From Vitrella brassicaformis CCMP3155 (taxonomy: Eukaryota; Protista; Chromerida), in assembly GCA_001179505.1 (NCBI GenBank), contig CDMY01000209.1:102705-166704 (forward strand): 64,000 nucleotides of DNA, written 5' to 3'. The notes under the pieces were generated by a model, which saw only the letters and a program-made list of their open reading frames with translations, ran no database searches and was not told the origin of the DNA. A program made the translations under genes and the position numbers. Every line of letters starts with the position of its first letter. Positions within the stretch are counted from its first letter, which is position 1. Shown in pieces: positions 1-64,000 of the stretch.

Positions 1-247
1 AGGCGTGGGTTCGATCGCGGGACAAAATAATTGTACAACCCAAATCGGGACAATGCATAGGGGGCCGCACGAAGAAGCGCTCCCAGGCAACAGGCAGACA
101 CACCGATAAATCATCCCACAACCACCACCACAGACAGTTGAACTCGACTTTCTTGAAATCCACAACACGTGAGCACCAAGAAAGTGCGAATCCCTAAGCC
201 CGCCTCCAGCGACAGAAGCAATTCAATCCCTCATTCTGGTCCTCCAC

Positions 248-1005
248 CCCACAGAAGCACGCACAATGTCAACATTGTCATGTCATGGCCCACCCCAACA
301 AACCGCACGATGACAAGCACACATACGAGACGATAAATTTCGCACACGAACAGCACAGAATCAAGTCATGCGACAGGACCCAAGCGACTGCGACCCAACA
401 GCATAGATACACCACGGATTAAAGCAGGGATTAAAACCGAGGGATGCCTCATGAGAAGTGAACAAAGCCCGCACATTCATAAAATGCCACAAGCACCACA
501 CACATAGCTGGCAACCAACAAGCGCACGCCCACAGAGTGAATCCGCGCACCATGACCATGGCCTTTGAAAAAACCCATCTATCCATGCCAGCATGAATAG
601 CATCAAAGGACTGCATCTGGATGGGACTGATCCATCCCATATACGCTCTCATGAATGGAACACTCGAAGTCAGACAGACAAACGCCCACGGATAGAGAAG
701 GACAGGGAGGAGACGAAGATCCCGGCAGACAAAGAGAGCGAGAGGCATGGCAGCCACACAGGACGGACAGCCTTGTCGCATACAGCCACACAAGAGACCG
801 ACAGGAAGAAGCGATCGCAGGCGACGGACAGACAGCCAGACAGCCGGACAAGCACAGTACGAATTAGCAAACGAACAACACGTAAGGGGGAAAAGTGAGA
901 CCCCACCTTTGTGCTTTGCCTGTCTCTGCTTTGATCCATTCTCTTTCTCGTTGCAAGAGAGCCCAACAGAGCCCCTAGAATACTACAACTATCACACAGA
1001 CATGA
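248..1005. repeat. Dispersed non-coding repeat, copy A1 (3' flank of receptor gene 1)
   Basis: Highly similar over about 750 bp to 5124-5870, e.g. shared cacccaagcgactgcg..., catgaatagcatcaaagga...catctggatgggactgatccatcccatatacgctctcatgaatgga and gtaagggggaaaagtgagaccccacctttgtgctttgcc. Confidence 0.9.
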
Positions 1006-1099
1006 TAAAGGCAAGCCACCAACCAACCAACCAACCAGTGCACGTCCAGCATGAATCCGCTCACCACAATCCATGACCAAGGCATTGTACATGTCCGAC

Positions 1100-1335
1100 T
1101 GGCATCGATTGATGGCATCTCACACACGCTCTCACGAATCAAACACTCGCAGTCAGACAGAGGAATGCCCGCCCACCCACAGAGAAGGACAGAGAAGATA
1201 CGAAGATCCCAGCAGACGAAGAGAAGGACAGAGAAGATACGAAGATCCCAGCAGACGAAGAGAGCGAGAGGCATGGCAGCGGACGGACGGGTTTGTAGCA
1301 TACAGCCATACAAGAGACCGGGAGAAGAAACGGTC
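1100..1335. repeat. Partial, diverged copy of the repeat core, with an internal tandem duplication of about 36 bp
   Basis: Shares acactcgcagtcagacag...gaagatcccagcagacgaagagagcgagaggcatggcag...cagccatacaagagaccg with 640-830; the unit gagaaggacagagaagatacgaagatcccagcagacgaa occurs twice at about 1181-1260. Confidence 0.8.
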
Positions 1336-1377
1336 CAAACACATGCACAAAGTCCGTGAAAGGCAATAGCCTTGCGG

Positions 1378-4300
1378 TCACAGCGTCACTCCGCTGTCCA
1401 CGGACTCCGCTTTGCTTGGCTCGGTCCCCACAACCATCTCTGTTTTGCTGCGATTCGTTGCGATGGACGGCAACACGGAATGCAGAGCATAACGCAGCAC
1501 GAACAGAAGAATCTTACATATCTGCAAGACACGCGATCCCATGACAGAGATACAATGCAGCTCTGCTGTTGTGTGCGGTAACCTGCCATTGTGCTGATGT
1601 ACCTGGAAGAGTGAAGTCAGGAGAGACATGAGCGTGACGGAAGGAATGCTTTGACCGCCAGCAGAGAGCATAACGTACGATACCTGTACATATCAGCAGA
1701 CAAAATACACTTAGCGGAGAGAAACCGTGCTTTTCTTGTTGGCGCGCCCTCACCTGCAAAGCCACCTGCGGGATGTCCTCTACAGGGATGCACACAGTAG
1801 GAAGGACTTACAGGAAGGCTCCATTCGTCAGTGAGGACGTAATTACCTGCCAGTGAGAGAAGCTCGAAACCCAGCATGCTCTTGATGTGCAGCTGCAGCG
1901 ACATCGACTTCCACCCAAACAGATGAGACGCAAACAAATGCAAGACGCCCAAGTGCATAAAGGAGCTCCCAAACAGCAGCACGATGATGATCACATTCCT
2001 GCGGTCTTGTGCGAGCTCCTCCATCCACTTGCAAATGTGCAGGCTCTGCCTGCTGCCGCCGCGCAGCAGGACGATCAGCGCCAGGGAGTTCGCGAGTGTG
2101 ATGATGATGAGATGCAGCAAGCCAACCCAAAACACCCAACCCATCTCCTCATTGTAGGAGCGGGCGACGAAAGTGACGTCGGTGATGAAGTCCCAGAGGC
2201 TGATGCTTGCCTGCATGACCAGAACAATGCTAGTTCTCCTCTCGTAATATACGCGGGAGATGCAGGCGACCACGAACGAGCCAAGCAAGAGGATGGCACC
2301 GGCGAGAAGCCAGCCGAGAGAGCTGTAGTTGATCTCCACAGGGCAGCGATCGCCAAACGGCACTCGAACGTTCTTCACCTCCAGAACAAACAGCGATAGC
2401 GGTGAGAAAACGTCGCGATAATAGTCTGCACACACAGGCACATTGCCTGTCGTACATGGCTTGACTGATGCTCTCTCATACCTGCATTGCACTCGAGACC
2501 CTCGGCTGCAAAGAAAGGGAAAATGAAGGCGGACAACGGCGAGGCCATTGCTGTCTCACCAAGCTTATCTTGTGGGCAGAATTTTGGACCAGAAACAGAA
2601 TGACCGCGCTCCCATTTCTGTATGTCAGCCCACAACCAGCACCTGCACGAAATGTACCCACACGGAAATCTATAGTCCCTACTAGCAGCCAGCCCCCCTC
2701 ACGTACCTGGCATTGGTGGTGCTCCAATATGTGCATCTGGGATGTTGCTGGCAGAGAATCTGACACCTCCTGGGTGAAAACAGCCACGTGGGGACCTCCT
2801 GCAGAAACGCGCGAATGCACGTTAGATACAACACACGACAGAGATCCTTTCCACGGACACTGCGTATGTGTCTGTCTCTCTTGTCTGTCTGTCTGTCTGT
2901 CTGTCTGCCTCGTCTCATTGTCACCTCTAACAAAGTAGCCGATCCCTCTTTCGTCTTCTCTCCTTTCCGATAAAACAGTGCGTCCCTCTTTTTGGCTATT
3001 ACGAGCCTTTTGTCTGGCTCGTCACTGATTGGCTCGTAATAGGGTTTCTTTTTTGGTCTGTTTATTTGACCAAACAAAGATTTTTCGTTCTGTCTGTCTG
3101 GCATGTTTCTTTCTCCCCTGCTCACGTGTAGCATCCGCAGCCGGCAATGCGATCGTAAGATGCTGAGAGAAAGGAAGAAGGAAGGAAGGAAGGAAGGAAA
3201 GAAAGAGATCATTTCATTCTTGCTCAATTTCTGACTAAGAGCCACTGACTGACAGAGAGCATACATTGTGTCACAGGGAAGTCTGGATACGCCGAGCGAA
3301 GCAGCTCCAGCGAGGTCCACAGGTTCTGGGATTTGAGCTTTTCCACGTCTTTCTCAGGTGGAGTGAGCAGCTCTGTGGGTGGATCGCAGGCCCGACCATA
3401 AATGAACCCTGTCGTCGTCCCTAACTGACACATCTTGAGCCCTGCACACACATACCGCATCCATGTATGTGCCCACTGTTGCCCATCCCCCATTTCGCAT
3501 CTCTCTGTGCTCCCTGACTCACCATCAGGGGCATCGTACTTGGGCAGGCTGCAGGAAAAGAAAGAATTGTTGACGTGTGCAATGTATGTGATTGGTTTCG
3601 CAGCTGACCATGCCCATCCTTGGCGGCCAACCCAGCTCAAGGAGAACCGAACAAAATAGCGGCATTCTGGAAATTCAGCGCACTTCTGAAAGACACGCAG
3701 ATGGGAACAGCAGGCAGGCAGGCAGACACACCACCGCATGACCACTTCCGTCTCCTCCTCCGCGCCATACATTGACGTACCTGCCGACACTCCTCGACCG
3801 TTAGATTCTTGTGCAAGTACTGTTTCGTAGCGTCGTTCCTGTAGACACAAAGAAACCAATCCGTCAGCGTGCCCATATACGCATATCCCTTTCGTCTCGC
3901 ACCAGAGTGTCGCGACCTGACATACAGACACACACACACACACGCGCGCGCGCGCAGAGGGTCCCCTGGGCGTCCTTCGCATCTTTCTTTCTCCCTCGGC
4001 GTACATTATTCTGGTCACATGGCCTGGCCTCGTCAAGGGGGCGGCAATCCTGAGCGCCACGTCGCCCATACGAGCCACTTCCCGCTAACACGGAGCTGAC
4101 ATTGGTCAAAAGGGAGCACTCGTACTTCCTGTCCACCGACACACAAAAACACTCAGACAGACACGAGCCACGTGTCTGTCTGAGTGACTGACCAATCGAA
4201 TGTCCACGCCATACAGGCGGTATTCTCTTTGCAGGCATTTGCACACTGCTCTGGCATCCAGACCTGCATATGTGACAGACGTAATTGACAGCCTTCCCCT

Positions 4301-4689
4301 GCTCTGTCCCTCGCCCTATCTGTTTGTGTGTGCGTTCACAGGCATTCGTTCCACCTTTTGCGTACTGATGGGATCTGGATCCTGCAGAAAGGCACCTGCA
4401 TGACACGTCGAAATCAATTGTGACCTGAGAGATCTCATCTGCCACACCGATTACCGACCATCGAGCGTGGCGTTCCATTGCTGCACGACAAAAGCAATCA
4501 TGCATGACCGAATGATGCTTGAGTGGATTTGCTCACCCAGCAGTCGCCGTTGAGCTGTTCGAGAGTGGCTGCCTGTCTGACAGCAATCTGGGTTGCAGGT
4601 GGCCGGTACTGGACTTGTGCCGACGCGCAAGCAATGATGATACAGGCGCAAAGGCAGAGCGCTGGCGCTTGGCACGAGTGCAGCTCCAT
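1378..4689 (-). CDS. Multi-exon receptor-like membrane protein 1: signal peptide, Cys-containing ectodomain, multi-pass (about 7 TM) C-terminal domain
   Basis: Signal-like start MELHSCQAPALCLCACIIIACASA (4689); hydrophobic exon LGWLLAGAILLLGSFVVACIS...LWDFITDVTFV...FWVGLLHLIIITLANSLALIVLL...LGVLHLFASHLFG...FELLSL; VEDIPQVALQ motif; ends ...DSGVTL* at 1378; internal exon boundaries only partly resolved. Confidence 0.7.
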
Positions 4690-5123
4690 GGAGGGGAGAT
4701 CTGCGTTCGGGAAAAACCCATGTAACGGAACTCTACGTACTCATCGCTAACACGATGCGAGAGAGAAGGGAAGGATACGAGAAATGAACATACCAAGAGA
4801 CTGCAATGGAGAAAATTGAGAGACATGTCCTACATAACTTGGGATGCTTTGTTGGCACGCCCACTTCCGTTTTCCTTTTCATGACATATGTCCTTTTAAA
4901 CTTGACAGCATCATCACATCGTCTTTATTGTCCTCTATGACTACAGGAAGTGTGCATGACTTCATCTTCGAGCCTTAAGTAAGTACGACTCGGGGGTATA
5001 CGAGTAAGTAATTACGACTCGGGAGTATACGACTCTCTCGAAAGCGAGAGATCCTTCCACGCTTATTTTGGCCCTTGCTCCCTAGTGCCCGCCGTACGAA
5101 GGCAAGGCGGCGTCGCCCAGATC

Positions 5124-5870
5124 ACACAGAAGCACGCACACGGCCCGCGCAACAAACCACACGATGATAAGCACACACAGTGTCACACACGAGACGATAC
5201 ACTCGTACACACACGGGTAGCATGAAGCCAAGCACAATCACATCACCACACAGCACCCAAGCGACTGCGGCCCACAGCATAGATACACCACGGATTAAAG
5301 CAGGGATTGAAACCGAGGGATACCTCGTGAGAAGTCAACATGACCCGCACATCCATAAAATGCCACAACCATTCACACACGCATATCGGACAGCCAACAA
5401 GCGAACGCCCACAGAGTGAATGCGCGCACCATGACCATGGCCGACGAAAAACCCATCTATCCATGCCAGCATGAATAGCATCAAAGGAGTGCATCTGGAT
5501 GGGACTGATCCATCCCATATACGCTCTCATGAATGGAGCACTCGAAGTCAGACAGACAAACGCCCACGAAGAGAGAAACACAGGGAGGAGACGAAGATCC
5601 CCACAGACAAAGAGAGCGAGAGGCATGGCAGCCACACAGGACGGACAGCCGTGTAACAGACAGCCACACAAGAGACCGACAGGAAGAAGCGATTGCAGGC
5701 GACGGACAGACAGCCAGACAGCCGGACAAGCACAGTACGAATTAGCAAACGAACAACACGTAAGGGGGAAAAGTGAGACCCCACCTTTGTGCTTTGCCTG
5801 TCTCTGCTTTGATCCATTCTCTTTCTCGTTGCAAGAGAGCCCAACAGAGCCCCAACTATCACACAGATGA
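5124..5870. repeat. Dispersed non-coding repeat, copy A2 (3' flank of receptor gene 2)
   Basis: Direct repeat of 248-1005. Confidence 0.9.
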
Positions 5871-6174
5871 TCCACGCAAGCCTCATAAAACCACATAGGG
5901 GCACCCACAATAAGCGTTCGCACGGCATGAACGTCAGACATGTCAGCATGGCAGATAAAGAACTCATCCGTCCATGCCCTAGCACCCACTCTGACAGCAC
6001 GAGGTCAAACCAAGCCACAGCACCCAAGCGACTGCGACCCACTAGCATAGATACACTACGGAATAAAAGGAATTCTCTGTCCCTCAACTACAATTGCCTC
6101 AGACATTTTACGGGCAACCGCTATAAAAGCGTACGCACGATCAACCAACGCACGTACGGTACGGATGCGTCCAC

Positions 6175-6465
6175 CATCTGGATGGGACTGATCCATCCCA
6201 TACGCGCTCTCATGAATGGAACACTCGAAGTTAGACAGATGGACGCCCGCCCACAGAGAGGGACAGGGAGGAGACGAAGATCCCGGCAGACGAAGAGAGC
6301 GAGACACATGGAGACGTACGAGACGGACAGCCTCGTAGCAGACAGCCACACAAGAGACCGACAGAAAGAAGCGAGCGCAGGCGACGGAGAGACAGCCAGA
6401 CAGCCGGACAAGCACAGTACGAACCAGCAAACGAACAACACGTAAGGGGAAGAAGTGAGACCCCA
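6175..6465. repeat. Further copy of the roughly 290-bp repeat core
   Basis: catctggatgggactgatccatcccata...gacagggaggagacgaagatcccggcagac...cagccagacagccggacaagcacagtacgaa...gtgagacccc matches 614-905 and 5494-5783. Confidence 0.85.
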
Positions 6466-9400
6466 CTACGGAGTACCTGTGTTTTGCCTCGTGCCAATCT
6501 CTCCTTTGCCCTGCCCCCGCGGCCAAGTAGCCAACACGAACCGCACGATTACCCCCAGTATGTTGACGGCCGACAACGCCAGAGCTGACAGTGTCAACGG
6601 AGGAACAGAGTCCGCCAGTGCCCCATCGCCTCCACTCAAAAACAAGGTCAGAAGCTGCATGCAGCGGCCAAAGATATACAACGCACATACATAGTCACGA
6701 TTGTCCTTCCCCTGTTTCGCTCTCACCTGAACGATACAGATCGGCACGTCGCCGACCAATGACAGCAGCTCGAGAGATGCGAACGCGTCACTTGCCACTG
6801 GGGTAGACAGGAATGGCAAGTCTGCCAGCTTGGACCACATGATGTGAAGCACACCAATGCTGAGTAACCACAGGCAAGGCACACACAAATCATACATGAT
6901 GCGTCATGTCTGCATGTCTGCGTGCACCCTCACTGACCTGAAAAATGACGCAAAGAACACCAGAACGAGGCCGGACCCTCTCTGTCCCTGCACCGTATCT
7001 CCCTCCCCCTGCACCGTGTCTCCCTCCCACTCCCGAGAGAGGGATTTCCTGCTCAGAGTGGCGTGCCACTCGTGAGAGAGGGATTTCCTGCTCAGAGTGG
7101 CGTGCTTGCCACCACTGCTGCTGTGCTCCGTCTCGGCATCTTGCCCCCCGCCACTCGATTCAGCCGGAGGGGTAAAGCAAGGGACGGACTGGGTCTCGCA
7201 GGGCACTGCGCGGCGACTGTCGCTGATATCCTCTTCCGTGAGGATGCACGTCTTGGTCGACTCTGACGGCTTGACAGATGCGGCGCCAGATTCCGTGGCG
7301 GATGGTTCGTGCTGATGAAGGGAGGGAGGGAAGACTGCTGCGGAAGAGAGCTCAGATATCGAGAAGGTTGGACAGTAGGACACGACGTCGTCCACATCGC
7401 CGTCTTTGGGGCTATCTCTAGGCCCGGCCGTGTGCATGACGATTGACGCATCGAAGGTCACGGCTTTCTTGACGGGCACAAACGTTTCGGTGTCTGAGGG
7501 CGGCTTCTTGGGTATTGTCGACGACCTCTCGAACCACCTTCGATAAGTAGGATTACGCAGGACCTGACAGCACACATGCATGCAACACATGTGCACGGCG
7601 GCTACGCGCTTCACTCATTTGCTGTCGCGTACCCATGACATGTTGTATATGACCACAGATGCCTCATTGAACAGCACGCGAGCCACAAACAAAGCCGCGC
7701 CGATCCAAAACAATAACCCATTGTGGCCAAAGCGGAACATAGACGCAACGAACAACACTGAATAGAACAGACAGTCAGACAGATACACAGACGTACACAC
7801 GATGATCACGATGACCCATCTCTCCTTCTTGTTGTTGAACTCACCGTGAACAATCGATCCAAGGCCGGCGATGACCGCTGCCAGCACCCGCCAAATGACC
7901 GTCTGGCCATTCTGCTTTCTACGATGAAGCGCGTAGGCAAATGCGACGAGCACAATCGTCCACACAGCGAGGAGTATCACAAACGGACGAAAGTCGATCT
8001 GTGAACACAAAGAACGACAGAGGAGGCCATTGGCATGGAGCTGATGCCTTTTTTTGGTCCTTTTTCCTACGTTAAAAGGGCAGCTCTGGCCATAGCCCAT
8101 GCTCACATTAGGCACCCGCAGCACGAGGAGCGCAAATGTGCCGTAACGAGCGCGGTAGTGATCCACGTTGCAAACATACCCCTCCTCTGCAGTGCAGCCA
8201 CATCAAAACAGAAGCACAGCCGTGAGGGTCAGTCGGGGTGTATTCACGGCATTGTTTGCTTCGTGCCTGCACAAAATGCATACCGATGAGCTGCTGAGGG
8301 CACTGACGGGGGCCACTGACACTGATGGGGGCCGACTGGTCTGCAACCCAGCTTGTCACATTCGCCCACAAGACACACTCGTTTACCACCGACTGAAACG
8401 CCTCGCACAGCGGAGTCAGCTGGCACTAGAATCACGGACAGGCACACAAAATCAAGGAGATTCAACCACTCAGACTTTTTCCCGGACATTGGCGGCCTGC
8501 AATCAGGTGCACCACTCACCTGAATCTGGCAGTCTCCTGGTGGGAAGTGCCATCTGCACATGACAACACAGAAGGAGCATAACCAATAGATCCTCCCGAC
8601 GCGGCCCACATTCCTGTCTCTCTCTCACATGAGCAGTGATTGCAGAACTGTTGCGGTGTTCGGGTCTGGCTGCAGCCCGATATGGTAGCAACCGCAGTTC
8701 TCGACTGGCTCATCCGCCTTGACCGCATAGGGCAATGAGACGTTGAGGAACGGAGGGATACCCCGGTCCCCTCTGTGATAACCCCGCTCCTCCTTGGTGC
8801 CTTTCTTGCCCAGGGCCCGTGAATTTGCATCGACTGGTAGGCCGAAATACAGGGACGGGTCAGCAGGGGTCATGTGCATCCCGCCTGCGTCAAAAGGGGG
8901 CATGTGGGCCGGAGGGAATGGGGCGTCTGGCGGACCGCAGTCATGGCCATCCACATCCCCACTAATGACACCAGGCATGCACACTCGCACACGGGTGTTG
9001 TCGAGGAGGAAGCACACGTTGCTGAGCAGTTTTCCCTCTCGGTCGGGGCTCGGGTAGCGGGGGTGGAATGAGAAGCCTTCGCACTGGGAGAAATCGAACA
9101 CAGAATGTCCATTAGCACGTTCGTTGTGCATTTGGTTGGGATCTGTCTGTCGGGTCGCCCACCTGTGCAATGGCGTGGCAGCGTGCATGGCAGTCGTGGA
9201 CGGTGGCGTTGTCTTTGTAGTCCCATGCCTCTTGTCTTCGAATACCGCCATCGATTGTGAGAATATTATGCATGATCGCTCCGACACCATACTGATAACA
9301 CGACGACACGATCGAACCTGATAGACAGACAGGCAGCCAGACAGACAGACGTGCAAATACGCCGGCCGACACCCTCTCGCCGTCCGTCCCCTTCTCTGTC

Positions 9401-9999
9401 TGACTGACCTCTGTCACAGTCTGTGGAATACTTGCTTCCCGAGACCACCACCTCCTCATGGTTGCCTGCCGTGTCCACCCATATCGCCTCCTCCCTCCCC
9501 GCATTCGACGTCTTGTAGTAGCACCCACCCCTCTCATCAGACAATTTGCCGTAGCTCCAGAACAAACACCGTTCGTCGTATTGACAGCCCCTCTGACAGT
9601 CGCTGGTTCACACGATGAATGGAACCAACGAGATGCATGAAAACCGTGAGAGAGCGTGCTGCCTGCGCTTACTAGGGGCCTCTGATGTTAATGTTGGGTT
9701 GGGCGTCGTCGACGTCGTATCCCCTGAAGAATGTGTCCCATTCCCAACACGTCGGCTCCTCGGGCATCTTGAACACATCGAATGCTGATTCAGAACCTTC
9801 AGAACCATTGCCTCCCCCGTCTTGAAGCTCACGGACGCCTGCCAGAGGCCAGATTCACACACTCTTACCAACAGACCACCAGAACGCTTGATCGCTGCTT
9901 CCTACCGTTGACTGCCTGTATGGCAAGCACAACACAAGCGCCAAAGATCAAGCCAAAGATAAGCCCAGCCGGCCGCATCAAGCGCTGCATCCTGCGCAT
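6466..9999 (-). CDS. Multi-exon receptor-like membrane protein 2: signal peptide, PAN/apple domain, ectodomain, multi-pass TM domain
   Basis: Spliced MRRMQRLMRPAGLIFGLIFGACVVLAIQAVNG-VRELQ...CWEWDTFFRGYDVDD...GPYDCQRGCQYDERCLFWSY...GGCYYKTSNAGRE...VSGSK (apple-type Cys spacing); TM exons FVILLAVWTIVLVAFAYAL, IGVLHIMWSKL...LELLSLVGDVPICIVQ homologous to gene 1; stop at 6466. Confidence 0.78.
6985..7110. repeat. Short in-frame tandem repeats within gene 2 (21-bp x2 and about 39-bp x2)
   Basis: ccctgcaccgt(a/g)tctccctcc twice; gagagggatttcctgctcagagtggcgtgc twice; they encode EGDTVQG x2 and HATLSRKSLS(H/R)EW x2. Confidence 0.85.
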
Positions 10000-10417
10000 C
10001 CTCCACCCAAGTGCGGGAGGTCCGAGGAAGATGCTGCTTGGGGGGGATGCTGATTGCGCTTCAGGAAGCCCTGTTGCCTCTCCACTAAATGAATGCAAGG
10101 GTTACAAACCTTCACAGGGTTACAAACCTTACCCTGTAGCCCCTCAAGCCCTTTGGCTCGCCGCCCTCATGCAGATGTCAAGCACAAAGCGGAAGGCTTA
10201 GCACCACCGTCTCAAGGCCACGCTCTAATTAGTCAGTCTTGCTAATTGGGCCACCTCGTGTGGCACGGCAGCATCCCATCAGCCCCCCTACCAATTACAC
10301 GCACGCCCTCATTCACCACATGCATGTCGACTGTGCAATGCGCACCTACCGCTACACACTACACACATATATGCGTCCTGCCTGCCTGCCTGCCTGCCTG
10401 CTGTCCTAGCTACGCCA

Positions 10418-13400
10418 TCACGTGACGGTGACTGTCTTGGCCAGCCCTCGAGGCTTGTCCGGGTTGATCTCTCTGGACACACACACAAGAAGCCGCACAG
10501 GCATCCATCTATCTATGTGTTTCTGCCCCTCCCTCCCGCCCACCTAATGAGGGCCAGTGCGTATGCGATGAGTTGCAGGGGGATGACGGCGAGGAGTGCG
10601 GTGAGCGGCCCGTTGGACGGGATGACTATGACGTCGTCGGCGACCTCCTGCACCATGGCCGGGTCGTCGGTGATGCAGATCAGGTGGGCGCCACGCGCTC
10701 GCACCTGCTGGGCGGCGTTGATCATCAGAGGCGCATGCTGGTCGCCGAGCACCAACAGGATCACTGATTGCGGCACAAGAAATATCGTGGAGTGAGAGGT
10801 GACTTATGATGCTTTTATGTGTGTAGGTACCTGGGGTCCTGGCATTCTCGTCGATGAGGGCGAATGGACCGTGCTTGAGCGCGCCCCCAGCAAACCTGCA
10901 AAGCGAAAGGCAAGAGATGGCATGAAGGGGCCGCCCAACGAGTGTGTGTGTGTGTGTGTGATGGGTGTGCTGACCCTTCTGCGTGTACGTAAGATATCTC
11001 TTTGATCTTGAGTGCGCCCTCGAGGGCCACCGGGAAGGCGAACCCCTTGCCTGCAACACACCACGCGCCGGCAAAACACATAGACAAGCTGACATTTCGT
11101 TTCGTCTCTCTGTGCGTTGCCCGCCCGCTCTTACCCAGCACGAATATCGTCGACGCGTCCCTGATCTTGTGGGCTATCTGCCTGCACAAAGCACACACCG
11201 ACACAAACAAGGGCATGATTAAGTCAGCATGTGTATCTGCCTTGGCCTTTCGCCTCGACTCACATGGCCTGGTCTCTGCAGTGGAGGGTCATCCCAGCAT
11301 ATACCGGCAGACGGTGAACTGACGCACATCAAACATGTCAGAAGTGGACGACGGACCTCTTTCTGTCCCTGTGTGTGTCTCGTGTCGTCTCACTGGCGTC
11401 CATGAGCAGTTGTCTCCTGTCGGGGAATCGTATCTTCTCCCTCTCCTGTGCGAACCACGCCGCGATGAGCGACAGCACCGTCACCTGGGACGAGAACGCC
11501 TTGGTCGAAGCTACCGCTACCTCACGACCTGCACACACAGAGACAGGCAAGACCGCCGTGTGGGCGCACCTTTTTCTCTCTCTCCCTCCCTCTCTCTCTC
11601 TCTCTCTCTGCGTGTGTACCGGCGTTGAGATAAACACCGCAGTTGGTAAGCCTGGCGAGAAGGGACCCGACGACATTGACGATCGAGAACTTGGTCACGT
11701 TGGCCTGATCGGCTACGTTGCACGCCCTGCGGAATAAAGAGGGACAGAGGGGACACACCATGATGCACTTGAGTGCATTCGGTGAGAATGAAAACTATGT
11801 GTGCAGGCTGCTGATGGCTCACCTGACGGTGTCTAGGGTCTCTCCCGACTGTGACACCAGGAGCACACCTGACATGAGCCCAACAGGCCGATGAGATGGT
11901 TGGAGGGAGAAGGTGTGTGAAAGCGCTTTCGTGTGTGCGTTTACCGGCGTTTTCCTTTGGGAATGTGTTGAGGTCCACTTCGCTCGCATCCACGGCCTTC
12001 ACCTGACCCACCAATGGATGGATGGATAGACGACATACACAGATGAGAGTGTTGTGTTGTGTGTGCCTCTCCCTCCCCCCGTCCCTCCCTCCCTCGCTGC
12101 CAGACTTACCGTGTCGAAGCACTTCAGCCACTGCATGATGAGCTCGCCGTAGATACTCGCGTACAGGGACGTGCCGCACCCAGTCACCACCAAGTTGCTG
12201 ACAAACACACACACATCAACTCATGCCATACTCACGTTTACAGACGGCTTCTCGGTCTCATGACAGTACCGTATCGACGCCATTCGCTCTCGGTTGTCGT
12301 CCATACCACCCAGCTTGACCCTGCAAACAACAAATGGGACAACGGATTATACATCCTTGGTTCTCGCGTCCTCTGTCTTGTGCATTAGCTACCGGTTCTG
12401 CAACGCAGAGAGCCGTCCACCGTAGTTGAGGGCCCCTGACGACCACACACAGAAACATGAGTATGCGCCATCCCTCCGTGCGTCTGTCTTACTTGCGAGG
12501 CTTTGTGGCTGCTCGAATATCTCCTTCTCCGTCCAGTGTGCGTAGGGTGCGGGCGATGTCTCCACCTTCTCCATCTTGATGTGCTGCATCGGCCTGCATC
12601 ACACAAATCACAGCGGGTCGTGCACCGACAAGAGGGCGCCTTGTCTGTTGTCATACCTGGTGGCCGACAGGTGTGCGATGCCCGCTCTCGTAACGACCGC
12701 GATCTCGCCATCCTTCAACGTCAAATACTCTGGCCCAAGAGACAACACACGCTCCTCATTGACATGTTTGTGCGGCTCGTTGTGTGTGTGTGTGTGTGTG
12801 TGTGCGTTGCATTCTCTCACGGTTTGTGTGTCTTGACAGGGCCGCCGCCTCGGATGCCACGAACACCTCTCCCTCAGTGCTGCCTGCATCCACGCAGAAG
12901 GCAACCATAATTAGTCGACCGATGTCTGCGTCCTGTCCACAACAGCTGTGAGAGCGTACCAACGAGCAGCGGGGATCCGTTTCTCGCGAGGACTATGCGG
13001 TCGGGGTAGTCACGATGCACTATCGCTAAACCCCAAGTGCCTGCATAGACGCGTCCATCATCCAAATGAGTGGGCGGAGTGCATGTGCAGTCCTGGTCAC
13101 CTTGCAGCTCGAGCACTGCTCGTGTGACGGCTGGCTCGAAGTCGTCGCCCTCGTCCATGAACTGATCACACACAGACACAGACGCCACGCACGCACAGAC
13201 ATCCGTGCATAGGGCAGAACAGCCTTCTTCCTCTCTCTCCCGTGCTCCCATTCCTACGTTGCTGATGAGGTTGGCGATCACTTCGGTGTCGGTCTCACTC
13301 CTGCAGAGGCACACAGGAGGAGGAAGCATTCATCACTGTGCATCCACCTTGTCTTGTCTCATTGTGGCTACCCACCTGAATACGATTCCCTTGTCGAGCA

Positions 13401-14413
13401 GCTTCTTCTTGAGGACGCTGTAGTTCTCTATCGTACCGTTGTGAACCAAACTCAGGCGGTCTTTCTGCACCATATCGACACATACACATCAGCAGGGATC
13501 CGTCCATGTCATCCATCCATCCATCCATCTGTGCACCGCTCACGTAGTCTTGGTGTGGGTGTGCGTTGGTGTCGGTCTTGGCGCCGTGAGTTGCCCTGAA
13601 CGAAGAAAACCAAATGAAAGGCCAAACAGACGTTTCGCTTTGCCACACGGTAATGACTGGCTGACCATCGTGTGTGGGCGATCCCTATCTTGTGGCCGCC
13701 GTGCATCTGGACACAGACACATCCACGTAAACGCAGGTCACGTCGATGTCGGCCACACTCTATGTACCGGTGGCGATTCTCGTTCGAGTATGTCGATGGA
13801 GTCGTGTGTGCTGCCCTTGCTCGCGAATTTGGTCGTGAGCAGCTTGCCCTCGTTGATCGTCGTGATGCCTGACCATAACACAACCAACCACACACAACAT
13901 GAGCGGTGAAGGACACCAAGTTCATCCCCACTATCCCTCCGCCCACCCACCGCATGAGTCGTAACCCCTGTTCTGCAGAATCGAGATGCCTGCAGCGCAG
14001 ACAGCACAATCCACACACAACGAGATCACACACAGAGTGCGTCATCTCCCCACCCTCCCTCACCCCCCCTCACCTTCCATGAGGACCGGCTGCACATCTT
14101 TCTGGCCAATGTAGGCCACGATGCCGCAGCAGTTGGCCGGTGGCCGCCGCCACTTCTCACTCCACCACGCGTACCCGCCATAAGCCAGCAACGCTCCGCC
14201 CACCGACGATGCCCAGCCGGGCACGCTCCCGTCACCGCTCCGGCCGCAACGCTCGCCGCCGTCGCTGTTTTCGCGAAAACGGTGGCCGCTTGCCGCCTGT
14301 GCTGGCGCACAGGTTGCCAGGGATGCACTGGTGGTGGGAAAGCGGCAAAGCAGCCGCAGATGAGCCGCTGTCGCCGCTGTGCGAATGCACCGATCCATAG
14401 CGATGATCCGCAC
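10418..14413 (-). CDS. GFAT: Glutamine:fructose-6-phosphate amidotransferase (GFAT/GlmS) with a 95-aa N-terminal leader
   Basis: [106 protein letters not shown] across many GT-AG introns. Confidence 0.97.
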
Positions 14414-14653
14414 CGGATGAAGGATATCTGCGTGTCAGACTACGTCCACATGCCCTCAGAAGGGCGCGAAAGCCGCTTCCTGGCGGTTTCAGGGAGCATC
14501 CTCTTCCTAATTTTGCGAGCTACTAGTCGCCATCTGCGAGCTTGGTTGAGCCGCCAAGTCCCATCTTGCACGACGCCTGCAAGCAGCTCAAAGCGCTTCA
14601 CACGCACGAGGACCGCACAGATCCCAGCCTGATCTGAGTGAGGTTCAGCGACA
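14414..14653. promoter_or_regulatory. 240-bp divergent intergenic region between GFAT and the membrane PPase (putative bidirectional promoter)
   Basis: GFAT ATG at 14413 (minus) and PPase ATG at 14654 (plus); promoter function is inferred from geometry only. Confidence 0.45.
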
Positions 14654-18694
<4,041 letters not shown>

Positions 18695-19955
18695 TGATCG
18701 ATCGGCACAATACAAATGACTGACAGCAAGTACGTGAACGTGACTGTTTAGGTTGTACGTTCGTGAGCGAGTGCATGAATGCATGGGTGCCTATCTAACC
18801 GGATGTCTGACTGTCTGCCTTCTGCCCGACATGTGATCTGTTACTCTCGCCCCTCTCGCTTTTGATTTCTCTCTTGGTGTCGTCTGCCTGCCTGCCTGTC
18901 TGTCTGGCTGTCTGAACGTACCTACCGTGTCTCACTCGTTCATTCACACAGCCGTCCTTCCCGTCTCTGGATGCTCTCCTTTTTCTTCTCTATTTGTCAA
19001 TCAGCAAGGCCTGACACACAATACAACACAACACATCACATCACAGGCACCCCTCTTAAGCACATGGCAGTGGGGACAGTAAGGGTAAGTGTCGGTCGCT
19101 CGTGCGCAGAGGAAGAGAGCATCCGTGAGGAGAGAGGTGTCCGGTCGGTGAGTGATTCGTTTTTGTCGGCACACGTACACATACATACACACACTCATGC
19201 GTACATGTTCGTGCGTACTTGTACGGTCTACACGTGTATGGAACCATACAGACAAACTGAGTGGATCGACCGGCAACGGCGACACACATATACACACTTT
19301 TCACAGATCTGGTTGGAGAGATTGGTTGGATGCGTGTACGGATGTGGTTGCTGCAGTGATTGCTTCACAAGTCACACGGCGTGGTGCGTTCAAGGGAGCC
19401 ACTCGCTGCTGCATGTCGGTCGGTCGGTCGGTCAATTTTCGGTCCTCATCCATAGGGCGTCCGCACCGTGCTTCTCTGTCAGTCTGTCAGTCTGTCTGTC
19501 TGCTGCGTCGCTCTCGCGTCTATCGGGCTGCGGTTTGCTTCACATGAACACAACAGTTCACTCTTTGCTTTTCTGTAAGGACAAGATCACCACACACACA
19601 CAACAACAAGATTGTTCCAACTCTTCTGGGCTGGCAGACAGGGGATGAGCGCATCCACCATTTTTCTGCTTACTCGAATGGCCGAATGGGGGGGGACGGG
19701 AGACAGAATGCCTCTGGGTTCTTCTCTGCGCTTCTCGCCTGCTCACACGGGGGGAGGGAGGCTATTTTTCCTGTCAATACTACACTCATCCCCTATTGAT
19801 GTATACAGCATTAATACAGCAGCATCCACACACATTGACAGAGCGGGTGGACAGACAGACAGACAAGCACAGAAGGCCGGTAGGCTTCATTTTATCGGAA
19901 CAAGAAGTTTTTGGTTGCTTTGAGGAGAGGAGCGAGCGGGGAGGGGGGGGGGGGG

Positions 19956-20255
19956 NNNNNNNNNNNNNNNNNNNNNNNNNNNNNNNNNNNNNNNNNNNNN
20001 NNNNNNNNNNNNNNNNNNNNNNNNNNNNNNNNNNNNNNNNNNNNNNNNNNNNNNNNNNNNNNNNNNNNNNNNNNNNNNNNNNNNNNNNNNNNNNNNNNNN
20101 NNNNNNNNNNNNNNNNNNNNNNNNNNNNNNNNNNNNNNNNNNNNNNNNNNNNNNNNNNNNNNNNNNNNNNNNNNNNNNNNNNNNNNNNNNNNNNNNNNNN
20201 NNNNNNNNNNNNNNNNNNNNNNNNNNNNNNNNNNNNNNNNNNNNNNNNNNNNNNN
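19956..20255. other. Assembly gap (about 300 N) flanked by poly-G runs
   Basis: N run bounded by G homopolymers on both sides. Confidence 0.95.
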
Positions 20256-21218
20256 GGGGGGGGGGGGGCGGTTAGTTTGCTTATTTTTTGTGGGTCACCT
20301 ACTCCAAAGAGTTTTGTTACAGACAGCACAACACGAAGACATAAGAGAGCATCGATCGCGAAAGGAAAGGGGCAAAGTGTGCTGTGTCGATTTTGTTCTC
20401 ATCATCCGATCCAGTGCGCGGCTTACTTTCACTTGAAGAAGTTGGCTTATTTTTGCTTTGTCTTCGTGTCGCGTGCTATATTGTGTTGTGTCGTGTCGTT
20501 TCGTGAGTCCATGTGCGTGTGGTCGGGGGAGGGGCTGTGGGTGGATCATCAAGCAGAGAGGAAGAGAAGGTGGTGAGTCCATTTTGATGGCGGTCACCTT
20601 GTGAGCCAACGAGTCGATCTGTGATCTGTCGATGCACTGCACAGTGTTGCTGGGACAGCCTGTTGGTCGTGAGCTGTGCTGTTCGATGCCGAATGGAGAT
20701 GAACGGGGTCAGTCACTCTCGATTGGCTGACTTTCTGCATCTCCACACGGCAGCCGACAGTACACACGGCACACCACCGAGGCTCGCCCTATCACCACCA
20801 ATAGCCACAGGATGGGAAAAGAACCAAAGTCCGATGCGTGAGTGTATGTGTGTGTGTTGATTGCACATGGATAGATAGATGCGCATGGATGGTCGAGTCG
20901 ACTCTCGCAGAGAGCAAATTAACCTGCCTTGATGTTCGATGACGTGACCTGACTGGCAATTAGACAAGGAACAAAGGAACCAAGGAGCTCCTGCTGGTTG
21001 AATGCGTAGGCCTGCCACACCGACTGGTCATACTGGCTGGCTGGCTGCCAGTCAAGAGGGATGTCCTGCCTGCCTGCCTGCCTGGCTGGGTACTACTGGC
21101 TGATTGTTTCATGGCCATGGACATGGCTTATTGTAACTGATGGCAAGATGGACATGTGCCGCGTGCACGTGTGCTCTAAGATTCTGTAACTTCAACTCTC
21201 GTAGCCTACAGATGTCTT

Positions 21219-22673
21219 TCAACCGTCCAGCCCGTCAAAGCAGACTCCAGTCTCCTCTTGTTCCCTCTCATCTCGCGTCTCGTCCACCTCAGTTCTCGTG
21301 CGCACGAAATTCCCTTTGAATTGGCCGCTCACGTGCGAAGGCTCAGTGGCAAACACACTGAGACACAGACAGACAGACAGACAGACACGATCTATGTCAG
21401 CAAGAAAGCAGCAAAGAGACACCTTTACCTGCCAAAGTGATTGCAGTAGGCGACTGCGTCTCTGAAGTACAGCTCCCTTGATTTCTTGCCCAGAGCAGTC
21501 CATTCATGCTGAGGTTCATTGCGCTTTTTCCAGGTGCGTGGCTTCGAAGTATGGGACCACTGGTCTTCCCTGAACGGCGACGCGTCACCTTCAATCGACG
21601 CGATTTTGGCGAGAGATTCCACTGCCTTGGTGACTCTCTCTGTGTCCCGCATTCCGTCCTGGCAGTATTCTCTCATCGCGTCGTATGTGGTTTCAAGAAG
21701 GGGCTGGACTGATTTATCCTTCTTGCCAGGTAGACAGCCACGTTGCCACGATACCTTGTGGTCGAACGAGTTCGAAGGGTCATGTGTGCGATGGCCAGAG
21801 GGAGGCCCGCGAACGAGATTACCTGCGTACACAGCGAATTGGAGAGCAAACAAGAGGTGGAGCCGCCGCTCCTCACTACGCACACAGTGTGAGAGCTTAC
21901 CAGGCATCCAGGTCAGGCTGTACGCGAACTTGCCGCTATATTCCAGTTCTGTTGTGCGACCCTCCAGCATGTCTTCCAGCCAGTTCTGCCACGCTGAGAC
22001 ATGATCCGGCTTGACTGGACTCTCGAACGCGTAGCCTGCATTTATCAGAGGATGGCTGTAACATACATGGACTTATTCTCAACCATAGGACTTGCCTTCT
22101 GCGTGATCGATGAGACTGCAGCCACCAACATATATATACAGGCATACATACATACAGGCATACATACAGACAGACAGAGACTCATTCGTATGTCGTGTTC
22201 CTTCATTCCCTCCCTTCCGCCTGCCCACTCACCTTCGGATCAGCGGGGTGGCCAGCTTCAGGTGGGCTGATGAGCAAACAAGGAGGTCCCACCAATCGAC
22301 AATCAAGCTCTGCAGGTACGTGATAATTGACCCATCTGATAATCAGACAACACGTCGCCGGGAGCAGCCGCCAAACCTTGGGAATGACATGGTGATATCC
22401 CTGCTCAATCGGTGATGTCTAGTTTGTCTCCTTTGTGAACGGCCGACATTTGATCTTGTTCTTCTTTATCTGAAGCGCCAGCCCCTCATCGCTGCACTCT
22501 ACCTTGTCTCCGCCGGGGCACTTGGTGAAAGGGGTCTCGGAAAGGTCAACGAAGTGGGGAGAGGCTGGTGCCGTCGCGAAGATAAGGAAGACGAGAGCCG
22601 TGACGCGCAGACAAATTGAGGTAGACAGAACCATCAGATCGGCGCTAAGACTCGATTGCCATGTGGCCCCCAT
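21219..22673 (-). CDS. Hypothetical, possibly secreted protein (multi-exon, model uncertain)
   Basis: Signal-like MVLSTSICLRVTALVFLIFATAPA at about 22634; 181-aa coding-like exon 21425-21970; spliced terminal exon ...TGVCFDGLDG*; no family recognised and linkage of the pieces is not proven. Confidence 0.4.
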
Positions 22674-23084
22674 GCGGCCAAGGTATCCTCGCCGACAACT
22701 CGACTTCTCGATTCATTCATTCATTCATTCATCAAGCGTCTCCTATGAACGCATGAGCATCCATGGAAACGGTCTAGCAGCCCTGCAAAACGAGGCAGAG
22801 ACCAGGGCGGCGAGTCCGGCTCACCAAGGTCTCCCTTGGCTACCCCTGGGTTTCGGAGAAAAATGCCAGTCCGTTTTCACCCCGATGGCGCGGGGCTGCC
22901 CATGCTTGTATATGTCCCCCGGGCGAGGGGACACCCTGCTTGTATACTTCCCCCGGGCCAGGGGAGGTAGTGTGCCAAGTATATGTGGTGGGGGTGCGTG
23001 TACGCGTCTGTCTCGCGCTTCGTGTTCGTGTTGTGTGTGTACAGGTATGTGTTCATCTCTGTCTGTCATCTCCCCTCCTTCCCT

Positions 23085-23384
23085 NNNNNNNNNNNNNNNN
23101 NNNNNNNNNNNNNNNNNNNNNNNNNNNNNNNNNNNNNNNNNNNNNNNNNNNNNNNNNNNNNNNNNNNNNNNNNNNNNNNNNNNNNNNNNNNNNNNNNNNN
23201 NNNNNNNNNNNNNNNNNNNNNNNNNNNNNNNNNNNNNNNNNNNNNNNNNNNNNNNNNNNNNNNNNNNNNNNNNNNNNNNNNNNNNNNNNNNNNNNNNNNN
23301 NNNNNNNNNNNNNNNNNNNNNNNNNNNNNNNNNNNNNNNNNNNNNNNNNNNNNNNNNNNNNNNNNNNNNNNNNNNNNNNNNNNN
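23085..23384. other. Assembly gap (about 300 N)
   Basis: N run ending in a (TG)n microsatellite. Confidence 0.95.
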
Positions 23385-23862
23385 TGTGTGTGTGTGTGTG
23401 TGTGGTGATGTGTGTGGCCGCCGTCTTTCCTGTCGTGTCAGATAGCCTGTCTCTCTTCCCTCCCTCCCTCCCCCCCCCTTTATGTGTGGGTCGTGAGTAT
23501 TTGTCTTTGTGCAGAGGGTTGGGTTGCGCATGAGGGTTGACTCTCATATGGTTGCTTGGTACGAGGCTGGGATAATTTCTCGAGACGGGACACGGAAAGA
23601 GTTGAGAAAAAATATCAACACATGCCAATTTGCGCGAGAAGATCTCGCGACCGGTGGGTGCGTGCAACTATTGAACAGGGGGGAGAGATGAAAATCATAA
23701 TTTGAGGTGTCCCAACACGTCCTGGCGACCCCCTGCAGTGCTGCTGAGTGCTCTTCAGTGAAAAAAGCGAAGACTTCGCGACCTGGCGGGTCTCACCGTC
23801 GTTGCTCGTTGTCGGTCCCCTGAAGGTGTGTGGCCACCTGTCCATCCGTCCTACATCCGTCG

Positions 23863-24727
23863 ATGTCGTACAAGCACTTTGACATCGGCAAGGGGGTGGA
23901 CATAATAGGCGACGAGGAGACCTTCTTCATGCTGCTGGGCAGATACAAGGAAGAACTCCATGTAAGCTACGCTGCGTGGCAGGACAGGACAGGAGCCTAC
24001 AGAATGGAATTGATCAAAGGAAGAATTGTTGTTGATGAATTTGATGATTCGTTTCTCTCCCCTGATGTGTGCTCTGTCTGCCTGTCTGCCTGCCTGCCTG
24101 CCTGCCTGTCTGCCTGTCTGCCTGTCTGCCTGTCTGCCTGCCTGTCTGCCTGTCTGCCTGTCTGTGTCTGTGTGTCGCTTACAATGCAGACGAGGGTCGC
24201 GAGCATCTTGAGTGCATGGGACAAGAAGGACTACCAGACGATGCTACGAGACGCCTACTCCCTCAAGGGCTCATCATCGTCAGTCTCATGCACACACATC
24301 CCATGGCAACACCTTGCCCTCGTATATGTCATCCACCCGTCGATCCCTCAGGTATGCGGCAGCGGATCATCTGCAGAGGACGTGCGAGGCCATTTTCTGG
24401 GCGGTGCAGAAGAACCAGCTCGACTCCCTCCCACAACTCATCGATGACTTCAAGATATTCAGCACAGAGGCCAAAGACGAACTGGACAAAATCACGGCTG
24501 GATTATCAATACACCAATGGAGGGCGGGGAGGCAGGGGGCGAGGGAGGAGAGTGCAGGCTACCTGAGGGGAGGGCTAAGAGGGCAAGGGAGGGGAGACGC
24601 CTTGCTAGCTGCCTGTTTATCTATTGTACATATGTGCATCTCCTTCAGTGACTGCGTGTGTGCGCGTGTACAGTCGACAGACTACAAGACACGCCTTTTG
24701 GCTCCACGGACGGACGGACGTACCTGA
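23863..24727 (+). CDS. Histidine-phosphotransfer (HPt) domain protein with His-to-Tyr at the phospho-acceptor (pseudo-HPt); C-terminus uncertain
   Basis: Three exons (23863-23961, 24190-24278, 24352-) splice in frame to MSYKHFDIGKGVDIIGDEETFFMLLGRYKEELHTRVASILSAWDKKDYQTMLRDAYSLKGSSSYAAADHLQRTCEAIFWAVQKNQLDSLPQLIDDFKIFSTEAKDELDKI; matches the HPt consensus AHxLKGSS..xGA..L...C. Confidence 0.85.
24065..24165. repeat. (CTGC)/(CTGT) compound microsatellite in HPt intron 1
   Basis: About 25 tandem CTGC/CTGT units; representative of many intronic microsatellites in the window. Confidence 0.9.
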
Positions 24728-24997
24728 ACTGGACAGTGGATTCGAATGAGCTCGTCGATCGCTAAGAAATGGGGGCCGAACGAAATGGGCATCGATGGAT
24801 GGATGGATCTGTAGACGCCCCATTAATGCTCGTTTCTCTGCTTTCTCGCCGGGGCACAGTGTTTCCAAAAGGACGGAGTTTCCTCTTCCAGCGACCACAA
24901 AGTACGCAGTGGCAATGTGGATGTCTCCGTGTATTGGCCATGCATCGCGTTTGATGTGTGTTTCATCCGCCCGAGAGCTGTGCAGCTGTTGTCACTT

Positions 24998-27900
24998 CTA
25001 TTTGATCTTCGCCTCTATCTTCGTCAATCGCTCTTCCACTTGTTTCTGCATCTCGTTCTGCTGTGTTTGCAACTCCCGCAAGACTGAGACTCACGGTAAA
25101 CGCATCGAAGGAAAGAATAAATGAAAAGGGTGTCTGTCAAGTCTTTCTGCCACCTGGCTCGATCTTGTCCTTGACGTACTCCTCAAAGTGCGTCAGGGCT
25201 GGAAGAGATTGATAGAGACACAGCTCGACGACCTCCATCATGACAGCTCTGCGTGTCCGTGTCTCACCGGTCATGATGTCCGGAGACGTCGTGTCGCGAT
25301 GATATGCGGCCTTCATCCACATCTCGACCTTGCCTTTGTAACTGTCCCGTGCTTGACGCCTCTTTTCGGCTTTCTGCTCCTCAGTGTCCTTGGAAGATTC
25401 CTTTGACGACACACGGACATTTCAGCATTGGAAGGCATTCTGATTGTCCACATCCTGTGTTGGGAGCTCGCCTTTGCTGTGACGTATTGGTGGAAAATAT
25501 ACAGGGGCATCACGGGGATGGTCAGGAGCATTCTGAATGCGTCCCAGTACATTCCCGCCCGTATCAGTACTTCAAGCCTCCCGTGTCCGGGTTGAAACAC
25601 CCCCAGCTGACGGTCGATGTATGCGGGTGTGAAGACGACGGCGTGCATCAGGGCATCGAGGGTGACGTAGATGGCCTCCACCGACCAGGAGGCAATGCGG
25701 CAGAGTGCCGACTGCCGTCCGCCGATGAGGGAGGCGACATAGCGCAGGGGCACCGACACGACCACAGCTGCACATACACAGATGTGGCCACTTGTGGTGG
25801 ATGCAGTTGATGTCTCTTGCCGCACCGACCGATGAGGTTGAATGGCGGCGGGAGGCGCTCGTGCTGCGGCATATTCAGGTACTCATTCAACACGCGAATC
25901 CGCAGCAGCCTGCACGCATTCATTCACGAACGGAGAGAGAGCCGTCATGTATCGCTGTCTCCCTGCCTGTCTTCTTACTGATATTGGGCAGTCTGTGTCT
26001 GCTCGATGGCCGCATACGTCGACGCCTGACATAGAGAGACACACGAAGACAGGAGCATTGATCAGTCTCATGACACGCTCGATGTCCATCGTGTGTGTCT
26101 CACCATAATGGCGATGAGCAGGTTGAGCTATCGATGCGGTTAGACAGAGAGACAACGAAGGGAGTCCTTGTGTGTGTGGCTCGTTTAAGTGTATGTGTGT
26201 TGGTGAGCCTCCCGTACGAGTATGATGGAGGAGAGGATGACGTATGTGAACAGCAGGACGGTCCCCAGGGTGTCGTGGCTCTCGATGGCGTTGTTCAGCG
26301 CCTCATTGAACTCGCCAAGACCCGCGTAGAAACTAACGCAGCCAACCGACAGCACATGGCGACTGGCGCTCTCTCTCTCTGTGTGTGTGTCGGTGTCATC
26401 GAGTACAGTGTGAGCGTGGCTTTGGGGAAGGAGCCGAAGTACTGATGGTCTTCGTCGGACGAGAGGAGGGTGAAGACGACCGCGAAGACCACCAGGATGT
26501 AGACGTACAGACACAGAAACATGCTGATGTCCGAAAACATCCTCACAACCGCACTGACACACACACCCATCACACACACCATCAGACACCTCTCTCTCTG
26601 TGTGCCTGTCTCTCTCACTGACAGTATGAGTGGTCCCACGGCTGGGTGCAGGCTGGCCGTTTGGAGGAGGCGCAAGGCAAAGAGCAGCGCTATGACGATC
26701 CCTGAGCCGACCTTGGCATCCGTTGACCAGCCCATCACGTGGACGGCTATGAAGGCGATGATGGAGGCGCAGGAGCACATATCCACGTAGTTCCTTCATC
26801 GGCACACATCGACAGCACACAAATGAAGCGCCCAACACGAAGCCTGACGCACACCATGAGTCTTCCCAGTACGCTGCCTTCAGGCGGATGAACTGCACAC
26901 ACGTATATATACGATGCATGTCAGTCTTGATCAGTCAGTCATGTCTCCCTTAATCGATGTGCCTCACTTGAAAGCTCTCCAGCAAGACGAATCCACCACC
27001 CGTCAGCACTGCCCCCCACAGCCACACCGCCAGCCACACCCCCGCCATCGTCATCGCACTGTCTCCCTTGATCGACTCGATGCGCAGCAGCACAAAGGCC
27101 ACCCTGACAACACACACACACATAAATACACACACAGATACAGGGATGTTATGCATGTCTCTCCCCCTCGTGGTGCATGGTTGCAGCTTTACATGAGCAG
27201 CATCGATAGCACGCGGCTGATGAAGACATCACGGGGTGCAACTTTGTACCCTCCAGTTTTTGTATTCCTGATTCCAATGCTCCGTGACGAGAGATGTGCA
27301 GTTGGCTGTCGCAATCATTGGGAGGAAAGAGTCATGAGCGGGCCGACAGAGAACCGAGGAGATCGCTTGTGCGGCTTACCTTGGGTGACGACAGAGAGGG
27401 GCTCTGCCGACTCGAGCATCGCAAACCATTCTCTTTCTTTGCCTGCAAGTGACCCTTCGAAGACCTCATTCGGTGCATCGCTGCAGAAATCGGCTGTGAG
27501 CGCCTAAACCGATTGGACAATCAACGTGGCAGTGAAAAGTGCTGTGTGTCTTTCTTATTCTTTACCTCGTTCCAGCTGGAAATCTGCTCAAATTCACTGC
27601 ACGAAACAAGAAAGAAAGATCGTGAAGTACCCTCCTCTTCATTGGCATGATGTCCCCTTCTCTTCATTAAGTCATACTCTGTGAGGGAGTCCTTCGGTCG
27701 CGATTTCATCAACTTGCGGAAGACGGCACAGCAGCAAAGACTGTCGAAGGCCAGCGACTCAGAGTGGTCCTTCAGGAACACCGTCGCGCACACCACCTCT
27801 TTGAGATCCTGCGCCGTCGCATACGGTATTTTCACGCCTCGCTTGACCACCTCCATGGTGACGTCTGGAGCTACGCCTATCATCGGTACGACGACCCCCG

Positions 27901-29066
27901 GTTCTTCGGTAACGGCACGATCCAGGGGCGTCATTCCGAGCTGTCACGAGCAGAGATAGTATCACTCATAGGTCGACAAGTGCATTGCGATAGGTGCAGT
28001 GCAGCCTACAATGTTTTTGACCTTTAGAAGTTGTGGATTGACCGTCAACATCCAGCGCGGGACATCGGCTTTTTCGAGGCCTGCGGGAGAGCGCAAAGAG
28101 ACACGTTGAAGACTCATGCAGTTGTGTGGTCGTCATTTGCAGCACCACATAAGCCCGTGTGCACAGCGAAATGAAGGGGCGTGTGGCCATCCTGCAGGCA
28201 CAGCATGAAGAAGGAGTGAAGACACCCGGCTAACAGGCAGCCACGATACCCGGCCTTTCAGGGTTAGCAGGTGTTGTCTGTCTTGGAACAGCACTTCAAA
28301 CACATCCACATCCATGCACTTCTCTGGGAAGCACACACACAAGGGCCGCGTGGCTGCATCATGCGTCTGCAGTGGTGCGACTGTGCAAACCTGCGGCGAA
28401 ATGAATGGCTGAACCCCAAGTCTCCCACCCTTTCTCCGTCGTCAGCGCTTTCTCGGCTTGCTCAGGCGACAGACCGTCGAGGGCCTTCCGCACACCCTCC
28501 GCATCCCACCCCAGGACGGCCTCTTTGATGCTGTCTCTCAGTTTCCACGTCGGCTCCCAGTCGTCGGCGGCTGGGGCCCCGACCAGGGGGACCTGCAGAC
28601 GACACACAGACGTCCAACAGACCTCTCAGAGTGTGTTACCGTGCCGCTGTCCGCATCACAGCGACACACCTGCTCGATGCGTCTCGGTGCCTTGGTGATG
28701 TCATCGGTGACGTCCGGCAGCTGGGGCTCCATCAGCCCCTGTCCATCGTCCTGCAGCAGAGGGACCTGGTCACTCGAGGCCGACGCTGACATCTGCAATG
28801 CATTGAGGGAGGGAGGGACACAGACATCAGAGGCCGGTGACCACACACACAGAGATGCACTAGGAGCATTGCAAGGTGACCTTGGGATGGCCCGTCTGTG
28901 TGTGGTGGATGGCCTGCTGTGCGGCAGCGTCGCCCTCGTCGACTCTCGGCAGCTGGATGTAGCACACCTCCTCAGCACCACTCGGGCGGCTGTGGCCGTC
29001 TCTCCCACTGCGGCCCTCCCGGCCCTGCAGCCGGGGAGTGCGCTGGCCGTGCAGGAAGCCCAGCAT
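24998..29066 (-). CDS. Ankyrin-repeat TRP-family cation channel, paralog 1
   Basis: Ankyrin motifs GSAIHFAA, DGHTPLHFAV, LGMTPLDRA; S2-S3 YWEDSWNYVD; S4 LLFALRLLQTASLHPAVGPLILSVVRMFSDISMFL; pore TLTLFYAGLGEF; S6 ILSSIILLNLLIAIM; TRP-box-like region then LPPPFNLI; C-terminal coiled coil ...RLTKIEAKIK*. Confidence 0.88.
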
Positions 29067-29189
29067 CTTCGCCGCAGGGCTGTTCCCCGCCAGACGCCGA
29101 GGCTCCCAGTCTCAGGGTTCAGGGTTTCAAAACCCTGAGATGAGGTCCCCGCAATGGAGGCAGGATGGAGGACAAAACTTATCTGTGAG

Positions 29190-29580
29190 ATTCTGTGGTT
29201 GTTGCCGCAGTGGCGAGTGCATCGATGCCCCCGCCCACGACCAAAGCAGCAGCCCAGCAGCGGAGATCTGGGTCGCTGCCGAGTCCAGCCGCTGTGCCGC
29301 ACTACCCTGAAATGGACGGCGGGCGCACTCCTGCGATGAGCACAATACGAGATGGCGACTTTGGTCTCGTCTGGCCTTGATTCTCGAGCAGGCGATGTCG
29401 ATGCTGTTTGGCATTTCTGGACATGCCTGCCAACCTCGAGGGCGAGTCGCCGTTCTGAAGTCTGCAAGATCCGGAGCAGCCGCTGCCTTTCGGCCTCGAC
29501 GTGCTCATACCACTGCACGTCTGACGACTGTCCCGTCCTCAGTCGAAAGCGCCCGTCACCGCCGCCCCTTGGCATCATGA
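29190..29580 (-). pseudogene. Degraded 5' remnant of the expanded-family gene seen intact at 49020-51587
   Basis: 29221-29352 is a direct repeat of 51259-51380; the minus-strand catcgcctgctcgagaatcaag is 2 nt shorter than catcgcctgaagtcgagaatcaag in the intact gene; no downstream body of the gene is present. Confidence 0.6.
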
Positions 29581-30918
29581 CACAAGAGACTTGAAGAGGT
29601 CCAACGAGCGGACGCTGTCACACTCCTCCGCCTTCACCCCTTCCTACAGCATCCGTCGCAAGGACGAGCGGCATTTCGGAGAGGCAACTGATCACCGCGT
29701 GGCGCTGGTGGTCCAGGGGAGGTCCTGGGGGAGGTCTCTGGGAGGACAACAGGGTGGGCGAGTTGGCGGAGGGCGGCGAGTGGAGCCAAAGAGGGGGAAA
29801 GGGTCTGCCGCGCTCGGCACACCTGCACGACCACCCCGATCCGCAGATGCGCTGCCTTGGTCGGAACAAGTAAGAAGAGGACAGACAGACACGTTGGATT
29901 CCTTACCCGTGTTGTGTGATGTGTGTGTAGCGCAGAGGAGCAGACACCTTGCCGTGAAGGACCCGGGCGATCCTGATTTCCTGGGTTTCGCCGTGCGCAA
30001 GCTGTCCTCACCCCCGCCGCCGTCTATCTTCTCCCGGCAGGAGTGAGAGGACACCTGACCAAGTGAATGACATTTGTGGCGGTGCAATACATTCCATGGT
30101 GTGCGGACGTTATTGGTGCCTGTCTGACTGCGTGATTGGGGGCTTCTGTGTGTGTACATGTGAGTAGCCTTCTGCAGCATGCTCTAATGCGGACCTGCCT
30201 GCCTGCCTGTCTGTCTGTCTGTCCGTCTGTCTGTCCGTCTGTCTGTCTGTCTGTCGAGTGCTCTCAAAGAGAGATCATGCGTGTGTACTTGGGTACTCAC
30301 CGCCTGTGTTTGCTGTAGTGTATGAAGGCAGCGATCGCCTGTCTTTCTGTATTGTCTCGTGAGCTCCCCATGTGGCGCATTGCCGGCGGATGGATGGCTG
30401 GCTGTGGGTTCGTGTGCGGCTTCCTCAGCCAAAGAGAGAGATCGAGAGAGGTGTACACACGAGTGCATGCGCACACACGCATACCTGCCTGCCTTGACTG
30501 ATGCAGACTGCATACATGTAATGGGCAGTGCTGTGCTGGACCCCCACTTGTGCGTGTATTTGGACATGTGTGTGTAGGGCAGCTCTACTGTTTTGGAGGT
30601 CCGCTGACGTTCTTTCGTACAGAGCTTTTATTGAATCGTGCTTTTTTGCCTCTCGAATGAACTAGTCTCTGCACAAAATCTGTACAACTACAAAAGACCT
30701 ACAAAACACATGACACCTCACATGTATATGCCTCGCTGTTTGTCGGCATTCAAAGATGGCAGCACGTGACACAGCCACTATCAAAGAATACACGCATCGA
30801 TGGACCAATGGGGCAAGTTAATTGTCTCCCCCTTTCATGCATCCAATGAAGGCAGGCCTCCCTCCCGTCCCTCACCTCCTCCCGACCATGGGGAGGAGGG
30901 CGCTTTCGTCTCCCTCAG

Positions 30919-32292
30919 TCATTCAATGCGAACGCGGAAGGACGATGGCCTGGGTATCGGCCACTGAGGGAAAACGTCTCTCAGGAAGTTGAGACATGCG
31001 TTGCGTCGTCCCCAGCTGTTGTGGCTTTTGGTCAACGCATCGTTCCCTTGCGGCCCTTCTTTGACCTCGACGTCCTCAACAATCACACCTGTGTACAAGG
31101 AAACATCATGCAGCCGTCAGTCAGGAACGCTGGATGAATGGATAGATGGATGGACGGCTGGTTCGTCAGGGTGTCTTACATGCCTCCTCCTCGTCGCCAT
31201 TCAGGTGTGCCGCGAGCCAATTGAAGCATACGTCTTCGCAATTGAGTTCTCCGTTGATGAAGTCAATGACAGGCCTGCACACACAAGTGTACCGTCATGA
31301 CTTGATGTGCATACAATTTGCTGGAGCGCCATTCGAGGGGCTTACCTAGGTATGAGTCTCCTGTACGCATCCATCAGTGACGTAGGCACAAGAGCAGCGC
31401 TCGTTAAAGCCATGTTGTCCTCTTGCCTCTCCGTGGGATACAGCAACGTGTCTGAGCCGATGACACATTTATGAATCGACCGCCGCACCTTCACAGGGCC
31501 GATAATTCGCTGAGGGAAGCGCTGAGCTGCCAAAAGGAGCTTGTGGATCTCGGCTGCACATGCAGCCGAGAGAACAATGCAGCGTTGGATGGATCCATTC
31601 TGTGTGACGGTCCCTACCGCAATGCAGGAGTTTGTCGTCGTCCAGCACGAGTGTGAAGGGTGTCTGGATGTGCTCGCCAACGAAGTATCTCTCCCCCAGC
31701 CCTCTGTCTCCCGGCAAGATGCGCGCCTTGGTCGTGTTGACTTTCCTGAGATGGTTGTGCAGCTCATTGCGAAAAGCCTCCAGAGATTTCCCAGGGGGAG
31801 TCCATACATCGAGGACAATCTCTCGGACAAAGCTGCAGTCTTCAAGACGCGCTTTAACACACGACATGATCCAACGCAACGCACGGAACGGTCCCATCCG
31901 CACAGCCACGGTGACGGACCCCTGCAAGGCGGAAACAGAGTGCCGTTCTGCGCTGCTTCTGATTCGCTCTTGTGCCACACCTGGAGGTCGTGTATCGCAG
32001 TGTCGTTCATCCCCAAAGTCAGTGTAGTGGACCCGCCGGTTGAGCCTTTCCTTCTAATGTGGGATGCGAACCTACATCGGCCTGGCCCAGTATAATCGGG
32101 GACCCACTGATCCAATGTCACCGTCCTCAATGCAGAGAAGTCGTGATCTCCTCCGGCTGCGGCAGCCTGTCTGAGGCCGTTCCAAGTCCTCCGCCTCAAC
32201 ATTCGGAGCAACAGCAGGGCTGTTGTTCCCGAGAGAAGCGCCAGGAGCATGATCCGAAGCGGCCAGCAGGCCTGCTTCGCTCGGGCAAGCAT
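30919..32292 (-). CDS. Glycosyltransferase family 64 (EXTL2/EPC1-like alpha-1,4-HexNAc transferase), type II membrane protein
   Basis: Signal anchor IMLLALLSGTTALLLL; DCSFVREIVLDVW; GLGERYFVGEHIQTPFTLVLDDDKLL (DXD); QRFPQRIIG; NMALTSAALV; NCEDVCFNWL; RRNACLNFLRDVFP. Confidence 0.85.
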
Positions 32293-32666
32293 GGCTACAT
32301 TCGAAAGCCACACTGTACGGCGCTCGAGTTGCAGGCACGATCAGTGAAAACACCACACAACTATGTGCGGAAAGGGGCGAATGCGTATCCCGACAGCCGA
32401 GGAGGGAACCTTACATTCGAACACACTGTACGTGCTAACGGTCTTTCTTAGGGCGGAAGAAAACGCAAAAGGAAAGTGCACACGGCATACACTACATACT
32501 TCTATACTTGCTACGCACCATACGGCCAAAAAAGGGAAAAAAGGGACTACCATACTGCGAAGAACAGCGGCGCGACAAAAAAGGACGACCGCGAACTCTG
32601 CCAAGAATCTCATGCAGAATACCCAAGGTCACACACACACACACACGACCCAACACGTCAACACCG

Positions 32667-35600
32667 CTAGCTGGTGTCGCCGATATTGTTGTCCTCTGGA
32701 AGGGCCACGAATAAAGCCACTTGTGAATCATTTGCAATGCTTTGCGCTCTGATGCCCATCACGCGCTCTGAAGACGGAAGAAAAATGCAGAGAAAAAAAA
32801 GACATCAACTGTGGACAAGTGCATGTATACAGAGCAACTTACCAAGTGGGTCAAGGTGTGGTTGGGCAGCATTCCTGCCACCTGTCGGCCACTGCAGCAC
32901 CTCAATTGCATGAGCCTCGAACTCCGCCATTGTAACATTATAGCCCCACCTACAAGCTCACGCGATCATCAATGACTTCCCCTCTTGCCTGATGTATTGC
33001 TCCATTTGTTTAGTGTCCTTACATAAAGACGGTACACGATGAGAGATCCCATTTCAGCCCGTCTTCAGTCATGCGATACCCCCGTAATCCATCCGCCGTA
33101 GTAAGGTTGACGTACGAATGCAGTGGCTCAAGCAGCCCCCAATCTTCCGGCGACACTTCTGACATACCACCGACACTATCGGCGGCGAATAGCGAGAAAT
33201 GGCTGTCATGCGGGCTGTTCGCATTATAGTGGATGACAAGCACAGCTGAATGAGCCTCCCCATTGTTGTTGAAGTCGTCGAATGTGCGATAGAAGCGTGC
33301 GGGTATCTGCAGCTTCCGCAGAGTAGAAGTACTGTCGTCGGAAGACGGAATAGCACTCGACTAAAGGCAACGACGGTTGATCATACTGTTGCTGCCCTCA
33401 TCGATGGGATCGACGGGCTGTCGTACAGGCACAGCATCACCGAACCCATCAGGACACTCTCTGATCCAAGAAGGGATGCTGCAGTTGGATCGCATTGTCC
33501 GGTCTTCGACGAGCCCCCAGGTGTCTTGGTATAAGATAAACGCCTCAGCGGCCCACTCAGCTGTCACGCGATCGATAAAATGACCGTCCTCTTTGCCTTT
33601 CAGCTCCTCTCTATGTAGCGCCTCTTCTGTGATGACGACAAGAGCCGAGGATCCATTAATCATAATCGCGTTTAGAGCCTGAACGGCAGCGGCATTACAG
33701 TATTACGCAGATCTGGTCGGTAGCTGTCTATCTTTTCTTGCCTACCGTGTACATCGCCACTCCACTGGATGTGTTCCTGAAGACTTCCACCCTGTAGCGA
33801 GCCGCTGACGTGTTGCCATCGTGTGCTGAACTGGCGTTGCTCCTGGGATAAAGGGTGAAATCGATGATGCCGAGAAGAGCGTCTTGTCTCATGAAGACCC
33901 CCCAGCCGCGACACGGACCACGTTTGGTGTCATAAATGGGTTCCACAAAGGCGTTTAGATCCGCCGGCGTCCCAGACCACTGCCAATATCTATCGTGAGT
34001 CTGCAGGAACAACGCTCATACCTCTGATTTCCAATGCTTCTCATCCGTGTCAGTCTCCTTACGATTTCTGCTCCCCAGGGTATATCGGCTTCGTCAAGGT
34101 CTACAGCATCGTTAACGTCTGCGATCTGCAGCAACCGATGATGCTCTTGCTCATGAAGCAGGTCGACATGCACTCTGAGCAGTGACATCAAGCACAACAA
34201 AGACATTGTTCCTCAATCACTGTCGGTGTTTGTCGGCTGTGTCTGTGTGTGTGACCTGTAAGTAGAATGCTGTTTGATCCATTGAAGTAGACGATGCTCT
34301 CGTTATACAGCCGATAAGCCTCTCTCAAGGTATCCAGCTCCTCCAGAGGCATCAAACGCTCCACCTCAGCCTCCAGGTGATGCAACAGACGGCCCATGTC
34401 GACTGGATTTGCGAGAGCTTGAGGGAAGAGCGACTTCTTGTGAGCGCGCAGGCTGTTGTCAGCCCTCTGATAGGCCGTGCGAATGCGGTCGACCTCGTAT
34501 GTATCAAAGCACGTGTTGAGTCGCTCGGTGAGGCTCCTTTGGCTAGCGGCAAATGCCATGCGGAACTCGCGTTGTTTGTAGAGGTCCACAATAGCAAGGG
34601 GCATCACATCTTGCTGCCTCATGTGGAAGTCCACTGTTGCATGAGCGATGCTCTTGGCGTAGTCCAAAGGCGTGGTTGGCTTGCCGTCATATATTGTTGG
34701 TCTCAGAAAACGCCAATCCCAGCCAGCGCCGCTAACGATGGTCTCGCTGCCTACACGGCAGCACAACGAAAGACGCACGATACGGAAAGACGCAGAGCGG
34801 CTTCGCTGTTGTGCGTGTCGTCTGTTACCGAGGAAGTAGTGCCCATGTGATGAGAGCGCGGAGATCACCTCGTATGAGCTCATGAGGCACGCATCGAATG
34901 AGAGCAAGTCAAAGCGAAAGCCATCAGGCATACCCGCATCACTGATTCCTCCCTACAGGAAAGGGACAAGAAATTGAGTGGTCAGGGCCGTTTGATTGAT
35001 ATCTATCCTTCTGCTTACCCTGATGGCCTGCTCGAGAGAGAAGAGAGTCATCAGGGATCCCGATTGACCGCTCTGAGAGTCGCCGCCAAACCTGCATATA
35101 CACACACATGCAGTCCGGCGAAGGATGACACCCTGCAACCTTTGCATCAATGTGCATACTCACCCTTTTCGTCCCACACCGTGGTCCCACAGGGTCAGAG
35201 CGAAGTGGTAAGCAGGGAAGTCTTTCAACGCCTTCCTGATGAATACCTATGCATTCACAATCGCCACACACGCAGTCATCCAGCTCACTCAGCGAAGAGA
35301 GACCATCCTTTCATCGCCTCGCGTCTTTACCCCACCCGCAGAGTCTCTTGATTGTCCATGTCAGCTTCGTTCCAGTCCTTTCTGAGCAGCCACCGGCGCC
35401 TGCTGGTGCTGTTCTGACCATCGTATGGATCGCCGATCATCAGCAGCTCGTACGTGTTGGAAAACTGCTGTCTCACCTGCATAAACACACGACCAAAGCC
35501 AAAAACAGATGTCACTGTGTGCGAGCGTATGTGTCCGTCTGTCTGTACCGTCCTCAGGTTGATATCTGGGTATGCTTCCGGGCAGATGACAAGCTGGTGG

Positions 35601-38600
35601 ATAGCTTTATGGGACGCATGGTACGCGTGAGGATCAGAGCGGTCCACAAGCACCAACAGACTGATGCTGCCCGACGGCATCTGAAGCATCTCGGCTAAAT
35701 CATCCATCGCGTCGCTTTCCAAATCGTTGTCCTGATGCCACACGCACACACGCACACACACACACACACACACAGGCGCAGAATGCATCCAGTGGCGTGC
35801 CTTTTCCGTCCCTCAATGCCCTCTCACCGCATTCATATAGACCAGATGAGTCCAGTGTGCCTTCTTTGTAAGGTCGACGCGGTCCATCACCCCCGCACAG
35901 AGGGTCGGCGGCACCAGCTGGAACTCTGGCTTGCGGTCACCGCACTCCAAACGATAGGCATACCTTGTCTGCTGATCGGGACAGTCCTCCCCTGGATCGA
36001 CGTTGCACATGGGCACGGATGATAGGCGCTTGCGGCATTCCGACATACACCGACAGCCGTTGTTTGTGAACACCTTCTGCTGCTCGCCCTCCACACATGC
36101 ATCGAAATACTCGCCATCAGTCGCCTCACATCGGCAGGTACCCACATCACATGCCTCTCGCGTGACTCGACAGACACTCTCAAAGCCGGGCTTCCGCAGC
36201 TCCTTGTGGCATCTCTTGTCGATGCAGCGGCAGCCGGTCACCGAGAACAGCACGCTCTCGTCATCGTCGTTTTGCTCGTATGTCAAGAATGTGCCCGTAC
36301 TGTTTGTCGACAGACCCACAAGGAAACCGACTGCCTTCGGCTTTGCAAATGCTTCTTCCACTCTAATGCCCATCACGCGATCTGTAGATACGGGATTCAG
36401 AAACAAGGAAGATGTCCACTGAGTGTGTGTCTGTGTACCAAGAGGGTCACGGTCTCGTTGGGCAGCGTCCCTGCTACCTGTCGGCCACTGCAGCACCTCA
36501 ATTGCATGAGCTTCGAACTCCGCCATTGTAACATTATAGCCCCACCTATAAGCCCACACACCGTCCAGCGATTGCCCTTAAGCATCGATCCATCTTTTTA
36601 AGTGTCCTCACCTAAACCCCATACACGACGAGAGATCCCGCTTCAGTCCGTCTTCAGCCATGCGATAGCTCCCCGATCCATACGCCGTAGTAAGATTGAC
36701 GTACGACTGCAGTGGCTCGAGCAGCCCCCACTCTCGAGGCGACACCTCTGACACACCACCAGGCGACACCAGCCAATCAGGAAACCCCTGAGCTTCACCA
36801 CCGACGCGATCCGCGGCGAATAGCGAGAAATGGCTGTCATGCGGGCTGCTAACATTATAGTGAATAACGAGAACGGCTGGATGAGCCTCAGTATTGCTAT
36901 CGAAGTCATCGAATGTGCGATGGAAGCGTGCGGGTATCTGCAACTTCCGCAGAGTAGAAGTACTGCCGTCGGAAGACGGAATAGCGCTCGACCAAAGGCA
37001 GCGGCGCTTGAGCGTGCTGTTGCTGCCCTCACCGATGGGATCGACGGGCTGTCGTACAGGCACAGCATCACCGAACCCATCAGGACACTCTCTGATCCAA
37101 GAAGGGATGCTGCAGTTGGATCGCATTGTCCGGTCTTCGACGAGCCCCCAGGTGTCTTGGTATAAGATAAACGCCTCAGCGGCCCACTCAGCTGTCACGC
37201 GATCGATAAAATGACCGTCCTCTTTGCCTTTCAGCTCCTCCCTATGTGGCGCCTCTCCTGTGATGACGACAAGAGCCGAGGATCCATTAATCATAATCGC
37301 GTTTAGAGCCTGAACGGCGGCGGCATTATAGTATTACGCAGATCTGGTCGGTAGCTGTCTATCTTTTCTTGCCTACCGTGTACATCGCCACTCCACTGGA
37401 TGTGTTCCTGAAGACTTCCACCCTGTAGCGAGCCGCTGCCGCATTGCCATCGTGTGCTGAAGTGGGGTCGTTCATGAGAGAGAGTGTAGACTTTATGATA
37501 CCGAGATCTGGTAAGCTGTGTCGGCTGCGACATGCCATACGCCTAGCATCGTAGATGGGATCGAGAGCGACCTTCACATCCGCTGGCATCCCGAACTCTT
37601 GCCAGTGATCGTCTCGAGTCTGAATTGTGGCACATGATCAAACTGCCACATCTGCCGAAATCTGTCTGACTTAGCACGCTTACAATGTCTGCTCCCCAGA
37701 TACTTTCATAGTCTTCAGGTCCGACACCATACAACCAATCAGCCCTCTGAAATAGCCTTTGGTGCTCTGAACTGTGAGGCCAGCCTGCTGCGAGCCACCA
37801 GTAGAGCTCTGGTTCGCGAGGCAGGTCGACGTGCAGTCCTGCCGGTGACAGCAACCATACAAAGCGACATTGTGGCTCATTCCTCGATCACAGTCGGTGT
37901 GTCGGCTGTGTCTGTGTGTGTGACCTGTAAGTAGAATGCTGTCTGATCCATTGAAGTAGACGATGCTCTCGTTGTACAGCCGATAAGCCTCTCTCAAGGT
38001 ATCCAGCTCCTCTAGAGGCATCACACGCTCCACCTCAGCCTCCAGGTGATGCAACAGATGGCCCATGTCGACTGGATTTGCGAGGGCTTCAGGGAAGAGC
38101 GACTTCTTGTGAGCGCGCAGGCTGTCGTCAGCCTTCTGGTAGGCCGTGCGAATGCGGTCGACCTCGTATGTATCAACGCACGTGTTGAGTCGCTCGGTGA
38201 GGCCCCTTTGGCTGGCGGCAAACGCCATGCGGAACTCGCGTTGTTTGTAGAGGTCCACAATAGCAAGGGGCATCAGACTTTGCTGCCTCATGTGGAAGTC
38301 CACTGTTGCATGAGCGATGCTCTTGGCGTAGTCCAAAGGCGTGGCTGGCTCGCCGTCATATGTTGTTGGTCTCAGAAAACGCCAATCCCAGCCAGCGCCG
38401 CTAACGATGGTCTCGCTGCCTACACGGCAGCACAACGAACCACGCACGATACGGAAAGAAGCAGAGCGGCTTCGTTCGTGTGCGTGTCGTCTGTTACCGA
38501 GGAAGTAGTGCCCATGTGATGAGAGCGCGGAGATCACCTCGTATGAGCTCATGAGGCACGCATCGAATGAGAGCAAGTCAAAGCGAAAGCCATCAGGCAT

Positions 38601-40186
38601 ACCCGCATCACTGATTCCTCCCTACAGGAAAGGGACAAGAAATTGAGTGGTCAGGGCCGTTTGATTGATATCTATCCTTCTGCTTACCCTGATGGCCTGC
38701 TCGAGAGAGAAGAGAGTCATCAGGGATCCCGATTGACCGCTCTGAGAGTCGCCGCCAAACCTGCATATACACACACATGCAGTCCGGCGAAGGATGACAC
38801 CTTGCAACCTTTGCATCAATGTGCATACTCACCCTTTTCGTCCCACACCATGGTCCCACAGGGTCAGAGCGAAGTGGTCAGCAGGGAAGTCTTTCAACGC
38901 CTTCCTGATGAATACCTATGCATTCACAATCGCCACACACGCAGTCATCCAGCTCACTCAGCGAAGAGAGACCATCCTTTCATCGCCTCGCGTCTTTACC
39001 CCACCCGCAGAGTCTCTTGATTGTCCATGTCAGCTTCGTTCCAGTCCTTTCTGAGCAGCCACCGGCGCCTGCTGGTGCCGTTCTGACCATCGTATGGATC
39101 GCCGATCATCAGCAGCTCGTACGTGTTGGAAAACTGCTGTCTCACCTGCATAAACACACGACCAAAGCCAAATACAGATGTCACTGTGTGCGAGCGTATG
39201 TGTCCGTCTGTCTGTACCGTCCTCAGGTTGATATCTGGGTACGCTTCCGGGCAGATGACAAGCTGGTGGATAGCTTTATGGGACGCATGGTACGCGTGAG
39301 GATCAGAGCGGTCCACAAGCACCAACAGATTGATGCTGCCCGACGGCATCTGAAGCATCTCGGCTAAATCATCCATCGCGTCGCTTTCCAAATCGTTGTC
39401 CTGATGCCACACGCACACACGCACACACACACACACACACAGGCGCAGAATGCATCCAGTGGCGTGCCTTTTCCGTCCCTCAATGCCCTCTCACCGCATT
39501 CATATAGACCAGATGAGTCCAGTGTGCCTTCTTTGTAAGGTCGACGCGGTCCATCACCCCCGCACAGAAGGTCGGCGGCACCAGCTGGAACTCTGGCTTG
39601 CGGTCACCGCACTCCACTGGATAGGCATGCCTCGTCTGCTGATCGGGACAGTCCTCCCCTGGGTCCATATTGCACACAGGCACCTCGTATGAGAGGCGCT
39701 TGCGGCATTCCGACATACACCGACAGCCGTTGTTTGTGAACACCTGCTGCTGCTTGCCCTCCACACATGCATCGAAATACTCGCCATCAGTCGCCTCACA
39801 TCGGCAGGACCCACATCACATGCCTCTCGCGTGACTCGACAGACACTCTCAAAGCCGGGCTTCCGCAGCTCCTTGTGGCATCTCTTGTCGATGCAGCGGC
39901 AGCCGGTCACCGAGAACAGCACGCTCTCGTCATCGCACTTTTCACCGTCGCATTGGCCTTGGAGTCCTCGCCCAGTCCTTCTCAGAGAAGGTGCCACGGC
40001 AAGCAGATGATCTGCATGGAAACACATTCACACGCAAGCAGCGGCTGCGTTCGTCGTCGCTTTGTAAAGCGTGACCAGCCTACCATGGGATAAGTAAGTC
40101 AAAGTAACGCACAGAACACTGATGCCAAGAAGTAAAAACGACGAAGGAAGAGAGATCCCGAAGGGCGAACCCCCCACAGGCATCAT
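32667..40186 (-). CDS. Secreted clostripain-family (peptidase C11) protein with two tandem units of [Cys-rich modules, C11 domain, C-terminal domain]; carries a -1 frameshift (about 39808) and an in-frame TAG (33361-33363) as assembled
   Basis: Signal exon MMPVGGSPFGISLPSSFLLLGISVLCVTLTYLS; per unit HWTHLVYMNADNDLE, LTLWDHGVG (catalytic His), LLSFDACLMSSYEV (catalytic Cys), GSETIVSGAGWDW; unit A's last exon reads into unit B without a stop; final stop ...IGDTS* at 32667. Confidence 0.8.
34200..39935. repeat. Tandem duplication with a period of about 3.67 kb (34200-36270 vs 37890-39935 nearly identical; 32850-34200 vs 36480-37890 more diverged)
   Basis: Identical ORF-track entries offset by 3669 bp (34974 and 38643; 35249 and 38918); introns are included in the identity. 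Confidence 0.92.
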
Positions 40187-40541
40187 GCGTCCTTCCCCCC
40201 TGCCGTCGTAGGCGTCTCATCACGCATCAGTGAAGCAGCCTGCTGAAGACCAGTTTTCGCACTCCGTCTAACCAGCCTCCTGAGAAAAAGAACACGACGC
40301 TGCCTTCGTCACGAGCGATGAGTTGAATAACACCTCGTGGATCGCCGATCCCGTGCGAGCTTTTCGCTTTTCGAAAGCACGAGGCGATACACGCAAGACA
40401 TGAAGCTCGTGATGAAGTAGATAAGGGGAAGAAGTCGTGCGAGGCGAGCATCCGATCTGTCCATCCTCGTGTTTTGCCTTGCCGTGAAGCAAGGCAGCAG
40501 CGTGCTTCTTCTCCCAGCGTCGAGGCTGAGACCGATCCCAA

Positions 40542-43500
40542 ATGAGCGAGGAGGAGCATCCGCAGGGCATGGGTGAGGCGACAGAGAGGCATCAGAACAG
40601 CGCGGGGTGGCCACAGCCAGGCCGTACTTGTCTCACTGAGGAGTGCCACGTGTTGCACGACAGAGAATGCAGATGGGCTGCACATTGTCGTTGTGCACAC
40701 GTCACATGCGATGATGGGCTGTTTCATCCTGTGTGTATCCACATGTGTCACTTTGTCACACTTCGTGTATGTACATGCGTATGTCTGTCTGTCTGTGTGC
40801 TTGGTCTGTGTGCTTTGTGTGTGTGTCAGAGTCCCCTCCTCGCCCAGCCTCTGCGCCTCCGCCGAATCACCACCACGAGGACGTCCTCTCGGCCGAAAAC
40901 ATTTTTGCTTTCCCGCCCCAGGAGTTTGCTGACATACGATGCGACGACCAATACAACGAATTCTACCAGTAAGGCATGCAGCCACATGCGCACATACGGC
41001 CGGCCACAATCTGTCTGCATGTATGTGTATTGTTCCTCTGTGCGTGTGTCAGGCACTTTGCGGCCAAGAACCCCAACTTGCCGCCGCCCATCGAGGGCGA
41101 GCCAAAGTTGGCGGAGTTCGCGCAGAGGAAGCTGTCGAAGCTCAGCGAAGAGGGGGCATCGCAAATGGACTTCTTCTCACCCAAAATGCAAAGACGTAAC
41201 CAACCACACAGACAGAGACAAGGGCACATCCGCCCCTCACACATGCACATGTGCGCGTTGTCTCTGTCTGTCTGTCATTAATGCAGTGACCCAGTCAGTG
41301 CTAAAGCAGCTCGAGACACCCTCTTTCGAGGCCACCCTCGACCCAGCGGAGGACAGCACGATGGAAGAGAACCACCTCCCACCGGCATACGAGGAGCCCT
41401 CAGACGGTGGCAACTTCGTCCTGAGGATACAGGAGCAGCCGTCAGGACCATCCTCCTCTCTCGCCGACCTGACCGACACGTTCCTGGGTCCCTCGTCGTC
41501 CGCTGGACTGTCGTCGTCTTCGTCCCGCCCCCTCTCGCTGATGAGCTCTGTGCCCTACCCGATCCCCCCCGCCACTCTGCAGCCCCCCTCCCCTGCTGTG
41601 GGCAACCAGAGCGAGTCCCTCTTCCAGTCCAACGTCTTCATGCCCCCGCCCAGCACCGGGGCCACCCAAGACTCATCACTCACCATGCCCCCGCCGTCTG
41701 AGTCGACCATTCTCGGCGCGGCCACTTCCATGGCCGCCCACATCACGGCGCAGAAGCAGCAGATGGACGGCCAGCAGGGTGTTCCGGGCATCGGTGTGGT
41801 CGATGGGGGCGGTCAGAATGTGCACATAACGCTGTCGCAGCAGTTCCAGGGGCTGGGTGGGCTGCATGAGGGGGGTGGGAGGAGTAATGGGATAGGTGAG
41901 AGGGGCGTGGGCGGGGCGGGTGGAGGGGGCAATAGGAAGCGGTCGCCGAGGAGGCGGATCACTGGGCCATGTAAGCACGAGACAGAAGCAAAAAGTTGCT
42001 GATGGGCCATCCATTGATGTGATTGACATCGTGTTTGTTGCAGCTCCGATACCCGGTGCGCCTCCAGGTCTGACCATAGAGGAGCTGGTTGCGAGTGGGC
42101 TGCTTAAAGGACACGTCTACCTCATAGCCAAGGTACCTCACTCTCCACTGACAAGCACACAAGCCCATCGACTGCTTTGCTCACGTGTCTGTGTGAATGT
42201 GACTGTGTTGTTCAGGACCAGAGTGGGTGTCGGATGCTTCAGAAGAAGCTGGACGAGAGTCCCACGGTCTTCAACGGCATATTCGAGGAGGTATGCAATG
42301 ACGAGAGGGGCGATGCACGCAGCAGACCAGACACGAGTGTGCTGCTGCCCCCCTTGTCTCTTGGCAGATTCTCGAGAACATAGTTGAGTTGATGACAGAC
42401 CCATTCGGCAACTATCTCTGCCAAAAGCTGATGGAGGTGCGACACACCAAGCCATACAACATGTCCATAAGGGGCAACGTGCCGATCTGCTGCTGTCGTT
42501 GTGTGTTGTGTTGTGTTGTGTTGTGTGCAGGTGTGTTCGCAGAGTCAGCTGACGATGATCATCGACGCGGTGGCGGCCGACCTGGTCAAGATCTCCCTCA
42601 ACATGCATGGAACACGGGCCGTCCAGAAACTCATCGAAGTGGTCAGTCAGACACGAAGGGAAGGACAAACACAACAACGATTCTTCTCACCGTTTCTGTG
42701 TCCGTCTTGCTGTGTTGCTGTGTCACGTTTGGTTCAGCTGCACTCGCCTGACCAGATATCGAAGGTGATAGCGGCGCTTCGGTCGTCTGTGGTGACGCTG
42801 GTCAAGGACCTCAACGGCAACCACGTCATCCAGAAGAGTCTGCAGGCGCTGGGGCCGGGCGACAACTACTACATCTACAATGCCATCATCGGACACTGCT
42901 ACGACGTCGCCACACACAGACACGGTAGAAACAGACGTCCGTCTGTGAGAGAGGGAGCCTCGAGCATACACGAGGGCCCATTTGTTCTGTTTGTCTGGTT
43001 GTCTGCCTACGCAGGTTGTTGCGTGTTGCAGCGGTGCATTGACGCAGCCAGGGGCGTGCAGAGGGTAAGACGTGCGAAGGAGAGGCTCTGTCGGCCGAGC
43101 GAGCACACACTCGACCCCTCCGTGTTGTGTGGGTGGTTCATTCTTCCAGCAACGCATAGTGGATGAGATCATTCAGCATGCAGTGGACCTGGTGCAGGAC
43201 GCCTTCGGCAACTATGTCATTCAATACGTCCTCAACCAGAGGGAACCGGTCAGCAAGCACTCACAGGCATACACCGACCCTATCACTGTGCAGTGGGCCA
43301 ATGTACGTGTCGCTCTTGGTGTTGTGCAGGCATGGAACAACGCCATCATAGTCAAGCTGCTCGGCAGCCTGGTGCGCCTGTCCAAGCAGAAGTTCTCATC
43401 CAACGTCGTAGAAAAGGTCAGCACAGAGACACCATCATCACTTGCCTACCATGGACCTATTTGTGTGTATGTGTGTGTGAACGCATTATCAGTGTCTGAT

Positions 43501-44893
43501 TTTGGGTTCTGACGAGCACAAGCGCCAGATGGTGGAGGAGCTCCTCTGCGCAGGCAACGAGTGCCTCAAGGACCTGCTGCTCGACTCATTCGCAAACTAC
43601 GGTGAGCGACATCTTGTCAACATGGATGACAGCTCCGATACACGTCTGTCCTCGGCTCTCTTCGTACGAATGACCAGTGATCCAGCGCGCGTTGAGTGTG
43701 GCTGAGGAGCCCTACTTCAGCCGACTTATTGACGGCATCCGACCCCACCTCGACGCACTCAGGAACTCACACACGGGAGGTACAGATAACAAGGGGCAAC
43801 ACGACACCCATCACCCACCCTCTCTCCCTCCTTCGTCTGTCCATCAGGCAAGCGCATCGCAGCCAAGCTGATGAAGAAGTACCCCCAGCTGACCATGGGC
43901 TACCTCGGCCCGGGCGGCATGGGCGGGCCGCCCCCAGGAGCACCAGGACCCGCCGGGAGAGGTGGCATGATGAACCCCCAGGACCCACAGGGCGGTCCGT
44001 ACAAGGGCGGCGGACACATGGGTGGGGGCATGTGGGGTGGACACGGCATGCCGCCCGGCGCAAGGGGGCGAGGTGGCAGGGACAGGATAGGCCAGCAAGG
44101 TCAGCAACCAGACCACACTGACATGGAGGGGGGCGCTGGTGTGTCAACGGGTGGTTTCCATCTATCTGTTGTGTGCAGTGCGGGGTCCGGGCAAGGGCGG
44201 CGGGCCGCCCATTGATCCGTTCGGCGATTTTCAAGCGCTGCAGTCGGTGCTCAACACACTCGCGGCTCAGCAGGGGCAGACCCCGTCGGCGGCGGGCGGC
44301 GGAGGAATGGGAATAGACGTAAGCGGCACTATCGACACACAAGACAATGCAGGCATTGTGGTCAATCTGATGCCTTTGCTCTTGTCTTTGTCAGGGTGCT
44401 CTTGTGGACGCGTTAGGGTACGGCAACCCGTCCGGGGCTGTCGACCCGCTGGCGCTCAACGGTATGCTGCTGAACCAGGTGGACCAGGCCATTATGGGCC
44501 AGCCCAACCTGCTGGGCCAGTCGGTCGGCGCCGCCGACCTCCAGCTGCTGCAGAGCCTCATCAGCGATCCAACCGCCACACAGCAGCAGCAGCAGCAACA
44601 GCAGCAACAGCCAATCGGCATGCCCACGGTGAGTGGAGCGAGAAGAAGAGAAAGACCCATGTGTTCACACGCAATCTCATTTTTTCCTTCTTGTGTTTCA
44701 GTCGTATGGAGGAGGTTCTGGCGGAGGGTATTTCTCTCACCAGCCGACGTCTCCCATCCACGGTGGCGGGGCCAACCCGTTCGGCCCCCCACAGCCCCCG
44801 CAGTCATCGTCGCTTTATTCAGGCGGAGGGATGCCTTACGGCTATGGCGGGCAGGGGGGCGGCTCGCCCAACGTCATGCACCCGACCTTCTAG
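40542..44893 (+). CDS. Pumilio/PUF RNA-binding protein (Puf4/Puf5-like recognition code), with 8 repeats and low-complexity tails
   Basis: Repeats DQSGCRMLQ, DPFGNYLCQ, NMHGTRAVQ, DLNGNHVIQ, HRHGCCVLQ, DAFGNYVIQ, QKFSSNVVE, DSFANYVIQ; N-terminal RPASAPP and NPNLPPP motifs; G/P/M-rich and poly-Q C-terminus. Confidence 0.95.
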
Positions 44894-47412
44894 ACAGACA
44901 GGGAGGGAGGGAGGCAGGGATGGAGGGGAGAGAGAGAGAGGGAGAGAGAGAGGAGGGATTGGTTATGCGGACGGACATTCTCTCTCTCGTCTCGTTCGTA
45001 CATGTCTTGCAGCACTCATGTGATATGTGTGTGTCTGTGATGCGTTTGTTGTTGCGATGTCTTCGACTCGACTCGACTCGGATGGGTGGATGGGTAAGAC
45101 GGTCTGACAGCATCATTACTTGACGGATGGGAGAGACACACAGAGGTTGTCACTTACTTACTCGGTCGGTCGGTCGTGGATACGTGCGGCGAGTGCAGTG
45201 AGAGCAGTCAGAGCAGTGAGGTCAGCCCAGCCAGCAGCAACCCAGCGCACTTCACAAAATGACTTGCGTTGCGTGTTGTGGTGTGGCGGCGGTGATGGTG
45301 TGCGCCCGTCCGTCGTCTTGCGTCTGTCGTGTCACAACTTGTCGACCCACTCACTCCCTCACTCACTCTCTACCTGGTTTGTGTGTGTGTGTGTATGTGG
45401 CGTGTAAGTGCTCTGAGCGTGGTGTGGCGTTTTACATCCCTCCCTCCCTCCCCACCTGCTAGTATCTGTATGTCTGAATGTCTGCATAAAGCGCGTATCC
45501 CGGATGGAGATGTGTCCGTGATGGCTGTAGCATGCACGCTCCCCGTTTGTTGCTCGGGTGTATACCTATCCCCCACACACAACACACACACACAACACAC
45601 ATTGGTGCAATCAATCAATCGATGGATGGACCATGTACGCTGCAGGGCGAGGCAGGGCAGGGCAGGGCATTGTGTGTATCTATGTAGGTAGGTGGGTGGG
45701 TAGGTGGGTAGCTTTACGTAAGGGTGTTGGGGAGAGAGAGAGAGAGCGGTTTATGGCTGTTGTCGTCGTGAGGGGGTTCCTTTTGCCGTTCTCGCGCTGT
45801 TTCCTGTGTGCCTGCCTGCCTGCCTGCGTCACGTTTTGCTCTTTATTATACACACACATGTGTTGGCTGAATGCCTGCTGTATGCTGCGTGTATACTATG
45901 GCTACGCCTGTGAATGTCGGCTGCCAGCACCTGTGTATCATACATACACATACACACATCTACTCACATACACCCACACAGGGAGTCTGCATGCTACGTG
46001 TCTGTCTGTGTGGCGTGACTCGTGCCTCTGCCTAGTCCAGAAGATGTCCGTGCGTGGCTGCTATCACTGAGACGCTCTGGCACCGCCAGAATGAGCGCAT
46101 AGGTGATGGATGGATGTGCCTGCCTATCGATCTATCTAAACCCCTCTGTGTGCATGACTTGACATGAGATGACATGCGCTGACTGCCCCATGCTGATGAG
46201 CAATACGGGCAGATATGCGTGCATTCGATTCGCTTTTTTCGGGCGCTCTCGGCTGCCTGCCTGCCCGTCGTCTGTCTGTCTGTCAGCCAGAGTGCTTCGC
46301 TGACAACTGGGTGGATGGATGTGTATGCAGAGAGAGAGGGGATGGGGCGGGCCGCTGGATGGCGATGGCTATTCAGAGAGAGCATGGATGATATGTGGGG
46401 GCGTTTTGAAGTGACAGGGAGTTGCTGGTACCACAGACAGACATTACAGCGCCTCTTATTTTTAGGCTCTGCATGGCCGGCAGGAGGGGAGAGTGTGTGG
46501 GAGTGTATGCGCGATCTGTCTGTCTATCTGTCTGTCTGCGGGCAGTCAGTGCTGGTTCTCGTTTCTCTTCTGACTCCTGCTGCTGCCATGTTCTAGGCCT
46601 TTCTAGCGCGACATCGATCTCCCCTCTTTCTCCCTCCCTCCCTCCCTCTCTGCCTGCCTGCCTGCCTGCCTGCCCGTGTGGGTGTGCGTACACAGATGGA
46701 ATGCGCCCATCCCTGATGGTGGGCGCTGCATACACACCTGTGTGTCGCGAGAAGGCGGCCTTTTTCAAGTGGATGTTGTGTGTGGTGTGTATGCGGCGGG
46801 TTCTCTTCCCCAACCCCACTTTGTCTGTCTGTCTGTCTGTCTGTCTGTATTGGTGTGTCGTGTGCGGCCTGCCTGCCTGCCTGCCTAGGTGCACGCACAC
46901 ATGATACACACATCCATACATCTCTCTGCATACATACTGATGCGTACATGGTGTGTTGTGTTGTGTCCCTCAGAGGAGATGAGGGCCGATGGCTAGTGCC
47001 ACAGACGCCTTGCTTGCTTGGCTGTGTGAGAGTGTGACTGACTGACTTAGTCGTCCTCAACGACGAAAACTACGGAAAGAATCCTATCTCCGACCGAGCC
47101 CAGCTCAGTTTTAGAGAATTATCTCCCTCAAACGCGCATACCGTTCAGTCTGAACGCGGCTCGGCTCGGCTCAGTTTTGGAGGTATGATAAGCTCGCTGG
47201 AAACGCGGCCGGGGAGGGAGCGCTGGGAGTAGCCCTCAAGCAGAACGCGTTGCCGCGGGATGGCTACAGACAATGAGCTGGAAGGAAGGTGAGAAGGGCG
47301 AACAATGGGAAGGCATCGAAAGAAGAACCTCATCGTCTGTTCATGCACGTCAGGTGCGGTTTGCAGATGCGCGATGGCCTCAACGAGCTGACGTCGGCAT
47401 CCAGTTTCTTCG

Positions 47413-48456
47413 ATGGAAGACAGCCAGCAGCAGACACTGTGCTATCGGCAGGCCGCCGTGGCGCATCCAGACCCACTAGATCCTATGGACATCCCCTCGC
47501 TTATCGAGCGCGGCTATCGGGCTGAAGATGTCCCCTCTCCGACGGTCCCTGACGACGACTCCCAGACAAGCCGCACCCGGCCGCGAAGGTGCACCAGCAG
47601 CAGCGGCAATGGCGGCGTTCCTCGGAATTCCATCCGCATTGATCTCACCACCGACGACGATGACGAGCCTGCGCCCGCCGCTGCTGCTGCCGGTGCAGCA
47701 CAGCCAGCAGCTGCGCATGAGTTGCGTGCGCCAGCAGCGGCATCAGCAGCATTGAGCCGGGATGGAATGTCAGCGAGCCATCATGCTGCAGCTGCAGAGA
47801 GCCCGGATGCGAGGCGGCAAGAGGACGAAAGCCAGGACGAGTCACAGAGGACGTTGGACTCCCTCGAGCTACTCGACCTGCTGCACAAGGTCAAGCGGCG
47901 AAGGCCTGATAGACTGCCGGCGACCAACCCACAACCACAACCACAGACAGCAGCGGCAGGAGGTGACAACGAGGCCCCGTGCGAGCAGCAGCAGTCCGCA
48001 CCAGCACATCAACCAGCCGCCCCTCCCCGCCCCCCCAGTGGTGCCGCCGAGAGTGTCGATGATAGCATGGGCTTCTCCTCGGTCTTCTCCTGTCACGTGG
48101 CCGCCCCGCCACCACGAGTCGAGTCATACCGTGAGCAAGACTCTGCTCATAAAGACGCGCAGCCAAGTGGTGCTCCGATGGGTGCTGACCAAGAGCAACA
48201 GAAGATCGGCTCAGAGGGGGATAATGTGTCGATGGAAGAGGGAGAGGGAGAGGAAGAGCCGGCGTGTCTGCGTCCCCGCGCTCTGGCGAGATGGGTGGAT
48301 GTTCTGTATATGGGAGGCTTGGCTGACATTGACTCACGGATGCTGGCGGAGATCCCTAGAGGTGCGGCTGCCCCACGAGCACCGCCCACGCCGATCGAGG
48401 AGGATGGGTGTGACAGCCCTGCTTGCCCACCCACTGTGCCAGATATGGACGGCTGA
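47413..48456 (+). CDS. Hypothetical intrinsically disordered acidic/Ala-rich protein with a SIM-like motif
   Basis: 347-aa uninterrupted ORF with coding-like composition; IRIDLTTDDDDE; no catalytic motif recognised. Confidence 0.55.
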   Translation: MEDSQQQTLCYRQAAVAHPDPLDPMDIPSLIERGYRAEDVPSPTVPDDDSQTSRTRPRRCTSSSGNGGVPRNSIRIDLTTDDDDEPAPAAAAAGAAQPAAAHELRAPAAASAALSRDGMSASHHAAAAESPDARRQEDESQDESQRTLDSLELLDLLHKVKRRRPDRLPATNPQPQPQTAAAGGDNEAPCEQQQSAPAHQPAAPPRPPSGAAESVDDSMGFSSVFSCHVAAPPPRVESYREQDSAHKDAQPSGAPMGADQEQQKIGSEGDNVSMEEGEGEEEPACLRPRALARWVDVLYMGGLADIDSRMLAEIPRGAAAPRAPPTPIEEDGCDSPACPPTVPDMDG

Positions 48457-49019
48457 TGCACATGCGGGGGAGGGGGAGGGTGGGGGGAGGGGGGAGGGGA
48501 ACGGACGGATGGAGGGATGGATCAGAGTATTTGTTCGTGTGTGTATAGCTCGTTGATGTGGTAGCGTGACTCTCTGCTTGTGCATGTGCGGTGGATGGGT
48601 GGATCCATGATGTGTATTTGCATTTGTGCTGACGACTAGTTCCATGGATGGGCGCTAAATCGTGTGCTGAATTTGTTGGCAAAGCATGGCCTGCCGAATC
48701 GAATGAGCTCACCAAATTGCCACCACGAATGGCACGAGTCTATTCACCGGTCAAGAACATTCACAGCACATGCATAAGAAGTCACTGGGTGGCTGTGCGT
48801 CACCCACTTCGGACGCCAGGTGCCCCATCTAGCTCCCTAATCCCATACCTATTACCTACCTACAGCAAGTGGCACGAGTCTACTCGACGGTCAGAAACAC
48901 TGCCACACGTGCAGCAGGGGCAAATACAGCTATCTGAGACACAAGCGTACGACAGAGAACATGTGTACTCAAAGGCGTCCCGTCTGGCTCTCTTGTCGCC
49001 GGCTACCCAGTGCGGCATT

Positions 49020-51587
49020 TTATTGGCGTCTCTCAATGGTGATGCTGCCGTTCTCGAAACCCATGGTGTATGGTGTGCTGAGCAGGTTGAACACGGCCAG
49101 CTGCGAGTGAAAGAATCGTTCGCCGGCCGCACGCAAACTGCTCCGGAGGAAGGCCGACGCCTTGCGCACTCCCGGCCTGCTGATGATGCCCACGAGTGAG
49201 GCCATGAGCAAGCCATACACAGCCTCGACAGTGTCGCCCTGGGAGAGGTGATCTGACAGACAGCAATACCAAATGCGATGGACGTTCTCTCTCCCTCTCC
49301 CTCTCCCTCTCCCTCTCCCTCTTGCTGCTTACCACATAGAGTGATGTCCACCTCATCGACAGGCGGCAGCTGATGGCTCGCCCACTTGACCAGGGGGTCC
49401 GTGCCCTGGAATCCATGACTTCTCCGACCATCCGAGTGCAGAATGGTGAACAGCGGTATGTCGATCTCCACAGAGAATCGCCTTCCCGCCGTGGCCGCCG
49501 CTTCTCCCTCGCCGCCGCACACCATCTGGCCCTTGAGCGCCTCGAGAAACGCGACAGCGTTCTCTGGGCTATCTCTGTACTTGAGGAAGTGCAGGTGGCC
49601 GCATGTGGGCATCGAGTGGGCGACCGTCCTGACAAGGCCGTCCAGCTGCGTCTCCCGGTCGTAGCTCTTGCAGCGGAATGTGTCGGCGCGCGGGAAGAAG
49701 ACCGTGTCTGCGGCAGCGTTGGGGTCCGTGAGGGTGCCATGCTCTGTGCGGTCGAAGCACACGACGTCAGCGAGCGAAGCGGTCTCGCAAACGATCTTCT
49801 GCACCTGATTGCATAGACGCCGACAGTCAGACAAACAGCCAAGGGAAGAATTTGCCAGATTGTTGGTCTGCGTCCATTGTGCGCCAACCAACCCACCTGA
49901 GGTGACTCGTTCTTCATCCACCCGATGAGCTCGAGGTCCATCTCGCGGCGACCCCTCCCGCCGGCTGCCGAGTCGACCAGCTGCGGCTTCTGGAGGGCAT
50001 CCGGGTGCATGACCTGCTCCGACAGCAGTGCCACCTCCCGCAGCGCCCCCTTCTGCGTCGCACCACCGATGTTCCACGCGATGGGCAGCTCACGAAGGGT
50101 CCTACGGCACCCACGGTCGAGCAGAGCTTGGCGCAAGCTGGCCAGGTGGTTCTCTAAGCCAGGGACACTGCTCCCGATACGTGACTGCAGCTTGAGGGGG
50201 CCGATCGACCTCAACCGGGCGAGGGAGTGGCCGGCCGGAAGCATGCGGAGGACCTCCGTCTTCTCGTGGATGCAGCCGTCATCGTCGAGGACCTCCAGGT
50301 GCTCACATCCGCTCACCCACTGGGCGATGGCCTCCTGGACTTCACAGCCGTCGTCCGTGAAGGTCATCACGCGAAGCGATGGCGTGCGCCACTGTCGGAG
50401 GCTGGGCAGCCTCACCATCGAGCAGGGCAGGCGCCGCACCTCCGTCAGCTTGGACAGGTCGACTGGGGGGGTGGGGGGTGGGGGGTGCGTATGGGCCGCC
50501 CCGTATAGAAACAGGCTGCCACACTGCCCATGGGTGTCTTGCTCAAAGCTGAGGACCTTGATGGACGAAGCGGAAGACGACCCCTCCTGCTGCTCGCTCC
50601 GTGCCCTCCTGCCCTGTGCGTTCCCCTCAATGACGGCGACCCAAATGCCGCAACACCAGTGGCCGTGGAAACTGGTGTTGCTCTTGGGCAAGATGACGTG
50701 GATGTGGGTGTGGGTGAGGTTGATCATGCGCTGTCCCCACTTGCATGCCACAGGAAGTGGCATCTCCTCCCAGATGTGCCGCACGCCGCCCTTGTTTGAT
50801 CCGTCGATGATGAGGTGGGTGCAGTTGGCCGCCACCCAGCTGAAGATGGTGTGGCCGAGTGCTGGTGCTGCATGCGTCAGGTGCCATGGCTGATGATAGC
50901 CGAAGAGGGCCGCCAGCTCATCGGAGGAGAGACGAAGGGAGGCCTGGTGCAAAAGCAGAGAAGAGACCAAAGGAGGCAACAGAGAATAGAGTGTCTGTCT
51001 GTCTGTTTGTACCTCTCCCTCGTCGGTTGGCTGCTTGCCCGACACATAGATCAGTCGGAACGCAGGCGGTTGTGATATGGCAGCAGCTGCCTCAGCCACA
51101 GTGCCCTGACATCATCATCGAATCTTGCATATAGCTGCCTGTGCGGCGTGTCGTCTGTGCTGCTCCTCACCTTAGCACTGGATTGACCTGGTAATGCCTC
51201 GATGGCGGCATCAAGGGGCACTGAGGCAGGCAAGGCCGCTGCCACATTGCCGAGTGCATCGATGGCCCCACCGACAACCAAGGCAGCAGCGAAGATCTGG
51301 GTCGCTGTCGAGTCCAGCCACTGTGCCGCACTACCCTCAGATTGACAGGCGCGCGCCTGCGATGAGCACAATACGACATGACAGGCAGAGATATGACATC
51401 TGCCGAGGGACTCAAGGTGGTCTCATCATCTTACCTTGATTCTCGACTTCAGGCGATGGAGTTCCTCTCGGATGGCTGTTGTATCGTGGCAGATCTGCAA
51501 GAACCATCACAGGATCTTACACGGACAAGGCTCACGTGTGTGAGTCATCACCTTTTCGACATCCTCTTGATCATTTTTGGCCTCCAT
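49020..51587 (-). CDS. Hypothetical protein resembling the large lineage-expanded Vitrella family (F-box-like N-terminus, LRR-like body)
   Basis: Spliced MEAKNDQEDVEK...IREELHRLKSRIK...LRLSSDELAALFGYHQPWHL...DLSKLTEVRRL...WRTPSLRVM...LARLRSIGPL...LLDRGCRRTLREL...ITIERRQ*; a (GAGGGA)n-containing intron restores the frame to the last exon; family assignment is from memory. Confidence 0.7.
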
Positions 51588-51677
51588 CACGGCACACACT
51601 GCGGGCTGAGCCGCTGAGACGGGGGGTCTTGTCACCCTGAGACTGGGGGCGGCCTGTACCCTGAGACGAGAGGAGAG
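51588..51677. promoter_or_regulatory. About 90-bp head-to-head spacer between the expanded-family gene and TRP paralog 2
   Basis: Predicted ATGs at 51587 (minus) and 51678 (plus); contains accctgagac twice. Confidence 0.4.
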
Positions 51678-54600
51678 ATGTTGGGGTTCCTCCACGGCCG
51701 GCGGACACCCCATCTGCAGGGCCAGGAGGGCGGCAGAGGGAGAGACGGCCACAGCCGCCCCAGTGGTGTTGAGGAGGTGTGCTACATCCAGCTGCCGCGA
51801 GTCGACGAGGGCGACGCTGCCGCACAGCAGGCCATCCACCACACACAGACGGGCCATCCCAAGGTCACCTTGCAATGCTCTTAGTGCATCTCTGCGTGTG
51901 TGGCCATCGGCCTCTGATGTCTGTGTCCCTCCCTCCCTCAACGCATTGCAGATGTCAGCGTCGGCCTCGAGTGACCAGGTCCCTCTGCTGCAGGGCGATG
52001 AACAGGGGCTGATTGAGCCCCAGCTGCCGGACGTCACTGATGGCATCACCAAGGCACCGAAACGCCTCGAGCAGGTCTGTTGGTGATGCGGACACTGTCA
52101 GCGGCACGAGCACGCACTCTGAGAGGTCTCTTGGGCGTCTGTGTGTCATCTGCAGGTTCCCTTGGTGGGTGCCCCGGCCGCCGACGATTGGGAGCCGACG
52201 AAAACCCTCAGAGACACCATCAGGAGTGCCATCTATGCATCAGATGCGGAGGGCCTGCGGAGCGCCCTCTTTCATCTGTCGCCTGAGCAAGCCGAGAAAG
52301 TGCTGACGACTGATAAGTGGGACTATGAATCTGCCATCCACTATGCCGCAGGTATGCATCGTCGCATCACTACACACACATGATGCAGCTATGCGGCCCC
52401 TGTGTGTGCTTCTCAGAAAGGTGTAAGGACGTGGCTGTGCTTGAGGTCTTGCTGGACAACCGACGCCACCTGCTCGACCTGAAAGATAAGGTATCGTGCT
52501 TGCTGATAACAGTCATTATGCCCATTTACCGGCCGATGTGTCCACTCAAATCTTCATGGTGTGTCTGTAGCATGGCCGCACGCCTCTTCATCTGGCAGCA
52601 GGGAGCGGATCAGTTGCTGTTGTGAAGTTTGTCGAGTGGGGCGGAAAGGAACTGCTGGAAGCTCGGAGCTTGGTAAGGACGATGGAATCTCGACTGGTGA
52701 ATTGGACAGCAAGAGTCTTCTCGTTCATGCTGTGATTCAGAATGGCTGGACACCTCTTCATTGGGCAGCATGTCAGTCACTCCTGCCAACGACAACCACA
52801 CAAGTGCATGAGTCTTCAATGTGTCTCTTTGCGCTCTCCTGCAGGGAACGGCAAGGCCGATGTGTTGTGTTGGGTGTTGACGGTGAATCAAGAGCTCCTG
52901 AAGATCAAAGACGATGTAGGCTGCACTGCACCTATCGACTTGCGTATCGATATTGTCTGTGGTCATTACTCCGCAAGATCGGACGGACGCTCATCGATAT
53001 TGCCCTTGCCAAACCTTCGTCAGTCGTCATAGCGATTGTTGTTCTTGGTGAAGACGTCATGGAGGTGCTCAAGCGAGGCGTGAAAGTAGCAGATGCGGCG
53101 GCGGAGAACCTCAAAGAGGTGATGCCCTTCGCGAAAGGGTTCCTGAAAGACCGCTCTGAGTCGCTGGGCCTCGACGGCCTTCGCTGCTGTGCCGTCTTCC
53201 GCAAACTGACGAAATTGCGCCCGAAGGACTCCCTCACAGATGACCTTGAGAATATTTCCAACTGGCACGAGGTAAAGAACAACGGACACACAGAGCACAG
53301 CAGTTCTCACTTCTGCATTATTGGCCAATCGGTTCAGGCCCTCACAGCCAATTTCTGCAGCGATACACCAAATTGGGTCTTTGAAGGGTCACTTGCAGGC
53401 AAGGAGAGAGAATGCTTTGCGGCGCTGGAGTCCGCAGAGCCCCTCTCTGTCGTCACCCAAGGTAAGCCGCACAAGCGATCTCCTCGTTTCTCTGTCGGTC
53501 CGCTGATGTCTCCTTCCCCCTTCTGCTTCGAATGATTGCGATAGCCAAATGCACATCTCTCGTCACACAGCATTGGAAGCAGGAATACAAAGACTGGAGG
53601 CTTCAGCTTGCACCCCGAGATGTCTTCATCAGCCGCGTGCTGTCAATGCTGCTCATGTAGAGCTGCAGACACGCACCAAGATGGAGGCAGAGAGAAGCAT
53701 CTCTATCTGTCTGTGTGTCTTGCAGGGTGGCCTTTGTGCTGCTGCGCATCGAGTCGATCAAGGGAGACAGCGATGTGATGATGGCGGGGGTGTGGCCGTC
53801 GGTGTGGCTGTGGGGGGCAGTGCTGACGGGCATTGGATTCATCGTCGTGGAGGCCTTCCAAGTAAGACAGATCAGAGGAGACACGCCTGACTGATCAACA
53901 ACAACATGCATCATCCTCTCTGAGTGTGCAGGGCATTCGCCTCAAGGCGGCCTACTGGGCCGACTCATGGTGCGCGTCAGGCTTCGTGTTGGCGGCTCCA
54001 TTTGTGTGCTGTCGGTGTGTCGATGAAGGAGCTGGGTGGATGCTGGAAGTTCGCTGGCCATCATCGCCTTCATTGCCATACACTTCACTGAGTGGTCGGA
54101 GGAGGCGGAGGTTAGCTCAGGGATCGTCATAGCGCTGCTCTTTGCGCTGCGGCTCCTGCAAACGGCCAGCCTTCACCCAGCCGTGGGACCACTCATACTG
54201 TCAGTGAGAGAGACAAAGACACACAGAGAGAGAGGTGTCTCATGCTGTTTGTGATGGGTGTGTGTGTCAGTGCGGTTGTGAGGATGTTTTCGGACATCAG
54301 CATGTTTCTGTGTCTGTACGTCTACATCCTGCTGGTCTTCGCGGTCGTCTTCACCCTCCTCTCGTCCGACGAAGACCCCCAGTACTTCGGCTCCTTCGCC
54401 AAAGCCATGCTCACACTGCACTCGATGACACCGACACACAGACAGAGAGCGCCAGTCGATAAGCATGCTGTTGGCTGGCTGCATTGCATTAGTTTCTACG
54501 GGGGTCTTGGCAAGTTCAACGAGGCGCTGAACAACGCCATCGAGAGCCACGACACGCTGGGGACCGTCCTGCTGTTCACATATGTCATCCTCTCGTCCAT

Positions 54601-55842
54601 CATACTCGTACGCGAGGCTCAGCAACACATATCATGCACTCAGCACCTGGGACGAGCCACACACACACAAGGATTCCCTTTGTTGTCTCTCTCTCTGCCC
54701 GCGTCGATAGCTCAACCTGCTCATCGCTATCATGGTGAGACAGACACGAGGGACAGCGACCGTGCCATATGACTGATCAATGCTCCTGTGTGTGTGTCTC
54801 TCTCTATGTCAGGCGTCCACATATGCGGCCATCGAGCAGACACAAACAGCTCAATATCAGTCAGCAGACGACTGACAAGGGACAGCGGCACATAATATAA
54901 GGTTTCTCTCGCCTCTGAGTGCAGGCTGCTGCGCGTTCGCGTATTGAATGAGTACCTCACAATGCCGCACCACGAGCGCCTCCCGCCGCCATTCAACCTC
55001 ATCGGTCGGTGCGACCGACAAGAGACATCAACTGCATCCATCACATGTGAGCATCTGTGTGTGTGCAGCTGTGGTCGTGTCGGTGCCCCTGCGCTATGTC
55101 GCCTCCCTCATCAGCGGACGGCAGTCGGCACTCTGCCGCATTGCCTTCTGGTCGATGAAGGCCCTGTACTCCACCATCGATGCCCTCCCGTTTGCCGTCG
55201 CCTTCACTCCAATTGCCATCTACCGAAAGCTGGAGAAGCTTCAACAACTGATACGGAACGCGATACAGCGGCGACAGTACTGGACGCAGGATGGGTGGAA
55301 GACAGTCCAGATCTGGGACGCATTCAAAATACTCGGTGTCATCCTCGTGATGCCCCTATATCTCCTCTACCATTACGTCACAGCAAAGGTGACAGACTCA
55401 CCGAGAGTTCCAAATGGCCTATCCCATCCAGCAATGGAATCTGTATGTGGTGCCAAAGGAATTGTCCGAGGACACTGAGGAGAAGAAAGCCGATAAGAGG
55501 CGTTCCGCACGGAACAGATACAAAGACAGCATCGACAAGTGGATGGAGGCCGCGGATTATCACGACACGACATCTCCGGACATCATGACAGGTGAGACAC
55601 AGCCCCACCACACACGTGGAGCTGTCACAGGCTCATCACGGCAGATGTGAGCACTGTTTACTGAATGTTCTGCAGCCCTCAAGCTCAACCAATCCGAAGT
55701 GCTGTCAGGTAATAAACAACCAATCTGAAGTGCCTTCGTTTTGTTTTGCATTTCAGTCTTGAAGAGGGTTGACGAGCGACAAACCGAAATGCAGAAAGAA
55801 GTCAACGAGCGGTTGACGAAGATGGAAGCAAAGATCAAGTAG
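51678..55842 (+). CDS. Ankyrin-repeat TRP-family cation channel, paralog 2 (inverted relative to paralog 1)
   Basis: Ankyrin motifs ESAIHYAA, HGRTPLHLAA, NGWTPLHWAA, IGRTLIDIA; S4-S6 nearly identical to paralog 1; pore LFYGGLGKF; LPPPFNLI; ...RLTKMEAKIK*. Confidence 0.88.
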
Positions 55843-56328
55843 AAGTGAGACAACAGTTGTATAGCTCTCGATTGGATGAAAGACATCAAAGTGCGATGCA
55901 TGGCCATACATGCACGGAGACATGGAGCTGATTGACTAAGACTGTCTTTCTGTGTGTGTGTTTTTTTTGTTTGCTTTTTTTGCGGACGCGGTTGACGTAC
56001 TATGATAGTTACACGGGCAGCTTGCCCGAAGTGGTTCTCAACGTCAAGCGATTTCTTACCCTTCCGAAGGCAAACAGGAAGATGAGAGTGCTGAGGTGAG
56101 CAGCACACAAGACAGAAAACGGGCGCCTGCAAGACTCGACAGATTCTGGCATCTTCTCTCTGTTCCTTACAGCAGGCCCTTGACGACGGCATCTGTCTCA
56201 TTGAGGCACACAACGTGCTCACGCAGCAGCCCCAGCGGCGGACCGATCTGGCGCTGATGCCCGAGAGCCCATCTTGACAGCCCCTGATTTCTCCGAGAGG
56301 CTCTCGAGGGCAGTCAGATCAGATCACG

Positions 56329-59249
56329 ATGGGCTCCAAGATGATGACCGCTTCCGTGTTCATCTTCCCCGGGATCCTCATCTGCCTGGCGCTGCTGTCC
56401 CTCCTTGGCTGGCAAGAAGACCCTCGCTCCTTCACGATTGACCACGACAACAACGTCTTCCTGCTCGACGGGGAGCCGTTCAGATATGCTGCGGGAGAGG
56501 TGCTGTACAGCCGCATACCGCACACCCACTGGCGGCCTCTGCTGAAGCTCATGCACGACGGGGGGCTGAACGCCGTATCGATGTACGTTCCCTGGAGCTT
56601 CCACGAGATACGGCCGGGCGAGTACGACTTCGCCACTGGTGACCGTGACATAGTGCGGTTCATCGAGACTGCTGCCGATGAGGGGCTGTTCGTGCTGCTG
56701 CGCCCTGGCCCTTATATCTGTGCTGAATGGTGCGGTGTGCACACACACGTCCACATGCGCGTGCTTGCATGTGTCCATCCATGTGTGTCATACTTACACG
56801 TGTGCAGGGACCTGGGCGGGCTGCCCACGCGGCTGCTGGCAACGGACATGGAGATCCGCACATCGGATGAGCGGTACATGGCCGAGGTGCGCAGGTGGTT
56901 TGGCGCCCTGATGCCCCTGATGAAGCCCCTGCTGTACGCCAACGGCGGGCCGATCATCATGGTGCAGGTGGAGAACGAGTACGGGAGCTACCCTGCGTGT
57001 GACAAGGGGTACATGAGCGCCATGGAACAGATGCTCAGGTGAGGATGAAACATGTGACACACGTAAGGAAGAGGGAGAGAGACAATGCATCTGTGTGCTC
57101 TGGGTCCGTGTCCAGGGGGTACCTTGGTGACGATGTGGTGTATTACACGACAGACGTCCCTGACGAGCGGAACCTGGAGTGTGGATCGACCAACACCTCA
57201 TTCACCACAAGTTAGCGACCTCACAGCAGACATGACTTCGTTCCAACCTCTCCCTCCCCGTTTGTTGTTCAGTTGACTTTGGTCCGTCCAGGATGGAAGA
57301 TCTTGATGAGATGCATCGGCTGTGGCGGGAGTTTCAGCCCACTGGGCCTTTTGTCAACTCAGAGTTGTACTCAGGTGCGTGTGTGCTGATAGGAGGAGCC
57401 GTGATACAACAGCGCACTCTGTCTGGATGTCTGTGTGTGGCTGTCTGTGTGTACGACAGGCTGGTTCGACCACTGGGGTGAAGAGCATCACACTGTCAAA
57501 TCGGAAGTGAGTCAGCGAACCCATGCACACATCGAACAAAGCATTTATTGCTCGCTCTTTCTTTCTTTGTCGACTCACAGGACCTGCTGTCCATCTTCAA
57601 GACCATATGGGGTGACGACTACGATGCGTCAGTGAGCTTTTACATGTATCACGGCGGCAGCAACTACCTCTGGAACGGCGCCAACATCGACAACGGCACG
57701 TACAAGCCCACCACCACTTCCTACGACTATAACGCACCCATCGACCAAGCTGGTGGGCACTCGCTGACAATCGCCATTCGGTATTGCGCGAATATCTGTA
57801 TGTGTCTGCAGGTCGACCCACCGATAAGTGGTTCTTGCTGCAGGAGGTGCTGGTGCCTGAGGATCAGCGGGTGACCCCGACCTGGCCCAAGACTGCCGAG
57901 TACGGCAATGTGGAGTTCGATCAAGTGGCTTACCTCACTGACGCAATGTGAGTGACCGACACGAGCTACCTGAAGTGTCCATCCATCCATGTATCCTTTC
58001 TCCCCCTTCAGAGCGAACTCCACTGGCATTTCGTCGATCAAGATGGCGGAGCCCCTGTCCCTGGAGTCGGCCGTCAGCGACCTGGGCATCCCCTCACCCG
58101 GCCACCCCATCACCCTCGTCGCATACACACACACTCTGGCCACCAGCACTCTCAACAGGGGCAACGGCACAGAGGGAGGCGTTGGTGTGCTGAGCCTGTG
58201 TGGCGTGCATGATCTGGCTGTCATCTACCTGGATTGGCAGCTGCAGGTACGTGTGACGGCGTGCAGTACTGTGTCTGTAGGTGAGTGTGGCGCGTTGTGG
58301 GCTGTGTGTGCAGGGCACTGTGAGTCGTGTGATGGAGATGAGCATGGGCAACTCTTCTGCAGCGGCGGAAGGCGCTGCAGCTGCTGGATGTGATGATGTT
58401 GATGCAGGGACAGACAGCGCATCCATCAGCATCACCTTCCCACCAGACCAGGTACACAACGCAGGCAGCCCACAACCGAATGGCGACATTCCCATGTGCA
58501 CGGCCAGGCCGCCTCGCATCACGAGCTGCTGATCATCGTCGAGAGCCTGGGCCACATCAACTACGTCGGGTGGAAGAACCTACCGCGACATGGGCCAAAC
58601 CCCATGACACTGGACAAGAAAGGTAAGACACATACAACACACCGCACTCGCCATGTCACACGCCCACTTGTTTGTTGCTGTTTCTCTCTCTTTCTCCCCC
58701 TCCCATGCAGGCCTGACATCGTCGGTGCTGCTCGACGGACATCTTCTCACTGGCTGGACCACACAACCCATCCCCCTTTCAGCTGACTTCATCTCCTCGC
58801 TCCCCTTCACACCTATCGCACACAAGCAGCAGCAGCAGCAGCAGCAGCAGAAGGAAGGCCGCCATTTCGCGCTTTTCCGGGGCACGATCGACATGCCGGC
58901 ACAGTATGCGGGTCAGGAGGAGCTGCCCGACACCTTCCTTGATGTGGGCGAGCGCAATGGCTGGCGCAAGGGCATGGCATTCGTCAACGGCTTCAACGTC
59001 GGCAGATACTGGCCTCAGGTGAGAGCCACCCAAAGCCTCGTTCGAGCGTGGAGCCTTCACCCATTGCCGTATGTGTGTTTGTCGTGTGTGCAGGTGGGTC
59101 CCCAGGAGCGTCTGTTCGTGCCGGGGAGTGTGTTGCGTGCAGGCGAGCCCAACGAGGTGGTCCTGCTCGACACCGACGGACCGCAGACGGCCGGCGGCTC
59201 CCTCAACGCCCCGCTCGTGGCAGACCCTGATCAGTCATACTTTTCCTGA
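56329..59249 (+). CDS. GLB1: Beta-galactosidase, glycoside hydrolase family 35 (GLB1-like), with signal peptide
   Basis: [62 protein letters not shown] (acid/base Glu), [14 protein letters not shown] (nucleophile Glu), [44 protein letters not shown]. Confidence 0.95.
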
Positions 59250-60238
59250 GCTATCCATGCGTGTGTGAGCGGTTGGTGTCCATCCATCCCCGTTTTTCGG
59301 TGGAAGAAGGATGGCTGCATGCATGTACCCATGTGTCTTCACGTTTTTGGCGTCGTCCTTCTGGATAGCCGCATGGCGCTGTGTCTGTATGAGTCTACCC
59401 GTGGTCAGTCGATTGACAGACATGCAGGGAGACAGGGAGGGAGACAGGGAGGGAGGGAGGGGGGGACAGGGCGTATATAGCACAGCCAGCTTGACGTGCC
59501 GCTGTGGCGTTGTGTTGATATGCTGTGCTATGTAGGTGGATTTGTACAAATGTGCATCCCTGTCTGTCTGTAGGTCTGTGGGTGGGTGTTCAAACGTTTT
59601 TTGGTCTTGTGGGGGAGAGAGACCTCATCTGTTGATATTGGTAACGAGCTCACTCTGAAGGTCATGCAATTGTCGGTTTGTCAAGGCCTTCGCGCCTTCA
59701 TGCACTCTCCTGTCTCGCTCTCTCTCGCACCAGCCATGCACACATGCACATTCACCGACACGCACGGAATCATGGCACGTAAATCGCATTGCTGGATGGA
59801 TGGATGGGTACGTGGTGGACACGATTCGGTTCCCAAAAAAAGGAGAAGAGTACAGTCATGCACACCCATACACGCATACACGCATCAAGTGACTACAAAA
59901 GACTTCGATTGTGGCCTGGCCTGTCCTGCCCACGACCTACCAATCGATTCACGCTACACGGCTCGGCTAGCTCAAAGTAACTAGAAAAGAGAAAGGAAGA
60001 AGAACCTGCTGTGCCGTGCTGTGTTCTGCTCTGCCCCAAAAACACCAACTTCCTTCTCCACCCCTCCACCAGCACCGAGCACCAAGAGTGGAAACGACAC
60101 CACACAAAACCACTCTCTCTCACCCTCACATTCGCACCCCCTCCACAGCCCGTGCTCGACGCGTGCACCGTGCTCCCCCGTGTGTTGTGTATGCAGTATG
60201 CATGTCGGTACGTATGTGTCGGTCGGTCGGTCACTGGC

Positions 60239-62303
60239 TCACTCGGTAAGCGAGAATCGCTGCCCGAGGTCGATCTCCACGGTGCTGGACAGCTCAGGCA
60301 CCTGCGAGAACCCGCGATGATTCAGCTTCTTACGCATGTTGTCCTGCGAACACACACACAATCACGCAAAGGACCATCACATCCGCATCCTGTTGGTCGC
60401 TTTCTCGTCTGTAGCGCACCAGCACTTCGATCCAGGTCTGCTCAGGTTTCTCGTGGAGGCAGCTAATCATGGCGTTGGTGCACGCCCCGCCAGCACCGCC
60501 AGGGCCGCACTCAGCTGGCAACTGCATACAACACACACGCGCTCGGATCGCATCTGTCAGTGTCCATCTTTGCTTGTGTGGATCTGTACCTGGAAGACGC
60601 CCGACACGTCGCCCACATCGGCCGAGGTCTGCTTGTCCTTGCAGCCGCTGAACATGATCACCTGCACACACGCGACACGCACACATGACTCCCGCATGTG
60701 GTTTCTGTGTCCTGTGTCCCTGTGCTGTGCTGCGCGCGCTGACTGGCCTACCTCTGCGAGAGAGTTCTTGGTGCCCTCTCGGTAGAACTTGGCCTCCTCA
60801 GGTTCGCCGTCGTCGCCACCGTTGGCAGCGCTGGCAGCTTCCTCCGCCTCTCGAGCCTTGAAGTCCTGCAAATCACACACAGAGATACGTATCCGAGGCA
60901 CGTGAGGTTGCTGCGTGTTAAATACCCTGTATTTCTGGTAGATCTGGAGGCCCATCGCTCCACCCTGCATCAGCAGATCTGACCAAGACACATACAGACG
61001 TAGGCAGACAGGCACGTTGACAGACGCAAAGGAGCAGCGTCGGCAATGGGTGCGTGCGTGTGTGTGTACTTTGGAAGTTCTTGGTGTCCCATTTGGTGTT
61101 GAGTATCATCTGGGGGATCCCCTCCCACCAGTTCTTGCAGTTCTCCTCAGTCGCCTGCATGGGTGCCAACACGCCATCCATCCATCAATCCATCCATCCA
61201 TCCCACCGCACGGACGAAGCGTGGATATGTGCGTCTTCTTGCCTTGAAGAGGTATGGGAGGTCGCATGCGGTCCCGCTGTGGCAGCAGTCTAGGATGATG
61301 GTGAGGCGGCAGCCCTTGGGCAAGGGCTTCACCAGGTACTCGTACACCTTGTCGTCAACTATCATGCCATGCTGCCAAGCGCCAGGCAGCAAAAGAGAGA
61401 CAGACGAATTCATGTGCACACTATCTGTGTGGCTGTGAGTGTGGTCTCGCGCGCCCACTGTACCTCTTTGAAGTCCACAGGAATGAGGGTCTCGTCGTAG
61501 CCATCCTTCTCGTCGCCATCCTGATACGAACGACACACGCGGATGCCCAGAGGCCGTGCATGTGTGTGGTGTGGTTACGGTGTCCCTCTGCTGGCCTCCG
61601 TGGCCCGAGTAGCTGAAGAACAAACAGTCGCCTGCACGCACACACACGACCATCAGTGACATATCTGTGTGTCTGCATGTGCTCTCACCGTCCGCAGCGC
61701 CAGCCACAAGCCACTGGAAAGCTGCACGAAGGAAAAACACCACACACTGTTGTCTGTCTGTCTGTCTGTCTGCTTATGTGTGTCAGAACCGACCTTTGAG
61801 TATGTTGTGGTGTGTGGGTTTGTTGGCGCCCTCCTGGTCGTCCGTCAGCACCAGCTGATGGTCATCATCTTGGGGGAAGCCATACTCGTCCAGCCAGTTC
61901 TTGACGGTGTGCACGTCATTGATGCAGCCATTCAGCTCGCCTTTCTGCACCACAACGCCAGCAGACACATCAACTGCACTGCATTTCACAGAGGAGTATG
62001 TGGCTCCCCTGCCTGTCCGAAGTAGTTGATGCCGATGAGAAGGGACTTCTTCTTGCCGTTGAGGGGCTTGGGCTGGTAGGTGCGCTTGGGCGGCGGCTCG
62101 TCGCGCTCCGCCATCTCATTGAAGATGGAACCCGCCACGCGCCCTGCCAGCTGACCTGCACACACACACACGCACACTCGCTCCTGTCGTGTTTCTTCTG
62201 CTCTTCTTCTCGCTCTCGCCACGTGCATCTATCAGCTGGTGCATCTACCTGCTTCAGGCCCCGCGATTTCGGTGGCGAGCTGCTTGAACACTGCACCAAA
62301 CAT
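60239..62303 (-). CDS. MCA: Type I metacaspase
   Basis: KKSLLIGINY, LNGCINDV, FFSYSGHGG (catalytic His), DGDEKDGYDETLIPVDF, LTIILDCCHSGTACDLPY (catalytic Cys), VIMFSGCKDKQTSADV, GGACTNAM, SQVPELSST. Confidence 0.95.
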
Positions 62304-62606
62304 CCTTGTTGACCGTGTAGATCAACGCTCAGGGGAGGACCAGGTCTGAGCCACCTCGCAGAGACCTACAAAACTTTGGCACACCTTCGTTTCTCCTCAG
62401 CAGCGGTTTCACGGAGCACCCTAGCGGCCAAATTTGTAGTGCGAGCTCTGCCGGAGCACAGCGGAGAGGCAAGCATCAGTAGGGGACCACTGGTGAGCAC
62501 ACAATCACAGATCTTCCGAAAAAACGATTGCAAAAGATGATGATGATGATGATGAACCTGACTTCCCTGTGTGTGAGTTGTGTGTGCTGTTTGTTGTCTG
62601 CAGAGG

Positions 62607-63348
62607 ATGGCGTCAGGTGGCCGCAGGCTGGTCGGCCTCACTGTGTGGGGCGACGGGAAGGTCTACGAGTCCCTTGACAGGCCGGGGGAGCTGTCCTTCG
62701 ACGTCATCGGCGGGGGCCCCGACGGCCGGCCGATGGAGGTGCTGCTGGGCGACGATGACAAAGGGGTCCGCTTCTTCGACCTGAGCACCGACCCTCCTAA
62801 GCTTCTGCCCATCGGAGAGAGGCCACGAGACCGGTGAGAAGCAAACTCTGTCAACTCACACCTTCGCTGTGGATGGCCTGTGTGTGTGTTTGTCAGGGTC
62901 GGCAATGAGCTGGTCGTCGGCAAGACGCGCCTGGCGGGTCAGTTCTACACCAAGGAGGGCGGGTGCACCATCGTCCAGGTACGCAGCAGGATGACAGCCG
63001 ACATGACTGACTGACATGCCCTGCACTCGGACGGGTCTCATTTCCCTGGCTCAGATGTCGAAGGAGGAGTTCATGGACGACCGCCGGTGGCGCCAGTCCT
63101 TCACGGACGAGCAGTGGGAGAGGTTCTGTGCAGCGGTGAGCAGTCGTACGGTCTCACTGAGCTTTGCCGTATGCACACCTTCTCTCTCCCTCCCTCCCTC
63201 GTGTGTGTGTGTGTGTGTGCGTGTGACACAGAAGGAGGAGAAGAGAGAGAACTTGAAGAAATCCCAGAAGGTCGATCAGGAGTTTGCCGAGCTGATTGCC
63301 AAAAAGATCGCCGAGGCCAAGAGTCGCAACCCCGCCAGCAGCCCTTAG
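62607..63348 (+). CDS. Hypothetical small protein (4 exons, C-terminal coiled coil)
   Basis: Exons splice in frame: MASGGRRLVGLTVWGDGKVYESL...RDRVGNELVVGKTRL...CTIVQMSKEEFMDDRRW...CAAKEEKRENLKKSQ...NPASSP*; strongly GC3-biased codons. Confidence 0.7.
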
Positions 63349-64000
63349 TATTGGGGGCTTTGTGCAGTCAGCGGGTCAGCGGCAGACACACGTGGCGACT
63401 TCGATTCATCATCAATGTGTGGTTTGTACGATCGATGAGACCCCGCGACCACACACGGTGCCTCTCCCTCCCCTCGATAGGTCAAGGTAGATAGCAGCCA
63501 GATGCGTGCAGGCATCTGCGTGATTGAGGGAGGGAGGGAGGGGGGCGGGTGGATGTGTAGATATGTGGACGGCTGTGTGCATGCGGATGCGCGTGTGAGT
63601 GTGTGTTGTTCATCGATGTCTGGTTGGCTGACTAACCGACTCACTTACTGACTGACTGTGGTTGCCCTGCAGCGTTCCGTTCGTCAACCATGTGTGCTGC
63701 ATGTCAGTGACGTGAAGCCACGTCAGTGAAGCCGACGGCCGTGGCCCTCGCCATCTTGTGCCGCTTGCATGCGCATCTCACTGCGAATACAGCTGCAGCT
63801 TGGTTGGTTGGAGGATCTTGGCGTGGTCATCGGGATGCACGTCGAGCAGATCTCCAATGGAGATTTCCATCCACAGCCTTGCCTCAAGGTGAATGTGCCA
63901 ACGCGCTGTGTCCCAATTGTGCGAAAAGGCCGGTGAGGACCTTTCCTGTAGTCAGCTGAATAGAGGATCTGCTGGGCGGTAAGTCCCAGAGTAAGAGTGC

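What the first reader, a model, noticed from the sequence alone, without database searches (positions are those of the whole stretch)
23863..24500. Pseudo-HPt: phosphorelay protein with Tyr in place of the invariant His
Seen: a stand-alone HPt domain with intact exon phases reads RDA-Y-SLKGSSSYAAADHL; codon TAC at 24256-24258 is one base from CAC (His). Known: the His in AHxLKG is the phospho-acceptor; His-less HPts such as Arabidopsis AHP6 act as phosphorelay inhibitors; parasitic apicomplexans generally lack two-component systems. Inference: an independently evolved phosphorelay decoy in an apicomplexan relative or, more speculatively, a Tyr-phosphorylated adaptor linking His-Asp relays to eukaryotic kinases.
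Basis: partly seen in the sequence, partly recalled or inferred. Interest (0 to 1): 0.75.

Follow-up and report, generated by a model that had tools for sequence, protein, structure and literature searches.

The report
His-less duplicate of Vitrella phosphorelay gene
This is a recent, unannotated duplicate of an ordinary, expressed phosphorelay (HPt) gene of the alga Vitrella in which the phosphate-accepting histidine has become tyrosine; it looks more like a copy drifting under weak constraint than a proven signalling decoy.

Summary
A three-exon ORF (23863-23961, 24190-24278, 24352-24502) encodes an HPt domain with TAC (Tyr, 24256-24258) at the phospho-His position. DNA contigs of three runs and an independent metagenome contig carry the same T.

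The context changes the reading. The gene is a roughly 1.15-kb DNA-level duplicate, introns included, of a canonical HPt gene of Vitrella brassicaformis CCMP3155 (CEL96846.1 / A0A0G4EKA0, 113 aa, "DAHALKGSSG"). That gene scores 52.8 bits on Pfam Hpt and has a spliced transcript. The Tyr copy is 96/113 identical to it.

Points against a working gene:
- No database protein or assembled transcript matches it.
- Replacement to silent changes run about 22:2.5 across the small tree.
- Its exons have drifted from the Hpt profile.
- In this genome the ancestral TAA stop is TTA, adding 74 codons of former 3' UTR.

Points for a working gene:
- Tyr, ORF and splice sites are intact in two lineages.
- Exons have no indels (11 in non-coding sequence) and about half the non-coding substitution rate.

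Odds: relaxed or decaying duplicate about 0.55, AHP6-like decoy about 0.35. I found no RNA run, so expression is untested. This is a new member of a known kind, of modest interest.

The parts
23656..23862 (+). Duplicated 5' flank, equivalent to the 5' UTR of the paralogue
   Evidence: Homology to the H-copy locus L002 starts at window 23656. The H-copy cDNA contig L003 starts at the equivalent of 23685. Further upstream the two loci are unrelated.
23863..23961 (+). Exon 1 (33 codons, MSYKHFDIGKG...KEELH)
   Evidence: It is 29/33 identical to P0002 residues 1-33. The donor GTAAGC is conserved in L001 and L002.
23962..24189 (+). Intron 1 (GT..AG), holding a (CTGCCTGT)n-type microsatellite at about 24070-24176
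   Evidence: Removed in the paralogue's cDNA at the same sites. The repeat is 68 nt longer than in L001.
24190..24278 (+). Exon 2: the helix carrying the phospho-site motif DAYSLKGSS
   Evidence: Pfam Hpt profile positions 13-41, 13.2 bits, against 20.3 bits for the paralogue's exon 2.
24256..24258 (+). TAC (Tyr) codon at the phospho-His position; CAC in the paralogue
24279..24351 (+). Intron 2 (GT..AG, 73 nt; 54 nt in L001)
   Evidence: It splits the codon TC|G.
24352..24502 (+). Exon 3 up to the ancestral C-terminus (...DELDKITAG)
   Evidence: It is 43/50 identical to P0002 residues 64-113.
24503..24727 (+). Read-through tail: TTA at 24503-24505 replaces the ancestral TAA, giving 74 extra sense codons of former 3' UTR before the TGA stop at 24725-24727
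   Evidence: The TTA lies in the exact 24423-24804 contigs of X20 and X22 and the exact 24423-24683 contig of X23.
24728..24812 (+). Rest of the duplicated 3' flank; homology to the paralogue ends at 24812
   Evidence: L002 6938 = window 24812. The loose end at 24812 in DNA runs is the paralogue's own downstream sequence.

Best explanation
The locus is a young, intron-containing DNA duplicate of the canonical stand-alone HPt gene of Vitrella brassicaformis. A single C-to-T transition turned the phospho-accepting His55 into Tyr, so the product cannot carry a phosphoryl group between receiver aspartates in the normal way. This much is shown. Since then the copy has taken up amino-acid changes at close to the neutral rate. 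In the sequenced strain it has also lost its stop codon. It has left no trace among annotated or transcript-derived proteins. The inference is that the copy is most likely weakly expressed or silent and under relaxed constraint, that is, a duplicate on its way out and not an established regulator. If it is translated, the retained LKGSS docking motif would make it a competitive binder of receiver domains.
For: The paralogue P0002 (CEL96846.1 / A0A0G4EKA0) was found by exhaustive phmmer as the only relative besides L001's product. It scores 52.8 bits on Pfam Hpt, E 4.9e-14, and is spliced in RNA contig L003. The duplication spans window 23656-24812 = L002 5802-6938, with the same introns. Parsimony counts of replacement:silent changes are 13.5:1.5 (H to Y-ancestor), 4:0 (window) and 5:1 (L001). 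pN/pS between window and L001 is 2.6, not different from neutral; by my hand binomial, omega of 0.3 or less is unlikely. Piecewise Hpt scores fall from 20.3 to 13.2 to none (exon 2) and from 13.6 to none (exon 3). TAA has become TTA in the window only. Three word searches and one exhaustive search returned no protein with Y-type exons other than the read-through calls on L001. RNA contig L003 follows the H-type path, not the Y-type path, into the shared 34-mer. Only about 30 nt upstream of the paralogue cDNA's 5' end are shared with the paralogue.
Against: Tyr, the full ORF and all four splice sites are intact in two lineages that differ by 6-9% in non-coding DNA. Exons have 0 indels against 11 in the surrounding 600 aligned non-coding bases, and 3.3% against 8.7% substitutions (Fisher p 0.0016; weaker if a poorly aligned 5' stretch is dropped). 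Eight of the ten window/L001 replacements are conservative. No RNA run could be laid on the locus, so silence is inferred from absence in assembled collections only. Counts are small (about 25 changes in all).
Confidence: 0.55

Rival explanations
1. A functional pseudo-HPt. The Tyr copy is expressed, folds as an HPt four-helix bundle, docks on receiver domains of Vitrella hybrid kinases or response regulators, and cannot accept phosphate. It would then damp the phosphorelay by competing with the canonical paralogue, as AHP6 does in Arabidopsis. The high replacement rate would reflect adaptive remodelling after duplication.
For: The ORF, splice sites and Tyr are kept in window and L001. Exons have no indels and about half the non-coding substitution rate. 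K(+3), G(+4) and SS are retained next to the site. The excess of replacements over silent changes, about 22.5:2.5, with clustered changes to aromatic residues (L22F, H55Y, Q78F, L79W, V99F), fits positive selection as well as drift. A phosphorelay exists in this species: 7 HKs, most of them hybrid (PMC6324907). There is precedent: plant pseudo-HPTs arose at least twice (PMC5975490), and AHP6 competes with AHPs (PMC7402358).
Against: There is no transcript or annotation. The stop codon is lost in this strain. The copy drifts away from the Hpt profile. The excess of replacements is not significant against neutrality. Very little upstream sequence was duplicated.
Confidence: 0.35
2. A Tyr-phosphorylated adaptor. 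The new Tyr would be a substrate of a eukaryotic protein kinase and link the His-Asp relay to Tyr or Ser/Thr kinase signalling.
For: Only that a hydroxyl residue sits on the exposed face of the phospho-site helix. HPt-like domains with Ser or Thr at the site exist in bacterial ChpA (PMC10896506).
Against: Nothing in the sequence or context points to a kinase partner. All arguments against expression apply here too. H-to-Y is simply one of the single-transition outcomes of CAC.
Confidence: 0.03
3. An artefact: an assembly or sequencing error, a minor allele at 24256, or a collapse of the two paralogues.
For: The locus lies near two 300-N scaffold gaps, and a 93-95% identical paralogue exists that could confuse assembly.
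Against: Exact contigs across 24215-24373 occur in three runs of two studies. H-type contigs are present separately in the same runs. An independent metagenome contig has the same Tyr and collinear flanks.
Confidence: 0.01

Closest known systems
Vitrella brassicaformis CCMP3155 HPt domain-containing protein CEL96846.1 / UniProt A0A0G4EKA0 (P0002; locus CDMY01000247.1)
   Same: Same length up to the ancestral stop (113 aa). Same three exons and intron positions. 96/113 identical residues. 5' UTR, introns and 3' UTR are alignable.
   Different: It has His55 (CAC), Ala56 and Gly63. It scores 52.8 bits on Pfam Hpt, has a TAA stop, is annotated and has a spliced transcript. It sits at a different locus with unrelated flanks.
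Plant pseudo-HPts (Arabidopsis AHP6/APHP1, rice OsPHP1-3)
   Same: A stand-alone HPt paralogue that lacks the phospho-accepting His and arose by duplication of an authentic HPt. Such proteins inhibit the relay by competition (PMC7402358, PMC5975490).
   Different: AHP6 has Asn, not Tyr. Plant pseudo-HPts are old, conserved across species, expressed and genetically validated. This copy is very young, shows no purifying selection at the amino-acid level and has no evidence of expression.
Spt/Tpt domains of Pseudomonas aeruginosa ChpA
   Same: HPt-like domains with a hydroxyl residue (Ser or Thr) at the place of the His (PMC10896506 names the Hpt/Spt/Tpt set; the details come from my own knowledge).
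   Different: They are bacterial domains of a large CheA-type kinase, not stand-alone, and have no Tyr. There is no evolutionary link.
Unprocessed (duplicated) pseudogenes
   Same: A DNA-level duplicate with introns, loss of the key catalytic residue, a near-neutral replacement pattern, stop-codon loss, and no annotation or transcript.
   Different: There is no frameshift, premature stop or splice-site loss in either lineage. Exons are less diverged than flanks.

Membership tests
HPt domain (Pfam PF01627) | Homology to a bona fide family member over the whole domain | tested here: met
   Exon by exon, 29/33, 24/30 and 43/50 residues are identical to P0002. P0002 itself scores 52.8 bits, E 4.9e-14, above the cut-off of 24.6.
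HPt domain (Pfam PF01627) | Own score above the Pfam gathering threshold | tested here: inconclusive
   Only exon pieces could be scanned: exon 2 gave 13.2 bits (profile positions 13-41), and exons 1 and 3 gave nothing. L001's read-through product P0001 gave 13.9 bits (profile positions 39-80).
HPt domain (Pfam PF01627) | Phospho-accepting His in the H-x-x-K-G helix | tested here: not met
   Tyr (TAC 24256-24258) stands where P0002 has His55. That His aligns with the His of 3myf and 7c1i.
HPt domain (Pfam PF01627) | Lys at +3 and Gly at +4 next to the site | tested here: met
   Y-S-L-K-G-S-S in the window and in L001.
HPt domain (Pfam PF01627) | Four-helix-bundle fold | tested here: inconclusive
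   The AlphaFold2 model of the paralogue, built on a 7-row alignment, gives helices 8-15, 18-44, 47-57, 62-82 and 86-112. Mean pLDDT is 55.7, too low for a fold search.
Pseudo-HPt inhibitors (AHP6 type) | HPt paralogue lacking the His | tested here: met
Pseudo-HPt inhibitors (AHP6 type) | Expressed | tested here: inconclusive
   No Y-type protein is present in collections that hold MMETSP and Logan transcript-derived proteins, while the H copy is there. The runs that could be laid were DNA-like.
Pseudo-HPt inhibitors (AHP6 type) | Maintained by selection across lineages | tested here: inconclusive
   The ORF is intact, with 0 exon indels against 11 non-coding and half the substitution rate. 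But replacement:silent is about 22.5:2.5 and the stop is lost in the window.
Pseudo-HPt inhibitors (AHP6 type) | Binds receiver domains and slows phosphotransfer | not testable with these tools
   Needs biochemistry.
Unprocessed pseudogene | Disabling lesion (frameshift, premature stop, splice-site loss) | tested here: not met
   There is none in the window or L001. The only lesions are the His-to-Tyr change and the stop loss.
Unprocessed pseudogene | Neutral replacement pattern | tested here: met
   pN/pS is 2.6 and does not differ from neutral expectation. The numbers are small.

The most novel reading that the evidence does not exclude
A phosphorelay inhibitor caught at birth: the first pseudo-HPt outside land plants. 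It would have arisen within about 10% neutral divergence by duplication of the single known canonical HPt of a chromerid alga. His-to-Tyr plus a burst of surface and aromatic replacements would have turned a phosphate carrier into a competitor. It would still be polymorphic for its C-terminus (stop codon present in one lineage, lost in another).
Probability: 0.3. Interest if true: 0.55.

Novelty: new member of a known kind. Interest (0 to 1): 0.3.

Why it matters
If the Tyr copy is expressed, it would be an independent, very recent origin of a His-less HPt competitor in an alveolate. With both parent and daughter genes at hand and few differences between them, it would be a tractable system for asking how signalling decoys arise from their targets. 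If it is silent, it is simply a decaying duplicate. The main practical value is then a caution: a striking "dead" catalytic residue in a well-formed ORF needs the paralogue context before it is read as a regulatory invention. It also flags an unannotated HPt-like ORF in the Vitrella assembly.

Tried and rejected
- Read laying on the four best holders: all proved DNA-like, with contigs spanning intron 2 and no joints. This confirmed the base but gave no RNA evidence, and the single call was then spent.
- Pfam on single exons and phmmer against PDB with L001's read-through product: below threshold or irrelevant LRR hits.
- JGI metagenome scan with exon 3: 345 pattern hits, none confirmed.
- I first read L001 as a paralogue because homology seemed to end on both sides. 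BLAST showed it is collinear with the window further out, so it is the orthologous locus of another strain or species.
- I first read the "second version" signals in the DNA runs as an allele. They match the H paralogue exactly.
- RNA contig L003 looked like a transcript running out of the window locus. It is a chimera of the H transcript and the minus-strand neighbour, whose introns read CT..AC on the + strand.
- The AlphaFold2 model was too weak (pLDDT 55.7) for any fold search.
- The bacterial promoter/terminator scan is irrelevant for a eukaryote.
- The claim of positive selection was rejected as unsupported. The excess of replacements is not significant, and several changes are clustered multi-base events.

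Full report
**1. What is in the sequence**

On the + strand an ATG at 23863 opens a 33-codon exon, 23863-23961. It is followed by a GT..AG intron (23962-24189), an 89-nt exon (24190-24278), a 73-nt GT..AG intron (24279-24351) and a third exon from 24352.

Exon 2 reads TRVASILSAWDKKDYQTMLRDAYSLKGSS. Exon 2 alone aligns to positions 13-41 of the Pfam Hpt profile (13.2 bits, E 0.11).

After ...DELDKITAG the codon at 24503-24505 is TTA, and the frame stays open to TGA at 24725-24727.

**2. Is the T real?**

Contigs of three public runs (two samples, two studies) cover 24215-24373 without a single difference. They span intron 2, so they are DNA. No alternative base was listed at 24256. One of these runs may be the source of the assembly.

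An independent metagenome contig (L001, ENA ERZ893784) carries the same TAC. An assembly error or minor allele is excluded.

**3. What it is related to**

An exhaustive phmmer search of 1.84 billion representatives was run with L001's read-through product (P0001:30-127). It found only two proteins: that product itself and P0002.

P0002 is CEL96846.1 / UniProt A0A0G4EKA0, "HPt domain-containing protein" of Vitrella brassicaformis CCMP3155. It is also present in the MMETSP transcriptome. It is 113 aa, has the canonical ...RKDAHALKGSSGYAAADHL..., and scores 52.8 bits (E 4.9e-14) on Pfam Hpt. Its His55 aligns with the phospho-His of the solved HPt domains 3myf and 7c1i.

Its gene (L002 = CDMY01000247.1, gene at L002 6001-6578) has the same three exons. 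A spliced RNA contig (L003, run ERR558152) removes its introns at exactly the sites predicted for the window gene.

Exon by exon the window product is 29/33, 24/30 and 43/50 identical to P0002. Homology between the two loci covers window 23656-24812 = L002 5802-6938: 5' UTR, both introns and about 300 nt past the stop. It ends abruptly on both sides.

The window gene is therefore a DNA-level duplicate of a canonical HPt gene, at another locus of the same organism. Three results support the same-organism point:
- The right-hand part of L003 is 100% identical to window 24813-25719.
- H-type contigs sit beside Y-type contigs in the same DNA runs.

**4. The metagenome contig L001**

L001 is collinear with the window beyond the duplicated unit:
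- L001 2-559 = window 22166-22711
- L001 559-1752 = window 23561-24805
- L001 2019-2624 = window 30589-31157

It is therefore the orthologous locus of another strain or species, not a third paralogue. It keeps Tyr, the ORF and all splice sites. It also keeps the ancestral TAA stop after ITAG, which the H copy shares. The TTA of the window is thus a derived stop loss that appends 74 codons of former 3' UTR.

**5. Selection**

Parsimony on the three sequences, exon by exon, gives these replacement:silent counts:

| Branch | Replacement | Silent |
|---|---|---|
| H copy to Y ancestor | 13.5 | 1.5 |
| Window branch | 4 | 0 |
| L001 branch | 5 | 1 |

These counts leave out the two-base change in the split codon (Gly63Ser) and an ambiguous codon 53.

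- Between window and L001, pN is 0.0375 and pS 0.0144. This does not differ from neutral expectation.
- By a hand binomial, omega of 0.3 or less would give 10 or more replacements out of 11 with probability of only about 0.01.
- The excess over neutrality is not significant, and some changes are clustered multi-base events (TTCTGG against CAGTTG). I therefore do not claim positive selection.
- Piecewise Hpt scores fall from the H copy to the Y copies: exon 2 goes 20.3, 13.2, none; exon 3 goes 13.6, none. The changes therefore lead away from the family consensus and are mostly derived in the Y lineage.

On the other side, exons are less diverged than the surrounding non-coding DNA. The figures are 3.3% against 8.7% away from gaps (Fisher p 0.0016). 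The contrast is weaker, roughly 3.3% against 6%, if a badly aligned 5' stretch is ignored. Exons carry none of the 11 window/L001 indels. About half of those indels are slippage in short repeats. The remaining large ones would still predict about 3 in the exons, which gives P(0) of about 0.06.

The ORF therefore seems protected while its amino-acid sequence is not. That pattern fits a fast-evolving young gene or a copy released from constraint only recently.

**6. Expression**

I could find no RNA run holding the stretch, and the one read-laying run returned DNA-like contigs.

- Three word searches (exon 2; P0002; exon 3 plus tail) and the exhaustive search returned no protein with Y-type exons, apart from the prokaryote-style read-through calls on L001.
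- The H copy is present from NCBI, UniProt, MMETSP and a Logan RNA contig. The genome annotation evidently did not call the Y copy.
- RNA contig L003 is a chimera. It consists of the H transcript joined, through a 34-nt stretch shared by the paralogues (window 24779-24812), to the spliced transcript of the minus-strand neighbour of the window gene. That neighbour's introns read CT..AC on the + strand.
- The assembler entered the shared stretch from the H-type side. This suggests that Y-type 3' UTR words were rare or absent in that run. This point is an inference.
- Only about 30 nt upstream of the H cDNA's 5' end are shared with the H locus. The promoter may not have been copied.

**7. Reading**

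Shown:
- It is a His-less duplicate of a canonical, expressed HPt gene.
- Tyr is fixed in two lineages.
- The stop is lost in this genome.
- The replacement pattern is near neutral.
- No transcript turned up in the assembled collections.

Inferred: the copy is most likely silent or weakly expressed and drifting (0.55). The AHP6-like decoy reading (0.35) remains open. Four points keep it open:
- The ORF is suspiciously clean.
- The K/G/S-S docking residues are kept.
- Vitrella does have hybrid histidine kinases, 7 HKs in all (PMC6324907).
- Plant pseudo-HPTs arose at least twice in the same way (PMC5975490; mechanism in PMC7402358).

A Tyr-phosphorylated adaptor has no support. The nearest precedent for a hydroxyl residue at the site is the Spt/Tpt domains of bacterial ChpA (PMC10896506).

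**8. Limits**

All searches used single exons by reference, or natural proteins returned by the tools (P0001, P0002). The Pfam scan, exact look-up and fold of the joined product were therefore left out. The AlphaFold2 model of the paralogue was too uncertain (pLDDT 55.7) to use in a fold search.

Noticed in passing
window 22712-23560 and 24806-30588: Both stretches flank the Tyr-type HPt copy and have no counterpart in the otherwise collinear metagenome contig L001. They are insertions in the window lineage or deletions in L001. The first includes the 300-N gap at 23085-23384.
   Followed up: partly
window 24813-25719 (minus strand): An expressed minus-strand gene converges on the HPt copy. 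Its introns at about 25087-25153, 25200-25267 and 25406-25470 are spliced out in RNA contig L003 at 100% identity. The 169-aa partial product has no Pfam hit.
   Followed up: partly
window 55117-55923: An inverted copy, 70-84% identical, of the spliced minus-strand neighbour gene (L003 983-1571) lies here. It marks a second, older duplication within the window.
   Followed up: no
window 24070-24176: The (CTGCCTGT)n-type microsatellite in intron 1 is 68 nt longer than in L001 and absent from the H paralogue. Similar repeats occur near 30194-30255, 46624-46689 and 18882-18914.
   Followed up: no
L003 (Logan contig ERR558152_26617), join at L003 ~840-875: This public RNA contig is a chimera of two convergent transcripts from different loci, joined through a 34-nt stretch shared by the paralogues. 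It is a caution for anyone using it as a transcript model.
   Followed up: yes
L002 1-5616 and 7220-12578: The canonical HPt gene lies between an alpha-glucan water dikinase-like gene (PF22973, PF01326) and a 1455-aa gene without Pfam hits, both on the opposite strand.
   Followed up: no
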